DNA of 64,000 nt from positions 159,932-223,931 of the forward strand of contig CAVTPX010000005.1 in assembly GCA_963736735.1 (NCBI GenBank). The letters run 5' to 3'. Under the pieces are notes generated by a model. That model ran no database searches, was not told where the DNA came from, and was given only the letters and a program-made list of their open reading frames with translations. The position numbers and the translations under genes are program-made. Positions within the stretch are counted from its first letter, which is position 1; every line of letters starts with the position of its first letter. The stretch is from an uncultured Bacteroidales bacterium (GTDB taxonomy: Bacteria; Bacteroidota; Bacteroidia; Bacteroidales; VadinHA17). Positions 1 through 64,000 of this stretch are shown here, one piece after another.

Positions 1-744
1 AATTGCAATAATAAGGACCAGTGAAATGACGAAGGAGAGTTTCTTCTTGTCACCGTTTATAGCTCCGGCGGTGGCAATTGCCGCAGAGACCCCGCATATT
101 GAGACCGCACTTGCAAGCATTGTTGAGAACTCGTCGTCTACCTTCATTTTACGCGCAACCCAGAATGCGAAATACCATACCACAACAACCACTATGACTG
201 CCTGGATCAGTCCGAATGAACCTGCATTCATTATATCCCCGAACAGTATTGTGGCACCAAGCAGCACAAGACCTATCTTGACAAAAAGTTCGGTCTGCAC
301 CCCGGCACGAAGCCAGTCGGGCAGCCTGAAAACGTTGCCTATCAGAAGGCCGAGCAGCAGCGAAAAAAGAACTGTTTCAAGACCTAAATTCTTAAATACC
401 ATGTATGATGAAAGGAACTGGGCAAGAAATGCCAGAACACATATTGAAAGAAATCCCCAGAAGTATTTTTTCAGGGAATCGCCGCTGAGAAAAACACCGA
501 AGGCAGAGAAAGCTGCAAAGATCAAAAATGTTGTTAAAAGAGATATCCACAGGGGCGAGGAACTGAAAATGCTGATTACCCCCGACAGGCCGTTCCATCC
601 TGCTTTCCCGCCGAATGACGGAGCGCTGAAGGTGTCTCCGGCAAGAACCACAAATAAGATCAGGCCGAAACCAATGACTACTGAAGCCCAATCCTGTCCG
701 ATGTTCCATATCTTTTTTGCAGGAACTTCAATTTTTTCAGTCAT
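1..744 (-). CDS. YeiH/UPF0324-family integral membrane protein (3' end lies beyond the window start)
   Basis: This gene is absent from the ORF track because it runs off the window. Reverse-strand translation from the ATG at 742-744 gives MTEKIEVPAKKIWNIGQDWASVVIGFGLILFVVLAGD...MLASAVSICGVSAAIATAGAINGDKKKLSFVISLVLIIAI. It is multi-TM and has the ICG-x-SAAIA-type motif I associate with YeiH-like proteins. It is open and in frame all the way to position 1. Confidence 0.6.
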   Translation of the reverse strand, partial: MTEKIEVPAKKIWNIGQDWASVVIGFGLILFVVLAGDTFSAPSFGGKAGWNGLSGVISIFSSSPLWISLLTTFLIFAAFSAFGVFLSGDSLKKYFWGFLSICVLAFLAQFLSSYMVFKNLGLETVLFSLLLGLLIGNVFRLPDWLRAGVQTELFVKIGLVLLGATILFGDIMNAGSFGLIQAVIVVVVVWYFAFWVARKMKVDDEFSTMLASAVSICGVSAAIATAGAINGDKKKLSFVISLVLIIAI

Positions 745-902
745 AATTCGAAGTTTTAACCGGGTTAAGAGATAATTAAGTCTTGTTTATTTGAATCATG
801 CAAATATGATTACAGTTAAGAACTTAATTATGGGTATAAACTCGTATTTTATTGCTGTTGAATATGCTGAGTCTGAGAATCAGACCAAAAGAGGCTCTCA
901 GG

Positions 903-2777
903 TCAGTCCTGCCCGGTCACTGTAAGTGTCGTAACAGCTTTCCCTTTCGCTCCATCTGTGGTAAATCCCTCCACAAGAACTGTATAAATGCCTGTTTCAT
1001 CTGATGTGTAGAATTCGACTGAAGCCTTTCCCTGCTTATCGGTTCGGACATCGGGATTCCAGTAAAGGGTATTCCTGAAATCAGGAATGCGTGAGTCTTT
1101 TAATGCCGCGACCGAATAATCCGGAGATCTGAATGCCGCCTCCTGTTGCAGTGCTTCAAATTCCTGCCTGAAAACCGGTTTATCAAACACAGGCTCGGAG
1201 AGATTTCCGCTGACGGTGGTTATATCAATAATCCCGTCAATATATATTTTCGAAAAGATGTATCCGAAATTCAGAACGTCGACTTTTTCTATTTTGTCAA
1301 TACTTATAGCAAGCACTTTTTCATGATCCCACACCGGTACTCCGTCGACTATGACCAGGGGATTGGTGATTGTCACCTTGTCCTTGAACCTGAAAACGGA
1401 GTTGATGACTGTCTTGCCCTTTTTCCTGGTAGTGATTACTCCCGGAATAATCTCTTTTATGGCTTCCCGGAGAGAGGTCAGCCTGATAAAAGTTGACATC
1501 AGGGTGGAGTTATCCGGTCTGCCGTAAAAATCCTTACCCGGCAGAATTGCATTTTCAACTGTGTCTGAAGGGAAGGGTTCATAGATCCTCCTGACCTGCA
1601 TACTGATGACTGCATTGTTTATCTCTGTCAGCCTTGCCGTGTCAAGCCTGAACGGTACATGCGGAAGTTGACTGTATGATTCGGGGAAAGGATTATCAAG
1701 CTCGACATAATATTCATCGAGATCTCCTGACAGTGGCTGGATTACTGCTTCGCGGGTTCCGTGTTCCGTACATAAGAAATTAAAACGACCTGCAGTGTCT
1801 GTTGTGGTGAACCTGCAAAGAGCCGTCTTACCTACGAAGGAGAGCACAATACTTTCATTGCGGAGCGGCTCTCCGCTCATTGTATTCTTTATGGTACCGC
1901 ATATGAGATGACCGTCAGGCTCAGGCAGAAAAACAGGTTTCCCGTGCCTTGCATTAATGTTTAAACGGTCATCGTCTGCATCTGTAAAAGCAAACCGGTC
2001 ATTTTTGTCCGACAGGGAAAATGCTTTTGCCAGGGAGATCACCAGGTCACTTTCAACCGGTTTTCCGTCGGCGTCAGTTGCGGTGATGTCAATTTTTACT
2101 TTCTCCCTGCCATTATAGCTTGTCTTGTTAGTCCTGATACTTAAACTGACAGGTTCATAATTCCCTGGTCGTGCTGACATTTCCGCCTGCATCCCTTCCT
2201 CTCCGGTCAACAGCGTGTCAGTCGCGCCGGTCATATTTCCGGCAGGGACTTCCGGAGAAGTTATTCCGATATTGTCAGCCGGCTGAAAAGGATTTATGAC
2301 TGAGATACGGCTGTAGGAAAACAGGTCAGGTGAAAAATTTTTCATCCAGTTCGTACAGGCGGAGATGTAGTAATTTCCGGTACTGATTGTGTCAGGAAGA
2401 AGCAGCTGCCCGGAACCCGAGGAACCCGGGATCCACAGTTTTACCTGCACAACAGGGTTGTTAAGATTGTCAAGGAGACTCACATATACAACCCTGCTGA
2501 GGGTTGAAGGAGAATGAACGACACCGTTCAGGCAATATATCTTCATTAACACCTGCTCACCGGCGATGTAAACATCACGGTCGGTCCTGATATAAAGCTC
2601 TTCGGAATAATCGTGCCTGCCTGTGAATTCAGACACTCTGCCTGCTGACTGGGACAATAGTGCTGCCGGAAACAGTAACACTGTAACGGTCACTAATAAT
2701 GACTTCCTTAACGATTGTTTTATGTTGTTTTTTCTTTCTGTCATGCCGGGTGCGGTTAGAAAATCATTCCAGGTCAA
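903..2777 (-). CDS. Secreted hypothetical protein with an MG2/alpha-2-macroglobulin-like N-terminal region
   Basis: ORF of 624 aa with a signal-like segment LLVTVTVLLFPAALLSQSAG. The internal Met at 2744 is an alternative start. DRDVYIAGEQVLMKIYCL resembles the opening of an MG2-type beta-sandwich. No catalytic motif was recognised. Confidence 0.5.
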   Translation of the reverse strand: MTWNDFLTAPGMTERKNNIKQSLRKSLLVTVTVLLFPAALLSQSAGRVSEFTGRHDYSEELYIRTDRDVYIAGEQVLMKIYCLNGVVHSPSTLSRVVYVSLLDNLNNPVVQVKLWIPGSSGSGQLLLPDTISTGNYYISACTNWMKNFSPDLFSYSRISVINPFQPADNIGITSPEVPAGNMTGATDTLLTGEEGMQAEMSARPGNYEPVSLSIRTNKTSYNGREKVKIDITATDADGKPVESDLVISLAKAFSLSDKNDRFAFTDADDDRLNINARHGKPVFLPEPDGHLICGTIKNTMSGEPLRNESIVLSFVGKTALCRFTTTDTAGRFNFLCTEHGTREAVIQPLSGDLDEYYVELDNPFPESYSQLPHVPFRLDTARLTEINNAVISMQVRRIYEPFPSDTVENAILPGKDFYGRPDNSTLMSTFIRLTSLREAIKEIIPGVITTRKKGKTVINSVFRFKDKVTITNPLVIVDGVPVWDHEKVLAISIDKIEKVDVLNFGYIFSKIYIDGIIDITTVSGNLSEPVFDKPVFRQEFEALQQEAAFRSPDYSVAALKDSRIPDFRNTLYWNPDVRTDKQGKASVEFYTSDETGIYTVLVEGFTTDGAKGKAVTTLTVTGQD

Positions 2778-3986
2778 TCCAGAAATCCGGTTTATGCAGG
2801 CTGCCGGTCATGGTGCAGTCAGCACAATAATTGTCAACGAAGATCAGTGCTTTAAGAGCCTGGGTCATTTCATCTCTTTGGGGACCGATAAAAGTAAGAT
2901 TCAGGCTTGTATAATAACTGTACACCATGTTGAAGGTCATCGGAGGTACGGAATTTGGAAAGTCGGCAGGTGATGACAAATATCAGCTCGCAGGGATACC
3001 TGTAGAGTTTAATGTCAAGATTCCGGACATCAGTTTCTTGTAATATAGATCCGTTTCCGGCTTACCGAGGAGACCTGGAAATATCCCAGGACCTTTTCTT
3101 TGGGATCGCTGACACTGTGAATGTTTGTCAATTACCGGGAAAGGCTGTTTGTCGAAAATATCTCCGCCGCTCTCATTTATCTGCTGCATCTGATCCCAGA
3201 ATTCATATTCATTTTCAGACAGGGAAAGCTGACTGATCTCGATACAGTACTGGATCAGAAGCCGGTTTGATTCCTCTGAAGCGATGAAAAGCACCGGTTT
3301 CTTTATAAAGTCGCCGTCTGTGCCTGTTTCACGCGATTGAATATTATATTTCGTCTGATTTGTTAGATTTCCAGCATGTTACATTGGCAAACGGTATCTG
3401 ATAGATATTGTTCTCGGTCAATGTAGACATACCCTTTAGGGTAGGGAATACTGAACTTCCACCACTCTTCATATTTATACCGGAAGTACCTGCTGTCAGT
3501 CGCGCCTTTCGAATCGGCATAAATTCTCAGGCCTTCCACAATCTCTCCGTCATCACGTGTCACCCTGTCGCTGGCGTAGGTTACAGTGTCTATGTCACGG
3601 CCTCCGTACAATGTTGACGGGTCTGATTCATATTCTTTGCCGTCGGAGGTCCTTATATGAAGTGTATAGGACCTGCCCGGACTACCGGTAAATGCGGTGC
3701 TGTCAGACTTATACAGTCCGGCGAGTATTTCGGTGAACACCCCTGTATTGCCCAGATTATCCGTTACCGAGACCTGGGCACCGGTGACCGCATCCGGTGT
3801 TTCACGCGGAGTTTCAGTTGTCCGGGAAAGCTTTATGAAGTAGGAAGAATTTTCGTCTGTAACGAGGGCATCCACTACGAGGAGATTCTGATAATTGTCG
3901 ATATGCGGATTATACGGGTCTATACAGGTCAGCATGGAAAAGGCCACAAACAAAAAAACCGGAATTATTACCCGCTTTATTTTCAT
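2764..3986 (-). pseudogene. DUF4249-family lipoprotein, disrupted (frameshifts plus an in-frame TGA), or an assembly error
   Basis: Three collinear pieces make up this gene. Piece 3363..3986 begins MKIKRVIIPVFLFVAFSMLTCIDPYNPHIDNYQNLLVVDALVTDE, the lipoprotein-type opening typical of DUF4249. Piece 2983..3294 contains ENEYEFWDQMQQINESGGDIFDKQPFPV. Piece 2764..2979 ends CADCTMTGSLHKPDFW. Pieces 2 and 3 share a frame and are separated by TGA at 2983-2985. Pieces 1 and 2 are offset, and a short intermediate reading (TCWKSNKSDE) suggests two successive +1 shifts near 3330-3375. Confidence 0.6.
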
Positions 3987-4172
3987 GCCTGCTCAGGATA
4001 TTTAATATTCACCGTTACAACCGTTTTTCCGGAAGTAACAAAAATAATATTATTGGAAGCCGATTTCCCAAACCAGGGCAAATAATTATTTTATTGTAAA
4101 AATGGTCCCGGTATTCTGATCCTACGGATAAAATTTGTTATTTCGGTCTTTGTATTCCGGCGCATTATTCGA

Positions 4173-4946
4173 ATGGTAAAATTTTTGACTCTATTATTCC
4201 TTTTTGCAGCTTCATCAGAGTTATTGTCACAACAGACAACTTCACTGAGAAGGGCTGACAACAGCGCGCTTACGGCCTTGCTTGTAAAAGAACAGAAGAA
4301 ATATCTTGACAGCCTGTACCTTTACAGCACGGGAGCCTGGAGTGACGTGGTAAACGGCAGGGATTACATTCGCTATTTTTTCAGATCCACTGATAAACCC
4401 CTTCTCCGTTCTGAAGAGGGGCGGACTGCTTCTCTTGTATTCAAGGAGAGAAAATACGAAGACCTGCCACTGCAATATGATACTTATACAGGTGAGGTAA
4501 TATACACTGACAACAAACTGATACTGAACAACAAGATATGTGAGGTAGCACTTAACAGTGACAACATCAGCAGGTTTGACCTGTTCTTCAGGCATGACAC
4601 GATGACTTTCAAATACTTCAGAGATGAGCCTGCCTTTAACCTTGAGGAGGGCTTTTATGAGGTAGTTCATGACGGAGAATGCAAGTATATTATCAGGCAC
4701 ATATCTACACTTTACCTGTCAGATGGCCTGGAAAAATACCCCTATACTCCTGAAAGTTATATCAGGGTTGCGGATGAGTATGAAAAGATTGTATCAACGA
4801 CTCAATTCTTTAAACTGTTCGGTGACAGTTCAGATGCTATAAGGCAGTATATGCGCAGAGAAAAAATCAGGCTTCGAAAGGCTGATAAGCACCAGATAAC
4901 GGATATTTTAAAATTCTATGAGCGGCTCCACGTACAGGCCGGGTAG
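4173..4946 (+). CDS. Hypothetical secreted protein
   Basis: ORF of 257 aa with an N-terminal signal peptide (MVKFLTLLFLFAASSELLSQQ). It overlaps the start of the downstream TonB-dependent receptor by 29 nt, which suggests an operon. No family was recognised. Confidence 0.5.
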   Translation: MVKFLTLLFLFAASSELLSQQTTSLRRADNSALTALLVKEQKKYLDSLYLYSTGAWSDVVNGRDYIRYFFRSTDKPLLRSEEGRTASLVFKERKYEDLPLQYDTYTGEVIYTDNKLILNNKICEVALNSDNISRFDLFFRHDTMTFKYFRDEPAFNLEEGFYEVVHDGECKYIIRHISTLYLSDGLEKYPYTPESYIRVADEYEKIVSTTQFFKLFGDSSDAIRQYMRREKIRLRKADKHQITDILKFYERLHVQAG

Positions 4947-7731
4947 CCGGATCAGATATTGGCTGATTGCCGGATTATTCTTCATATCCGTTATTGGCTC
5001 CTATGCACAGGATAACAGGCTTACTCTCAAATTTGACAGTATTGCTTTCAGAGATCTCGTCGACACTCTTGAAAGGAGAGTCCCCTATAAATTCTATTAT
5101 GCAAATGAGTGGTCTGACAGTCTTTATCTGAATGTGAATTCGTCAGATGTCACATTTGAAGAGCTCCTGAACCGGGTTCTCAAACCTGCAGGCTTCTCTT
5201 TCATAATCACCGGTGACAACAAGGTCATTCTTTCGAAAGGTTCCTCTGTAAAGACGAATTTTCGTGAAGAATACATGGGGTTGCTTGAGGTTAACAGGAA
5301 AAAAGGGGAAGCTCAGGATTTTGTACCACCGGCTGTAAAGGAGAAAGAAAGTGCAATAAGTGACGAGTACAGGATATTCAGGATCGGACAGCCTGCAGCA
5401 GGACAAAATTCATCCAATGCCGTTTTATCCGGGAGAGTTGTCAGCATCGAAGACGGCAAAGGTGTCAGCGGTGTCATTGTCTATATAGAAAAGCTGAAGA
5501 TGGGAGCAATGACAAACGATGCAGGTTATTATTCGGTCATTCTTCCCAAGGGACAATACAGGGTAGAATACAGGATGATCGGCATGCAGACTGCCAGACG
5601 CAATATAGTTCTTTATTCCGGCGGAACACTGAATATTGACATGAACGAAAGCACCAGCGAGGTTGAAGCGGTAGTGATCACTGGCAACCGGAGCAATCTT
5701 GTGCGTGATGTCAGGACCGGCATCGAGAAAATAAATATTAAGATGCTGAAGCAGATCCCAATGGGACTGGGGGAGGCAGATGTTTTAAAGAGTTCTCTGC
5801 TTTTGCCGGGGGTGCAGACTGTAGGGGAAGCCTCGGCCGGTTTTAATGTACGCGGGGGAAGCACAGACCAGAACCTTGTCTTCCTGAACAATGCGCCTAT
5901 ATTAAACACATCCCATTTCTTCGGTTTCTTTTCTGCATTCAATTCAGACCTTGTTTCCGATGTGACCCTTTACAAGAGCGGAATGCCTGCAAAATTCGGA
6001 GGCAGGCTCTCATCGGTTATGGATATTGCCCCTGCTGAAGGCAATAAGGAAAAAATAAATGTAAGCGGAGGGATTAGCCCTGTCACAGGCAGGATAATGG
6101 TGGAGGGTCCGCTTGACAAAATAAACGGCACATTTATACTCGGAGGCAGGGCAACCTACTCCGACTGGATACTGGGACTCCTTAAGGACTTCAGGCTCAG
6201 GAACAGCAAAGCAGGTTTTTATGACCTTCAGGGGATGATTAAAAGTGAGGTCAATGAAAAAAACAGCATCTCCGTGTCAGGATATTTCAGCAATGACAAA
6301 TTTGACTATTACAGGGAACAGGCTTTCAACTACGGTAACCTGGCATCAACCCTGAAATGGGAACACTCATTTAACCAGAAACTGTCGGCACAGTTCTATG
6401 CCATTTTAAGCAATTACAGGTACCGGTCAGCAATGAATCAGGATTCTACCTTGTTCAGCTCAGTGGGTTATGAATTCAATCAGAAGATACTTCGCGCTGA
6501 TTTCTTATACTATGCAACCTCCAGACACAAGCTCGAATTCGGAATTGACGCCACATATTACTCACTCAGTCCCGGAATCAGGGAACCGGTAGGGGAGTAC
6601 TCCCTTGTAATCCCCAAAGTGCTGGAAAGGGAACGTGCTGCCGAACCATCGCTCTATTTCAGTGACGAGTTCGAGGTATCGCCTCTTTTGACGGTTTCGG
6701 GAGGTTTACGTGCCACTCTCTTTACGGCTTTCGGTCCAAAAACAGAGTTTCGGTACAACGAAGGAGTTACAAGGTCCGAAGGAAGTATAACTGACACTGT
6801 CAGTTACCGCAGGGGTGAGATTTTAAAAATGTATCCGGGCCTGGAGTACAGGCTCTCGTCGCGCGTGATTGTCACTCCGGAACTATCCTTAAAACTGGGG
6901 ATGCAGAGAGTTTATCAGTACATCCATATGATATCCAATACTACGTCGATGTCACCTACTGACATCTGGACGCTCAGTGACCGGTATATAAGGCCCCAGC
7001 GGAGTGACCAGCTGTCGTTGGGGGTATACGGCAACTTCGGAAGGAAGGCGATTGAAACTTCGGCAGAAGCCTATTACAAGAAACTTAAGAATATTCTTGA
7101 TTATAAAGGCGGGGCCACTCTGCTGATGAACGAACATCTTGAAACTGATGTAATCAGCGGGAACGGCAAAGCCTACGGTGTCGAACTAATGGTGAAAAAG
7201 CAATACGGGTCTTTCACAGGGTGGATAAGCTACACCTATTCGAGGATTCTCCTGAAAGTCGACGGGCCCTACAGTGTCGAGAAAGTGAACGGCGGAGAAT
7301 ATTTCCCTGCAGATTTTGACAAACCTCATGACCTTAAGATTGTCTCGAATTCAAAACTATCCAGGAGATTTAACCTGACAACTAATTTTGTTTATAATAC
7401 CGGGAGACCGATTACATATCCTGTTGCGTTTTACGGTTTCAACAATGCAAACCGTGTATACTATTCAAACAGGAATGAATACCGCATACCAGACTATATA
7501 AGACTGGACCTTGCTGCAACTATAAACGGAAACCTGAAGGCTAAGAAACTCAACCATTCCTCGTTCACTTTTACTGTTTACAATGTTCTTGGAAGAAAGA
7601 ATCCTTACTCGATATTCTTCAGAACTGAGGAGGGGGAAATAAAAGGTTATCAGATGACAATTTTCAGTCAGCCCATCTTCATGGCGTCATATAGTTTCAG
7701 GATACGCGGGAATGCTACGGGCGATTTCTGA
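4918..7731 (+). CDS. TonB-dependent receptor (carboxypeptidase-regulatory-like domain + plug + beta-barrel)
   Basis: 937 aa with a signal peptide. The CarboxypepD_reg-like stretch is GRVVSIEDGKGVSGVIVYIEKLKMGAMTNDAGYYSV. The plug motif is GEADVLKSSLLLPGVQTVGEASAGFNVRGGSTDQNLVFLNNAPI. A long barrel follows and ends in a terminal aromatic residue (...NATGDF). Confidence 0.85.
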   Translation: MSGSTYRPGSRIRYWLIAGLFFISVIGSYAQDNRLTLKFDSIAFRDLVDTLERRVPYKFYYANEWSDSLYLNVNSSDVTFEELLNRVLKPAGFSFIITGDNKVILSKGSSVKTNFREEYMGLLEVNRKKGEAQDFVPPAVKEKESAISDEYRIFRIGQPAAGQNSSNAVLSGRVVSIEDGKGVSGVIVYIEKLKMGAMTNDAGYYSVILPKGQYRVEYRMIGMQTARRNIVLYSGGTLNIDMNESTSEVEAVVITGNRSNLVRDVRTGIEKINIKMLKQIPMGLGEADVLKSSLLLPGVQTVGEASAGFNVRGGSTDQNLVFLNNAPILNTSHFFGFFSAFNSDLVSDVTLYKSGMPAKFGGRLSSVMDIAPAEGNKEKINVSGGISPVTGRIMVEGPLDKINGTFILGGRATYSDWILGLLKDFRLRNSKAGFYDLQGMIKSEVNEKNSISVSGYFSNDKFDYYREQAFNYGNLASTLKWEHSFNQKLSAQFYAILSNYRYRSAMNQDSTLFSSVGYEFNQKILRADFLYYATSRHKLEFGIDATYYSLSPGIREPVGEYSLVIPKVLERERAAEPSLYFSDEFEVSPLLTVSGGLRATLFTAFGPKTEFRYNEGVTRSEGSITDTVSYRRGEILKMYPGLEYRLSSRVIVTPELSLKLGMQRVYQYIHMISNTTSMSPTDIWTLSDRYIRPQRSDQLSLGVYGNFGRKAIETSAEAYYKKLKNILDYKGGATLLMNEHLETDVISGNGKAYGVELMVKKQYGSFTGWISYTYSRILLKVDGPYSVEKVNGGEYFPADFDKPHDLKIVSNSKLSRRFNLTTNFVYNTGRPITYPVAFYGFNNANRVYYSNRNEYRIPDYIRLDLAATINGNLKAKKLNHSSFTFTVYNVLGRKNPYSIFFRTEEGEIKGYQMTIFSQPIFMASYSFRIRGNATGDF

Positions 7732-7819
7732 TTGCCTGACTTGCCAGTTTACCGCTAACTTTTATTAGTCAGAGAGGGTGACCTGAAAAAAAAGTATTGC
7801 AGAACATAATATTTTTAAT

Positions 7820-7840
7820 AAAGTGTATATTGTACATTTA
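7820..7840. promoter_or_regulatory. Candidate operator site A (AAAGTGT-N7-ACATTTA), ~100 nt upstream of the symporter/ara operon
   Basis: The sequence is aataAAGTGTatattgtACATTTa. It is one of six intergenic sites sharing GTGT-N7-ACA(C/T) with a conserved (A/T)AA prefix. Confidence 0.5.
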
Positions 7841-7938
7841 AAATTTGTTTTATCTTGCTAGCGAATTGTTATACTTTTAACAGCTGATCGTAGAATTCTT
7901 GGAGCTTACTATTATACAATAACCAAAAACTAACTAAT

Positions 7939-9820
7939 ATGCTCGCATTAGACTGGATTGTTCTCGGATTGTTCTTTTTGGGTTTGATTGGCATCATTGT
8001 CTGGGTGCTGATGCAAAAAGAAGCAACAACTACTGATTATTTTCTTGCTGGAAAGGATGCAGGATGGCTGTCAATCGGTTCCTCGATATTTGCCTCCAAC
8101 ATTGGTTCTGAGCATCTTGTGGGTCTTGCCGGCGCAGGTTTTATCAGCGGAATGGCAATGGCGCACTGGGAAATGCATGCCTGGTTGATTCTGGTTCTCG
8201 GATGGGTTCTTTGTACCTTTTTATGACAGGATCAAGGTGTTTACGATGCCTGAATTCCTCGAAAGAAGGTTTTCCTCCGGATCCCGCTCCGTACTTTCAG
8301 TAATTTCACTGGTATCTTATGTCCTTACGAAAGTTGCGGTAACGGTTTATGCGGGTGGTGTAGTCTTTAAGACCGTATTCGGAATTGATGAGATATGGGG
8401 ATATAGATTTCTTCTGGTTCAGTGCAGTGGGTCTTGTTGTAATCACAGGGTTATATACAATTTTTGGCGGAATGAAAGCCATATTGTACACCTCTGTTTT
8501 GCAGACACCGATACTGCTCATAGGTTCGATTGTTATTCTCGTAGTTGGCTTAATAAAAGTAGGAGGATGGGTTGAGGTTGAACGATTGGTAGGTTCCAAT
8601 ATTCATCTTGTCAGGCCTGCATCCGATCCTGAGTTCCCGTGGACTGGAGTATTGTTCGGATCAGCGATAATTGGCTTCTGGTACTGGTGCACCGATCAGT
8701 TTATTGTGCAACGTGTTTTGTCGGGCCGGAATCAGCAGCAAGCCCGAAGGGGAGCTATTCTGGCTGGTTATTTCAAACTGCTGCCGGTATTTATTTTCCT
8801 GATTCCCGGAATGGTTGCCTATGCATTGAATCAGAAAGGCTTGTTAATGGTTGAAAGCAGCGATTCAGCATTTGCCGCAATGGTTGCCCAGCTTCTTACC
8901 CGCCGGTGTGACTGGTGTTGTTGTCTGCGGGTTGCTGGCTGCTCTTATGAGCTCGCTGGCATCTCTGTTTAACTCCTCCTCTATGCTCTTCGTCGAAGAC
9001 TTCTATAAAAAGATGCGGCCTGAACAGGGATGAAAAACATTATCTGACGGTAGGCCGTATAGCTACAGCAGTAGTAGTTGTACTGGGTGTTGTCTGGATC
9101 CCGGTGATGCTTGGACTCGGGAAAGTCTTATATGAATACCTCCAGGGTGTCCAGGGATTGCTGGCACCGGCTATTGCATCAGTATTTCTGCTTGGAGTAT
9201 TCTGGAAGAAGATGAACGCCAAGGCTGCTCTTTGGGGAATGATTACAGGATTCAGCATAGGCATGTTCAGATTGATTTTAAACGTTGTATACGGAACCAA
9301 GGCAGCACTGATTACAGGTTGTGAGAAAGCTATCCAATCAATTAACAATGCAACCGATGCGTCTCTCAAGCAGGTACAGGAAGTGGTTCATTCCCTCAGC
9401 GATAAAATTACCACGGTGGCCGGTGCTGCAGGTACCCAGGCCAGAGAGTCAGTTGAGACTGCAAATGCATTGCTGTCAGCCGGTCTGACACCTGAATCAA
9501 AGAATCAGGCGGTACAGCTTATTTCACAGGTAAAAGAGAGCTATAACCAGATGTTCCTTGAGCAGTCAGGATTATTATTCCGGATAGCATCCATCAACTG
9601 GCTGCACTTCTGCGTAATTCTGTTTCTTATCTGTATTGCAACAATGGTTGGAATCAGCCTTACAACGGCTCCTCCGTCTGCATCAAATTTACAATATACC
9701 TACGCAGCCGCTACACTGGCTGATAAAAAGGCGACCAGGGCAAGCTGGAACAAATGGGATGTCATTCATACTGTCATAATATTAAGTATAGTAGTTGCTT
9801 TCTACATTTATTTCTGGTAG
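7939..9820 (+). pseudogene. Sodium:solute symporter (SSS/SGLT family), broken by four +1 frameshifts (or sequence errors)
   Basis: The collinear fragments are 7939..8226, 8237..~8400, 8385..~8895, 8851..9033 and ~9040..9820, in frames 1,2,3,1,2. Joined, they read as a typical SGLT: DYFLAGKDAGWLSIGSSIFASNIGSEHLVGLAGAG ... FTMPEFLERRFS ... WYWCTDQFIVQRVLSGRNQQQARRGAILAGYFKLLPVFIFLIPGMVAY ... PAGVTGVVVCGLLAALMSSLASLFNSSS ... LLAPAIASVFLLGVFWKKMN. Confidence 0.8.
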
Positions 9821-9857
9821 AAAAATCTGAATATTAATCATTAACTGTAATTAAAAG

Positions 9858-11348
9858 ATGAAAAACATAAATAGTGAACTTTGGTTTGTGACTGGCAGCC
9901 AGCATCTTTATGGTGAAGAAACACTTAAGCAGGTTGCGGCAGACTCAAAGGCTATTACTGCAGCTCTGGACAAAGCCGAAGCTATTCCCACAAAGGTTGT
10001 ATTCAAACCGGTACTTACAAACTCTGATGCAATTACTGCAATTTGCCTCGAGGCAAACAGCTCTCCGGAGTGTGCCGGTCTCATTGCATGGATGCATACC
10101 TTTTCTCCGGCAAAAATGTGGATTTCAGGCCTCAAAAAGCTCAACAAACCCTTGCTGCACTTCCATACCCAGTTTAACCGTGACATTCCATGGTCAGAAA
10201 TAGATATGGACTTCATGAACCTGAACCAGGCAGCACACGGCGACCGTGAGTTCGGTTACATATGTTCACGCCTTCGCATTGACCGAAAGGTGGTTGTCGG
10301 GCACTGGCAGGACAAGGAGGCACTGGCTTCAATAGGAGTGTGGGCACGTGCAGCAATGGCTGCACTTGACGCCCGCTCCCTTAAAGTAGCCCGCTTCGGT
10401 GATAATATGAGGGATGTGGCTGTAACTGAGGGAAATAAAGTCTCTTCTCAGATCAGGCTTGATTACCAGGTACAGGGTTATGGAGTTGGTGATCTTGCAG
10501 ATGCGGTATCAAAAGTGTCTGATAAACAGGTTGCACTTCTTGTAAAACAATATGGTGACGAATATAAAGCCTCAGCCAAAGTGCTCTCTGCAACCTCAGT
10601 AAAAGAGGCAGCCCGCATTGAGATCGGCCTTCGCACATTCCTGGATAATGGCGGATTCAAAGCCTTTACAACCACTTTTGAAGACCTGCACGGGATTGTT
10701 CAGCTACCCGGCCTTTCTGTTCAGCGCCTTATGGCTGACGGCTACGGCTTCGGCGCTGAGGGCGACTGGAAGACTGCAGCACTGCTTCGTTCAATGAAAG
10801 TTATGGCCAAAGGGCTTAAGGGAGGTACTTCATTCATGGAAGACTATACTTACCACCTTGATCCTAAGAAAATGGCTGTCCTCGGTGCTCATATGCTGGA
10901 AGTCTGCCCTTCTATTGCTGACGGAAAAACCTCTCTGGAGGTACATCCGCTTGGCATAGGAGGCAAAGATGATCCGGCAAGACTTGTCTTTAAGACGAAA
11001 CTAGGGAAGGCGCTGAATGCATCACTCATTGAGCTGGGTGACCGTTTCAGGCTGGTTGTTAATACCCTTGAAGTCATTGAATGCCCGCCTATGCCCAAAC
11101 TGCCTGTTGCAAGCGTACTTTGGAAACCACTGCCTGATATGAAGAGTGCCGCAACAGCATGGATCTATTCCGGCGGAGCCCACCATTCAGGATTCAGTCA
11201 GGCTCTTACTGCTGAGCACATGTCTGATTTTGCAATGATATCCGGAATTGAGTTTATTCTTATTGATGAGAATTGTGTTGTTGAAGATCTGAAGAAAGAA
11301 CTCAGGTGGAATGATCTCTATTATCACATCAATAAAGGTCTATGTTAA
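9858..11348 (+). CDS. araA: L-arabinose isomerase
   Basis: 496 aa. The N-terminus [20 protein letters not shown], the overall length and the context next to araD/araB are typical of AraA. Confidence 0.95.
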
Positions 11349-12046
11349 AGTTATATTCAAAACATCCTAAGCATTATCTGGCAGTTGACTGCATAATTTT
11401 CGGGTATGATCTGGCCGAGAAGGAGCTCAAACTCCTTCTTGTCAAGAGGAGTTTTGATCCTGCACGGGGCAAATGGTCCCTTTCCGGAGGTTTTGTCCAG
11501 GAAAGTGAAGGTCTTGACGATGCGGCCAGCAGGATTCTCTGCAGCCTGACGGGTATTTCAGACCTCTACATGCAGCAGCTTTACTCCTATGGCGAGATAG
11601 AACGTGACCCGGGGGCCAGGGTTATTTCTACTGCTTATTATGCCCTTATCGGCATTCATGAGATTGACAGGGATAACCAGGAAAAGAACGGGGCTCACTG
11701 GAGATCCATCTCCAATCTGCCTGACCTGATCTTCGACCACCGCAGAATGGTAGACAGGGCTCTGTGCGAACTGCTCACACTCGTAAAGGTCCAGCCTATC
11801 GGTTTCGAACTGCTTCCTGAGAAGTTCACCCTTGTCCAGCTCCAGGAGCTATATGAGGCCATCTATCAGAAAAAGGTTGACAAACGAAACTTCCGCAAGA
11901 AGATACTCTCAATGAACCTGCTCGAGAAACAGGATGATAAAGAGAAGGAGACATCAAAAAAGGGCGCATGGTACTACAGGTTTAATGAAGAAAAATACAG
12001 GCAGTTCACGAGGAACGGCTTCTTTTTTAACCTTGATGTAAACTGA
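11342..12046 (+). CDS. araR: Nudix-fold transcriptional regulator (NrtR/AraR-like)
   Basis: 234 aa. A degenerate Nudix box ([29 protein letters not shown]) is followed by a C-terminal winged-helix-like region ([33 protein letters not shown]). The gene is embedded between araA and araD, and its start overlaps the araA stop by 7 nt. This matches the architecture and context of the Nudix-type AraR described in Bacteroides. Confidence 0.8.
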
Positions 12047-12096
12047 AACGCCGGTGCCGCAGAGGCAGCCGGTACTGTGAACAAATACTTACTGAA

Positions 12097-12789
12097 ATGC
12101 TCGAAAAGCTTAAGGAAGATGTGTACAGGGCAAACCTTGAACTGGTAAGCCGCGGCCTGGTAATCATGACCTTCGGCAATGTAAGCGCCATTGACAGGGC
12201 CTCAGGTCTGATGGTTATCAAACCTTCAGGAGTTTCATATGATGAGATGACACCTGCTGACATGGTGGTTTCTGACCTTGACGGCAACGTTGTGGAGGGC
12301 ACACTGAAGCCTTCAACTGATGCCCCGACGCATGCCGCACTTTATAAGGTATTTCAGGGCATCGGAGGTGTTGTACATACCCATTCAGCCTATGCAACGG
12401 CATGGGCTCAGGCCGGGAAGAGCATCCCCTGCCTGGGTACAACTCATGCAGACAGTTTTTACGGGCCTGTTCCGGTGACCAGAAAACTCACTGAAAAGGA
12501 AATAAGTGACAGTTATGAGTATAATACGGGACTTGTGATTGCCGAGGCGCTTGAAGGAGTTGATCCGCTGTTTATGCCTGCTGTTGTTGTGCATTCTCAC
12601 GGCCCTTTCACCTGGGGTGAAACTGCTGCAAAAGCAGTATATAATGCGGTCATCCTTGAAGAGGTGGCGCGGATTGCGGCAATAACCGTTTCAATTTCCC
12701 CGACCGGGAATATTGACCAGGCACTGCTTAACAAGCACTTCCTTCGCAAACACGGCAGTAAAGCATATTACGGACAGAAGAATCATTAA
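12097..12789 (+). CDS. araD: L-ribulose-5-phosphate 4-epimerase
   Basis: 230 aa class II aldolase/adducin fold, with [25 protein letters not shown] and [14 protein letters not shown] typical of AraD. Confidence 0.95.
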
Positions 12790-12808
12790 TATACACGAGA
12801 TAACAGTT

Positions 12809-14476
12809 ATGAGCAAGTTTTCTATTGGAGTGGATTTCGGAACTCTTTCCGGAAGGGCAGTCATTGTAAACGTCGAAAACGGTGACGAGGTTGCCGTATC
12901 GGTCTTTGAATATCCCCACGGAGTAATGGATGAGAAATTGCCGGGCGGCACTTCGCTTGGGGTAGACTGGGCTCTTCAGCATCCACAGGATTATCTCGAT
13001 GTATTCAGGGAGACAATCCCTGCAGTTATGAAAAAGGCAGGAGTAAAAGCTGAAGATGTTATCGGTGTAGGAACTGACTTCACCGCCTGCACAATGCTTC
13101 CGGTGACTGCCGATGGAACCCCGCTTTGTTTTATTGATAAGTATAAGGCCAATCCTCACGCCTGGATAAAGCTCTGGAAGCACCATGCCGCACAGGATGC
13201 CGCAAACAGACTTAACTCAGTTGCCGAAGAACGCGGTGAGACCTTCCTGAAACGCTACGGCGGCAAGATATCGTCTGAGTGGCTGATCCCGAAAATAATG
13301 CAGATAGCAGACGAAGCGCCAGAGATTTATGATGCTGCGGACCGTTTCATTGAGGCAGCCGACTGGGTAATCTGGCAGCTTACCGGAAATGAGATGCGAA
13401 ACACCTGCACAGGAGGTTACAAAGCCATCTGGCATAAGCACGATGGTTATCCTTCAAACGATTTTTTCAAGGCACTGAATCCTAAAATGGAAAAACTCGC
13501 TGATGAGAAACTGTCACGTACACTCTACCCGGTTGGCACCAGGGCAGGGGGCATAACTCCGGAGGCGGCAAAACTGACAGGACTATTGGTGGGAACAGCA
13601 GTTGCAGTCGGCAATGTTGACGCACATGTCTCGGTACCGGCTGTTGGTATTACTTCAGCCGGAAAGATGCTTGCAATAATGGGAACATCAACCTGCCATA
13701 TGCTGCTCGGTGAGAAGGAAAAGACAGTTCCCGGCATGTGCGGGGTGGTTGAAGACGGCATAATTGAAGGCTTCTTCGGCTATGAGGCAGGCCAGAGCTG
13801 CGTTGGTGACCATTTCCAGTGGTTCGTTGAAAACTGCACACCTGCAGACTACAAAGCAGAGGCCGACAAGCGCGGTATCGACCTGCATGCACTGCTGACA
13901 GAAAAAGCCTCGGCTTTGAATCCCGGTGAAAGCGGACTTGTAGCCCTCGACTGGTGGAACGGCAACAGGTCAGTACTGGTGGATGTGGACCTTACAGGAA
14001 TGATCGTTGGTATGACCCTGGCAACAAAGCCGGAGGAGATTTACCGTGCACTCATCGAGGCTACGGCTTACGGCACAAAAATGATCATAGACACCTTCGA
14101 AGAGAACGGTGTTCCTGTCGATGAATACTACGCTGCAGGCGGGATAGCCGAGAAGAATCCTTTTGTGATGCAGATTTATGCAGATGTGACCGGCAAGGAG
14201 ATGAAGATATCGGGAAGTCCGCAGGCCCCTGCACTTGGCTCTGCAATGTTCGGAGCGCTGGCAGCCGGGAAAACAGCCGGAGGCTATGACAAAATAGAGA
14301 ATGCCGCTGCTGCAATGGCGAAGGTCAAACCCTTCTCCTACAAACCTGTACCTGCCAATGTGGAGGTTTACAAAAAGCTGTATGCAGAATATAAGATACT
14401 TCATGACTATTTCGGCCGTGGCGCCAATGATGTCATGAAGAGGCTCAAGGATATCAAAAAGGCAACGAGAGGATGA
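12809..14476 (+). CDS. araB: Ribulokinase (FGGY family)
   Basis: The ORF track begins at 12713, inside araD. The in-frame ATG at 12809 gives [20 protein letters not shown], the canonical FGGY/AraB N-terminus. The product of ~555 aa ends 1 nt into the next gene (ATGA overlap at 14473-14476). Confidence 0.9.
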
Positions 14477-16449
14477 GTAACCTGTTCCTAAAGCTTTCTG
14501 TTGTTCTTGTTTGTCTTTCCGGGTGTTCGGGAAAGCAGATCAGCACGACGACAACACAGGGCACTGAAGGTTATCCTATCACCCCGGTGCCTTTCACCGA
14601 GGTTAAAGTTACCGATGGTTTCTGGGCTCCGCGAATCGAGACTAACCGTTCGGTTACAATTCCCTTTGCAATGAACAAAAACGAAGAGACCGGCAGGGTT
14701 GATAATTTCCGTAAGGCGGCAGGGCTGATAAGCGGAAGATATGTAGGCCGCAGGTTCAATGATACTGACATTTATAAGGTTCTTGAGGGAGTAGCCTTCA
14801 CCCTGAGTGTAAGTCCTGACCCTGAACTTGAAGCCTCTGCTGATTCGCTCATTGCTCTCATTGCCCTTGCCCAGGAAGATGATGGTTACCTCTATGCTGC
14901 CCGCACGGCTAACCCTGACACCCCTGCTGCCGGAGCAGGCCGGGAAAGGTGGGTCAACCTTCAGGGGAGTCATGAACTATATAATTCAGGTCATCTCTTT
15001 GAGGCAGCAGTAGCATATTTTGAGGCAACGGGTAAAAGTCATTTTCTTGATATAGCAGTTAAAAATGCTGATTTACTGGTGCGTACCTTCGGACCTGAAA
15101 AACGCCGTGATGCACCAGGTCATCAGGTGGTTGAAATAGGCCTGGCAAAGATGTACCTGGCAACAGGTAAAAAAGAATATCTGGAACTGGCTCGATTCTT
15201 TCTTGATGAAAGGGGGAGTCAACATGCAAGTGAACCTTATCCGGAGGGTCCGTTTGCAATGTATAACGGACTTGAATACAAACAGGATCACCTTCCTGTA
15301 AGACAACAGACAGAAGCTGTCGGACACGCTGTAAGGGCAACATATATGTATGCCGGCATGGCTGATGTTGCCAGCCTGCTTGATGACAATGAATATGATA
15401 AAGCAATTGGTACAATCTGGGAAAACGTTGTTGGCAAAAAGATGTATCTCACCGGGGGCGTGGGAGCCCGTAGTGGTACTGAGGCATTTGGGGATAACTA
15501 TGAACTGCCTAATGAGAGCGCTTATTGCGAAACCTGTGCGGCAATAGGGAATGCTTACTGGAATCACCGGATGTTTCTCAGCCATGGAGACGGAAAATAT
15601 ATTGATGTCCTTGAAAGGGTCATGTATAATGGGCTTGTTTCAGGCGTCAGCCTGAGCGGAGATAGGTTTTTCTATCAGAATCCGCTCGCATCATTTGGAA
15701 ACTATAGTCGCAGCGAGTGGTTCGATGTCTCATGCTGCCCCGGTAATATTGTCAGATTCATTCCTTCTGTACCCGGATACATATATGCCAAAAGAGATAA
15801 TGAGCTATTTGTCAATCTTTTTGTTGATAGCCAGACAGAGACTGAGCTGACAAATGGCAGCGTAAGAGTCACGCAGAAAACTAAGTACCCTTATGACGGT
15901 CTGGTAAACATTGTGGTAGAACCTGCCTTCAGTGACAATATGACCCTGAGCCTCCGGCTTCCCGGTTGGGCTACAGGTAATGCTGTCCCTTCAGACCTCT
16001 ATAGTTTTAACAGTGATGTTACAGGTACAATCTCACTCACTGTCAATGGCAGGAAGCAGGCGATAGAACCGGAGAATGGTTATATAAGGATTGACCGTCG
16101 CTGGAAAATGGGCGACGAAATAGTACTTGAACTACCGATGCCCGTACTTGAGGTAACCTCAAATCCGGGTGTTGTTGAAAATGAGGGCCTTGTAGCCTTG
16201 CAGCGAGGTCCGCTTGTGTATTGTCTTGAAAGTATTGACAATACTGCACCACTTGGAGATATTGAATTGGGCGATGCCTCTGACTTCAGAACCCGCTTTG
16301 ATCCTGCACTGCTTAACGGAACTGTTATTATTGAAGGAGAGTGTCGTGACTCTGCAGGTACCGTTACAAGTGTTGCAGCAATCCCATATTGCCTCTGGGC
16401 AAACAGGGGCGAGAGCCAGATGGCAGTCTGGGTAAAAAGTTCAAAATAA
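14473..16449 (+). CDS. GH127 (DUF1680) beta-L-arabinofuranosidase-like lipoprotein, copy 1
   Basis: 658 aa with a lipoprotein signal (LSGCSG). Motifs [30 protein letters not shown] (Glu-x-Cys) and VSCCPGNI (Cys-Cys) match the Zn-ligand/nucleophile pattern known from GH127 HypBA1. Confidence 0.9.
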
Positions 16450-16456
16450 TAGTTTT

Positions 16457-18421
16457 ATGAAAAATAGAACTCTATGGATTATCATGTTTACGGTACTGTT
16501 TTCAGCATGCGCCAGGAATCATGAACAAAAGCCGGTAAATAATGCATGGTTGTTAACGCCTGAACTGACTTCGGTGAGTGTGAATGATAATTTCTGGACA
16601 CCCCTTATAGAACGCAACCGGACAGCCACAATACCTTATACTTTCGGTAAATGTGAAGAGACCGGACGCATTGACAACTTCGCGATAGCCGGAGGACTCA
16701 TGAAGGGCAAACACACAGGGGAACGGTACAATGACTCGGATGTATTCAAAATTATAGAGGGTGCCTGTTATTCACTCATTGAAACACCCGATCCTAAGCT
16801 GCGCAGCTATGTGGACAGCCTTGTTACATTGATTGCAGCAGCACAGGAAGATGACGGTTACCTTTATACAACCCGCACTATTGATTCGGTAAACATGGCT
16901 CCCGGTGCGGGCAGGGAAAGATGGATCGATGAACGTGTCAGCCATGAACTCTACAATGTGGGACATATGTATGAGGCTGCTGTTGCTCATTACCAGGCGA
17001 CCGGGTCGAATGTCTTCCTGGATGTAGCGCTTAAGAATGCTGAACTGGTTGCGAAGGAGTTTGGCTGGGGTCTGAGGGAGATTGCTCCAGGGCACCAGGA
17101 AATCGAGATAGGACTTATAAAACTCTATGATCTGACCGGCGATAAGCAGTGGCTGGAGCTGGCACAGTTCTTTATTGATGTACGCGGCAGGAAGGGAGAA
17201 TATGTAAGGCATCCTGAGAAGTCGCGGTTTGAAGTCTATAATGACTCCATTTATCTTCAGATGCATAAGCCCGTTCTTGAACAAACGGAAGCAGTTGGCC
17301 ATGCAGTCAGGGGTGCCTACATGTACACGGCAATGGCTGATCTTTCACGGGCAACAGGTGAAGACAAATACCTTGAAGCATCTCAGCGGATTTGGGATGA
17401 TGTAACAGCAGGCAAGATATACGTTACCGGAGGAATTGGATCAAAGGAATTTGGTGAGGCCTTCGGGGAAGCTTATGAGCTGAACAACATGGATGCATAT
17501 ACAGAAACCTGTGCATCAGTGGCAAATGTATTCTGGAATCACAGGCTCTATACTGCAACAGGAGATGCAAAGTACCTTGATGTTCTTGAAAGGACTCTCT
17601 ATAACGGACTAATCTCCGGAATCGGGACTGACGGATGCAGTTTTTATTATACTAATCCCCTGGAGTCGGATGGCCGTTTTGAACGCGCCGGTTGGTTCGA
17701 CTGTTCCTGCTGTCCCGGCAATGTAGCACGCTTAATGCCTGCAATGAAACAGTATATATGGTCTGTTTCCGATCAGGGTGTGAATGTTAACCTCTTCATC
17801 GGATCTGTTGCAAAACTGAAGACAGGTGCAGGCGATGTTGAACTGAAACAGACTACCGGGCTTCCCTGGAAGGGTGATGTGACAATAAATGTCGATCCTG
17901 CAGTTAACAATACCGCGTTCCGTCTGAGTTTACGTATTCCGGCATGGACAGGTGATGTCCCGATGGCAGGAGGACTTTACAGGTATATTACACCGGCAAA
18001 GGAAAAACCAGTGCTGAAAGTCAACGGGAAAAAGATCGCAATTAATGTACAGAAGGGCTTTGCAGTCATTGACAGATCGTGGAAAAGGGGAGATGTTGTC
18101 ACCCTGTCGCTCCCGATGGAACCCCGTTTTATAATTGCCAGGGATGAGGTAAAAGCTGACAGCGGACGGGTTACAATTGGTGCAGGCCCCCTTGTTTACT
18201 GTATCGAGGAAGTTGATAACGGTAAGATAAGCGATCTGCAAGTGGATCCGGCAACAGTTGTTGTAAGCGGTTTCGACGAGGCAATATTGGGCGGCATCGG
18301 CAAACTAACTTTTGTAGCTGAGAAAGCTGACGGCTCTCAGAAGGAGGTGAAGGCAGTGCCTTACTATTCCTGGGCCAACAGGGGCAAGGGAGAGATGCAG
18401 GTTTGGATGAAAATAAAATAA
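16457..18421 (+). CDS. GH127 beta-L-arabinofuranosidase-like lipoprotein, copy 2
   Basis: 654 aa paralogue of copy 1, with HELYNVGHMYEAAVAHYQATG, YTETCASVA and CSCCPGNV. It starts 7 nt after copy 1. Confidence 0.9.
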   Translation: MKNRTLWIIMFTVLFSACARNHEQKPVNNAWLLTPELTSVSVNDNFWTPLIERNRTATIPYTFGKCEETGRIDNFAIAGGLMKGKHTGERYNDSDVFKIIEGACYSLIETPDPKLRSYVDSLVTLIAAAQEDDGYLYTTRTIDSVNMAPGAGRERWIDERVSHELYNVGHMYEAAVAHYQATGSNVFLDVALKNAELVAKEFGWGLREIAPGHQEIEIGLIKLYDLTGDKQWLELAQFFIDVRGRKGEYVRHPEKSRFEVYNDSIYLQMHKPVLEQTEAVGHAVRGAYMYTAMADLSRATGEDKYLEASQRIWDDVTAGKIYVTGGIGSKEFGEAFGEAYELNNMDAYTETCASVANVFWNHRLYTATGDAKYLDVLERTLYNGLISGIGTDGCSFYYTNPLESDGRFERAGWFDCSCCPGNVARLMPAMKQYIWSVSDQGVNVNLFIGSVAKLKTGAGDVELKQTTGLPWKGDVTINVDPAVNNTAFRLSLRIPAWTGDVPMAGGLYRYITPAKEKPVLKVNGKKIAINVQKGFAVIDRSWKRGDVVTLSLPMEPRFIIARDEVKADSGRVTIGAGPLVYCIEEVDNGKISDLQVDPATVVVSGFDEAILGGIGKLTFVAEKADGSQKEVKAVPYYSWANRGKGEMQVWMKIK

Positions 18422-18431
18422 TAAACTGATA

Positions 18432-20849
18432 ATGAAGACATTAAATGTAATTCTGACAGGTGCCGCGGCGATAATGATCGTGGCTGCTTCCTGTTCCAAA
18501 GAAAACAAGGATGAGAACTATCCGATCAGACCAGTGCCTTTCACATCAGTGAAGATGACTGATAAATTCTGGGCACCCCGCATTCAGAAAAACCACGAAG
18601 TCACAATACCGATCGCCTTCGGGTTCTGTGAATCAACAGGCAGGGTTAAGAACTTCGAAATTGCAGGCGGACTCGATACAGGAGCCTTTCAGACAATATA
18701 TCCGTTTGACGATTCCGACGTTACAAAAATAATCGAGGGAGCAAGCTATTCACTTCAGACTTTTCCTGACCCGGAACTCGAAGCTTATCTCGATACACTA
18801 ATATATAAGATAGGACTCGCACAGGAAGATGACGGTTACTTATATACAAACCGCACAATCGCAGAAATGGGGTACGGCAAGCTTCACGACTGGGTTGGTG
18901 AAAAGAGATGGGAGACTGATAATATTCTTAGTCATGAGCTTTACAACCTCGGTCATATGTATGAGGCGGGCGTTGCTTATTACCAGGCTACTGGCAAGAG
19001 ATCACTTCTCGATATCTGCATAAAATCGGCAGACCTTGTTGATCACGATCTGGGCTGGGATGCCTTTGTGACCTATCCCGGACACCAGGTCATTGAAATG
19101 GGTCTTGTCAAACTTTACAGAGTTACAGGTGAAAAGAGATATCTGGACCTTGCAAAATTCTTCCTTGATGCACGAGGAACACGGGATGACGGGGAAGAGT
19201 ATTCGCAGTCACATAAGAAGGTTGTTGATCAGACTGAGGCCGTAGGTCATTCGGTAAGAGCTACATATATGTATTCAGGGATGGCTGACGTTGCAGCAAT
19301 CATGAAGGATGAGGCTTATCTGAATTCAATAACGAAAATATGGGAAGACCTGGTTTACAAGAAGATGTACATTACCGGCGGTATTGGAGCCAGTGGCGGG
19401 AACGAAGGCTTTGCCGAACCCTACAGCCTGCCCAATATGTCAGCTTACTGCGAGACCTGCGCCTCAATAGGTGATATATTTTTCAATCACCGGCTTTTCT
19501 CACTGCACGGTGAGGGCAAGTATTTTGATGTGCTCGAGAAGACACTCTATAACGGAGCACTGTCAGGGGTCAACCTTGCCGGCGACAGGTTCTTTTACCC
19601 CAATCCACTTGAATCAAACGGTCAGCATGAGCGGTCAGCCTGGTTCGGCTGTGCCTGCTGTCCTTCGAATGTTGCACGTTTTATTCCGGCTATTCCCGGG
19701 TACATTTACAGCGTAACCGATAAGGATTTGTATGTAAACTTATTCGCTTCAAATAATGCTGATATAGCCGTTGGGAGGAATAAGGTGGGAGTGACCCAGG
19801 AAACAAATTATCCGTGGGAAGGTGAAGTAAAAATTACTTTAAACCCGGAGAAATCAGGTAAGTTTAAGCTGCATATCCGTATTCCGGGCTGGGCCCGCAA
19901 TGAAGCCATACCTGGCGGGCTATACACTTTTGCAGACCAGAATGAAGAAGAATACTCGTTAAAAGTAAACGGTGAAGAGTTTGCTGCAGAGTTAACAGAC
20001 GGTTATGCAGTCATCTCCCGTAACTGGAAGCCGGGTGATATTGTGGAACTGTCATTGCCAATGCCGGTTCGGCCCGTATCAGCTGATACAAAGGTTAAAG
20101 AAGATGTTGACAAATATGCAATTCAGCGCGGACCACTGATGTTCTGTGCGGAATGGCCTGACAATCCCGAGGGACAGGTTCTCAACCTTGTAATTGATGA
20201 GAAACCGGAATTCAAAACAGAGTTCAGGGGAAATCTTCTCAACGGTACTGAGGTTATAAGCACAAAGGCACGGCAGTCTGTCAGGGGTCTTGACGGCTCG
20301 GTATCACTCGGAGAATATGAGGATGTGACACTGATACCTTACTTTTTGTGGAATAACAGGGGCGGGGGTGAAATGAGAGTTTGGTTCCCCTACAGGGAGA
20401 CGAGTGCCAGGCCTTCGCCGGCACCAACTATTGCATATACAAGTAAGATTACCGGCAGCATTCAGAACAGGTCACTGCTCTCAGTGGCAGACCAGTTTGA
20501 GCCTGCAAACTCCAATGACCACACCTGGCCCTACTACCACTGGTGGCCCAACAGGGACAAATGGGAATGGGTACAGCTTGACTTTAAAGAGAGGCAGACC
20601 ATTTCAAAGGTCAGAGTTTACTGGTTTGATGATGGTCCGTTCGGCGGGTGCAGGATTCCTGATGAATTTGAGGTACTATACAGTGCCGGTGGAGCTCTTA
20701 AGAAAGTTGAAACAATTTCGCCGCTTACGGTGGTCAAAGATGCCTGGAATATCGTCGAATTCACTCCGGTTTCTGCAACCGGAGTGCAACTAAGGGTGAA
20801 ACTAAACAAGGATTTTGCTTCCGGAATTCACGAAATAGTGGTCGAGTGA
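18432..20849 (+). CDS. GH127 beta-L-arabinofuranosidase-like protein, copy 3, with a C-terminal discoidin-like module
   Basis: 805 aa. The GH127 core has HELYNLGHMYEAGVAYYQATG, YCETCASIG and CACCPSNV. An extra ~147-aa C-terminal domain (nt ~20406-20846) reads WEWVQLDFKERQTISKVRVYWFDDGPFGGCRIPDEFEVLY...GVQLRVKL...GIHEIVVE. Confidence 0.9.
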   Translation: MKTLNVILTGAAAIMIVAASCSKENKDENYPIRPVPFTSVKMTDKFWAPRIQKNHEVTIPIAFGFCESTGRVKNFEIAGGLDTGAFQTIYPFDDSDVTKIIEGASYSLQTFPDPELEAYLDTLIYKIGLAQEDDGYLYTNRTIAEMGYGKLHDWVGEKRWETDNILSHELYNLGHMYEAGVAYYQATGKRSLLDICIKSADLVDHDLGWDAFVTYPGHQVIEMGLVKLYRVTGEKRYLDLAKFFLDARGTRDDGEEYSQSHKKVVDQTEAVGHSVRATYMYSGMADVAAIMKDEAYLNSITKIWEDLVYKKMYITGGIGASGGNEGFAEPYSLPNMSAYCETCASIGDIFFNHRLFSLHGEGKYFDVLEKTLYNGALSGVNLAGDRFFYPNPLESNGQHERSAWFGCACCPSNVARFIPAIPGYIYSVTDKDLYVNLFASNNADIAVGRNKVGVTQETNYPWEGEVKITLNPEKSGKFKLHIRIPGWARNEAIPGGLYTFADQNEEEYSLKVNGEEFAAELTDGYAVISRNWKPGDIVELSLPMPVRPVSADTKVKEDVDKYAIQRGPLMFCAEWPDNPEGQVLNLVIDEKPEFKTEFRGNLLNGTEVISTKARQSVRGLDGSVSLGEYEDVTLIPYFLWNNRGGGEMRVWFPYRETSARPSPAPTIAYTSKITGSIQNRSLLSVADQFEPANSNDHTWPYYHWWPNRDKWEWVQLDFKERQTISKVRVYWFDDGPFGGCRIPDEFEVLYSAGGALKKVETISPLTVVKDAWNIVEFTPVSATGVQLRVKLNKDFASGIHEIVVE

Positions 20850-20942
20850 GAAGGCTTCATCCCCTTATTTCAAACGTGTGCAAAAAAATGTTGAAAAACA
20901 CTATTGCTGTTAAGAAAATATCATAACTTGCATTTGAAAGGA

Positions 20943-20963
20943 AAAGTGTAAAAATTACATTAA
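20943..20963. promoter_or_regulatory. Candidate operator site B upstream of SusC-like 1
   Basis: The sequence is gaAAAGTGTaaaaattACATTAa, with the same GTGT-N7-ACAT spacing as site A. Confidence 0.45.
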
Positions 20964-21007
20964 TTAGGGTAGGGATAGGGTATTGTGTGTCTAATTATGT
21001 AATTAAT

Positions 21008-21028
21008 AAAGTGTACAAAAAACACGTA
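21008..21028. promoter_or_regulatory. Candidate operator site C upstream of SusC-like 1
   Basis: The sequence is aataAAGTGTacaaaaaACACGTA. It lies ~100 nt upstream of the ATG at 21125. Confidence 0.45.
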
Positions 21029-21124
21029 ATAATTATACAAAACTTATTATAAACAGTGAAAAGCATGGAACAATGAACCCTAATTTTCAGGATAACCCAA
21101 ACAATCAAAATAAACTCCAGTAAC

Positions 21125-24100
21125 ATGAAACCTGACTTATTTATTAAGATGCGTTTACTGATCTGTTTGTTCCTGTTTACCCTGGTACCGCTATCGGTAT
21201 TCGGGCAAACCAGAACTATCACAGGTACAGTGGTTGATGAGAGTGGCGAAACTCTCCCGGGCGTGACAATAGTTATAGAAGGAACTACCAGGGGAGTTAC
21301 CACCGATTTTGACGGTAAGTTCAGTATTGCCGCCACACCGCAAGAGGTTCTTGTCATTTCCTTCGTGGGTATGACAACGGCTAATATTACGGTGGGATCC
21401 CAGACTGTAATTAACGTAATCCTTAAAGCTGCAGTCTCTGAGATTGAGTCTGTTGTTGTAGTTGGATACGGTGTACAGAAAAAAGAAACTGTTGTCGGTG
21501 CCGTTTCACAGGTCTCCGGCGAAAAGATCCGCACCATGAAGATGGGTGGCGCCATTGAGAATAACCTGCAGGGAATGTTGCCCGGCATGGTGGTTCTTAT
21601 GCAGGATGCCACCCCGGGTGAAGAATCCAGATCAATCACAATGCAGATCAGGGCAGGAGCTTCAATGGGCAATAACACTCCCCTCATTCTTGTTGACGGT
21701 GTGGAAAGATCTTTTTCAAATATTGATCCAAATGAAATTGCATCCATCTCTATACTCAAGGATGCTTCGGCAACTGCCGTTTACGGTGTAAAGGGTGCCA
21801 ACGGTGTTGTCATTGTAAATACCAAGAGAGGCAGGGAAGGCGCCCTCGAACTTGAATTCTCGTCAGAGACTATGCTGAAAGCGGCAACACGGCTCCCTGA
21901 GTATATGAACTCATATGAGACCATGCTACTCAGGAATGAGGCCTACAGCAATGACGGTAAATGGACAAGCCTTATAGGTAATGATGCTCTCGAGCACTAT
22001 CGTACAGGGGATTCTCCATATCTCTATCCGGACTTCGACTGGATGGATTTTTATTTTAAACCGGCAGTTGACCAGAACTACAACCTGAATGCCCGCGGCG
22101 GTAATAAGTTCGTACAGTATTTTGTATCTGTAGGCTATCTGTCGGAAGGTGATATTTTTGATGTAGGCTCCCTCTTTCCCTATTCATACGAAAAACATGA
22201 TGCCTCATACTGGCATAAGAGGTACAATTTCAGGAACAACCTCGACTTTAACCTGACCAAGTCGACAAAACTTTCAATCAACCTGGCGGGAAACCTTAAG
22301 GTCTGGAATAAACCTACTGACGACTATACTCAGGAACAGTGGTTTGAAGCTGTGACCTCGATGCCGTTTTACCCGGAAGAGGCAGTACAGCAGTTCCCGG
22401 ATGACAGGATCCCTTATGATCAGACAGGGATAAGATATTTTGAGAATCCGCAGCAGGGTGAAGTAAGGATGCACTGGCTTGGCGCCCGCGGCTTCCGCCG
22501 CAATAAAAGCAACGGAGTCTCCACTGATGTAAATCTTGAACAGAAGCTCGATTTTATAACCGAAGGCTTATCTGCATCGGCCTACTACTCATTTAATACA
22601 GATATTGCTCACAGCCAGAATTTTAATCTGGATTATATGTTCGGGTACTATCTTAATCCTGCCGATTCCACCTGGTCAAGATACACAAACAACCAGGTAC
22701 TGGACCTGGATACACCCCAGCCAAAGCTTAATGTAAACAACTCCGAAAGCCTGTCAAGTGCCTCAAGAAGCACATATTACAAGGGCCAGTTGAACTATGT
22801 CCGCAGCTTCGGTAAACATAATGTTACAGCAGTAGGTGTATTCAGTCGCAGACAGTCGCGCGGCATTTCAACCTTTCCCTCATATGAGGAGAACTGGGTG
22901 GCTCGTGCTACTTATAATTATGATGAGAGATATCTGTTTGAATCCAGTATCGCCTACACCGGGTCCGAAAAATTTGCTCCTGGTCTTCGTTTCGGAACAT
23001 TTCCTTCATTTGCTGCAGGGTGGCTTGCCTCAGAGGAAGACTTCTTTAAAAATGCACTTCCGTGGGTGAACTACTTTAAGACCCGTTTTTCATGGGGTAT
23101 GGTAGGTAGTGACGCCGGCATTGCAAGGTGGCTCTATATATCAGAGTATACAAACGGTGGACGGGACATCCGGTTTCGGATATCCGATGACAATGTATCC
23201 CAATATCAGTGAAGGAACAATTCCGGTGACTGATGCCACCTGGGAGACAGCAAGAAAATCAGACCTCGGGTTTGAAATGGGGTTCTTCAATAATCAGATA
23301 ACCCTGAATATTGACCTGTACGATGAGCACCGTACAAATATTCTTCAGGCCAGAAGGTCAGTCCCTTCGTGGGTTGGCGTAAGCTCCATCCAGGGAAACA
23401 GTGGTGAAACAAAGGCCCACGGTATTGAGCTGGAACTTGGTCTTAACCATACATTTAACAAACTCACCCTGCAGCTTCATGGCACACTTGCCGCCAATGA
23501 GAGCCGGGTTGTTTCATATGATGAACCGGATGCTAAACCGGAACACCTCTCTGTTGAGGGCAAGCCTGTAGGTGTTGCCCAGCGTATGTACTGCTCAGGG
23601 ATACTTGATGATGGCTTTTATCAGAGTTTTGATGAACTGTTTATGTATCCGCGTGCGGCAGGTGTTGCTCCTATACTGGGCGACTTTAAATACCTGGACT
23701 ATAATGGTGACGGAACTGTTAACGCCTCCGACAAGATAGTGGCGGCCAATCCGTATGCACCTGCTGTTACCTGGGGACTGAACCTTGCAGCTTTATACAA
23801 AAAGTGGACTGCCAGGGTTGACTTCTACGGTATCAGTTCAACTTCCTACCCGATGAGACAGGGTGGTATGTTCTTCCTTTATCCGTTCTCCCAGAACAAG
23901 GATAACGCCTATACTTCACACGCCGACCACTGGACACCTGAAAACAGGGATGCAACATGGCCGGCAGTACATGCAGTAGCAACCGATCAGTACAACTACC
24001 AGGCAAACTCATTTGCAATCGTAGACGGCAAATATACAAGGCTGAAGAATGTTGCCCTGTCATACAGAATGGACGCTCCGGTCCTCGGCAGAATAGGTGT

Positions 24101-24257
24101 AAAACAGGTTGACCTGACTTTTACAGGTACCAACCTTCTGACCTGGACTCCCGGATTCAGACTCGGCGGTGACCCTGAAGGATTCAACTCAGGTGTTGAC
24201 TTTGGCGCATATCCGATGATGAAACGTTTCACATTCGAGGTAAGGCTATTGTTCTAA
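21125..24257 (+). pseudogene. SusC/RagA-family TonB-dependent transporter 1, one +1 frameshift near 23160 (or a sequence error)
   Basis: Fragments 21125..23212 (frame 2) and 23109..24257 (frame 3) are collinear. The N-terminus is TITGTVVDESGETLPGVTIVIEGTTRGVTTDFDGKFSI (CarboxypepD_reg) followed by VVVGYGVQKKETVVGAVSQV (the SusC plug entry). The C-terminus ends in a barrel strand, ...FTFEVRLLF. Confidence 0.85.
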
Positions 24258-24276
24258 ACAGGTAAAAACTACGAAA

Positions 24277-26031
24277 ATGAAAAAGATAATATTATTTTTT
24301 CTTCCGATAGCCCTCCTGTTCCAGGGATGTGAAGAATATCTTGATAAAGTACAGGAGTCGTCCGGAATGGATGAAACCCAGGTATTTACAGACTATAATA
24401 ACTTCCGCAGGTTTGAAGACAGGATGTACAAGGACATGCATGACTACCTGGCCGACTATGACTACGGCATGATAGCTGCAATTTGCGATGAAGGTTATAC
24501 CGAATCAGCCCAGTGGGAAACAATGGGGATTGTACAGTCAGGTGACTGGATTCGTGCCTACAGCACTGCCCAGGCTCTTCAGTTCAGCGCTATATGGACC
24601 GCATGGCAGAGCATCAGGATAGCAAATATTTCACTTCAGAAGTTACCGATGCTTGAAGGAAATGCTACTCAGACACAGATTAATGAGCTTGAGGGGCAGG
24701 CACGGTTTATGCGTGCCTGGTACTATTATGAGTTTCTGAAAAGACAGGGAGGCATGCCTTATCTTACTGAGCCTCTTGGAGGTTCAGACAACTATGCATT
24801 ACCCAGGCTTTCTTTCCATGAAACAGCACTTAAAATAGCTGAAGACTGTGACGCTGCAGCCGATCTGCTACCTGCAAAATGGGATATGGCCAATATCGGA
24901 AGACCTACTAAAGGCGCTGCAATGGCGGTGAAGGCATCTGCTTTGCTCTTCTCTGCAAGCCCCTCAAATAATCCCGGGAATGATCAGGCCAAATGGCAGG
25001 TTGCCGCACAGGCTTCATGGGATATAATTGCATTTGCCCAGTCAACTGGAACATACAAACTGATGCAGTCAAACGGGACAGACCAGATTACATATACCGG
25101 CCCCGGAGGTGTAAAGACAATAACCTATCCGAGTGGGTTTGACAGCATTTTCATGTATACACCCTATAATGATGAGATTATCTGGGAGTTTTATGAAAGG
25201 ATGAATTCCGGAGGTCAGTACAGCACCTTTACAATTGCCAGTCTGGCAGAAGGCGGAATTATCCAGGGTTACAGCCCTTCACAGAATATTGTCGACCTGT
25301 TTGAAACAAAGAACGGTCTCGCAATAGATGATGATCCTGCCTATGATCCTCAGAATCCTTATGTTGACAGGGACCCCAGGTTCTACCACAGTATTCTTTT
25401 TAACCGTGAACGCTGGACCAGCGGAACAAACCTGTACCTCGAGCTCTATAACGGAGGTCGTGACAGAGCCAGCGGAGACCTGAAGCACTATTCATATACA
25501 GGTTACCTGGCACGGAAATTCTGGGGCAAAAACGTTGACCTCTGGTCAGGTTCCGGAGCTCCTTTTACACATACAATATATTTCCGGTATGCTGACATCC
25601 TGTTACAATATGCTGAAGCCGCCAATGAACTCGGAGGACCCGGTTACACTCTTCCCGGAGCCACAATGAGCGCAGTACAGGCACTGAACCTCGTCAGGGC
25701 ACGTGTAAATATGCCTGGGGTTAGTTCGACATATCTTGCAAGCAAGGAAGCTTTCAGAGAGAGAATAAAGAGTGAGAGAGCAGTAGAGCTATACCTTGAG
25801 GGAAAGCGTTTCTTCGACCTTTCCCGCTGGGGCGATGCTCACAAGCAGGAACATAAGGAAATTTACGGCGTAAACTTCGTTGATGACGCCAGCAAACCGA
25901 CAGGGTATACAATCTCACGCACTCCTGGTCCGATCTACACTCTCGTATTTGATCAGAAACATTATAAGTGGCCCATACCCCTTAATGATGCAATGATGTT
26001 CAAGGAGTTCACACAGAACCCGGGATGGTAG
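24277..26031 (+). CDS. SusD/RagB-family lipoprotein 1
   Basis: 584 aa with a lipoprotein signal (LLFQGCEEYLD). The RAWYYYEFLKRQGGMPY region, ERAVELYLEGKRFFDLSRW and the C-terminal FTQNPGW are canonical SusD-like features. Confidence 0.9.
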   Translation: MKKIILFFLPIALLFQGCEEYLDKVQESSGMDETQVFTDYNNFRRFEDRMYKDMHDYLADYDYGMIAAICDEGYTESAQWETMGIVQSGDWIRAYSTAQALQFSAIWTAWQSIRIANISLQKLPMLEGNATQTQINELEGQARFMRAWYYYEFLKRQGGMPYLTEPLGGSDNYALPRLSFHETALKIAEDCDAAADLLPAKWDMANIGRPTKGAAMAVKASALLFSASPSNNPGNDQAKWQVAAQASWDIIAFAQSTGTYKLMQSNGTDQITYTGPGGVKTITYPSGFDSIFMYTPYNDEIIWEFYERMNSGGQYSTFTIASLAEGGIIQGYSPSQNIVDLFETKNGLAIDDDPAYDPQNPYVDRDPRFYHSILFNRERWTSGTNLYLELYNGGRDRASGDLKHYSYTGYLARKFWGKNVDLWSGSGAPFTHTIYFRYADILLQYAEAANELGGPGYTLPGATMSAVQALNLVRARVNMPGVSSTYLASKEAFRERIKSERAVELYLEGKRFFDLSRWGDAHKQEHKEIYGVNFVDDASKPTGYTISRTPGPIYTLVFDQKHYKWPIPLNDAMMFKEFTQNPGW

Positions 26032-26061
26032 TAATCAAAATCTGGTTCAATTCTCAGAAAG

Positions 26062-29000
26062 ATGAAAAATATGAAAAATAAAATATTCAGAACTGTGTTG
26101 ATGTTTTGTGCCCTGTTCAGCATTTTTGCAAGCAGCACAGCCTATCCCCAGGAAAGGCAGATATCAACAGTAACAGGTCAGTGGCCAGGTGATTACTGAC
26201 GATGCACAACCTGTGCAGGGAGTTTTAGTGAAGGCATTTAATACAAACAAAGTTGCCTTTACGGATCTTCAGGGTAACTTCTCTGTTGAAGTCTCTACAG
26301 GTCTGACTGACAGGCTTTCAATCAGCCATGACGGTTTTCTTCAAAAGATTGTTACGGTCGAACCGGGCAATGCTGAGTTGGGAACGGTTGCCCTTGAAAG
26401 AAAGATTTCATTCAGCGGTTCTAACATCGAACAGTTGCCATACAGGTCACTCACAAGCGACCGTAACGTATCGGCTGTTTCAACAATTACCGGTGAAGAA
26501 CTTACTTCATATCCGTCAACAACTTTACTCGACGCGCTCGCCGGCAGGATACCCGGACTTGTAATACAGCCCAATTCGACGATGCCCGGTCAGGAATCAT
26601 TTACTGCATACCTGAGAGGCTCGGTAGCAAACATCTACATTGATGGCGTTATGAGAGACATTACAGGCCTGTCAGCCGCCGAGGTCGATGAAGTACAGGT
26701 TATAAAAGATCTGTCAGGAAGGGCTATGCTCGGGCTTTCAGGGTCAGGCCCTGTCATCTGGATTACAACCAGGAAGGGAACCGGCTATGACAGGGATATA
26801 AGTGTCTCGGCAGAATACGGTTTAAGTTCACCAACATCACTTCCGAAATACCTTGATTCGTATAATTATGCCACCTTGCTTAACGAGGCGCTGGATAACG
26901 ACGGTCAGGCTCCCAGGTACACTCAGGCTGATCTTGACGCATATAGCAGTAATTCAAACCCCGTTCGCTACCCGAATGTGGATTATTACGGACAATATGT
27001 AAAACAAAACGCTCCTTTCCGTAAAGCCAATATCAACTTTGCCGGAGGAGACAACAGGGTAACCTACTTCTCAATGTTTGATTACGTAGGAAACAGCGGA
27101 CTGGAAACAGTTGGCGAGAAAATTAAAAATGACAGATACAAACTGAGAGGGAATGTTGCAATCAGACTCAATGACTTCATGAGAATGAGTGTCAATATTT
27201 CGGCTTCGATGAACAAACAGCGCTTCCCGAATGCAGGCAGCGGCGCTGGTGTCTACAATATGTTCAATATCCTGTCGACATATCCGTCAAATGCCCATCC
27301 GGTATCATTTAATGACCTGCTTATCAGAAGCGATAACTACCCTGTAAACCTGGATAATGAACTTATGTATTCCGGCTTTGCCGAAGGCACAATACTGAAT
27401 GCGCAGAACAATGCCAAACTGTTCATTGATCTGGGAGGCGTCATAAAAGGACTATCGATGATAGGATCTGCCTCATTCGATGTCTCTGACGAACTTATTA
27501 ACAACAAGGGCGGTACAGCTGCACTTTACCGTCTCGAGCGCACATCTCTGGGAGCTGATACGGCCGTGAGAGTAGTGGAGGCACAGAATGTTACCTCAAT
27601 GTCACTCGGGTCCTTCGATATACTGAGAAGAACAGCAGGATATGTGGGAATGAATTACGACCGTGAATTCGGAAAAAGTTCACTCACCGCCGATGCAACA
27701 TTCTACATTGCACTGGAGGAGTTGAGAGCTACAGGTGCCGGTTATCAGCCTTCCAAGGTTGAGGATCTCTCCTTCAGGGCCAATTACTCATATGACAAGA
27801 GGTATGTCGCCCAGCTTGATCTGGCATATTCTGGCAGTAACAGAATGCCGGCCGGAGAAAGATTCTCCCTCTATCCCACACTCGGTCTTGGATGGATTGT
27901 AAGCAATGAGTCCTTCCTGAAAGGCAATTCGCTGATTGATTACCTGAAAGTTTTCACCTCGGCCGGTATAATGGGAGTTAATGACTATTATCTCGCAGGT
28001 TATAATCCCTTCTACCTTCAGGAAACACTCTGGACTTTAAATGGCGGATGGGCTCCGGGAATTGCAGGTAACGGTGGCGAATGGGTCGATACTTACGTAT
28101 TGCTCCAGACCGGTACTGACAATTTTGTGCTGCCGAAGAAACGCTACTTCAACCTTGGCACCCAGGCAACCCTTCTCGATAAATCACTTGCTGTGGAAAT
28201 CAACTACTTCAATGAGAAGAATTATGACAAGATTTCCAACATGGGTGCAACCACTCCTTCTATTATAGGAAGCCCGCAGGCATTACCCGCAGTCAATTTC
28301 GGTGAAGATGTACGCTGGGGACTTGACGCTTCAGTTCAGTTAAGCAAAAGCGCAGGAGAATTCAGGTATGGTCTTGGTGTCAATGCAATGTACATGAGGG
28401 CAAAGTACCTTGTGGTTGATGAGCCTTCAGCCCTTGAGGATTACAAAAAACTTGCAGGCACTGATATGGATGCCTTCTGGCTATATGAAGCCGAAGGACT
28501 CTTCCAGGATGCAGGCGAGATAACTTCAAGGAATATAGATCAAAGCTGGGGCGCCCTTCAACCGGGGGATATCAGGTATGCAGATATTAACAATGACAAT
28601 GTTATTGATGAAAACGATATTCATGCAACTGACTTCCATTCACCCAGATTATTCTACGGTGTCAATCTGTCGGCCGGATACAGGGGGGTAAACCTTTATG
28701 TCCTCGGACAGGGCGTTGCAGACGGAAGCACGATGCTTGCATCTGACCGCTACTTCAGGGTCAACGGTTCAACCCAGAACTACTCCGAACTTATGCTTGA
28801 CCGATTCCCGGTTACAAATAATTATCCGAGACTCACCACCGTTTCACAGAATAACACACAGTATTCTACTTTCTGGGTCGCCGGTGCAGCTTTCTTCAGG
28901 CTGAAGAATGTCGAGCTGAGTTACACATTCCCGGAAACTGCCTCTCAGAAACTGGCGATGACCAATCTGAGGGTATTTGCCAGAGGAACAAACCTGGCTG

Positions 29001-29110
29001 TATTTTCCGGTCTGAAAAAATACAGTGTGGATCCTGAGAATATAACTGCAGGTATTAACGGCTATCCCCTTTTCAGGACAGTCACTGCGGGAGTTTCCTG
29101 TAAATTCTAA
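26062..29110 (+). pseudogene. SusC/RagA-family TonB-dependent transporter 2, +1 frameshift near 26185 (or a sequence error)
   Basis: The signal peptide MKNMKNKIFRTVLMFCALFSIFASSTAYPQERQISTVTGQ is encoded from 26062 in frame 1 and stops at 26197-26199. The protein continues in frame 2 (ORF 26189..29110) with VITDDAQPVQGVLVKAFNTNKVAFTDLQGNFSV, then a plug and a barrel ending ...TAGVSCKF. Confidence 0.8.
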
Positions 29111-29127
29111 TGTTAAAAAGCGAAACT

Positions 29128-31296
29128 ATGAAACGATTTATAGTATTTTTCATAACAGCAGTTCTGACGGTCTCCTGCGAATTTCTTGATCCCAGGCCTA
29201 TAATGGATCTCACTACTGATGAGCTCCTCAGCAACGCCCAGTATGGTGAAGGATTACTTACAGGAGCCTATATGAACCTTAATACAGATTACATCGATTA
29301 TCTGGATTATTATACAGACAATGCCGTTCCTTCGGTACCCGGGGGCAACAGCATAGCTCTTGGCAACTGGACAGTTCAGAACAACCCGATTGGTGAATGG
29401 AACAGGTGGTATGAAAGCATCGGGTACCTCAATATGTATCTGAGGGATTGCAAGGACCTGCTTTTCAGTGTTTCTGACCCTGGTCTCAATAATATCCTTC
29501 AGAAAAACAGGAGAGGTGAAGCTTTTTTCCTGAGGGCATATTATCAGTGGCTGCTTTTGCAGACCTACGGAGGATATCCTGATGGCGGTACCACCGCACT
29601 GGGATTCCCGATAGTAACCACGGTCCTTACCACTGGCGATGAGCTTGATCTTCCGCGTAACACCTATGAAGAGTGCGTTGCCCAGATTGCAAAAGACTGT
29701 GATTCCGCAATAGTGCTTCTTCCAAAATGGTACAACGGGACCAGTTCCTGGGATAACCTGAGCAATCGGGGCAGGGCTGATGCAATGTCAGCACATGCAC
29801 TGAAGGCAAGGGTGTATCTTTATGCTGCAAGTCCGGCATACAGTGAGTCCACCCCGGAGCTCTGGCAGCGTGCTGCACTGGTAGCCCGCGATGCAATGGT
29901 GTACTACGGCGGCAACAACCTTCATACCCTTGAAAGGATTGCAACTGACGGAGGAAGTCTTAATAACATCTTTATACAGCCATCTTATAACTCGAACGAC
30001 TGGGAATATGCATTCTACCCACCATCACTTTACGGTCGCGGTGAATGTAACCCTTCACAAAACCTTGTTGACGAGTTCCCAATGATGGACGGCTACCCGA
30101 CCAGTATAAGCCCACTTTTTAATCCGTCAAAGCCTTATGATAACCGTGACTCACGCCTTGGCAAGTTCATCTTCTATAACGGGATGACATACAACGGTAC
30201 TACGGTTAAGACATATACCGGAGGGACCGACGCCCCCGGAGGCCTGAGTATCCAGGGAACACGCACAGGTTACTACCTGAAAAAATGGCTTAATTCCAAT
30301 GTCAGACTGACACCGGGCAATGTCACCACAAGTGCCAGGTTTAAGGTTTTCCTTGGAAAAACGGAGCTCTACCTGAACTTTATCGAGGCAGCAAACGAGG
30401 CATACGGTCCGGATGATGCTTCACTGGGATTCTCTGCAAACGCTGTTCTTAAGCTGTTCAGAGACCGCGCGGGTATTGACTCAAATCCCACTACTTCAGG
30501 ATTGCAGGATCAGTACAGGCTTGACCAGGCCGCTGCAGGTAAAGATGCTTTCCGTGAACTGATACGGAGCACAAGACGAATTGAACTCAGTTTTGAGGGA
30601 TTCCGCTTCTGGGATATCAGACGATGGGACCTGCCTCTTGACCATACGGTAACTGGTGCAGATATCACAATACCAACGACGCCGCCAGTTCTTGATAACA
30701 CAAATATTGCCATGGGATCTACAGCCTCGACTGATTATGTGTCATCATGGGAAACACTGACTGCCATAAACGACGGGTTCACTCCTGCCAGCTCAACCGA
30801 TAATGACCACGGCAAATACGGGAACTGGAACAGCAGTAATACTGACAGGTACGTTCAGTATGATTTTCCGAACTACATCGCCCTGAACGGTACAAGCAAT
30901 GTCTACATTGTTAACCAGTCAGACGTATACTGGTTCACTGACGGTGGCGGACTCCTTTTGCCTGATGTAACTTTTGTGGAATACTGGAATATGACAGCCG
31001 GAGCCTGGCAAACAGTACCTTCACCCGTTGGAAACGGAGCAGCTGCTGATCAGTGGAATATCACAACCTTCCAGCCGGTTACGACCGACAAGATCAGGCT
31101 GCATACGAAAAGTAACACCGAGTCAACCGGAATTATCGAGTGGAAAGTGTGGGGCTACCCTGCCAATTCAGTTAGCTTTGACTTCCAGACAAAGAATGTA
31201 GAAACACATTCTTTCCAGGAATACATGAGATATATCCCTGTACCTTACAGCCAGACCCTGGTGATGAGTAATCTGAAACAAAACAGTGGATGGTAG
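29128..31296 (+). CDS. SusD/RagB-family lipoprotein 2 carrying an inserted discoidin-like module
   Basis: The likely start is the Met at 29128 (MKRFIVFFITAVLTVSCEF). The SusD hallmarks are AFFLRAYYQWLLLQTYGGYP, RRIELSFEGFRFWDIRRW and the C-terminal NLKQNSGW. About 168 aa (nt ~30667-31170) lie between the RFWDIRRW region and the terminal IPVPYSQ segment and have no counterpart in SusD-like 1. Confidence 0.85.
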   Translation: MKRFIVFFITAVLTVSCEFLDPRPIMDLTTDELLSNAQYGEGLLTGAYMNLNTDYIDYLDYYTDNAVPSVPGGNSIALGNWTVQNNPIGEWNRWYESIGYLNMYLRDCKDLLFSVSDPGLNNILQKNRRGEAFFLRAYYQWLLLQTYGGYPDGGTTALGFPIVTTVLTTGDELDLPRNTYEECVAQIAKDCDSAIVLLPKWYNGTSSWDNLSNRGRADAMSAHALKARVYLYAASPAYSESTPELWQRAALVARDAMVYYGGNNLHTLERIATDGGSLNNIFIQPSYNSNDWEYAFYPPSLYGRGECNPSQNLVDEFPMMDGYPTSISPLFNPSKPYDNRDSRLGKFIFYNGMTYNGTTVKTYTGGTDAPGGLSIQGTRTGYYLKKWLNSNVRLTPGNVTTSARFKVFLGKTELYLNFIEAANEAYGPDDASLGFSANAVLKLFRDRAGIDSNPTTSGLQDQYRLDQAAAGKDAFRELIRSTRRIELSFEGFRFWDIRRWDLPLDHTVTGADITIPTTPPVLDNTNIAMGSTASTDYVSSWETLTAINDGFTPASSTDNDHGKYGNWNSSNTDRYVQYDFPNYIALNGTSNVYIVNQSDVYWFTDGGGLLLPDVTFVEYWNMTAGAWQTVPSPVGNGAAADQWNITTFQPVTTDKIRLHTKSNTESTGIIEWKVWGYPANSVSFDFQTKNVETHSFQEYMRYIPVPYSQTLVMSNLKQNSGW

Positions 31297-31336
31297 AATG
31301 AGTTTACCAATAATGGGAAACGATAAAAAAGGAACT

Positions 31337-32698
31337 ATGAAAAAGATATTTATAATCATAACGCTGGCAGTCTTTCTGACAAGCTGCTACGACGAGTTCA
31401 GAAATGACTATCCATATACGACTGTTGCCTTTTCAACCGTCACCGGCGGACTCAATACCGCAGGTGAACTCGGGAGGACAGTTGTCAAGGACGAAGGCCT
31501 TAAACTTGACATTGGCGTCTATCTTGCCGGTGTGCTTGAAAATAAGGATGACAGATGGGTCAGGTATACAATTGATCCTGCCCTCCTGGCCGGTACTTCC
31601 TATACGCTCATGCCAACCAGCTACTACACGTTGAGCAATCCAAATACATTTGAGATTCCCGCTGGTGATTTTATTGGAAGAGTCACGGTTACCCTTGATT
31701 CAGCAGCGTTTCTTGCAGACAACAAATCTGCAAGTTATTCGTACGCAATTCCGATAAGATTGACTGAAACTTCCGCCGACTCCATACTTTCATCACAGAA
31801 TACCAAGATCGTTGTTATTAAATACATTAACCATTATGAAGGTTATTATGATAACACCGCATCATTTGTAAATTATGATGCAGGCGGCGGAGAGATGGGT
31901 TCAGACACAAAAGCCTCAGTGATCGATGCTAAAACGATCACTCTCGATTCTATCCTTGCAGACGGTGTAAACTACCTCGTGGGAGAGAACTACATGATTA
32001 AAATGGCTGTCAGACCTGATAAATCCGTATGGTTCAAGAAGCTTCCGAGCCCTCCGCAGGTGGCCAAGAATCTCGCACCCCAGGCTACCCTTGTTTCTAC
32101 ATCATATGTTTCCAGTTGGGAAAAACTCGAAGCAGTACGTGATGGATATGATCCGACAAGTTCAACGGACAAGAATGGCGCTGCATATGGTAACTGGAAT
32201 AGCTCAAATACCTGGAGATGGGTTCAGTACGACTTCCCCAGAGTTTGTAAAATCACTCAGTCTGACATCTACTGGTGGACTGACGGTGGAGGTATCCAGA
32301 TACCTGATGAAACATATGTCGAATACTGGAATGAAACAACCCAGGCATGGGCAACAGTACCTAATCCGGTTGGGAACGGAATTGTAATCAATCAGTACAA
32401 CATCACAACCTTCGACGAAGTTCTGACAACAAAGATCAGGGTTTGGATGATTGACCATGTCGAATCATGCGGTATCCTTGAATGGAAGGTGTGGGGTATC
32501 CCTGTACCGGTAACACCGGAACAGGCCATCATCGCTGATGTGGTTGCTGACGGTGCCAATACATTCGATCCTGCAACCAGCACTTTTACTCTGAACTATA
32601 AGGTGACTTATGAAAATGAAACTTATTATACAAAAGTCTCGTCGAAAATGATCTGGAGAAACAGGGTCAGAGACAAAGTCAACGAATGGAGAAGGTAG
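31337..32698 (+). CDS. Surface glycan-binding-protein-like lipoprotein (DUF1735/DUF4361-like) with an internal discoidin-like module
   Basis: The likely start is the Met at 31337 (MKKIFIIITLAVFLTSCYDEF). The N-terminal part resembles DUF1735 (YTLMPTSYYTLSNPNTFEIPAGDFIGRVTVTL). The module at nt ~32050-32510 is ~65-70% identical by eye to the insertion in the preceding SusD-like gene. The tail MIWRNRVRDKVNEWRR resembles DUF4361-type ends. Confidence 0.6.
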   Translation: MKKIFIIITLAVFLTSCYDEFRNDYPYTTVAFSTVTGGLNTAGELGRTVVKDEGLKLDIGVYLAGVLENKDDRWVRYTIDPALLAGTSYTLMPTSYYTLSNPNTFEIPAGDFIGRVTVTLDSAAFLADNKSASYSYAIPIRLTETSADSILSSQNTKIVVIKYINHYEGYYDNTASFVNYDAGGGEMGSDTKASVIDAKTITLDSILADGVNYLVGENYMIKMAVRPDKSVWFKKLPSPPQVAKNLAPQATLVSTSYVSSWEKLEAVRDGYDPTSSTDKNGAAYGNWNSSNTWRWVQYDFPRVCKITQSDIYWWTDGGGIQIPDETYVEYWNETTQAWATVPNPVGNGIVINQYNITTFDEVLTTKIRVWMIDHVESCGILEWKVWGIPVPVTPEQAIIADVVADGANTFDPATSTFTLNYKVTYENETYYTKVSSKMIWRNRVRDKVNEWRR

Positions 32699-32734
32699 TT
32701 TTACAGTTAGGTTTGTTTTGTAGATTATTGTGGA

Positions 32735-32762
32735 AGGCCGTATTTTTTACGGCCTTTTGCTT
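32735..32762 (+). terminator. Rho-independent terminator after the SGBP-like gene
   Basis: aggccgta-ttttt-tacggcct (8-bp stem) followed by tttgctttt. Confidence 0.6.
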
Positions 32763-32841
32763 TTCCCTGCAAAGGCCTTTATTTAAACACTATTTAACAT
32801 CTTCGGGCTAAAATAAAATTGCTTTTTATCCTGTTTCGGCC

Positions 32842-32849
32842 TATATTTA
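32842..32849 (+). promoter_or_regulatory. Putative Bacteroidota -7 box (TATATTTA) for the GH51 unit
   Basis: It is a near match to TAnnTTTG. It lies exactly 11 nt upstream of AAGTGTA of operator site D, the same spacing as at 62277/62296. Confidence 0.35.
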
Positions 32850-32859
32850 TTAAATTGAA

Positions 32860-32880
32860 TAAGTGTAAAATAAACACATA
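32860..32880. promoter_or_regulatory. Candidate operator site D upstream of GH51
   Basis: The sequence is gaaTAAGTGTaaaataaACACATA. It lies 20-40 nt upstream of the ATG at 32900. Confidence 0.5.
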
Positions 32881-32899
32881 ATATCAAACCGGAAATATC

Positions 32900-35247
32900 A
32901 TGAGAACCGTTTATTATTTGTTAGTTATGGCAGTAATACTCTCTTCATGCGGAGGGAGCAAAAGCGTAAAACAAGGGGCTACTGTTCCCAATGCTTCATT
33001 TGAGGATGCAACACTTACAGTTGTCAATGGGTGGACTTCCGAGGCACGTTCAAGGGATATGGTTGCATTCTATGATTTTGTCAGCCATGAAGGCAAAAGG
33101 AGCCTTACCCTCATTGCCGACAGGCCGGCATCAGGCAGGTGGCTGACAAAGGTCGGACTTAAGCCCTGGTCAAAGTACAAATTTACCGGGTGGGTGAAAA
33201 CCGAAAACCTTGCGGCAGCAAAAGGAAATGGAGCAGGCTTCAGATTTGATGCCTTCAATGTTGACTATCCCGGACTCACCGGCACGAACGACTGGACTAA
33301 ACTCGAATTTGAATTCGAGACGGGAAATGATGATTCATCAGTACTGTCATGCCTCATGAATGTTGACGGCAACGCCTCGGGAAGGGTCTGGTTTGACGAT
33401 CTCAGTCTTGAGCTTATTTCTTCAGAGGTTATAAAAACATCGGTTAAGATTGATATTGCTCAGGCCAGAGAGCCGATGTCAGAGTACATCTACGGTCAGT
33501 TCATTGAACATCTGGGCAAATGCATTTACGGGGGCATCTGGGCGGAGATGATTGAAGACCGCAAATTCTGGTACGTCCCAGGTGAGAGGGAATCTCCCTG
33601 GAGGATCACCGGCAGGAGAGAACTCTTTTCTGTAGATAAAACTGCGCCTTTTACAGGAACACAGACTCCGGTGCTTACTGCCGGCACAGATGGCGTTGTA
33701 TCGATGCAACAGTCAGGCCTTGGCCTTAAGCCTGATCTGGATTACAACGGCCGGATTATCCTGAAGTCAACCCCTGGTATTGAAAAGGTTGATATTATAC
33801 TGAGCTGGGCTGACAGGTCAGAGACAGTGACTGTGACCGGGTTGACAGGCAATTACGCAAGCTATCCCCTGGCTTTTCATTCCGGAGAGCTGACTCACAA
33901 TGCCTCTACTTGAGATAAAACCTTACGGAAACGGTAAGCTATGGGTGGGCACAGTAAGTCTTATGCCCTCAGACAATGTTGAAGGTTTCAGGCCTGATGT
34001 CTTGGACCTGCTTCGTCAGCTTGATGCACCAGTCTACAGGTGGCCGGGCGGCAACTTCGTGAGCGGATATGACTGGAAAGACGGCATCGGTGACCGTGAC
34101 AAAAGACCTCCACGGAAGAATCCGGCATGGCAGGGAGTGGAACATAATGATGTTGGAATCCATGAGTTCATGACATTCTGTAAACTGCTTGGCACTGAAC
34201 CTTATATTGCGGTCAATGCAGGTCTTGGCGACTCAAAGCAGGCACAGGAAGAAGTTGAATACTGTAACGGAGGCGCAGATGACACCAATGGGCAGACTCA
34301 GGACCTCCAACGGTCAGGCTGAACCCTGGAATGTTAAATGGTGGTCTATAGGTAACGAGATGTACGGCGACTGGCAGCTGGGTCACATGACAACAGAAGA
34401 TTTTGTGAATAAGCACAATGCATTCGCTGATGCAATGAGAAGTGTGGACCCATCAATAAAACTGATTGCCGTAGGTGATCTTGGCGACTGGGACCGGATG
34501 GTACTTGCCAACTGCTCTGAAAGCATGGACCTGATAAGTGAACATTTCTACCGTCAGGACTGGCACGGTGGAGGTCTTATGACCCACGTGAAACAGATTC
34601 CTGATGCAATCAGGGAGAAGGCAGATGCGCACCGCCAGTACAGGAAAGAGATACCTGCGCTTGAAGGGAAGGATATCCGCATATGCATGGATGAGTGGAA
34701 CTACTGGTACGGTCCGCACATTTACGGCGAACTGGGAACACGTTACTTCATGCGTGACGCTCTGGGAATTGCAGCCGGCATTAACGAGTATTCACGGCAA
34801 AGCGATATAATATTCATGGCAAATTATGCCCAGACTGTAAATGTAATCGGGTGTATAAAAACAAATACAACAAGTTCTGTTTTTGATCCTACCGGGCAGG
34901 CACTGAAAATGTACAGGAGACATTTCGGAACAATACCGGTAGCAGTTAGCGGTGAAACAAGACCCCTCGACATTGCTGCCACACTGAACAGCACAAAGGA
35001 TACCCTGACACTCTCTGTTGTGAATCCGACAATGGCACCTGTTGAATTCCCGCTTGAATTACTCAGCGGCACACTGACCCCTGGCGGAGAACTCTGGCAG
35101 GTGGTTGCCGAAGATGACATGGCCTACAATGAGCCCGGTCAGCCCGAGAAGGTCAGGATTGAAGGCCCGGTGGCAGTGACTTCGGGAAAATCGATTTCAG
35201 TAAATCCTGCCAGCATCAGCATTTACCGTTTCGGTATTAAAAAATAA
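32900..35247 (+). pseudogene. CBM4/9-like + GH51 alpha-L-arabinofuranosidase, two +1 frameshifts (~33909, ~34281), or sequence errors
   Basis: The fragments are 32900..33913, 33900..34322 and 34189..35247, in frames 2,3,1. The N-terminal CBM-like domain reads GWTSEA...KYKFTGWVKTENL...GRVWFDDLSLE. The GH51 core has YRWPGGNFVSGYDWKDGIG, WWSIGNEMYG (acid/base Glu) and ICMDEWNYW (nucleophile Glu). Confidence 0.85.
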
Positions 35248-35283
35248 AAACAAATACTACTAAATATCCAAAAACCAGGTATC

Positions 35284-37998
35284 ATGAAAACGTCACGAAT
35301 TCTTATTTTGTTTTTAATTGCCTTTCTTGGACTTGCAGTGACACTGCCGGGCACCGGAAAGCAGAAGACGCAGGCAGAAAAGGCGAATGTCGCCGTTCTT
35401 GCCAATTTAAGCTCATCGGCACGCGGTGGAGGCCAGCTGACAGGACTGAATGACGGTCTGACCCCCAACACTGTTCCCGATCAGATGAGACAGTATATGA
35501 CAAGACCCCAGACAGGTAACAACCGCAGACCGTCACGTCTCACGGCACAGTGGTTTCAGTACGACTGGGCTTCGCCTGTAACGATTGACGAGGTGGCTCT
35601 CTACTGGTACAATTTCGATAACCTGGCAAAATTTCCGCAGGTGTACAGGCTGAAATACTGGGACGGTAAAGATTTCGTTCCGGTCAGCAATCCTGTCGGT
35701 CTCGGAATGGAAAATGACAAGTATAATAATACCTCATTTAACGAAGTGACAACGACCAGGCTGAGGCTTGAAGTCGATTCGGTCGACCGTTTCTCTAACA
35801 CCATCCTCGAATGGAAGGTGCTTAAGACTCTGAATTCGCCCGAGGTGGCTCCTGTCATTACAGCAGGCGGTGACCGTGATGTTGTTGTGGGTGGCAAAAC
35901 CTATCTTTCAGCTTCGATTAAGACTGTGGATCCTTTGAAGAATACTGCATGGACAGCAAAAGGTCCCGGAAAAGTTGTGTTTGCTGATCCTGCAGCACTT
36001 GTAACAACAGCCACATTCAGTACTCCCGGTGATTATGTATTGACACTTAGTTCCCAGGCAGGCACGATGAAATCATCGGCTGCACTGAATGTCAAAGCGG
36101 TCTTCCCGCCAAAAGAAAAGAGACTTGATGTAGTCTATACAAAGAGGTACAAGATTGATAATCCGCTTTGGAATGAACGGGCAAAGACGCTCATAACCAA
36201 CTGGATACCTTATTGTGTCAACCAGATTGAACGGACTGATCTTACTGAGGGCCAGGGCGGACTTGATAACTTCGTCGAGGCAGCGAAAGCTCTTCGCGGC
36301 GAAGCCCACGGGAAGCATCTGGGTTACGTATTTTCGAATGCCTGGGTACATCAGACTGTAGAGTCGATGTGCATTGCACTCATGGTTGATCCGCAGGGAG
36401 ACCCTGAAATAATTGCTGCACAGGAAAAGATGAAGGTTACCCTTGAGAAATGGATTCCAATCATTCTTGCTGCACAGGAGCCTGACGGTTATCTGCAGAC
36501 GGCATTCACACTTCGTGACACGGCACGCTGGCATAACAGATGGGCTCCCCAGACACGCGGAAACCATGAAGGTTATGTGGCAGGTTATTTTATCGAGTCA
36601 GCCATAAACCATTATACTCTCACTGAGGGCAAAGACAGGAGACTTTACGATGCAGCCAAGAAACTCTCTGACTGCTGGGTTGCCAACATTGGCCCCGGTA
36701 AGATTATCTGGTTCGACGGTCATCAGGAAATGGAACAGGCGCTTGTGCGTTTCGGAAGATTTGTAAATGATATGGAAGGTAACGGTCGCGGCGACAGTTA
36801 TGTTGCCCTCGCCAAATTCCTGCTTGACAGTCGTGCCGGCGGCAGTGAATATGATCAGAGTCATGTTCCTGTACAGCAGCAGTACGAGGCTGTCGGACAT
36901 GCCGTACGCGCGGTTTATAACTATTCTGCAATGGCCGATGTGGCTGCAGAGACAGGTGATGTCGATTACCAGAGCGCTGTGATGTCACTGTGGGATAACA
37001 TGGTAAACAAGAAGTACTATGTCACCGGTGGCGTAGGAAGCGGTGAAACATCTGAAGGTTTCGGTCCGAACTATTCGCTGCGCAATAATGCCTATTGCGA
37101 GTCATGCTCTAGTTGCGGTCTTATTTTCTTCCAGCATAAGATGAATATCGCATACCATGATGCAAAGTATGCTGACCTGTATGAGGAAACGATGTATAAT
37201 GCACTCCTTGGATCAGTCGATTTCGCAGGGAAGAATTTCTACTACACAAACCCACTGGCCTCCTCTTCAGGCCGCACTGCATGGCATGTATGTCCGTGCT
37301 GCGTTGGCAACATTCCGCGTACGCTGTTGATGATCCCTACCTGGACATATGTAAAAAGCGATGACGGCATCTATGTTAACCTTTATATCGGCAGTACAAT
37401 CAATGTTGAGAAAGCCGCCGGCACTGACATCGAGATGGTTCAGAAAACTGACTATCCGTGGAAGGGCGACGTTTCGATAACTGTAAACCCGAAACAGAGT
37501 AAGAAATTCACTGTATTTGTACGTGTTCCTGACCGCAAAACCAGCGAGCTTTACACTTCGGTTCCGGCACTCAATACCCTGAAGTCACTGGCAGTGAATG
37601 GCAAGCCTGTTCCGATGAAAATCGACAAGGGTTATATTGCAATTACCCGCGAATGGAAAAAGGGTGACAAAATTGATCTTGTAATCCCGATGGAGGTACA
37701 GCAGATTACCGCTGATGAAAAGATTGAAGCCAACAGGGGTCGTATTGCATTCCGTTACGGTCCGCTGATTTATAACGTGGAGAAGGCTGACCAGCCTGAC
37801 ATCAACCAGTCAGTTGGAGCAGGCACTTTCAAGGCACTGTGGAATCCTGATATGTTCAACGGCATCATGACAATTAACGGTACCTGGGCTGACGGAACAC
37901 CGCTTCTGTCCATTCCGAACTATCTGAGAGCCAACCGTCTTCCGGCAGAACGACCAGCAGACAGAGCTCCTGCCTTTATGGTCTGGATGACAAAGTAG
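35284..37998 (+). CDS. GH127/GH146-superfamily (DUF1680) enzyme with an N-terminal discoidin-like module and an Ig-like domain
   Basis: 904 aa. The N-terminal module (nt ~35383-35826) reads AQWFQYDWASPVTIDEVALYWYNFDNLAKFPQVYRLKYWDGKDFVPVSNPVG...TTRLRLEV...ILEWKVL. The catalytic region has [29 protein letters not shown] and VCPCCVGNI. Confidence 0.8.
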   Translation: MKTSRILILFLIAFLGLAVTLPGTGKQKTQAEKANVAVLANLSSSARGGGQLTGLNDGLTPNTVPDQMRQYMTRPQTGNNRRPSRLTAQWFQYDWASPVTIDEVALYWYNFDNLAKFPQVYRLKYWDGKDFVPVSNPVGLGMENDKYNNTSFNEVTTTRLRLEVDSVDRFSNTILEWKVLKTLNSPEVAPVITAGGDRDVVVGGKTYLSASIKTVDPLKNTAWTAKGPGKVVFADPAALVTTATFSTPGDYVLTLSSQAGTMKSSAALNVKAVFPPKEKRLDVVYTKRYKIDNPLWNERAKTLITNWIPYCVNQIERTDLTEGQGGLDNFVEAAKALRGEAHGKHLGYVFSNAWVHQTVESMCIALMVDPQGDPEIIAAQEKMKVTLEKWIPIILAAQEPDGYLQTAFTLRDTARWHNRWAPQTRGNHEGYVAGYFIESAINHYTLTEGKDRRLYDAAKKLSDCWVANIGPGKIIWFDGHQEMEQALVRFGRFVNDMEGNGRGDSYVALAKFLLDSRAGGSEYDQSHVPVQQQYEAVGHAVRAVYNYSAMADVAAETGDVDYQSAVMSLWDNMVNKKYYVTGGVGSGETSEGFGPNYSLRNNAYCESCSSCGLIFFQHKMNIAYHDAKYADLYEETMYNALLGSVDFAGKNFYYTNPLASSSGRTAWHVCPCCVGNIPRTLLMIPTWTYVKSDDGIYVNLYIGSTINVEKAAGTDIEMVQKTDYPWKGDVSITVNPKQSKKFTVFVRVPDRKTSELYTSVPALNTLKSLAVNGKPVPMKIDKGYIAITREWKKGDKIDLVIPMEVQQITADEKIEANRGRIAFRYGPLIYNVEKADQPDINQSVGAGTFKALWNPDMFNGIMTINGTWADGTPLLSIPNYLRANRLPAERPADRAPAFMVWMTK

Positions 37999-38016
37999 AC
38001 TGTAATAATTAATATC

Positions 38017-38053
38017 GGGGCGATCAGCCGGCTGGCAGATCGCCCCTCTTTTT
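38017..38053 (+). terminator. Rho-independent terminator after the GH127/146-like gene
   Basis: ggggcgatc ... gatcgcccc (9-bp stem) followed by tcttttt. Confidence 0.7.
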
Positions 38054-38069
38054 CCTAATAATTAAAATC

Positions 38070-40877
38070 ATGGCTTCGGAAAACACTTTTAAAACAATTA
38101 TCCTTTCAGCATTTGGCGCCGGTTTACTGCTGGTGACATCTGCAGTGCAGGGACAGAATGCAAGGCAGCAACAGCGGCCGCCTGAAGTACCGAAACAGGT
38201 GCTTGAAAACACAAATATCCGCGCGGCTTTTTCAGATCGGGGGGTCATATCACTTACAGATCCGCAGGATAAGTACAAGGCTGATATTATAAACAGCCGC
38301 TCGCCCTGGGGAAGGGTAAAACTGGCTTACAGGTCAGGTGCAGGTGAATGGATAGAGATGCCTGACTCTGTAAAGCAGCTGAAATCAGGAACATCAACGG
38401 CAGAATACATATCTGTGGATAAAAATGCTCCGGTAACCATGGATCAGCGTTTCACCCTCAACGGTGAAGTACTCGATTATGATATCACTGTAAAAAATAC
38501 CGGCACAGCACCGGTGGAGATAGGCGACCTTGGTATATTCCTTCCATGGAGGACAGCCTCCGGCGAGAATCCTGAATACATATTCGAAAATTGCTTCACA
38601 AAACACCATTATATCTCAGGCAACGGATCATTTATCTTCTTTACGAAGCCCTCGGGAGAACCTCCCTTCATAATGCTTTTGCCAAAAAAAGGTACCAAAC
38701 TGGAGTACTTTGACGGCGGCAGGGGAGGATATAAGGCATATATTCATTCTTCAGCAGCAGCAGCCAGTGTTGCAACCGGTACGTGGCGCCAGGCGAACAC
38801 CAGCCTGATGCTTGACCCCGGGAAAGGCAAATCCGAAGTAACCTACGGATTCAAAATCAAATGGGCAGACAGCTGGGATGACATGAGACAGACACTTTAT
38901 GAAGAGGGACTGTTCGATATCAGGGTCGTTCCGGGAATGACAATTCCCACAGATCTCACGGCAACCTTTTCACTGCATACAAAAAACAAAATAGACTCAA
39001 TAGTCCCTGAATTCCCGGGAAAAACAACTGTTAATTTCCTTGGAGAGAAACAGCCCGGACACCTCGTTTACAATGTCAGTTTCTCCAAACTTGGCGAAAA
39101 TATGCTGACTGTATGGTACGGTAACGGACAGAAGACCTACCTGGAGTTCTTTTCCACAGAACCGCTTGAAACTCTGGTGAAGAAAAGATCCTCTTTTATT
39201 GTAAACAGCACCCAGCACCGCGATACTACAAAATGGTACAACGGGCTCTATTCAGCCTATGACATGAAGAATGGCATCCTGCGCGGCCCTGACAATACCG
39301 ACGGCTATGACGGATGGTGGGGCTATGTGCTCGCGAGTGATGATCCCGGTCTGTGCAAGGCCCCTTATGTTGCAGCTAAGAACGTTTACTTTCCTGACGA
39401 TAAGGAAATTGCCTCAGTTGAGTATTACCTGAAGGAGTTTGTATGGAACGGCCTCCAGAGGACTGACAAGGATGATCCGTATCCTTACGGTATCTATGGC
39501 GTACCCAACTGGAAAGAGGCACGTGATCCGGCAGAGAGGGCTAAGATAAGCACGACTAACCTCGACAAGATGCATATCTGGCGCTCATATGATTACCCGC
39601 ATATTATAATGCTTTACTATCATATGTACCAGGTAGCGAAGATGTACCCTGAAAAGGTCCATTATCTTGACGCCGCAGGTTATCTTGAACGTGCATACCA
39701 GACTGCAAAGGCATACTTCATCTATCCCTACGAGATACTTCCCTGGTATGAGACATACAAGTGGGGCTGCTATAATGAGCTTGTCATCGAACCACTGATA
39801 GCTGACCTTGAAAAGGCAGGACGTTCCGCTGATGCAGCATGGCTGAGAAGTGAGTATGAAAAGAAGGTCAAATACTTCGTCTATGATGATGTCTACCCCT
39901 TCAGATCAGAGTATGCTCTCGACAGGACCGCCTTCGAATCATCATATGCATTCGCAAAATACGGCACACTGAACGAGATGAAGCCTGACAAAAACCTCTG
40001 GTATGATAAAAATGACAGTGTCTGGTATTCTCATCCTGTTGTCCGTAAGGAAGATTCGCGCGATTTTATGGAGCGGCAGAATCTTGCAGGACTGGCAGTT
40101 CGCGGCTGGCTTGAGACAAAATATTTCCTGCTCGGAAGCGACTTCACAAACAGCTCTGACAATCACTGCCTGAGTTACATGGCACGAATGGGCGGATGGG
40201 GAATCCTTGATTACGGCATTAACTTCTCTGAAAAACCTTACGACTGGCTTCAGCTGGGTTATGCCTCTTACCTGAGCTCATTTGCTCTTATGAACACCGG
40301 CACCGCAGAGACTGATTACGGTTTCTGGTTCCCGGGCAAGCAGAATGACGGAGCCATGGGCTGGGCTTTCATGGAGTCAAAAACCGGCAGGGCATGGATC
40401 AGGAAGGATATTGACCGCGGTGCATGGTTTTATGACGGAGAGGCTGACCTCGGCAACGGCGCAATATTCAGGACTGCACAGACGGTTCTGTCAGATGACC
40501 CGCTATTCGGATGGATATCTTACGGTGGTGTACTTACTCAGGCCAAAAAGGGATTTTATATTGTCCCGCGTGACGGCGTGAGATCCAGGTTCGCCATTGC
40601 CACCGAAAAAGTCAGGAAAACCCTGAGTCTTGATCACGACGGCTTTGCAGCTGAGAAACAGATAATCGTAACTCCGGCGCTTGACAAAGTGACCTTTACC
40701 CTCGAGAACAGGGGAGGCGGCAGCCACACCTCAATTCTGACAGTTACAACTCCTGAAGGAACTGAACCTGTTGTGACCGTAGACGGAAAGAAAGTGAAGG
40801 CGGTGAAAACAGGCGCAACCGCGTATGAAGCTGTGATCAGCGTATCAAAACCGACACATAAGATTACCGTACAATGA
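38070..40877 (+). CDS. Uncharacterised ~930-aa secreted protein, putative novel glycoside hydrolase (possibly DUF5695-like), tandem copy 1
   Basis: 935 aa with a signal peptide. A beta-rich N-terminal third is followed by a W/Y-rich central region (WWGYVLASDDPGLCKAPY, DPYPYGIYGVPNW, RSYDYPHIIMLYYHMYQVAKMYPE, GWGILDYGINFSEKPYDWLQLGYASYLSSFALMNTG) and a beta-rich C-terminus. I recognised no characterised catalytic signature. Confidence 0.7.
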   Translation: MASENTFKTIILSAFGAGLLLVTSAVQGQNARQQQRPPEVPKQVLENTNIRAAFSDRGVISLTDPQDKYKADIINSRSPWGRVKLAYRSGAGEWIEMPDSVKQLKSGTSTAEYISVDKNAPVTMDQRFTLNGEVLDYDITVKNTGTAPVEIGDLGIFLPWRTASGENPEYIFENCFTKHHYISGNGSFIFFTKPSGEPPFIMLLPKKGTKLEYFDGGRGGYKAYIHSSAAAASVATGTWRQANTSLMLDPGKGKSEVTYGFKIKWADSWDDMRQTLYEEGLFDIRVVPGMTIPTDLTATFSLHTKNKIDSIVPEFPGKTTVNFLGEKQPGHLVYNVSFSKLGENMLTVWYGNGQKTYLEFFSTEPLETLVKKRSSFIVNSTQHRDTTKWYNGLYSAYDMKNGILRGPDNTDGYDGWWGYVLASDDPGLCKAPYVAAKNVYFPDDKEIASVEYYLKEFVWNGLQRTDKDDPYPYGIYGVPNWKEARDPAERAKISTTNLDKMHIWRSYDYPHIIMLYYHMYQVAKMYPEKVHYLDAAGYLERAYQTAKAYFIYPYEILPWYETYKWGCYNELVIEPLIADLEKAGRSADAAWLRSEYEKKVKYFVYDDVYPFRSEYALDRTAFESSYAFAKYGTLNEMKPDKNLWYDKNDSVWYSHPVVRKEDSRDFMERQNLAGLAVRGWLETKYFLLGSDFTNSSDNHCLSYMARMGGWGILDYGINFSEKPYDWLQLGYASYLSSFALMNTGTAETDYGFWFPGKQNDGAMGWAFMESKTGRAWIRKDIDRGAWFYDGEADLGNGAIFRTAQTVLSDDPLFGWISYGGVLTQAKKGFYIVPRDGVRSRFAIATEKVRKTLSLDHDGFAAEKQIIVTPALDKVTFTLENRGGGSHTSILTVTTPEGTEPVVTVDGKKVKAVKTGATAYEAVISVSKPTHKITVQ

Positions 40878-43639
40878 AAATGAGAACCCTTCCCCGTGTT
40901 TGCCTGCTGATACTGCTGGCAGCGGTTGTATGTCATTCAACGGCCAGTGCACAGTCACGTGGCGGCCGGATCGTTCTGGAGAACAGTGCCATAAGCGGCA
41001 CGGTGACAATAGATGGTCTTACTTCCCTGACATCGCCTTCCGATCCGTTCGGAGCCAATGTCATCGGCGAGCGATCATGGGGAAGGGCATCTCTTACTTA
41101 TGAGATAGTTGAGGGCGCATGGCTTGAAATCTTCAAGGGCAGCACCCGTCTCGTTTCTGAATCTGACAACGCAGTCAGCATCATTAACTATGAAAAGGGG
41201 ATGCCCCAGAAGATGGAGCAGAGGTATACCCTTACCCCCGGAGGCATTGACTATGATATCAATATTGAGTCGATGATGCAATGGCCTGTCACAATCGGTG
41301 ACCTGGCCGTGAGCCTGCCTTTCCGGAGACCCGGCGGAGGCAGTCCCGAAGCCATCTTCGAGAAGTCGTTCACGATGCACCAGTTCATCTCCGGCAGCGG
41401 CTCATTCATCTATTTTGCCAGGCCTTCGGGAGAGGGCCCTTTCCTGATGGTGCTCCCCAAAAAAGGGACGAAGCTTGAGTATTTTGATGATGCAGGTGAA
41501 TACAAGGTTTTTATTCATTCAGCCGTATCAGGGCCTGCAGTAAAAAGCGGCACCTGGCGCCAGCAACACACCTCCTTGAACATGGGGCCTGCCGGAAGCG
41601 AAAACAGCCGCGTCAGCTATGGCTTTAAATTCCGCTGGGCAAAGAGCTGGGATGATATGCGGCAGATGCTTTATGATGAGGGTCTGTTTGACATCAGGGT
41701 AGTGCCGGGGATGACAATCCCTTCCGACCTTAAGGCACTCTTCTCTCTTCATACGAAAAACAAAATTGATTCGGTAACAGCAGAATTTCCGCTGAAGACA
41801 AAAGTAAAATACCTGGGTGAGAAGCAACCGGGTCATTTTATCTGGGAAGCTGAGTTCGGAAAGCTGGGTGAAAACCTTCTGACTGTACACTATAACGACG
41901 GGCAGAAGACATATCTGGAGTACTTCTCAACAGAACCGGTGGAGACTCTGATTAAAAAGCGCAGTTCCTTCATTGTCAACAGCCAGCAACACCGTGACAC
42001 GACAAAGTGGTATAACGGGCTCTTTTCAGTCTACGACATGAAGAACGGCATCCTGCGAGGTCCGGATGACACTGACGGCTTCGACGGCTGGTGGGGCTAT
42101 GTCCTCGCCTGTGATGACCCTGCACTTTGCAAGGCACCGTACCTTGCTGCAAAGAACGTCTATTATCCTGACGACAGTGAGATCGAAGCAATAGAATATT
42201 ACCTTGAGAATTTTGTGTGGAACGGACTTCAAAGGACAGATAAGGATGATCCTTATCCCTACGGTATCTATGGTGTTCCGAACTGGAAGGTGTCAAGAGA
42301 CATCAATGCCAGGGCGGGCATAAGGAGCCGGCAACTCGACCGGATGCAGGTATGGCGTTCATATGACTACCCTCATATCTTCATGCTCTATTACCACATG
42401 TACCAGATCGCGAAGATGTATCCTGAAAAGGTGAAATATCTGAGTGCGGAGCAGTACCTCGAGCGGGCTTATATGACCGCACGGGCATTTTTCATCTATC
42501 CGTATGAAATCTGGGGCGACTATTACAAGCCATATGAGATAGCCTGTTACAATGAACTCGTGATTGAGGATATTGTCTCGGCACTTCAGGAAGGCGGGAG
42601 AGTCAGTGAGGCTAAGTGGCTGAAGGGTGAATATGAGAAGAAGGCGAAGTTCTTTATTTATGACAACAGGTATCCTTACGGTTCCGAGTACTCTTTTGAC
42701 AGAACCGCTTTTGAATCATCATATGCGCTGGCGAAGTACGGTGTACTAAATAATATGTCTGCTGATACCAATCTGTGGTATGACAAGAATGCCGGCAAAT
42801 GGCTGTCGCATCCTGTAGTCAGGCAGGAAGACGCCAGGGATTTCATGGAGCGTCAGCATCACTCAGGCCTTACTGTAAAAGGGTGGCTGGAGACAAGCTA
42901 CTACCAGCTCGGGGCTGATAACAGCATGAGTTATATGGCGAAGATGGGAGGGTGGTCGATACTCGATTACGGCATCAACTTCGCAGAAAAGCCTTCCGAC
43001 TGGCTGCAGCTGGGCTACGCCTCGTATCTCAGTTCATTTGCACTGATGAATACAGGGACTGCTGAGAGCGACTACGGCTTCTGGTTCCCGGGAAAGAAGA
43101 ATGACGGTGCCATGGGATGGGCGTTTATGGATAATAAACATGGCATGGCCTGGATGCGGAAAGAGGTTGACAGGGGTGCATGGTTTTATGACGGCGAAGC
43201 TGACCTTGGCAACGGCGCTATCTTCAGGATGGCGCAGACAGTGCTCTCCAATGACCCTCTCTTTGGCTGGATAGCCTATGGCGGAACACTCAGAGAAACA
43301 AAAACGGGCTTTTTAATAACCCCGAAAGACGGCGTCAGAAACAGGTTCTCACTTGTGGCAGGCGACCGCAGGTTCTCTGTGACTCTTGAGAGAGACGGTT
43401 TCTCTGATAAAAGAGAGATAAGCGTTTCCAAAAACCTTAAATCGATGGCGATGTACCTTGAAAACAGGGCAGGTAAAGATCATGATGCGACCGTAACCGT
43501 CGAGAATCATACGGACCATACGGTGACTCTTAAACTTGACGGAAAGAAAGTGATGCCGGTTTCATCAGCCAACGGTTTTATACGTTTTGATATTAAAGTT
43601 GCAGGGAATGATCAGAAGATTGAGGTGCTTACCGATTAG
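40874..43639 (+). CDS. Uncharacterised ~920-aa secreted protein, tandem copy 2 (paralogue of 38070..40877)
   Basis: 921 aa. It is ~70-75% identical by eye to copy 1 across the central region (e.g. WWGYVLACDDPALCKAPY, RSYDYPHIFMLYYHMYQIAKMYPE). Its start overlaps the copy 1 stop (ATGA at 40874-40877). Confidence 0.7.
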   Translation: MKMRTLPRVCLLILLAAVVCHSTASAQSRGGRIVLENSAISGTVTIDGLTSLTSPSDPFGANVIGERSWGRASLTYEIVEGAWLEIFKGSTRLVSESDNAVSIINYEKGMPQKMEQRYTLTPGGIDYDINIESMMQWPVTIGDLAVSLPFRRPGGGSPEAIFEKSFTMHQFISGSGSFIYFARPSGEGPFLMVLPKKGTKLEYFDDAGEYKVFIHSAVSGPAVKSGTWRQQHTSLNMGPAGSENSRVSYGFKFRWAKSWDDMRQMLYDEGLFDIRVVPGMTIPSDLKALFSLHTKNKIDSVTAEFPLKTKVKYLGEKQPGHFIWEAEFGKLGENLLTVHYNDGQKTYLEYFSTEPVETLIKKRSSFIVNSQQHRDTTKWYNGLFSVYDMKNGILRGPDDTDGFDGWWGYVLACDDPALCKAPYLAAKNVYYPDDSEIEAIEYYLENFVWNGLQRTDKDDPYPYGIYGVPNWKVSRDINARAGIRSRQLDRMQVWRSYDYPHIFMLYYHMYQIAKMYPEKVKYLSAEQYLERAYMTARAFFIYPYEIWGDYYKPYEIACYNELVIEDIVSALQEGGRVSEAKWLKGEYEKKAKFFIYDNRYPYGSEYSFDRTAFESSYALAKYGVLNNMSADTNLWYDKNAGKWLSHPVVRQEDARDFMERQHHSGLTVKGWLETSYYQLGADNSMSYMAKMGGWSILDYGINFAEKPSDWLQLGYASYLSSFALMNTGTAESDYGFWFPGKKNDGAMGWAFMDNKHGMAWMRKEVDRGAWFYDGEADLGNGAIFRMAQTVLSNDPLFGWIAYGGTLRETKTGFLITPKDGVRNRFSLVAGDRRFSVTLERDGFSDKREISVSKNLKSMAMYLENRAGKDHDATVTVENHTDHTVTLKLDGKKVMPVSSANGFIRFDIKVAGNDQKIEVLTD

Positions 43640-44567
43640 CTACTGTTTCTTTCCGCTTGTGTTTTTGCTGATCATGTCAGCCTGCGGAACCGCCAGGAGG
43701 AATGATACAACATTCCTTGTGGCTGCTGATATTCACCTTGACAGTACCGACGTGAGGGCGGCAGTGATCGATTCGGTTATTGACCTTATGAATTCTGTGA
43801 AGGGAACACCGGTAACGGGTGTCGCGGGTAAATCTTATAATCCTTTCGGTCTTTTTGTGATCGGCGATCTTACTGATTCCGGGAGTGATACTCAATGGGA
43901 TCAGTTCACCTCGCTCTTCGGGCTGAACGGTGAAAAGGCTTTGGCTATGCCGGTATATGAGACCTTCGGTAATCACGACGGAAACAGTGGGGGTGTTGTA
44001 AGGGAGGGGATAACAGCCAGGAATTCTGCAAGAAGCACAAAGATTAATATTTCTTCGAACGGCATCCACTACAGCTTTGACAGGGGTGGTATTCACTTTG
44101 TGGTACTGGGCAGTTATCCGGGAGGCGTGTGGGATCCGGAATGCGGGTGGTGCCACTATTTTAAAGAATCATTCAGGGAATCTGAGATGAGCCTGGAGTT
44201 CCTTAAAAGCGACCTGGCCATGAATCTCCGCAACAGAAGACAACCCGTTGTGCTCTTCTTTCACTACGGCTGGGATGATTTCAGCCTTCTGTGGTGGACC
44301 GGTAAGGAACAGGAGGCATTTGCCGAAGCCATAAAAGAGTATAATGTTGCAGCCATATTTCACGGGCACAACCATTCTGCCGCGGCATATAAATGGAACG
44401 GCATAGATGTCTTCAGCAGCGGGTCACCGCAGAGAGGCTCATCAATTGGCAACTTCCTCATTGTGAGGTCCGATGGCGACAGCCTCTCGGTAACCTCCGT
44501 TGAAAGGAAAAAGAGAGGTACCGCTGGGCACTGTTTCCCTTTCAGGAAAATAATTGCTGACAGGTAA
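43608..44567 (+). CDS. Calcineurin-like metallophosphoesterase lipoprotein
   Basis: The motifs are FLVAADIHLD, GDLTDSG, GNHD and FHGHNH. The ATG at 43608 precedes a lipoprotein-type signal (FLLIMSACG). The ORF-track start at 43587 is a TTG inside the preceding gene. Confidence 0.8.
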   Translation: MIRRLRCLPISYCFFPLVFLLIMSACGTARRNDTTFLVAADIHLDSTDVRAAVIDSVIDLMNSVKGTPVTGVAGKSYNPFGLFVIGDLTDSGSDTQWDQFTSLFGLNGEKALAMPVYETFGNHDGNSGGVVREGITARNSARSTKINISSNGIHYSFDRGGIHFVVLGSYPGGVWDPECGWCHYFKESFRESEMSLEFLKSDLAMNLRNRRQPVVLFFHYGWDDFSLLWWTGKEQEAFAEAIKEYNVAAIFHGHNHSAAAYKWNGIDVFSSGSPQRGSSIGNFLIVRSDGDSLSVTSVERKKRGTAGHCFPFRKIIADR

Positions 44568-46928
44568 AGCCTAAAGCTTTACTGTCAGCTTCTTGCCGTG
44601 TGTATTTTACCTTTTTTGTAACTGATCCTGTCACTTTTTCGATCACAAGCTCGCGACTTACCGGCAGGTTGACGGCGCCTTCAGGAGCATCCGGGAATAT
44701 CGTCAGTTTCCTGCTTTTGTCGTTCCATCTGAATGTGGTCCATCTGCCAATACCTTCAAGGTATTGCTGGCTTATGCCGTCATCTTCGTACATCGTGAAT
44801 TTACCGTCGGCGCCGGGATAGATTTTTATTGTTGTCGGACCGCTTACTTTTTCTCCGGTATACTGTCTGACAGGATCAATGGGGATTATTGCGCCTGCCC
44901 TTACAAATATTGGCATTACAGACAGGTTCACATCCCTGGTTACATCTTTTCCGCCGGAATACTCGGTATTATTCCACCAGTCGTACCACAGTCCGTCAGG
45001 AAGATAAACTGTCCGTGTCTTTGCGCCCTTTTCAAATACAGGTGCAATGAGCATGTCCGGGCCCCACATAAACTGATTGCCGAAGCCCTGCAGCCTTCTC
45101 ATCTTCAGGATATTGCAGCCACATTGCACGCATCAGGGGCATCCCGGTGGCATGCGCTTCCCAGGCGAGGGTATAAGTGTAGGGGAGAAGCTGGTAGCGA
45201 AGCTCGGCGTATTTCTTTACTACCGGTTCGATCAGCGGGTTATTCATCTCCGACACAAGCGGATTGCGTTTGTCAGTATCCCTTGCCGGGGTGTTGCGGT
45301 TATTGTCTTCCCTGGGGCCCATGTCAGACAGTCCCCATCCCCAGGGCAGAGCCGTGAACCATGTGCGGCCGTGCGACCTGAATGATCCGCAGAAGGCACC
45401 GAACTGGAACCAGCGGGCATAGAGCTCGCCCGTCTTTTCATTATTGGGGTAGAAGCCTCCTATGTCAGATCCCCAGTAGGGCCCGATGCTCAGGGAGTGG
45501 TTTATGCCTACGGCAATCTGTCCCTCGAGAGTCTTCCATGATGTCTCAGTATCACCTGACCAGACCCAGCCGCCCCACTGGGCTATTCCCAGGTGGCCGT
45601 TACGGTGCAGGCTCCACGGACGGGTGTCAGGGGTGGTGGAGAGAGGTCCCTGGTAGTACAGCTGGTGCCTCTTGATTCTTTCAAAGAGATTGAACCAGTC
45701 GCCCTCATCAGGCCAGAAGGCGTCAATGCCTTTATCCATAAGCCCGACATGCTGCTGCCAGTAGTTCTGAATGTGGGATGAATCAAGCACTTCTCCGGGC
45801 AGGGCAGGGATGGTGCCGTGAAGGGTGGGGAGCCTGTCGCGGTCCCAGGGGACCATGTGTACAACAACTTTTACATTACGGTCATGGAGATCGGACAGAA
45901 CCTTTTCAGGCTCTCTTTTGAATACATCCGGGTTAAAATCAAATGATGGCTGCATTGTATTCCATCCTCGCGGGCAGAAGCCGGTGCCGAGGTAGATGAC
46001 GGCATCAATTGGAATGTGCTTTACCCTGAAGGTGTCAACAATTCCTATTAACTGATTTTCATCGTCAAGGGTGCGGTGCGACTGCATGTACCCGAGAGAC
46101 CAGAGTGGCGGCATCACTGCCGGACCGCTGACAAGGCTCAGTTCCTTCATGAATGTGGCAGGGTTGTGGGCGTCAAAGACGAAGATGTCAAGGAGACCCT
46201 TTACATAATCTTCTGCCGGTGGCAGTCCTTTCCCCTGGTTGAGTCCCTGGTTGGCAACATTCTGCACAGTTGTCTGCGGTTCACGGTCCAGGGGTATGAA
46301 GAGGCCTTTGTCCTCCGGGCGCAGGTCAATCTCGCCCCAGGGGGTTGCAACGAACAGGGCCCAGCCGTCGGTACCTATCATAAGCGCTACAGGGTTTCGT
46401 GAGCCGTAGGCGTCGCTCTGCCAGCGCGGCACCATTGCATGGTAGCTGCCGTTGCGGTCATACTGTATCGGTGCTGTACGCCAGTCGGTGCCGCGCTCGG
46501 GACGCGGTCCTCCTTCACCCATGCCAAGCACGGGATCACTGCTCTTCGCAAAGGAGAAGCCCCCTTCGTCATTGAAGACTTATTTCCTGCACTTCTTTGC
46601 CTGCTGCGTTGGTTATCCTTATCCTGAGAGGGTCTGCGGTGACTTCGACATTCAGACCGGCAATGCGTTTGGTGACAGGATGTGATATCTCCTCAAGTAC
46701 AATAGCAGGTTCGGCATATTTCCTGTCAGCAAGGGCGGGGGTGAATGGCAGGTCAGCAGCGAAGTCAGCGGGCTTTAAGGTTATGCGCACTGAATTCTTT
46801 TCTGCCTCGCGTATCTCAAGCTTCCCGGGCTTCCCGTTAACTGTGATTTTCTGAGCACTGACGGTTGCCGGACCGGATGCAAGGGTAACAGTTAAGATGC
46901 AGGTAAGAACTGATTTAAGAATGTGCAT
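44542..46928 (-). pseudogene. GH31 alpha-glycosidase (alpha-xylosidase/alpha-glucosidase-like), two +1 frameshifts (~46578, ~45087), or sequence errors
   Basis: The fragments are 46569..46928 (signal peptide MHILKSVLTCILTVTLASGPATVSAQ), 45032..46531 and 44542..45129. The GH31 signatures are GIDAFWPDEGDWF (nucleophile-Asp region) and GGWVWSGDTETSWKTL (W-x-GD-x-x-S-W). Confidence 0.8.
44556..44589. terminator. Hairpin between the convergent metallophosphoesterase and GH31 genes
   Basis: gctgacaggtaaagc-ctaaa-gctttactgtcagc forms a ~14-bp stem with one bulge. Both convergent ORFs end inside it, and no strong T-tract follows. Confidence 0.4.
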
Positions 46929-47120
46929 TTTGATATCGGGTTTATTTTTGGATCTGTTCGTAGGGTGCGTTAAAATAATAAGTTGCCGGGCACTCTCCAA
47001 TAATTTTTAGTTAATAAACCTTGTTTAATGCTCAGAAACATTGCATAACGGTTGAGGGGCAACCGAAAATCTGTTAATTTCGCAGAAAGAGATAAAAAGC
47101 TGATAAATCAAAATTATTTT

Positions 47121-48254
47121 ATGATGAAAAGTTTCAGATTATTAACACTGGCGATGGTCCCGGTTCTGATAGCCGGAATGATTGCCTGCAAGGGTACTAA
47201 AAAACAAGAGATGGTAAAAAGTGAAGCATTCGGCACCTTCAGCGGTAAAGAGGTGACTCTGTTCACCCTGACAAATAAGAAGGGCGATATCATTAAGCTG
47301 ACGAATTATGGCGCAGCAATAGTTGAAATTTCTGTTCCGGACCGTAACGGTGTTCGTGAGAATGTCACCTTCGGGTATGATAACCTCGATGGTTATATTA
47401 ACGGTGACCTTTACTTCGGGAAGGTTGTGGGCCAGTATGCAAACCGCATTGCAAAGGGAAAATTCACCCTCGACAGCACGGAATACAATCTGGATCTGAA
47501 TAACGGTCCCAACTCACTGCACGGCGGCGGCACAGGCTGGCACAGCAGGGTCTGGGATGCACAGGTGCTTGAGAACACCGATTTCCCGGCAGTAAGGTTT
47601 ACTTACAACAAGCCTGACATGGAAGAGGGCTACCCGGGCAATGTTGTTGCTGAGGTTGTCTACAGCTGGACTGACAATGACGAGATCATAATGGACTATA
47701 AGGTGTCGACTGACAAAAGAACTGTTATAAATATCACCAACCATGCCTATTTCAATCTTCACGGCACCGGCAAAGGTGACATACTTGACCATGAAGCCAT
47801 CGTAAGGGCATCAGCGTTCACACCTGTTGATTCAACGTTAATTCCCACAGGGGAAATTCGTCCGGTTGACGGAACACCTTTCGACTTCCGCACACCTCAT
47901 CTGATTGGTGAGAGGATCGGTATGGATGAAGAGCAGTTAAAACTTGGCGGTGGTTATGACCACAACTTCGTGCTTGACAATGCCGAGGAAGTTGATGCTA
48001 TGGTTTATGATCCTTCCACAGGCAGGGTTATTGAGGTTCTCACAGACCAGCCCGGTGTGCAGCTTTATACAGGCAACTTCCTTGACGGAACCCAGACAGG
48101 TCGCGGCGGCAAGGTTTACCAGTACCGTTCAGGTTTCTGCCTTGAGACGCAGCATTTTCCTGACGGTCCCAACCAGGCAACTTTCCCGTCAGTGGTGCTG
48201 ACACCTGATGAGCCTTTCCTCTCGAGTACCACTTACAGGTTCAGTGTAAAATAA
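47121..48254 (+). CDS. galM: Aldose 1-epimerase (mutarotase), lipoprotein-type signal
   Basis: The ATG at 47121 gives MMKSFRLLTLAMVPVLIAGMIACKG. The motifs NGPNSLHGGGTGW, TNHAYFNL and FCLETQHFPDGPN are typical of GalM. Confidence 0.9.
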   Translation: MMKSFRLLTLAMVPVLIAGMIACKGTKKQEMVKSEAFGTFSGKEVTLFTLTNKKGDIIKLTNYGAAIVEISVPDRNGVRENVTFGYDNLDGYINGDLYFGKVVGQYANRIAKGKFTLDSTEYNLDLNNGPNSLHGGGTGWHSRVWDAQVLENTDFPAVRFTYNKPDMEEGYPGNVVAEVVYSWTDNDEIIMDYKVSTDKRTVINITNHAYFNLHGTGKGDILDHEAIVRASAFTPVDSTLIPTGEIRPVDGTPFDFRTPHLIGERIGMDEEQLKLGGGYDHNFVLDNAEEVDAMVYDPSTGRVIEVLTDQPGVQLYTGNFLDGTQTGRGGKVYQYRSGFCLETQHFPDGPNQATFPSVVLTPDEPFLSSTTYRFSVK

Positions 48255-48262
48255 CTCTCACC

Positions 48263-49189
48263 TTACAATAAAAAGAAGAAGCGCCCCGGCAATGTTGCCG
48301 GGGCGCTCTTTTTTAATGGTTTTACTAAATATTTCGAAATTTCCAGTTTCACAAACTCATTGCTCCTCTGCATGAGGTGCCTGTTTACAACGACTCCGCT
48401 TTTATCAACCAGCGTATAATGCGGGATCCCGGTAATACCGAACAGATTGCTGATAGACCTCCACTCTTCTTCTGAGACCCTGTAATGCTCACCCTTAATA
48501 CCCGGTATCATATTATCCCATGTATTCTTTGGTGAGCCCGGGTAGGTGATATAAACAAAAACCACATCTTTGTCAGCCATCTCCTCTTTCAGGGGTTTCA
48601 TTTGCTCTATCCCGGCGAGGCAGGGAGCGCACCAGGTTGCCCAGAAATCGACAAACACAACCTTTCCCCTGTATTTCTTCATTATGGCATCGAATAGTAA
48701 ACCGGCCTCAGTTTTAGGCACCTCATTGGTAACACGCATACCCTCAATGAATAGAATATTCTCTAAGAAGACTTTTTCAAGGCGATATTCCGTCTTTATG
48801 AATATAAAGCCCCGAAAGTCCTTTTTTGACGATTTAATGTGATCATATACTTTGATAGCAGCCTGCATAAATCTCTCAAAAGTATACGGTTTCAACAGGT
48901 AATCAGTCACATTAAACTCAAAACCTTTAACGGCATATTCATTGAATGCACTAATTATTATTACTGCAGGTCTCTGAATTAAAGATTCTAATAAATGAAT
49001 ACCTGAAAATTCGTCCATTTGAATATCAAGAAATATCAGATCAACCGGTTCTCTCTTCAGAAAGCTGATAGCATCCAGTCCATTATCAAACGTCTGTAAC
49101 AGTTTTAGGAAAGAAATTTTTTGCACAAATTCCTTGGCACGATCCAGTGCTAATGGCTCGTCTTCAATAATGATGCAGTTTATAATCAT
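48263..49189 (-). CDS. Chimeric ORF: receiver domain + truncated LytTR domain fused in frame to the C-terminal part of a TlpA-like thioredoxin
   Basis: Residues 1-~120 form a CheY-like receiver (IIEDEPLALDRAKEF...DLIFLDIQMDEFSG...KPYTFERF). Residues ~130-155 begin a LytTR domain (FIFIKTEYRLEKVFLENILFIEGMR). The sequence then switches to KYRGKVVFVDFWATWCAPC...FGITGIPHYTLVDKSGVV (thioredoxin fold, WCxxC). The junction at ~48735-48745 coincides with a GC-content step. Confidence 0.6.
   Translation of the reverse strand: MIINCIIIEDEPLALDRAKEFVQKISFLKLLQTFDNGLDAISFLKREPVDLIFLDIQMDEFSGIHLLESLIQRPAVIIISAFNEYAVKGFEFNVTDYLLKPYTFERFMQAAIKVYDHIKSSKKDFRGFIFIKTEYRLEKVFLENILFIEGMRVTNEVPKTEAGLLFDAIMKKYRGKVVFVDFWATWCAPCLAGIEQMKPLKEEMADKDVVFVYITYPGSPKNTWDNMIPGIKGEHYRVSEEEWRSISNLFGITGIPHYTLVDKSGVVVNRHLMQRSNEFVKLEISKYLVKPLKKSAPATLPGRFFFLL
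48281..48314. terminator. Bidirectional rho-independent terminator between galM and the TlpA-like fragment
   Basis: gcgccccggcaa / ttgccggggcgc form a perfect inverted repeat, followed by tctttttt on the + strand and preceded by an A/T tract. The minus-strand ORF 48263..49189 reads through it (tail ...KKSAPATLPGRFFFLL). Confidence 0.75.
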
Positions 49190-49827
49190 TCAGTTTTAAT
49201 CTTAAGATAGACTTCAAATTGGTTGTCAGTTCTTATAATATCTAACTCATGTTTGTCATTATATAATAAGTAAAGGCGTTGTTTTATTAAATCTATACCC
49301 AATCCACTTTTTTCTTGGTTAAAAGTTTTTGAATTATCGAAATAATTACGACAAGTGAAGGATATTTCATTCCCAGTTGTTTCGATGATAATGTTAATCG
49401 CATCTTCAATCTTTTTATTTGTAGAATGCTTAAATGCATTTTCAATAAACGGGATAAAAATTGCAGGTGCAATCATTAGCCTTTCATTTTCTAAGGAAAT
49501 TGTGAGGTTCACATATCTTTCATTTGCTGTTCTTATTTTTTGGAGTTCAATATATTTTGTAATGTATTCCAGTTCAGTAGTCAATGGTATAAGATTAGAA
49601 GATGCTTCATAGAGCATAAACCGCATTATTTCTGAAAGTTGTTTTAAATACTTTGACGCAGTTTTAGGCTCCTTCTCAATTAATACATCTATATTATTTA
49701 TTGTATTAAAAAGAAAATGTGGATTAATCTGGGCTTTTAGAAGTGCCAATAAAATATTCTGCCGGCTATTTGTCTGCAAGATGGCACAATGTGTCATTAA
49801 TTTATCAACCACGCCAAAGGCTGACAA
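49186..49827 (-). pseudogene. LytS/YehU-type sensor histidine kinase lacking its N-terminal membrane sensor region (5'-truncated remnant)
   Basis: LKAQINPHFLFNTINNI (the His_kinase H-box) and the HATPase region (FIENAFKHS...GLGIDLIKQRL) are present. Only one TM-like segment remains upstream before an in-frame stop, and only ~125 nt separate it from the next gene. The stop overlaps the response-regulator start (ATGA-type, 49186-49189). Confidence 0.65.
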
Positions 49828-49953
49828 GACTGTTTGTACAATTAAAGATAAACAGAAGAACCCGAAGATTGGGTTAAATCTGAGTTAAAAAGAGAGAAGG
49901 ATATGTTAATTATGGAGACTGTCGGGTTTTGTACTTTAGTTTTTGTCTGAAAT

Positions 49954-52717
49954 CTATTCTTTCGATGGCTTAAGAGTGACGGTTGCACCCTTTTCTTTCA
50001 GTGGAACTACAAACTGCCCCCTGTTGTTGGCTGACAGTGAGGCGGTATTATATTTTCGTGCCGTCTCTTCCCTGCCTGTTGTTGTAACATGCATGTAAGC
50101 CTCCGGAGTCATGGAGTCCGCTGCCTCGAACACGATTTTTACTGCCCCCGTTGCAGTGTTATAGGAAACACTTTTGAACCGGCCTGCGTCAAGTGTCAGC
50201 CACAGTCCTGCAGGTGCAACATACACCCTTGACTGAGCTGCTGTTGTCAAGATCTGTTTTCACCCATTTTCCCTTTTCAGTACAGTTTCCTCCGAAAGAG
50301 AGCCAGCCGAACTCTTCATTATAGACGAGGTAAGTTGCTGTGTTCAGGGCATAACCGAGGAATCCGGTGCCGTAATCCCCGGTTATACCGTCATTCTTCA
50401 GGGTGGATGGGAATGAATGGAAAGCGGCAGGTGCAAAACCGTCCTGTGTAATATTCGAGATGGCTCCCATAACTCCGCCGTAACCGACGCGGAGAAGGTA
50501 GAAGTCGGACGGATATTCGCGGTACTGATTCAGGACCGGGATGGCATTGAGGGCCGAACCGTAATGGTGTATCATTCGCTCAAAGCGCGACAGCTTGCCG
50601 GCGAAGAGGAAGTCCCAGAAACGACGGGCGCTGCCGTTATAGCCCCAGTGAGGGACAGTAGGCATGTATGCCAGGATGGCATTCAGGGTTACAAGCGCTT
50701 TGTCATCGAGTCCGAAATATTTTGCCCACATGTAAACCTCTTCCTGACCGGTCGAGTCCCAGGGCATCTCACTTCCAAAGGGATATTTCAGGAGCATCCA
50801 GTGGTCAACCCTTACTTTCATGGCGGTTTCCATTTCTGATGCCATTTTATCCATTCCCTCAGCCTTGAGGTCATTCAGGATAAGTATAAAAATGGTGCCC
50901 TCCATCTGCCCGAACTGGGCATAATAAGGTGCCTGCTTTATCATTGCCATGGTGGTATGGAATGCATTTTCGAGATACCACTGCCATTCCTGCTGTGAGG
51001 TAAGACCCTGGTAATTGCGTGCCATCCGGTACATGACCCAGTGGGCTGCTGCCACGTGCGGGTAGTTGTAGGAACGGCCGACAGAGTTTGTCTCTTTGGT
51101 GTTCCATGAGGGGAAACTGCCGTTTGCGGCAAACCGGATGTTCGTGTCATAGGTCCCGGCGGGCATCGAATCAGGCATGTAAAAGAACATGCTTTTCTTT
51201 ACGCCGTATTTTTTATCTCCCTCACTGTACTGTATGCCGCCCCAGAGAGTCTGGTTCACAAAGTCTTCAAGCTTTTTCACCTCGGCCGGGTCAGGCATCA
51301 CAATCTGTTTCATTATGGCTCCCAGCCAGCTTCCGGCACCACCCTCATCACTCAGGCCGGCGATCCAAACCCGCCTGTCCTGTTTCACCTGTTCCTTCTT
51401 TTCGTAGTCATAGGTAATCACCGACGGAGCTCTGCCAAAAGGATCATTTTTGTCGTCAAACCACTGCTCGGTGGTGAGGAACTTACCGTAAGAGGCAATA
51501 ACCTCTTTCTCCGGGGATATGATCTTGTAGCTTACGGTCTGGCTTAGCCCGTCTTCATATTCGACTGTCAGCCTGGCCCTTCCCCATATTTTACCTTTTA
51601 CATCATAGACTTTCCATCCGTGGTCATTGGTGCCGGCGTCACTGATCTCAAAAGCGCCTGACGGTTCAACCTTTAAATTTCTGACAGCCTTATCATATTT
51701 CAGGAAGAGCTTTGCATTGACATCCATGGGAACCACATAACCGGGGATACCCACGGCAACCGGACGATTTGCCTGTTCAAGTGCATCTTCAATCTCCCTG
51801 ACAGAGCCGGCAATGAGGAATTTTACACCGTAGCTTCTTGATTCTCCGGGCTTGATTATTGCAGAGGTGGGCTCATTCCACTGTTCAACACCTTTCCAGG
51901 CAGTCTCGGCGTAAGATCTGCTGTGAACCATCCATTCATGCAATCCTTCGAAGGTGTAGCCGCTTGGAAGAGGATCATCAGTCAGAGGGCGCCATGCCTC
52001 AAAGGGTGTTTTTCCGTAGGGTACAACCACCATAGCCTTGCCTTCACCGTGAAGCCTTACAACCTGAAGGTACCCGGCATCAGCGCCGATATACGGATCG
52101 AAGAATACGTTTTCCGCATGGGCTTTGTCAAGAGACTTACCATTGAAGTTATTATTGAAAACCATGGGAATACCCAGGGCTCCTATTTCGACTGAGCTGG
52201 CAGATTTGTTCGTGACCTCAAAACGCAGTACAATGTTTTCGCCCTCTTTCTCCCAGTACCTTATTATTCGTACAGGTATTTCTGCCGGCAATGTTTTTGC
52301 GAGGTCGGCGGCAGAAAGTACATCCGGGTCATCCGATTTTACAGGATCAATGTCAACTCTTGCTTTCGCGGTTGAATAATAGGTCCATCCGGTATCACCT
52401 GCGCTGCGCAGGCCGAGGTTAATGTCGCCCAAATGGTAAAAACCGTTTTTGTCTCGCTCTGCCAGCCTGTCGCCCGGGGTGAAATCAAACGGTTCACTGT
52501 CATTTGTCCGCAGGGATGCCACCGTTTGTGTGGAGTTCAGCAGCCCCAGCTGTAACAGGGGAGTCTTATACTCTGTGGTGCCTTTTTCAATGCCGAGTGT
52601 CGGTGACCCCAGATCACGCCTGTTCCGCTGTTGGCCCGCCATATCTGCAGGTGAAGAGATTGCCAGGGTGAATAACAACGCCGTAATTGTAAGTTTAAAC
52701 CTTATCATGCTTTTCAT
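49954..52717 (-). pseudogene. Distant third paralogue of the 38070/40874 family (possibly DUF5695-like), one +1 frameshift near 50240 (or a sequence error)
   Basis: The fragments are 50189..52717 (842 aa, signal peptide) and 49954..50250. It is collinear with the ~930-aa proteins: RSYNYPHVAAAHWVMYRMARNYQG aligns with RSYDYPHIIMLYYHMYQVAKMYPE, and FGWLSFGG aligns with FGWISYGG. It has a similar beta-rich C-terminal tail. Confidence 0.7.
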
Positions 52718-52778
52718 AATTTGATTAATTTGAAACTGTGGCTCAATAAATAACCAATATGTCTGTAAATGGTTAAAT

Positions 52779-52799
52779 AAAGTGTCTAATATACACTTT
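52779..52799. promoter_or_regulatory. Candidate operator site F, a perfect palindrome AAAGTGT-ctaatat-ACACTTT, 62-82 nt upstream of the 52717 start
   Basis: This is the only site with perfect 7-bp arms. It has the same GTGT-N7-ACAC geometry as sites A-E. Confidence 0.55.
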
Positions 52800-52852
52800 T
52801 ATAAACAAAAAGCAGTCAAACTATCAATGGCAGGCAAATTATGTTTATCGGT

Positions 52853-54898
52853 TTATGTCCTGTTTTTATTCAGTTTTTGTTTTCTTACTATCTCGTCCAA
52901 AAGTTCAATAATATTCTCATTCTTTATAATTAACATACCGATTCTTTCTTTAGATATTCCTTCTTTGAGTTTAAAATCATAAATGGGTTTTTGATCAGAA
53001 AGATCTGATTCAAAACAGTTAAACATTATCGAGTCTTGTTTGTCAAGATTTTCTGCCACTTCAAGTATGTGAGTTGAAATGAAGAAGAAGTTATCCCGAA
53101 TTTTGGCCAGTGCGGAGATAATTGTTAAAGATGCATCAAAAGCATCTTTAACATTTGTCCCCCGGAATAACTCATCAAATATAATCACCAGATTTTTTCT
53201 GGAATTTATTTTAAAAGCGATATCCTTGACTCTTTTAACTTCAGAATAGAAATGACTGTATCCTAAATTAAGATTATCTGTCAGGTTGATTGTTGTGAAC
53301 AGTCCTTCAAATATTGATATTTTAAGTTCCTTCGCCGGAACAGGAAATCCCAGATGAGCAAGGTAGATTTGTAGTCCTATTGTTTTAAGGAAAGTCGATT
53401 TTCCTGACATATTCGGACCAGTAAGAAAGCAAAGGTTTGAGTCAGGGTTAAACATAAAACTATTTGGAATTGGCGCAGAAAGAAACGGATGAAAAGCGTC
53501 AATAACCTCGAACAAAGGTTGGGATCCAGTTCGGTAATCAGGTAAAGTGAATCCCTCAGTCTTCATTATTTTACTTAATGTCTGGAGAACATCAATTCTA
53601 TAGACAATGTTCAATAATTCTCTGAACTGGATTTTGTTGCAAACTCTGAAAATTTGATCCAGTTTATTGATCTGTAAAAAACTTAAATCTTGGGTTTGAT
53701 TCAATACTTTCTTTATTGATTTTGATGATATAAATTTCCTGATGCTCTCAAAATCATCATTCAGTCCGGGATTTGTGGGAAATGTTTTGAACCCGGCTAA
53801 AAACGATTTAAGTGAATTAAGTAATGGAATTATTTCCTTAATCCCTGTTGAAATAGTATAATAGTCCTGATCTGATTTAAGTTTACTTTTCACAAAATTA
53901 AGGATTGCATCAATGATGTTGTCTTTCATCGGGACCCTTTGATTTCTCAAATAATATTCTATTAAATCAAGCTGTTCGGATTTAAGTTCCAGAAACCGGT
54001 TGTTTTCAAAGAAGAAAGCTATCTCGTTTTTACGATTTTGCAGAAATCCGAAATCAGAAACCGGAGTATTAAAAATTTCATGTAGCAATTCTTGTCCGCC
54101 TACTGTGGATGTTCGCTTGTAAAAGGAATATATTGAATGGTCATTTCTTCTGTCAGGGAAGATATCCAGATCTCTGATTGTCTGCTTGTCAACATCAAAT
54201 GGAGCTATGTTGTCCACGGAAAATTCAGTAGTTTCTTTGGCGTCAGGCAAATATCCCCAATCAACCAGATCTTGTTTCTTCTCTACTTTCTTTAGCCCTC
54301 CATCGAATAGTACAAAGTATTTATTTGCAACATCAAGAACCCTTCTGTAATCGTGATCGGTCAGGATAATTCCCTTTTTTAATGACATTTCGAGAATCAT
54401 CTTTTTAATTAAATCAACCTGAAGAGGGGAAATACCGTTAAAGGGTTCATCAAGAAGAACAAACTGAGTATCCAGGTTTAACAATAGTTTGACTTCAAAA
54501 TATCTTGATTCTCCCCCGGATAAATCCTGAATCTTTGTATCTGCAAGTTTTGCAAGAATTTCATCATCAAGAATTCCATTCTGATTGTTTTTACCAAAAT
54601 AAATTTCGACTACCTTTTTTAGAGTTATATTTTTAGGTAAAAAATTATCCTGATTGAGATATGCAATCTTGTTTTTCGCCTTAAAGGGTTGATTAGTTCT
54701 TATATCATTGATCCTGATAAATTTATGGTCAGTATAAAGGGTTCCGAATATTATCTTCAGGAGAGTTGATTTACCTGAACCATTTCTCCCAAACAGCCCG
54801 ATAACATCTCCGGACTGACATTTAAGAAAGATGTCTGTCAGTACCTGTTCATAACCGAATTCTTTTCGGACACTATCTACCTCAAGAAGATTTGACAT
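52853..54898 (-). CDS. Fusion protein: N-terminal ABC-transporter-type ATPase domain + MutS-related region (core/clamp-like + MutS domain V ATPase), no mismatch-binding domain
   Basis: 681 aa. The ABC half has GRNGSGKST (Walker A), LSGGESRYFEVKLLL (signature), VLLDEPFNGISP (Walker B) and LTDHDY (H-loop). The MutS half has FLTGPNMSGKSTFLKTIG (Walker A), IIFDELFRGTNVKDA (Walker B) and FISTHILEV. The locus is ~30% GC in sampled lines. Confidence 0.75.
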   Translation of the reverse strand: MSNLLEVDSVRKEFGYEQVLTDIFLKCQSGDVIGLFGRNGSGKSTLLKIIFGTLYTDHKFIRINDIRTNQPFKAKNKIAYLNQDNFLPKNITLKKVVEIYFGKNNQNGILDDEILAKLADTKIQDLSGGESRYFEVKLLLNLDTQFVLLDEPFNGISPLQVDLIKKMILEMSLKKGIILTDHDYRRVLDVANKYFVLFDGGLKKVEKKQDLVDWGYLPDAKETTEFSVDNIAPFDVDKQTIRDLDIFPDRRNDHSIYSFYKRTSTVGGQELLHEIFNTPVSDFGFLQNRKNEIAFFFENNRFLELKSEQLDLIEYYLRNQRVPMKDNIIDAILNFVKSKLKSDQDYYTISTGIKEIIPLLNSLKSFLAGFKTFPTNPGLNDDFESIRKFISSKSIKKVLNQTQDLSFLQINKLDQIFRVCNKIQFRELLNIVYRIDVLQTLSKIMKTEGFTLPDYRTGSQPLFEVIDAFHPFLSAPIPNSFMFNPDSNLCFLTGPNMSGKSTFLKTIGLQIYLAHLGFPVPAKELKISIFEGLFTTINLTDNLNLGYSHFYSEVKRVKDIAFKINSRKNLVIIFDELFRGTNVKDAFDASLTIISALAKIRDNFFFISTHILEVAENLDKQDSIMFNCFESDLSDQKPIYDFKLKEGISKERIGMLIIKNENIIELLDEIVRKQKLNKNRT

Positions 54899-55242
54899 AA
54901 CACAGGAATGAATAAAATTGGGATAATAAAAATCAGGTGTAACAGGTATGCTGATAAGAGAAGTTTAATTTTACTAATCCCGAGATTGTAGTAGAAATAA
55001 TATTCATTTTTCCTGGTTAGTTCGAAATAGAAAACAGAAATCAGGAATCCGCCTGTCACAAGCCAGAATATGAAACTGTATGTCAACGAATTTATTATGT
55101 TATCTGATTTAAATAATCCATTAAACAGCACAAGGGAGGAGAGCGCCAGGACAATTGAGAATATGATGCTAATCTTTAGAATGGACCTGCTATAGGGCAG
55201 AAATATTCTGGTCATGAATTGATTCGGATTATTTATTAGCAT
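54877..55242 (-). CDS. Small hydrophobic membrane protein (3-4 predicted TM segments) overlapping the ABC::MutS gene start by 22 nt
   Basis: 121 aa with hydrophobic stretches ILKISIIFSIVLALSSLVLF, FIFWLVTGGFLISVFYF and LLLSAYLLHLIFIIPILFIPVL. No family was recognised. The AT-rich context raises the risk that this is a spurious ORF. Confidence 0.5.
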   Translation of the reverse strand: MLINNPNQFMTRIFLPYSRSILKISIIFSIVLALSSLVLFNGLFKSDNIINSLTYSFIFWLVTGGFLISVFYFELTRKNEYYFYYNLGISKIKLLLSAYLLHLIFIIPILFIPVLCQIFLR

Positions 55243-55681
55243 TACTCCAATCTGAAGAAATATTTTTTTGTTCTAATGAATACCCCTTCAGAATGTTTGT
55301 AGATAAAGGTATAAATAAAAAAATCAATCCAGTTTTTCGATTTGAAATCTAGATCTAAGCGGGATGCAAAATATGGTCATTTCCAGAATCGACCCGCCGA
55401 AATTCCGTTGGTAGTAAACAGGAAACCGAAAAGTATTAAACTGAAAACTTCAGGCTGACGGTCAGGAAGAATAGCGAAAAGGCAGTAGCCACAAACGAAA
55501 TTTTGAAAGTTTATGCTGAATCCATTAAGCAAATTAATACTATATCTGCTTATTCATGTCAACAAAGGAAATACGCGTGAAACATTCTTCAATAATTAGA
55601 TGGGGCATGGTCACAAAATCCCGAAAGGGTAAATGCAACGGCAGCAAACGCTTCGGACTAAAACAGATACCTAACCGGGAT

Positions 55682-57031
55682 TCAGAGTACCCGGATCTTA
55701 ATACTTCTGAATGCCACTTCATTACCGTGATCCTGAAGGAGAAGATGTCCTTTTTCAGCCTCCCCGAAACCCGGGTAGATGTTGTATTTGCTGATACCGA
55801 CAAGGGTGCGGAATGCTTCATCACCTCGAGTATATTCGAGGACTTTGAAGCCGTTCATCCAGTGTTCTACATGACCGTTGTTGGAGACAATCCTGGCCGA
55901 ATTCCAGAAGCCGATGCCATTAAAACGCTTGTTGGATGCAGGTATCAGATCGTAGAGTGAGGAGAGAGTCCTGTTGCCGTCACGACCCATTTTTGCATCG
56001 GGATGGCGCTGGTCATCAAGGATCTGATATTCAAGTCCTATTGCCGAACCTGTTGAGGCATAGTCTTCGGTTACGAAGTATTTTACCCCGCTGTTGGCGC
56101 CTTCGGTGATGAGGAATTCAAAACTCAGGTCAAAGTTGCTGTATTCGTCAACTGTAACAATGTCGCCGCCGCCTTTTGATTCTGCACCTCCGGAAGGCAG
56201 TACCTTCATGTAACCGTTTTCAATTACCCAGCCTGAGTCGGGAAAAACCTCTTTGTGCGCTCCCCGCCATCCGGCAGATGAAACTCCGTCAAAAAGCAAC
56301 TTCCATCCGTCACGTTTCTCGGATTCCGAGAGGGTGTTTGGAATGAAATTGGCCTGATAGATTTCAGGAGCACCGGCAATCATATATTTCTCAAGGTTTT
56401 CAGTCACAATCCTTATATTCTTCCACCTTACCTCTGTTCCTGCCAGCTCCTTTGCCACGGCATGCACCTGGAATCCGATGAATCCTGAGGCATCTGCATC
56501 ATCGAGCAGGTCAGCCACCGCAATCCCGTTGATCCATGTCCTGATTCGGCTACCAATGGCTTCGACATGGTATTTGTTCCATCCATATTTGTCGAATGAC
56601 TTTACTGCAGCCTGGTTGTTAGGTGTGACAGGGTAAAGCCACCCGCGTCTTGCTTCGTCATAAATGCCACCGCTCCAGCCCCTGTCAGTGGGGTCTATTT
56701 CAACCTGGTATCCGTGCACCCTTCCGTTATCTACACTCTCAATACTATGGCTCCTGATCTGTACCCCGGAGTTAAGAAGCGTGTCAACCTTAACCTCAAA
56801 TTCAAGAATAAAATCAGAATACTCTTTTTCAGTGCACATGAAACTGTTGGGTGTGTCAGCGGTGGAGATGCCCACCATTTCTCCATTTTCAACTTTGTAC
56901 TGTGCCTGCCCGTTGAGCTGGATAAAACTGGTAAAGTCCTTACCGTTAAACAGTTCCTGCCAGTCGTTTTGTTTGCAGCCGTTGAAGATCAGTGTGCATA
57001 GCAGGGTCAGGGTGATCAGAGTTTTCTTCAT
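55682..57031 (-). CDS. Tandem DUF1080 (3-keto-disaccharide hydrolase-like) lipoprotein
   Basis: 449 aa with a lipoprotein signal (LIFNGCKQ). It has two repeats of the DUF1080 pattern: W..LFNGKD...F..., NSG(V)Q(I/Y)... and GYQVEID / GLEYQILD. Confidence 0.85.
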   Translation of the reverse strand: MKKTLITLTLLCTLIFNGCKQNDWQELFNGKDFTSFIQLNGQAQYKVENGEMVGISTADTPNSFMCTEKEYSDFILEFEVKVDTLLNSGVQIRSHSIESVDNGRVHGYQVEIDPTDRGWSGGIYDEARRGWLYPVTPNNQAAVKSFDKYGWNKYHVEAIGSRIRTWINGIAVADLLDDADASGFIGFQVHAVAKELAGTEVRWKNIRIVTENLEKYMIAGAPEIYQANFIPNTLSESEKRDGWKLLFDGVSSAGWRGAHKEVFPDSGWVIENGYMKVLPSGGAESKGGGDIVTVDEYSNFDLSFEFLITEGANSGVKYFVTEDYASTGSAIGLEYQILDDQRHPDAKMGRDGNRTLSSLYDLIPASNKRFNGIGFWNSARIVSNNGHVEHWMNGFKVLEYTRGDEAFRTLVGISKYNIYPGFGEAEKGHLLLQDHGNEVAFRSIKIRVL

Positions 57032-57049
57032 GAGATATGACTATTGGGT

Positions 57050-58396
57050 TTAGTATTTTGGAAATTGCCACGGGGTATTGTAATACGGTTTGATAAGGTT
57101 GTTGGCGTCATCCTGGAGGAATTTGCCAGCGGCATTATCCCACGCCAGAGGTTTGCCCAGTCTGCATGAGACATTTGCCAGGTGGGTCAGCTTTGCCACT
57201 TTGGCACCTATTGCCACGTCGGCGTTTGGAAGGTTGCGCGTGGTCATGCAGTCGAGGAAGTTGGCGACATGTGCAGCCAGTCCTCCGCCGGCTACTGCCT
57301 GCCCTTCAACAGTCTCACTCTTCTTTTTAAGCGGTACTGCTTCCATGCGCGGGGCAGAGTCAACCTCAGGTCGAACCTCCCAGCCGTTACGGTCGATTAT
57401 GAGAGTACCGTTTTCTCCGATGAAGGCAAGACCGTGTTCGCGGCCATAAGGACCGTCACTCACTCCGCAGGCATGATCCCAGCTAATTGTGAAATCATCA
57501 TAAACATATGAGGCAAGCAGGGTGTCAGGTGTCTCCATGGCATCACCGGGATAGGCGAATTTTCCTCCTGCAGTATAAATTTCTTTCGGCAGGTCGGCCT
57601 TCATTCCCAACAGGGCATAATCAAGCAGATGCACTCCCCAGTCGGACATCAGTCCTCCTGCATAATCCCAGTAGTATCTGAAGTTATAATGGAAGCGGTT
57701 GGGGTTGAACGGGCGGTGTCTGGCGGGGCCGAGCCACATATCATAATCGACGCCGGCAGGAACTGGTCCGTCAGGCTGAACGGGAAGGGTCTTCTTCCAG
57801 ATCATGTATGCCCACACTTTAACTGTTCGTATGCGTCCCAGTTTTCCGGAATGGATGAAGGCCACTGCATCCTGCCAGTGAGGATCGCTGCGCTGCCATT
57901 GTCCTGTCTGTACCACACGTTTATGTTGCCGTGCTGCCCTGACCATCGCGTCACACTCACCTATTGAGTTTGCCAGAGGCTTCTCACAGTAGACATCTTT
58001 GCCTGTTTCCATTGCGCCAATTGCCTGCAGGGCATGCCAGTGATCAGGTGTTGCAACGATTACAGCATCAATATCCTTGCTGTCCATGACCCTGCGCCAG
58101 TCTTTTGTAAGGAGGGGAGGTTTCTTCCCTGTTATCTTCTCAGTATCTGATGCTCTCTTGTTAAGCCATTCGTCGTCTATATCACAAATGGAGGCACACT
58201 CAACCTGCGGAAATTTGAGGAAGGTCTCCAGATCGGACCATCCCATGTTACGTCCGCCGATCAGGGCAACCCTTATCTTATCCGACGGAGCCACCGTTTT
58301 TGTTCCGCTTCCGAATACGCCCGGCATGACTCCGAGTCCGGTCAGACCTGCTGTTGTCAGCATGCTTTTCTTAACAAAGTCTCTTCTGTTGCTCAT
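57050..58396 (-). CDS. Gfo/Idh/MocA-family oxidoreductase with a twin-arginine signal
   Basis: The ATG at 58396 gives MSNRRDFVKKSMLTTAGLTGLG (a TAT-type signal). The Rossmann start is IRVALIGGRNMGW, and the EKP motif is present (VYCEKPLAN). Confidence 0.85.
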   Translation of the reverse strand: MSNRRDFVKKSMLTTAGLTGLGVMPGVFGSGTKTVAPSDKIRVALIGGRNMGWSDLETFLKFPQVECASICDIDDEWLNKRASDTEKITGKKPPLLTKDWRRVMDSKDIDAVIVATPDHWHALQAIGAMETGKDVYCEKPLANSIGECDAMVRAARQHKRVVQTGQWQRSDPHWQDAVAFIHSGKLGRIRTVKVWAYMIWKKTLPVQPDGPVPAGVDYDMWLGPARHRPFNPNRFHYNFRYYWDYAGGLMSDWGVHLLDYALLGMKADLPKEIYTAGGKFAYPGDAMETPDTLLASYVYDDFTISWDHACGVSDGPYGREHGLAFIGENGTLIIDRNGWEVRPEVDSAPRMEAVPLKKKSETVEGQAVAGGGLAAHVANFLDCMTTRNLPNADVAIGAKVAKLTHLANVSCRLGKPLAWDNAAGKFLQDDANNLIKPYYNTPWQFPKY

Positions 58397-58493
58397 GTTT
58401 TTTTCTCTTTTGGGAGGCTGTGTCTTATTGCCTGTTCTCTCCAAAGGTAATAAATCCTAACTTTAGCATCGGGAAAAAATCAATCATTGTCCG

Positions 58494-61154
58494 ATGAAAA
58501 AACTTACTGCAATTTTGGTTTTTGGTTTCGTTGCGCTGCTGAGTCTATCAGCCCAGAAGCCTGCATATCTTAATACTGACCTTTCATTTGAAGAACGTGT
58601 TAATGACCTTGTTGGCCGGATGACCCTCGAGGAAAAGGCGGCACAGCTTCTTTATACTGCTCCTGCCATTCCCAGGCTGGGAGTGCCTGCATACAACTGG
58701 TGGAACGAGGCGCTGCACGGTGTTGCCCGTGCCGGCTATGCCACTGTATTTCCGCAGTCGATAACCATTGCAAACAGCTGGAATGAAGATCTGATGCTCG
58801 ATGTTGCCAATGCCATTTCGGATGAGGCCAGGGCCAAGTATCACGAGTTCATCAGGCGGGGTGATCATGGCATCTATCACGGTCTCACTTTCTGGTCGCC
58901 CAATATCAACATCTTCCGTGACCCGCGGTGGGGCAGAGGACATGAAACATATGGCGAAGACCCGTACCTCACCGGCCGCCTCGGTATGCGTTTTGTCCAG
59001 GGGATGCAGGGTTCAGATCCCAAATACCTTAAGACTGTTGCCACTGCCAAACATTACGCGGTTCACTCAGGTCCCGAACCACTGAGGCATAAATTCAATG
59101 CCCTTGTAAGTGAGCGCGACCTGCGCGAGACATACCTGCCTGCCTTCAGGACACTTGTGAAGGAGGGGGGAGTCTATTCGGTAATGGGTGCCTATAACCA
59201 GTTCCGCGGTCACCCGGCATGCGCCAATGAGGAATTGTACGGCATCCTGAGGAACGAATGGGGATTTGACGGATATATTGTCTCCGATTGCTGGGCTGTC
59301 TCCGACTTTTACAATTTCCAGGGCTATGCCAAAGATGCTGCCGAGGCTGCAGCCCAGGCCGTTAAGGCCGGTACTGACCTCGAGTGCGGAGTCGATTATA
59401 AGCAACTGATGGTTGCGGTCAGCCGGGGACTAATCACCGAAAAGGAGATAGATGTTGCGGTAAAGAGGATTATGACTGCCCGTTTTAAGCTTGGCATGTT
59501 TGATCCCGACTCAATTGTTGAATATGCGCAGATCCCTTATTCGGCAAACTGTTCCGACTATAACCGGTCGCTTGCCAGGCAGGCTGCCAGAGAATCAATT
59601 GTACTCCTGAAAAACGAGAATAACGTTCTTCCACTGAAAGGTGATGTGAAGACAATTGCTGTAATAGGCCCCAATGCTGACAACTGGGAGGCGCTGGTTG
59701 GAAATTATAACGGTATCCCGAAAGATCCTGTAACGGTGCTTGATGGTATCAAAGCCAAGGCTGCTTCGTGCATTGATGTTATATACTCCGAGGGAAGTGA
59801 TCTTGCCCCGGGTGTGCATAATCTATTCCCGGTACCGTCGTGCTATCTTCAGACACCTGACGGGCAGCAGGGAGCTCTCGGAAGTTATTTTGACAACCGG
59901 GAAATGAAGGGTGAGGCTCTGTTTGCAAGGGTTGATGACAATATTGATTTTTACTGGGACAACGACTCACCTCACCGCCTGATGCCGGCAGACAACTTCG
60001 GCATACACTGGGTGACCGATCTTGTTGCGCCTTCAACCGGAACATATTACCTCGGCACCTGGGCCTCATCAGCATATGAATTATTGCTTAACGGGGAAAT
60101 GATAATGTCTTTCAGGGGTGAACACCACGGGTTCCACAAGGAGGTTCCGGTGGAGATGAAGGCAGGAGAAAAATACAGGATAGAACTGAATTACCGCAAT
60201 TACAGCGGTGATGCCGATGTGAAACTTTTATGGGCCACACCGCGTGAGAATATTCTCAGTGAGGCTGTTGCAACGGCATCGAAGGCTGATGTCATTGTTC
60301 TTGCCCTGGGCCTTTCGCAGCGTCTTGAAGGTGAGGAGATGGGAATAAAGATCGACGGTTTTGAAGGAGGTGACCGGACAAGCCTGGCACTTCCGGCAGT
60401 GCAGGAGGAACTTATGGCCGCAATGATCGCCACCGGAAAACCGGTAGTTGTGGTGCTGATGAACGGCGGTCCCGTTTCATCACTGCAGGCACAGGAAAAG
60501 GCTGACGCAGTTCTCCTTGCAGGCTATTCAGGAGTGGAGGGCGGTGATGCGCTTGCCGATGTTCTGTTTGGTGATTATAATCCTGCCGGCAGGCTGCCGG
60601 TGACATATTATGCATCGGTTGATCAGCTGCCACCGTTTGAGGAGTATGATATGAAGGAGCGTACCTACAGGTACTTTACGGGGACTCCGCTTTATCCTTT
60701 CGGGTACGGCCTGAGCTATACTACCTTCAGTTATACTGACATGGTTGTGCCGGAAAAAGTCGTTGCTGGCGAGCCTGTTACGGTCAGTGTTACGGTAACC
60801 AACACAGGTGCCGTTGCCGGCGATGAGGTGGTTCAGCTATACCTGACAGACGAGAAGGCTTCAACGCCAAGACCTCTCAGGCAGCTTGAGGCATTTGAAA
60901 GGGTGACCCTGAAGGCGGGTGAAAGCAGGAAAGTAGAATTCACCCTTAAACCTGACCAATTATCAATTATAAATGATAAGGAGAAGCGTGTAATCGAACC
61001 AGGGTGGTTCACAATCACAGTGGGAGGGAAGCAACCGGGATTCACCGGCGAGATTGATCCTCAGTTCACCCAGACTGATCAGCCGGCGTATACGCCTGAC
61101 AGGCAAGGAAGTTGTGATGCCGGACTAAACAATTGGATCAATTCAGACGTTTAA
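58494..61154 (+). CDS. GH3 beta-glycosidase (beta-glucosidase/xylosidase-like) with an inserted PA14 domain
   Basis: 886 aa with a signal peptide. The GH3 N-terminal region has RMTLEEKAAQLL and VPAYNWWNEALHGVA, plus GYIVSDCWAV (nucleophile-Asp region). The PA14-like stretch reads GALGSYFDNREMKGEALFARVDDNIDFYW...YRIELNYRNYSGDADVKLLW. Confidence 0.9.
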   Translation: MKKLTAILVFGFVALLSLSAQKPAYLNTDLSFEERVNDLVGRMTLEEKAAQLLYTAPAIPRLGVPAYNWWNEALHGVARAGYATVFPQSITIANSWNEDLMLDVANAISDEARAKYHEFIRRGDHGIYHGLTFWSPNINIFRDPRWGRGHETYGEDPYLTGRLGMRFVQGMQGSDPKYLKTVATAKHYAVHSGPEPLRHKFNALVSERDLRETYLPAFRTLVKEGGVYSVMGAYNQFRGHPACANEELYGILRNEWGFDGYIVSDCWAVSDFYNFQGYAKDAAEAAAQAVKAGTDLECGVDYKQLMVAVSRGLITEKEIDVAVKRIMTARFKLGMFDPDSIVEYAQIPYSANCSDYNRSLARQAARESIVLLKNENNVLPLKGDVKTIAVIGPNADNWEALVGNYNGIPKDPVTVLDGIKAKAASCIDVIYSEGSDLAPGVHNLFPVPSCYLQTPDGQQGALGSYFDNREMKGEALFARVDDNIDFYWDNDSPHRLMPADNFGIHWVTDLVAPSTGTYYLGTWASSAYELLLNGEMIMSFRGEHHGFHKEVPVEMKAGEKYRIELNYRNYSGDADVKLLWATPRENILSEAVATASKADVIVLALGLSQRLEGEEMGIKIDGFEGGDRTSLALPAVQEELMAAMIATGKPVVVVLMNGGPVSSLQAQEKADAVLLAGYSGVEGGDALADVLFGDYNPAGRLPVTYYASVDQLPPFEEYDMKERTYRYFTGTPLYPFGYGLSYTTFSYTDMVVPEKVVAGEPVTVSVTVTNTGAVAGDEVVQLYLTDEKASTPRPLRQLEAFERVTLKAGESRKVEFTLKPDQLSIINDKEKRVIEPGWFTITVGGKQPGFTGEIDPQFTQTDQPAYTPDRQGSCDAGLNNWINSDV

Positions 61155-61849
61155 ATCCCGTGACAGCTATAGAGACCAATTTGAAGAAGACCGGGTGGGT
61201 TGTGATACTCACCGCGGTGACTATGGTCGTTGAAATAATTGCCGGATGGCTGACTGGCTCAATGGCACTGCTGGCCGACGGTATTCATATGGGTTCGCAT
61301 GTCCTTGCAATCGGACTGAGCTGGGGGGCATATATTCTGGTCAGAAAACTTTCAGCGGATCCGGATTTTAAGGGCGATAAGGATAAAATACTTACACTGG
61401 CAGGATATACAAGCGGCCTGATGCTCCTTATTTTTGCAGCTATGATAATCGCCGGCGCCGTGGGACGGTTTATCAATCCGAGGGTCATTGAATACAAAGA
61501 AGCAATAATGATCGCATTCATCGGCCTGGGGGTAAATATCCTCAGTGCATTCCTGCTGCACCATGACCACGACGAGAAGGATAACAATATCAGGGCGGCA
61601 TATCTCCATGTACTTGCCGATGCACTCACAAGTGTGGCAGCAATACTCGGTCTGGTCACTGCAATGATCTGGGGGTTGCCCTATGTTGATGCAATTGCTG
61701 CCCTTATCAGCTCGGCGGTGATAATTAAGTGGTCACTGGGGCTGCTGAGAGATTCGGGATGGGAATTGGTGAACGGTGACCAAACCATCAATTGTAGCTG
61801 GCAGAAACCGTATGCTATCATGCTCACGCACTGTCTGGCACCTCGCTAA
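61133..61849 (+). CDS. Cation diffusion facilitator (CzcD/ZitB-like) with six TM segments but no C-terminal cytoplasmic domain
   Basis: The CDF motifs are SMALLADGIHMGSHV (TM2) and AAYLHVLADALTSVAAILG (TM5). The ORF ends ~25 aa after TM6, with the stop inside the first copy of the repeat array. The start is uncertain: TTG at 61133 overlaps the GH3 gene, and the GTG at 61160 is an alternative. Confidence 0.7.
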   Translation: MDQFRRLNPVTAIETNLKKTGWVVILTAVTMVVEIIAGWLTGSMALLADGIHMGSHVLAIGLSWGAYILVRKLSADPDFKGDKDKILTLAGYTSGLMLLIFAAMIIAGAVGRFINPRVIEYKEAIMIAFIGLGVNILSAFLLHHDHDEKDNNIRAAYLHVLADALTSVAAILGLVTAMIWGLPYVDAIAALISSAVIIKWSLGLLRDSGWELVNGDQTINCSWQKPYAIMLTHCLAPR

Positions 61850-62053
61850 AATTGTCCGCCAGTTGGCGGACAATTTCTTAACGCTGCTCCCCACGGGCTG
61901 GCACCTCGCTAAAATTGCCCACCGGGCAATTTCTTAACGCTGCTCCCCACGGGCTGGCACCTCGCTAAAATTGCCCACCGGGCAATTTCTTAACGCTGCT
62001 CCCCACGGGCTGGCACCTCGCTAAAATTGCCCACCGGGCAATTTCTTAACGCT
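61835..62053. repeat. Head-to-tail tandem array (63 + 56 + 56 + ~44 bp) of a hairpin-containing unit
   Basis: The unit is ctggcacctcgctaaaattgcccaccgggcaatttcttaacgctgctccccacggg, with copies starting at 61835, 61898, 61954 and 62010. Copies 2 and 3 are identical. Copy 1 has a longer stem (aaattgtccgcc-agtt-ggcggacaattt) than aaattgccc-acc-gggcaattt. Copy 4 diverges after aacgct. Confidence 0.9.
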
Positions 62054-62057
62054 CCGT

Positions 62058-62188
62058 CCCCTTCGGGGTTTCATGACCGCAAGACTGCATGACCTTCAGA
62101 CTTCAGACCTTCAGACTATAAAAATGTCACCCCTACGGGGTTTCAGGACCGCAAGACTGCATGACCGCAGGACTTCAGACATCAGACC
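62058..62188. repeat. Second repeat family: two ~37-bp copies (CCCC-loop-GGGG hairpin + tttca(t/g)gaccgcaagactgcatgacc), each followed by ttcagac-type short tandem repeats
   Basis: Copy 1 is 62058-62094 (ccccttcggggtttcatgaccgcaagactgcatgacc) and copy 2 is 62130-62166 (cccctacggggtttcaggaccgcaagactgcatgacc). The heptamer runs are at 62095-62116 and 62171-62188. Confidence 0.75.
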
Positions 62189-62276
62189 TTCTAACCTCAT
62201 ACAATATCACTTCTCCTAATAATTGTTAAATTTCCTATTTATGACAATAATCATATGACGCCCATTTAATGGGAGA

Positions 62277-62284
62277 TATATTTG
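62277..62284 (+). promoter_or_regulatory. Putative -7 box TATATTTG (exact TAnnTTTG match) of an orphan transcription unit
   Basis: It lies 11 nt upstream of AAGTGTA of site E. This is the same box-to-operator spacing as at the GH51 promoter (32842/32861). Confidence 0.35.
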
Positions 62285-62294
62285 CTGCATCTAA

Positions 62295-62315
62295 TAAGTG
62301 TATTTCATACACGAT
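62295..62315. promoter_or_regulatory. Candidate operator site E (TAAGTGT-atttcat-ACACGAT) with no downstream coding gene
   Basis: The sequence is ctaaTAAGTGTatttcatACACgat, with perfect core GTGTA-N5-TACAC. Confidence 0.45.
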
Positions 62316-62387
62316 TTAGAATGTAAGCTGCCTTTCGATTTTCATAGGTCATAAAAAGACAGTTTAGGTTTTTTAGGGGTTAATTGT

Positions 62388-62415
62388 GCCGGGGTTTACG
62401 CCCCGGCTTTCTTTT
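62388..62415 (+). terminator. Rho-independent terminator
   Basis: gccgggg-tttacg-ccccggc followed by tttctttt. It lies between site E and the methyltransferase promoter. Confidence 0.65.
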
Positions 62416-62438
62416 AGCTATATTCCTTCCCTGTTCAT

Positions 62439-62446
62439 TATATTTG
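62439..62446 (+). promoter_or_regulatory. Putative -7 box TATATTTG for the methyltransferase gene
   Basis: This is an exact TAnnTTTG match 18 nt upstream of the ATG at 62465. Confidence 0.35.
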
Positions 62447-62464
62447 TACAGAAATGAACTCACT

Positions 62465-63835
62465 ATGCTCCCTGAGGAATTCCTGCAAAGAATAAATACC
62501 CAGCCATATATTGATTCGCAATCGTTGCAGGCAGCGCTGCTTCAGCCTGCCCCGGTCTCGGTCAGGATCAATCCGGCTAAATGGATAGCAGAGGTCAGCG
62601 GGTACGAAGGTGTACCCTGGGAGCAAAACGGTTTTTATCTACCCGCAAGACCTCTATATACTCTTGATCCCTTATTTCATGCCGGAGCCTATTACCCGCA
62701 GGAGGCCTCAGGCATGTTCACGGGAGAACTCTTCAGGCAGGTTACTTCCGGAATGAAAAATCTGCGCGTGCTTGACCTCTGCGGCGCTCCCGGAGGTAAA
62801 ACCACACACATATCCTCGATCATCGGTGACAACGGATTCCTGATAGCCAATGAGGTAATCCGTCAGCGCTCAGCAATTCTGGCTGAAAATGTTACCAAGT
62901 GGGGGATGGGCAATACAACTGTTACTCAGAATGATCCCTCAGTCTTCGCCTCCCTGGAAGATTTTTTTGATATTGTAATTGTAGATGCTCCCTGCTCCGG
63001 CGAGGGGATGTTTCACGATGAAATGGCCGTAAGGGAATGGTCCATCGCCAACACGCAATTGTGCAGCGAACGTCAGAAACGAATTCTTTCGGATATTTGG
63101 CCTTCCCTTAAACCAGGAGGCGTTCTCATCTATTCGACATGTACCTTTAACGGCGCGGAGAACGAACAAAACATAAAGTGGCTCTCTGAGGCAACCGGGG
63201 CTGAGACCGTAAGGGCTGACATCGCCGCTTTCCCGGGCATAACTGAGATAGAATACCTGGGAATTACAGGTTACGGATTCCATCCCGGCAGAGATAAAGG
63301 GAGACGGATTTTTCATAGCCGCTCTCCGAAAACAGGATGATAAGAGTCCCAGGCATATCAGGCTAAGGGGAGGTGACCAGGGAGTGCCTGCCAGAATATC
63401 GGAGAAAATCAATGCCATGACCTCCTTTGATCCTGAAAAGATCATTTTTACATGAGAACAGGATCATCGCCCCTGCCGCATCCAGAGATCTAAACAGATA
63501 TTTGGCTGACAGACTTACTGTTGTCAAGTCGGGGACCATGATCGGTGAGATGAAGAACGAAACATTTCATCCCCGCCCACGATCTGGCCATGTCAGTTAA
63601 ACTGAACAAATCATTCTGGCCCCGTTATGATGCCTCATGGGACGATGCAATTGCCTTTCTCCGACTGGAGGATCTCAGAATTCCTGACATGCCGGTCGGC
63701 AGGATACTTGTCTGTTACCGCGAAGTGCCGCTGGGGTTTGTAAATAACCTGGGCAAGAGAACCAACAATGGCTACCCTCAGTCGTGGCGCATACGGATGG
63801 CAAAAAACGATTCATTTGTTCCTGTCATATTATAA
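62465..63835 (+). pseudogene. RsmB/RsmF-like (NOL1/NOP2/Sun) rRNA m5C methyltransferase, three +1 frameshifts in the C-terminal third (or sequence errors)
   Basis: The ATG at 62465 gives MLPEEFLQRINTQ. The SAM-binding region is VLDLCGAPGGKTTHI, and the catalytic Cys motifs are DAPCSGEGM and IYSTCTF. After ~63300 the reading moves through frames 2,3,1,2 (GDGFFIAALRK..., ENRIIAPAAS..., PAHDLAMSVKLNKSFW...GYPQSWRIRM). Confidence 0.75.
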
Positions 63836-63924
63836 ATTTCTGTTAAACTAAACTTTCACAAGCGTGCCTTGTTGTTGTTTAAAACAAATTATATCCTACA
63901 TTTATCCGGAACATTTTCTGACCT

Positions 63925-64000
63925 ATGAAGACAGATATCGATATTGCTCAGAGTGCGGTGATAAGGCCCATTACCGAAGTTGCAAAGAAACTGGGACTGA
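63925..64000 (+). CDS. fhs: Formate--tetrahydrofolate ligase, N-terminal 25 codons (continues beyond the window)
   Basis: MKTDIDIAQSAVIRPITEVAKKLGL matches the conserved Fhs N-terminus (M-K-[ST]-D-I-[ED]-I-A-Q...). Confidence 0.75.
   Translation, partial: MKTDIDIAQSAVIRPITEVAKKLGL

Follow-up and report, generated by a model that had tools for sequence, protein, structure and literature searches.

What does a polypeptide do that carries both a transporter-type ABC ATPase and a MutS-type ATPase, and that is encoded next to a small membrane protein? The question is raised by a two-gene cassette on the minus strand of a 64,000-nt stretch of DNA from an uncultured Bacteroidales bacterium (the window), in which the fusion gene (52853..54898, stop codon included; all cassette positions below refer to this strand) encodes 681 amino acids. 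The preliminary description of this DNA had recognized two complete and distinct ABC-superfamily modules in the ORF, and both Pfam and motif analysis agree with this reading. The N-terminal, LptB-like nucleotide-binding domain (NBD; aa 1-215, 54254..54898) was assigned by motifs, PDB sequence matches and Pfam (ABC_tran, PF00005, aa 21-154, E=1e-22), where its score of 81.6 bits exceeds the cut-off of 25, as is found for transporter-type NBDs. It contains a Walker A motif (54764-54790), the signature LSGGE (54509-54523), the Walker B motif LLDEP (54443-54457) and the H-loop His182 (54353-54355), and residues G37-T45, Q83, L126-E130, D150/E151 and H182 are invariant or at least 90% conserved in our ABC alignment (A2). 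The C-terminal module (aa 463-681, 52856..53512) is a MutS domain V ATPase (MutS_V, aa 491-661, E=4.5e-31; PDB profile matches to domain V of MutS, MSH and MutS2), whose Walker A GPNMSGKST (53393-53419), Walker B FDELFRGTN (53153-53179) and STH motif (53069-53077) are invariant in an alignment of 72 sequences (G494-T502, D575/E576, S608-T609-H610). Every motif quoted initially is thus present and invariant or nearly so in the family, and the motif alignment indicates that both catalytic sites are intact.

The region connecting the two ATPases (mean pLDDT of the AF2 model of the fusion, 84.4) begins with an inter-domain linker (aa 216-233, 54200..54253), of which about 14 residues are predicted to be disordered (pLDDT <50 at aa 220-229) and which is poorly conserved (11-56% identity). 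Comparison with standalone relatives places the junction here, with the ATPase C-terminus (..DLVDWGYLP) joined to a MutS3-like N-terminus (FDVDKQT); judged from these sequences, the fusion is two complete proteins joined end-to-end via a linker predicted to be disordered. The linker is followed by a core or lever-like region resembling MutS domain III (aa 234-462, 53513..54199), in which the Pfam MutS_III match is weak and under the cut-off, the QTxxDLExF motif at the N-terminus can be aligned with the beginning of Taq MutS domain III, and the top Foldseek matches are MutS/MSH proteins. DSSP assignment of the model found only helices and zero beta strands at aa 262-462, in keeping with the helical region described initially, and the beta structure of the clamp (domain IV) is absent from the modelled core. 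Neither Pfam nor the AF2 model revealed domains I (mismatch binding), II (connector) or IV in the fusion, confirming the absence of the recognition and connector domains. By domain content, the MutS part and its standalone relatives of ~445 aa belong with the MutS3/MutS4 paralogs.

Ten further clusters (formed at 90% identity), drawn from assemblies of JGI, ENA, Logan and NCBI, contain this fusion at ~80% identity, and one and the same 679-aa protein is encoded on contigs of at least four different samples (L001-L004). A sequencing error that merged two separate genes, a possibility considered at the outset, can thus be ruled out. Altogether, the fusion is present in 40 clusters of the best 120, from independent assemblies, and dN/dS values of 0.12-0.14 across both halves and the small protein, as measured against L001, point to purifying selection. 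Relatives of the window protein come from Bacteroidales and from metagenome-assembled genomes labeled 'Ignavibacteria'. Database names in the family are generic ('ATP-binding cassette domain-containing protein', 'MutS-related protein', 'ABC-type multidrug transport system ATPase subunit') and our literature search found no paper linking MutS paralogs with ABC, Gld or membrane proteins, which bears out the initial remark that the fusion has no described function. KamC, a MutS-like 'reactivase', was considered as a functional precedent and set aside, as the case for it, drawn only from the name of an NCBIfam entry and a single figure of gene context, is too weak.

For the small membrane protein (54877..55215), the second ATG of the ORF (55215) is the most likely start, giving 112 aa instead of the 121 aa first assigned to it: in the 80% identical relative, whose ORF encodes 112 aa, ATA stands in place of the first ATG. 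The AF2 model of the protein (pLDDT 84.6) contains three transmembrane (TM) helices, where 3-4 had been proposed initially, as well as a short cytoplasmic helix (aa 69-77) that carries the family motif NEYYFYYN (54985-55008), with E71-Y72-Y73-F74-Y75-x-N77 invariant and K/R residues flanking it. The 22-nt overlap with the fusion gene, noted from the beginning, is conserved in the 80% relative, and the dN/dS of the small protein is 0.14 (against L001). Its family spans 223 clusters at 50% identity, and its members are small proteins throughout; we could not detect a family for it in Pfam, NCBIfam or PADLOC, nor a fold match in the PDB.

DNA homology between the window and L001 (blastn) is confined to 55351-52874. 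Of the ~440-nt non-coding leader proposed initially, only the ~110-135 nt that precede the small ORF are therefore homologous, and the leader as a whole is not a conserved element. We tentatively assign the conserved upstream part (55216..55351) to a promoter and 5'UTR. It includes an AT-rich conserved block, TTTTATTnATACnTTTAT (~55296-55313), which matches 7 of 8 positions of what we take to be the Bacteroidota -7 element, TAnnTTTG; an exact copy of this element was not found upstream of the small ORF. The remaining spacer (55352..55681), located between the cassette and a 3-keto-disaccharide hydrolase gene, shows no homology to L001 and lies outside the cassette. Neither an Rfam family nor a terminator was found in the spacer and leader, and the promoter count there is at background; given also the short conserved stretch, we rejected the leader as a regulatory RNA. 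A sub-threshold Rfam match (CRISPR-DR15, 55752-55788) falls inside the neighboring hydrolase gene.

The basic unit to which the cassette belongs is found across the Bacteroidota and consists of a small 3-TM protein and a standalone LptB-like ABC ATPase of ~220 aa. In at least 64 of the 72 loci listed, which are best tblastn matches and not a random sample, the small ORF lies directly upstream of the ATPase gene or overlaps it, typically by 4-8 nt, an arrangement from which the two genes are probably translationally coupled. The initially proposed pairing with a small membrane protein, and with it membrane association, is accordingly supported by conservation, and no third conserved neighbor accompanies the pair among these 72 loci. 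The cultured Botryobacter ruber carries the same arrangement. The pair, which is widespread in Bacteroidota and without any family assignment, is much commoner unfused than fused, and in most of the 72 loci listed a MutS3-like gene is absent within 6 kb. Four ABC ORFs of 308-321 aa (L044, L050, L074, L075) had appeared to be natural fusions of a TM segment to the NBD; this was rejected, since their extensions are out of frame, not hydrophobic and unmatched by the small-protein profile. The pair keeps the same neighbors among Chryseobacterium loci, and likewise among those of Pedobacter, which indicates stable vertical inheritance; between orders, contexts vary.

The MutS-like part, for its own part, is usually a standalone protein of ~445 aa, and both halves of the window protein are closer to unfused than to fused relatives. 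The ABC half is 72-74% identical to standalone ATPases of ~221 aa (L009-L011) and 39-48% identical to other fusions; the corresponding values for the MutS half are 61%/82% and ~30%/63%. In neighbor-joining (NJ) trees, the only kind of tree built, and with a numerical warning in the bootstrap for the most distant pairs, the window clade groups with the standalones and apart from the other fusions (bootstrap 100/100 for ABC, 96/100 for MutS). These sequence relationships indicate that the ABC-MutS fusion arose at least twice independently. Fusion carriers among cultured genera include Botryobacter and Rufibacter, and in the complete genome of Puia sp. P3 (L017) the fusion is broken into ORFs of 503 and 250 aa. 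In addition, one locus (L098) holds an unfused three-gene operon in which the small-protein, ABC and MutS3 genes follow one another and overlap, and the pair is linked to an unfused MutS3 gene in three more (L105, L089, L064). A MutS-family ATPase with a helical core and domain V is thus joined to the ATPase of the pair in the form of a fusion, a three-gene operon or close linkage.

MutS3-like genes also accompany a second ABC system, composed of a DrrA/GldA-type ATPase and an ABC-2/GldG-like permease. In 14 of the 27 judgeable MutS3-like loci listed, tandem MutS3-like genes are positioned ~165 nt or less downstream of this system, with MutS3a identity down to 36%. As 10 of the 27 loci show no ABC link, the association between MutS3-like proteins and ABC systems is frequent but not obligatory.

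On balance, the role of the cassette is most likely related to the envelope or to transport, and we give roughly even weight to the specific proposal that it is a self-contained, membrane-anchored ABC-type machine with a covalently attached, MutS-type cytoplasmic partner acting as an ATP-switch subunit. In such a machine, the small protein would dimerize in the membrane, and its invariant EYYFYxN helix would dock on the ATPase in the manner of the coupling helix of ABC transporters, while the two ATPase domains could close round two ATP molecules. The two MutS-type domains would hang below on flexible linkers and dimerize via domain V around two more ATP, so that the MutS-type module may be a nucleotide-gated switch that either gates the ABC cycle or is driven by it, resembling the dimerizing C-terminal regulatory domains of MalK/MetN-type ATPases. 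A 3-TM subunit is unusually small for an ABC membrane domain and matches no solved fold, and the small protein may therefore be only an anchor. Somewhat less firmly, we suggest a generalization: that the Bacteroidota branch of MutS3/4-type proteins, which have MutSd and MutSac domains only, would serve as cytoplasmic ATP-switch subunits of two unrelated ABC systems, and not in DNA repair, one of the two being itself an undescribed minimal system with a new membrane-subunit fold.

Family membership, the intact composite ATPase and the domain III motif shared with Taq MutS would also suit a membrane-tethered DNA-transaction factor, in which DNA would still be the target of the MutS half (damaged sites, intermediates of recombination, DNA entering the cell, or chromosome-membrane attachment) and the ABC/small-protein part would only anchor or power it. 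In four contigs, the gene of one standalone relative (P0013, 70% identical) immediately precedes umuD-umuC-SRAP, with PIN toxin genes nearby, and at L089 the MutS3-like gene is separated from the small-protein/ATPase pair by an HTH gene and a toxin-antitoxin pair (HepT/MNT); such neighbors hint at DNA or stress functions. However, the umuDC neighborhood comes from one close lineage, and the commonest conserved neighbors of MutS3-like genes in the loci listed belong to ABC transport and not to DNA repair. With domains I, II and IV missing and aa 262-462 purely helical, we consider a DNA factor unlikely.

Abortive-infection systems often employ small membrane effectors, and the compact two-gene form of the cassette, its varying contexts between orders and the toxin genes mentioned above would be compatible with an anti-phage or anti-plasmid module, in which an ABC-superfamily ATPase would act as sensor and the small protein as the effector by which an infected cell is killed or arrested. 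The window copy is, indeed, a horizontal acquisition from a Bacteroidota lineage of low GC content: GC is 33.8% in the cassette, as compared with 46.7% for the window (the low-GC block pointed out initially is real), and the module is host-like in GC in most genomes. Against a defence role, its GC tracks that of the host in 16 other loci, its neighbors are stable in Chryseobacterium and Pedobacter, a cultured fusion carrier holds it in a housekeeping context, and in the window it stands among carbohydrate-metabolism genes and not in a defence island. PADLOC-DB v2 returned partial, generic ABC/P-loop ATPase matches for the fusion (mad3 at aa 111-206; AriA/PtuA at the Walker A region), whereas the small protein matched nothing. 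Carriage by mobile elements was rejected as well, as no match was found in phages and matches on plasmids were partial and on large replicons, the fusion itself not being found on plasmids. The link to conflict or defence made in the preliminary description is therefore not supported; the cassette is probably not a defence system, and we regard this explanation as distinctly improbable.

By analogy with MutS2 and with ABC-F/ABCE1 ATPases, the fusion could instead be a translation- or ribosome-associated factor, perhaps at membrane-bound ribosomes. MutS2, which splits collided ribosomes, lacks domains I and II and uses its MutS-type ATPase on ribosomes rather than on DNA (PMC10897456). A MutS2 gene is also found 1.6-3 kb upstream of the pair at six loci of Chryseobacterium, a synteny observed in this single genus. 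The ABC half has secondary matches to ABC-F, EttA and ABCE1, but these are weaker than those to LptB-type NBDs, and the chain contains one ABC_tran domain, with a MutS-type second ATPase and a conserved membrane-partner gene, which separates it from ABC-F/ABCE1. Similarly, the fusion is, like MutS2, a MutS paralog without domains I and II, yet it scores 93.2 against the MutS2 cut-off of 400 (TIGR01069), PDB chains of MutS2 match it more weakly than those of MutS1/MSH, it has no clamp, and Pfam detected no Smr, KOW or MSSS domain in it, whereas the true MutS2 of L037 shows MSSS. A ribosomal role thus appears very improbable. Finally, that the fusion is functionally meaningless, having brought together unrelated neighbors by neutral chance or through faulty assembly or annotation, as the prevalence of unfused family members and the split Puia gene might suggest, is largely refuted by its 40 clusters, its recurrence in two lineages, purifying selection on both halves, intact catalytic sites and the unfused operon in L098.

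Among known systems, the closest counterparts of the MutS part are MutS3 and MutS4, named by Lin, Nei and Ma in 2007 with an assumed role in DNA metabolism, and listed there as MutS3-positive in a flavobacterial genome pattern (PMC2190696). The C-terminal two-thirds of the fusion likewise contain only MutSd (domain III) and MutSac (domain V), and the standalone form of ~445 aa and the tandem A/B pairs, in which stop and start codons overlap, recur here; that paper reports neither ABC fusions nor ABC-operon contexts. These paralogs have been without a function since they were named and are routinely annotated 'DNA mismatch repair protein', and the two independent fusions, the unfused operons and the deeply conserved operon with a second ABC system lead to the testable hypothesis that they cooperate with ABC machines at the membrane. 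The pair is widespread in a phylum of ecological and medical weight, and several carriers are cultured, some in genera with genetic tools (Flavobacterium, Chryseobacterium, Pedobacter). MutS1 differs, as the fusion has only domains III (weak) and V and scores 135.5 against a cut-off of 480 (NF003810); the cassette is not a mismatch-repair enzyme.

On the ABC side, the systems upstream of the tandem MutS3-like genes in 14 loci listed resemble GldA/GldF/GldG-type ABC-2 systems, where the label denotes similarity to gliding-motility Gld proteins. Their ATPase subtype, with a DrrA-like C-terminal domain, and their membrane components, an ABC-2 permease and a GldG-like protein, are unrelated to those of the cassette, and they are absent from the window. 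The N-terminal half of the fusion resembles the LptB-type NBDs (LptB2FG, and also the LivF/UrtE group). It finds its top PDB sequence matches in LptB structures (E=1.5e-24), matches TIGR04406 (E=3.8e-34) and shares with LptB a motif set including LLDEPFxGxxP and TDH. However, its scores lie far below the equivalog cut-offs (TIGR04406, 118.1 against 240; NF008144, 83.3 against 381), its NBD is ~25 residues shorter, and the one partner conserved with it has 3 TM helices and ~100 aa, no LptF/LptG-like (6-TM) partners occurring among the 72 loci listed. MalK, MetN and ModC are ABC importer ATPases with dimerizing C-terminal regulatory domains. As in these, the NBD of the fusion is followed by a C-terminal module that could dimerize beneath the NBD dimer and gate its closure; here, in contrast, the appended module of ~445 aa is itself an ABC-superfamily ATPase, with two composite ATP sites, attached through a linker predicted to be disordered.

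The 681-aa fusion is encoded by a single ORF (52853-54898, minus strand), in which Pfam recognizes an ABC_tran domain (aa 21-154, E=1e-22) and a MutS_V domain (aa 491-661, E=4.5e-31), with a sub-threshold MutS_III match; the ORF scan and Pfam thus agree with the preliminary description in placing two ATPase modules on one polypeptide. Its concern that two genes had been joined by a sequencing error is answered by the best 120 database matches, where the fusion is real and recurrent: they include an identical protein, 10 further clusters at ~80% identity to the window protein and, at 39-45% identity, 29 clusters of fusions 674-700 aa in length; cultured carriers include Botryobacter ruber, Rufibacter glacialis, Saccharicrinis and Reichenbachiella. 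Many standalone ~445-aa MutS_III + MutS_V proteins appeared in the same search, aligning with the query's C-terminal 65% at 59-73% identity. NCBIfam scores for MutS (135 bits vs a cut-off of 480), MutS2 (93 vs 400) and LptB (118 vs 240) are so far under the cut-offs that no named protein is orthologous to either half. In the complete chromosome of Puia sp. P3 (locus L017, 5938-8099), the fusion gene is broken into overlapping ORFs of 503 and 250 aa; a frameshift may have made it a pseudogene, or the MutS half may contain a sequencing error.

For the MutS half, a PDB profile search and Foldseek both returned MutS/MSH and, more weakly, MutS2. As had been noticed at the outset, the mismatch-recognition and connector domains (I and II) are missing; domain IV is absent as well, and residues 262-462 are purely helical in the AF2 model, with no clamp beta structure. 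Every catalytic motif in the two ATPase modules is invariant in the alignment. In the MutS module, the Walker motifs, the S-T-H motif and the trans-acting S-x-F-x-x-E loop (S548-E553), likewise invariant, fit a domain V dimer that has composite ATP sites, by analogy with established MutS structure.

The small membrane ORF, first called as 121 aa (54877-55242, minus strand), overlaps the fusion ORF by 22 nt, as does its homologue in L001, the ~80%-identity relative locus. Its first ATG (55242) reads ATA in L001 and the ATG at 55215 is kept, so that the small protein is most likely 112 aa long (54877-55215), the length of the L001 ORF. Three helices, rather than the three to four proposed, were predicted by AF2 (5-30, 37-67, kinked, and 82-111; pLDDT 84.6), and three hydrophobic segments are common to the family. 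Between the second and third lies a strongly conserved motif, (N/Q)-E-Y-Y-F-Y-Y-N-x-G-x-S-K, borne in the model by a short helix (69-77); given the K/R-rich N-terminus and TM2-TM3 loop, the positive-inside rule would put this motif on the cytoplasmic side. The small protein matched no Pfam, NCBIfam or PADLOC family and no PDB fold (best E=4), and its relatives are all named "hypothetical protein" in databases. An exhaustive profile search recovered 223 clusters of the family at 50% identity; nearly all members are 60-130 aa long.

This small protein and the ABC ATPase form a conserved pair. A scan with the N-terminal half, covering a single genome from each GTDB species, confirmed at least 589 relatives, of which 80 loci were kept and analysed by ORF calling and phmmer. 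Almost all are from Bacteroidota (Chryseobacterium, Flavobacterium, Pedobacter, Mucilaginibacter, Chitinophaga, Pontibacter, Larkinella, Bacteroidales and others). The ATPase is usually standalone (~220 aa), and in L009-L011 it shares up to 74% identity with the ABC half of the window protein; fusions are limited to L016, L018 and the frameshifted L017. When neighbours were clustered in 72 loci, ORFs of a single small family (median 100 aa) lay directly upstream of the ATPase gene, or overlapped it, in at least 64, confirming the conservation of the small membrane ORF; no other neighbour is conserved phylum-wide. The two genes mostly overlap by 4-8 nt, which suggests translational coupling. 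Neighbours of the module are kept among Chryseobacterium loci, and likewise among Pedobacter loci, and the Botryobacter locus has housekeeping-like surroundings. Within the single genus Chryseobacterium, six loci (L037, L043, L045, L046, L049 and L053) have genes for MutS2 (MutS_V + MSSS domain, 715-746 aa; e.g., L037 2157-4397) and a YcxB-like protein 1.6-3 kb upstream of the pair. A Bacteroidota-type pair in a MAG labelled Rickettsiales (L070, PBTY01000013.1) probably reflects misbinning or mislabelling, and otherwise a rare transfer outside the phylum. The most distant matches of the genome scan, ~240-260-aa ABC ATPases of Synergistaceae, Fretibacterium and Desulfurellales (L080-L088; 30-33% identity), had no detectable small-protein partner and served as outgroups only.

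The MutS3/4-type ATPase is recurrently attached to this pair, covalently or operonically. Standalone MutS3-like proteins lack the ABC half and align from F-D-x-D-K-Q-T, residue 234 of the window protein, with 51-61% identity in the helical part and 73-82% in domain V; the corresponding values for clade B fusions, the other fusion group, are 27-31% and 58-66%, with 39-48% in the ABC half. In neighbour-joining trees of both halves the window's fusion clade is nested within unfused relatives (L009-L011 and L089 for the ABC half; the standalone proteins P0013, P0023 and P0039 for the MutS half), excluding all other fusions with bootstrap values of 100/100 and 96/100, respectively; in the bootstrap calculation the most remote pairs raised a numerical warning. 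The C-terminus of standalone ATPases reads "..DLIDWGYVPxxx" and the N-terminus of standalone MutS3-like proteins "M(T/I)FDIDKQT"; the window reads "..DLVDWGYLPDAKE-TTEFSVDNIAP-FDVDKQT", which by sequence is an end-to-end join, and disorder in the AF2 fusion model (pLDDT 84.4) is confined to aa 220-229. The nesting and the junction together imply two or more fusions of these same two families, or a single fusion followed by many splits. Unfused arrangements include three overlapping genes (small, ABC, MutS3-like; L098), a divergently placed pair 2 kb from the MutS3-like gene (L105), and a pair and MutS3-like gene 1-2 kb apart on the same strand (L064, L089). In L089, the ATPase and the MutS3-like protein (P0039) each rank with the nearest unfused relatives of the corresponding half of the window protein; an HTH_3 gene and an MNT/HepT (NTP_transf_2/HepT-like) toxin-antitoxin pair lie between the MutS3-like gene and the small-protein/ABC pair (3200-4665).

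MutS3-like genes also accompany a different ABC system. A metagenome scan with the MutS3-like part yielded 27 loci with enough flanking DNA, a non-random sample of the best matches listed. In 14 of these (L101-L103, L107-L115, L119 and L120; e.g., L109 6424-12666), tandem MutS3-like genes lie at most ~165 nt downstream of, and co-directional with, genes for a ~309-aa DrrA/GldA-type ATPase (ABC_tran + DrrA C-terminal domain) and then a 764-846-aa ABC-2 permease/ABC_transp_aux (GldF/GldG-like) protein, often with SusC/SusD-like genes upstream and an M16 peptidase downstream. Stop and start codons overlap within the tandem, and in L119 the two genes are fused as a single 910-aa ORF (8582-11314). 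Identity of the first MutS3-like protein across these loci falls to 36% (maximum 75%, median 47%), which marks the operon as old. The small/LptB-like pair lies within 4 kb in 3 further loci, and an ABC link is absent in 10 of the 27. Gene order among these best matches speaks for a functional tie between this branch of MutS and membrane ABC systems.

The low-GC block noted in the preliminary description holds (cassette 0.338 vs window 0.467), but its ~440-nt leader does not: DNA homology to L001 is limited to 55351-52874, so that the cassette consists of the two genes and about 110-135 nt of upstream sequence, and the remainder has no Rfam family or terminator. Module GC is within a few percent of the flanks in 16 other loci, indicating a native module in those loci and an imported one in the window, where its neighbours encode DUF5695, 3-keto-disaccharide hydrolase, GFO/IDH/MocA oxidoreductase, GH3, GH31 and aldose epimerase proteins; we found no cassette paralogs elsewhere in the window. 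A sub-threshold Rfam CRISPR-DR15 match (55752-55788, plus strand; 23.8 bits vs a gathering score of 36, E=0.14), a single copy inside the 3-keto-disaccharide hydrolase gene, is most likely due to chance. A second low-GC islet (48263-49827, minus strand; 31-33% GC) holds two overlapping genes, for a 213-aa His_kinase-domain protein and a 308-aa protein in which a response-regulator receiver is fused to a thioredoxin/redoxin-like domain, an unusual output for a response regulator.

We favour, at roughly even odds, a membrane ABC complex with a MutS-type nucleotide-gated switch: a dimeric (3-TM)2(NBD)2 complex in which the EYYFYxN helix of the small protein would act as coupling helix and a MutS-type dimer beneath would serve as the switch. 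A membrane-tethered DNA function is the foremost rival and seems unlikely; MutS3/4 were named in 2007 without a function, a DNA-metabolism role being assumed (PMC2190696), and the cassette has no DNA-mismatch apparatus. In L005-L008, the gene for P0013, the closest standalone protein (70% identity to the MutS half of the window protein), has a DUF6364/PIN toxin-antitoxin pair upstream and umuD-like (Peptidase_S24), umuC-like (IMS) and SRAP genes directly downstream (e.g., L005 5259-8965), a possible DNA-damage context. Defence, suggested earlier because ABC ATPases with small partners recur in conflict modules, is improbable: there is no defence context, PADLOC returned only generic ABC/P-loop ATPase matches for the window proteins, the module had no phage matches, and plasmid matches were partial, single-domain and on large replicons. 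A ribosome-related function is somewhat less credible still. A meaningless fusion can be all but set aside, the catalytic sites being intact and both genes under purifying selection (dN/dS vs L001: small ORF 0.14, ABC half 0.12, MutS half 0.14).

Public databases already hold these proteins under generic or misleading names, and our literature search found no paper that describes the fusion to an ABC ATPase, its small partner or the operons shared with ABC genes. The cassette is a variation on ABC systems and MutS paralogs, both of already known kinds, and the MutS-type dimer of the favoured complex may be likened in function to the regulatory domains of MalK and MetN.
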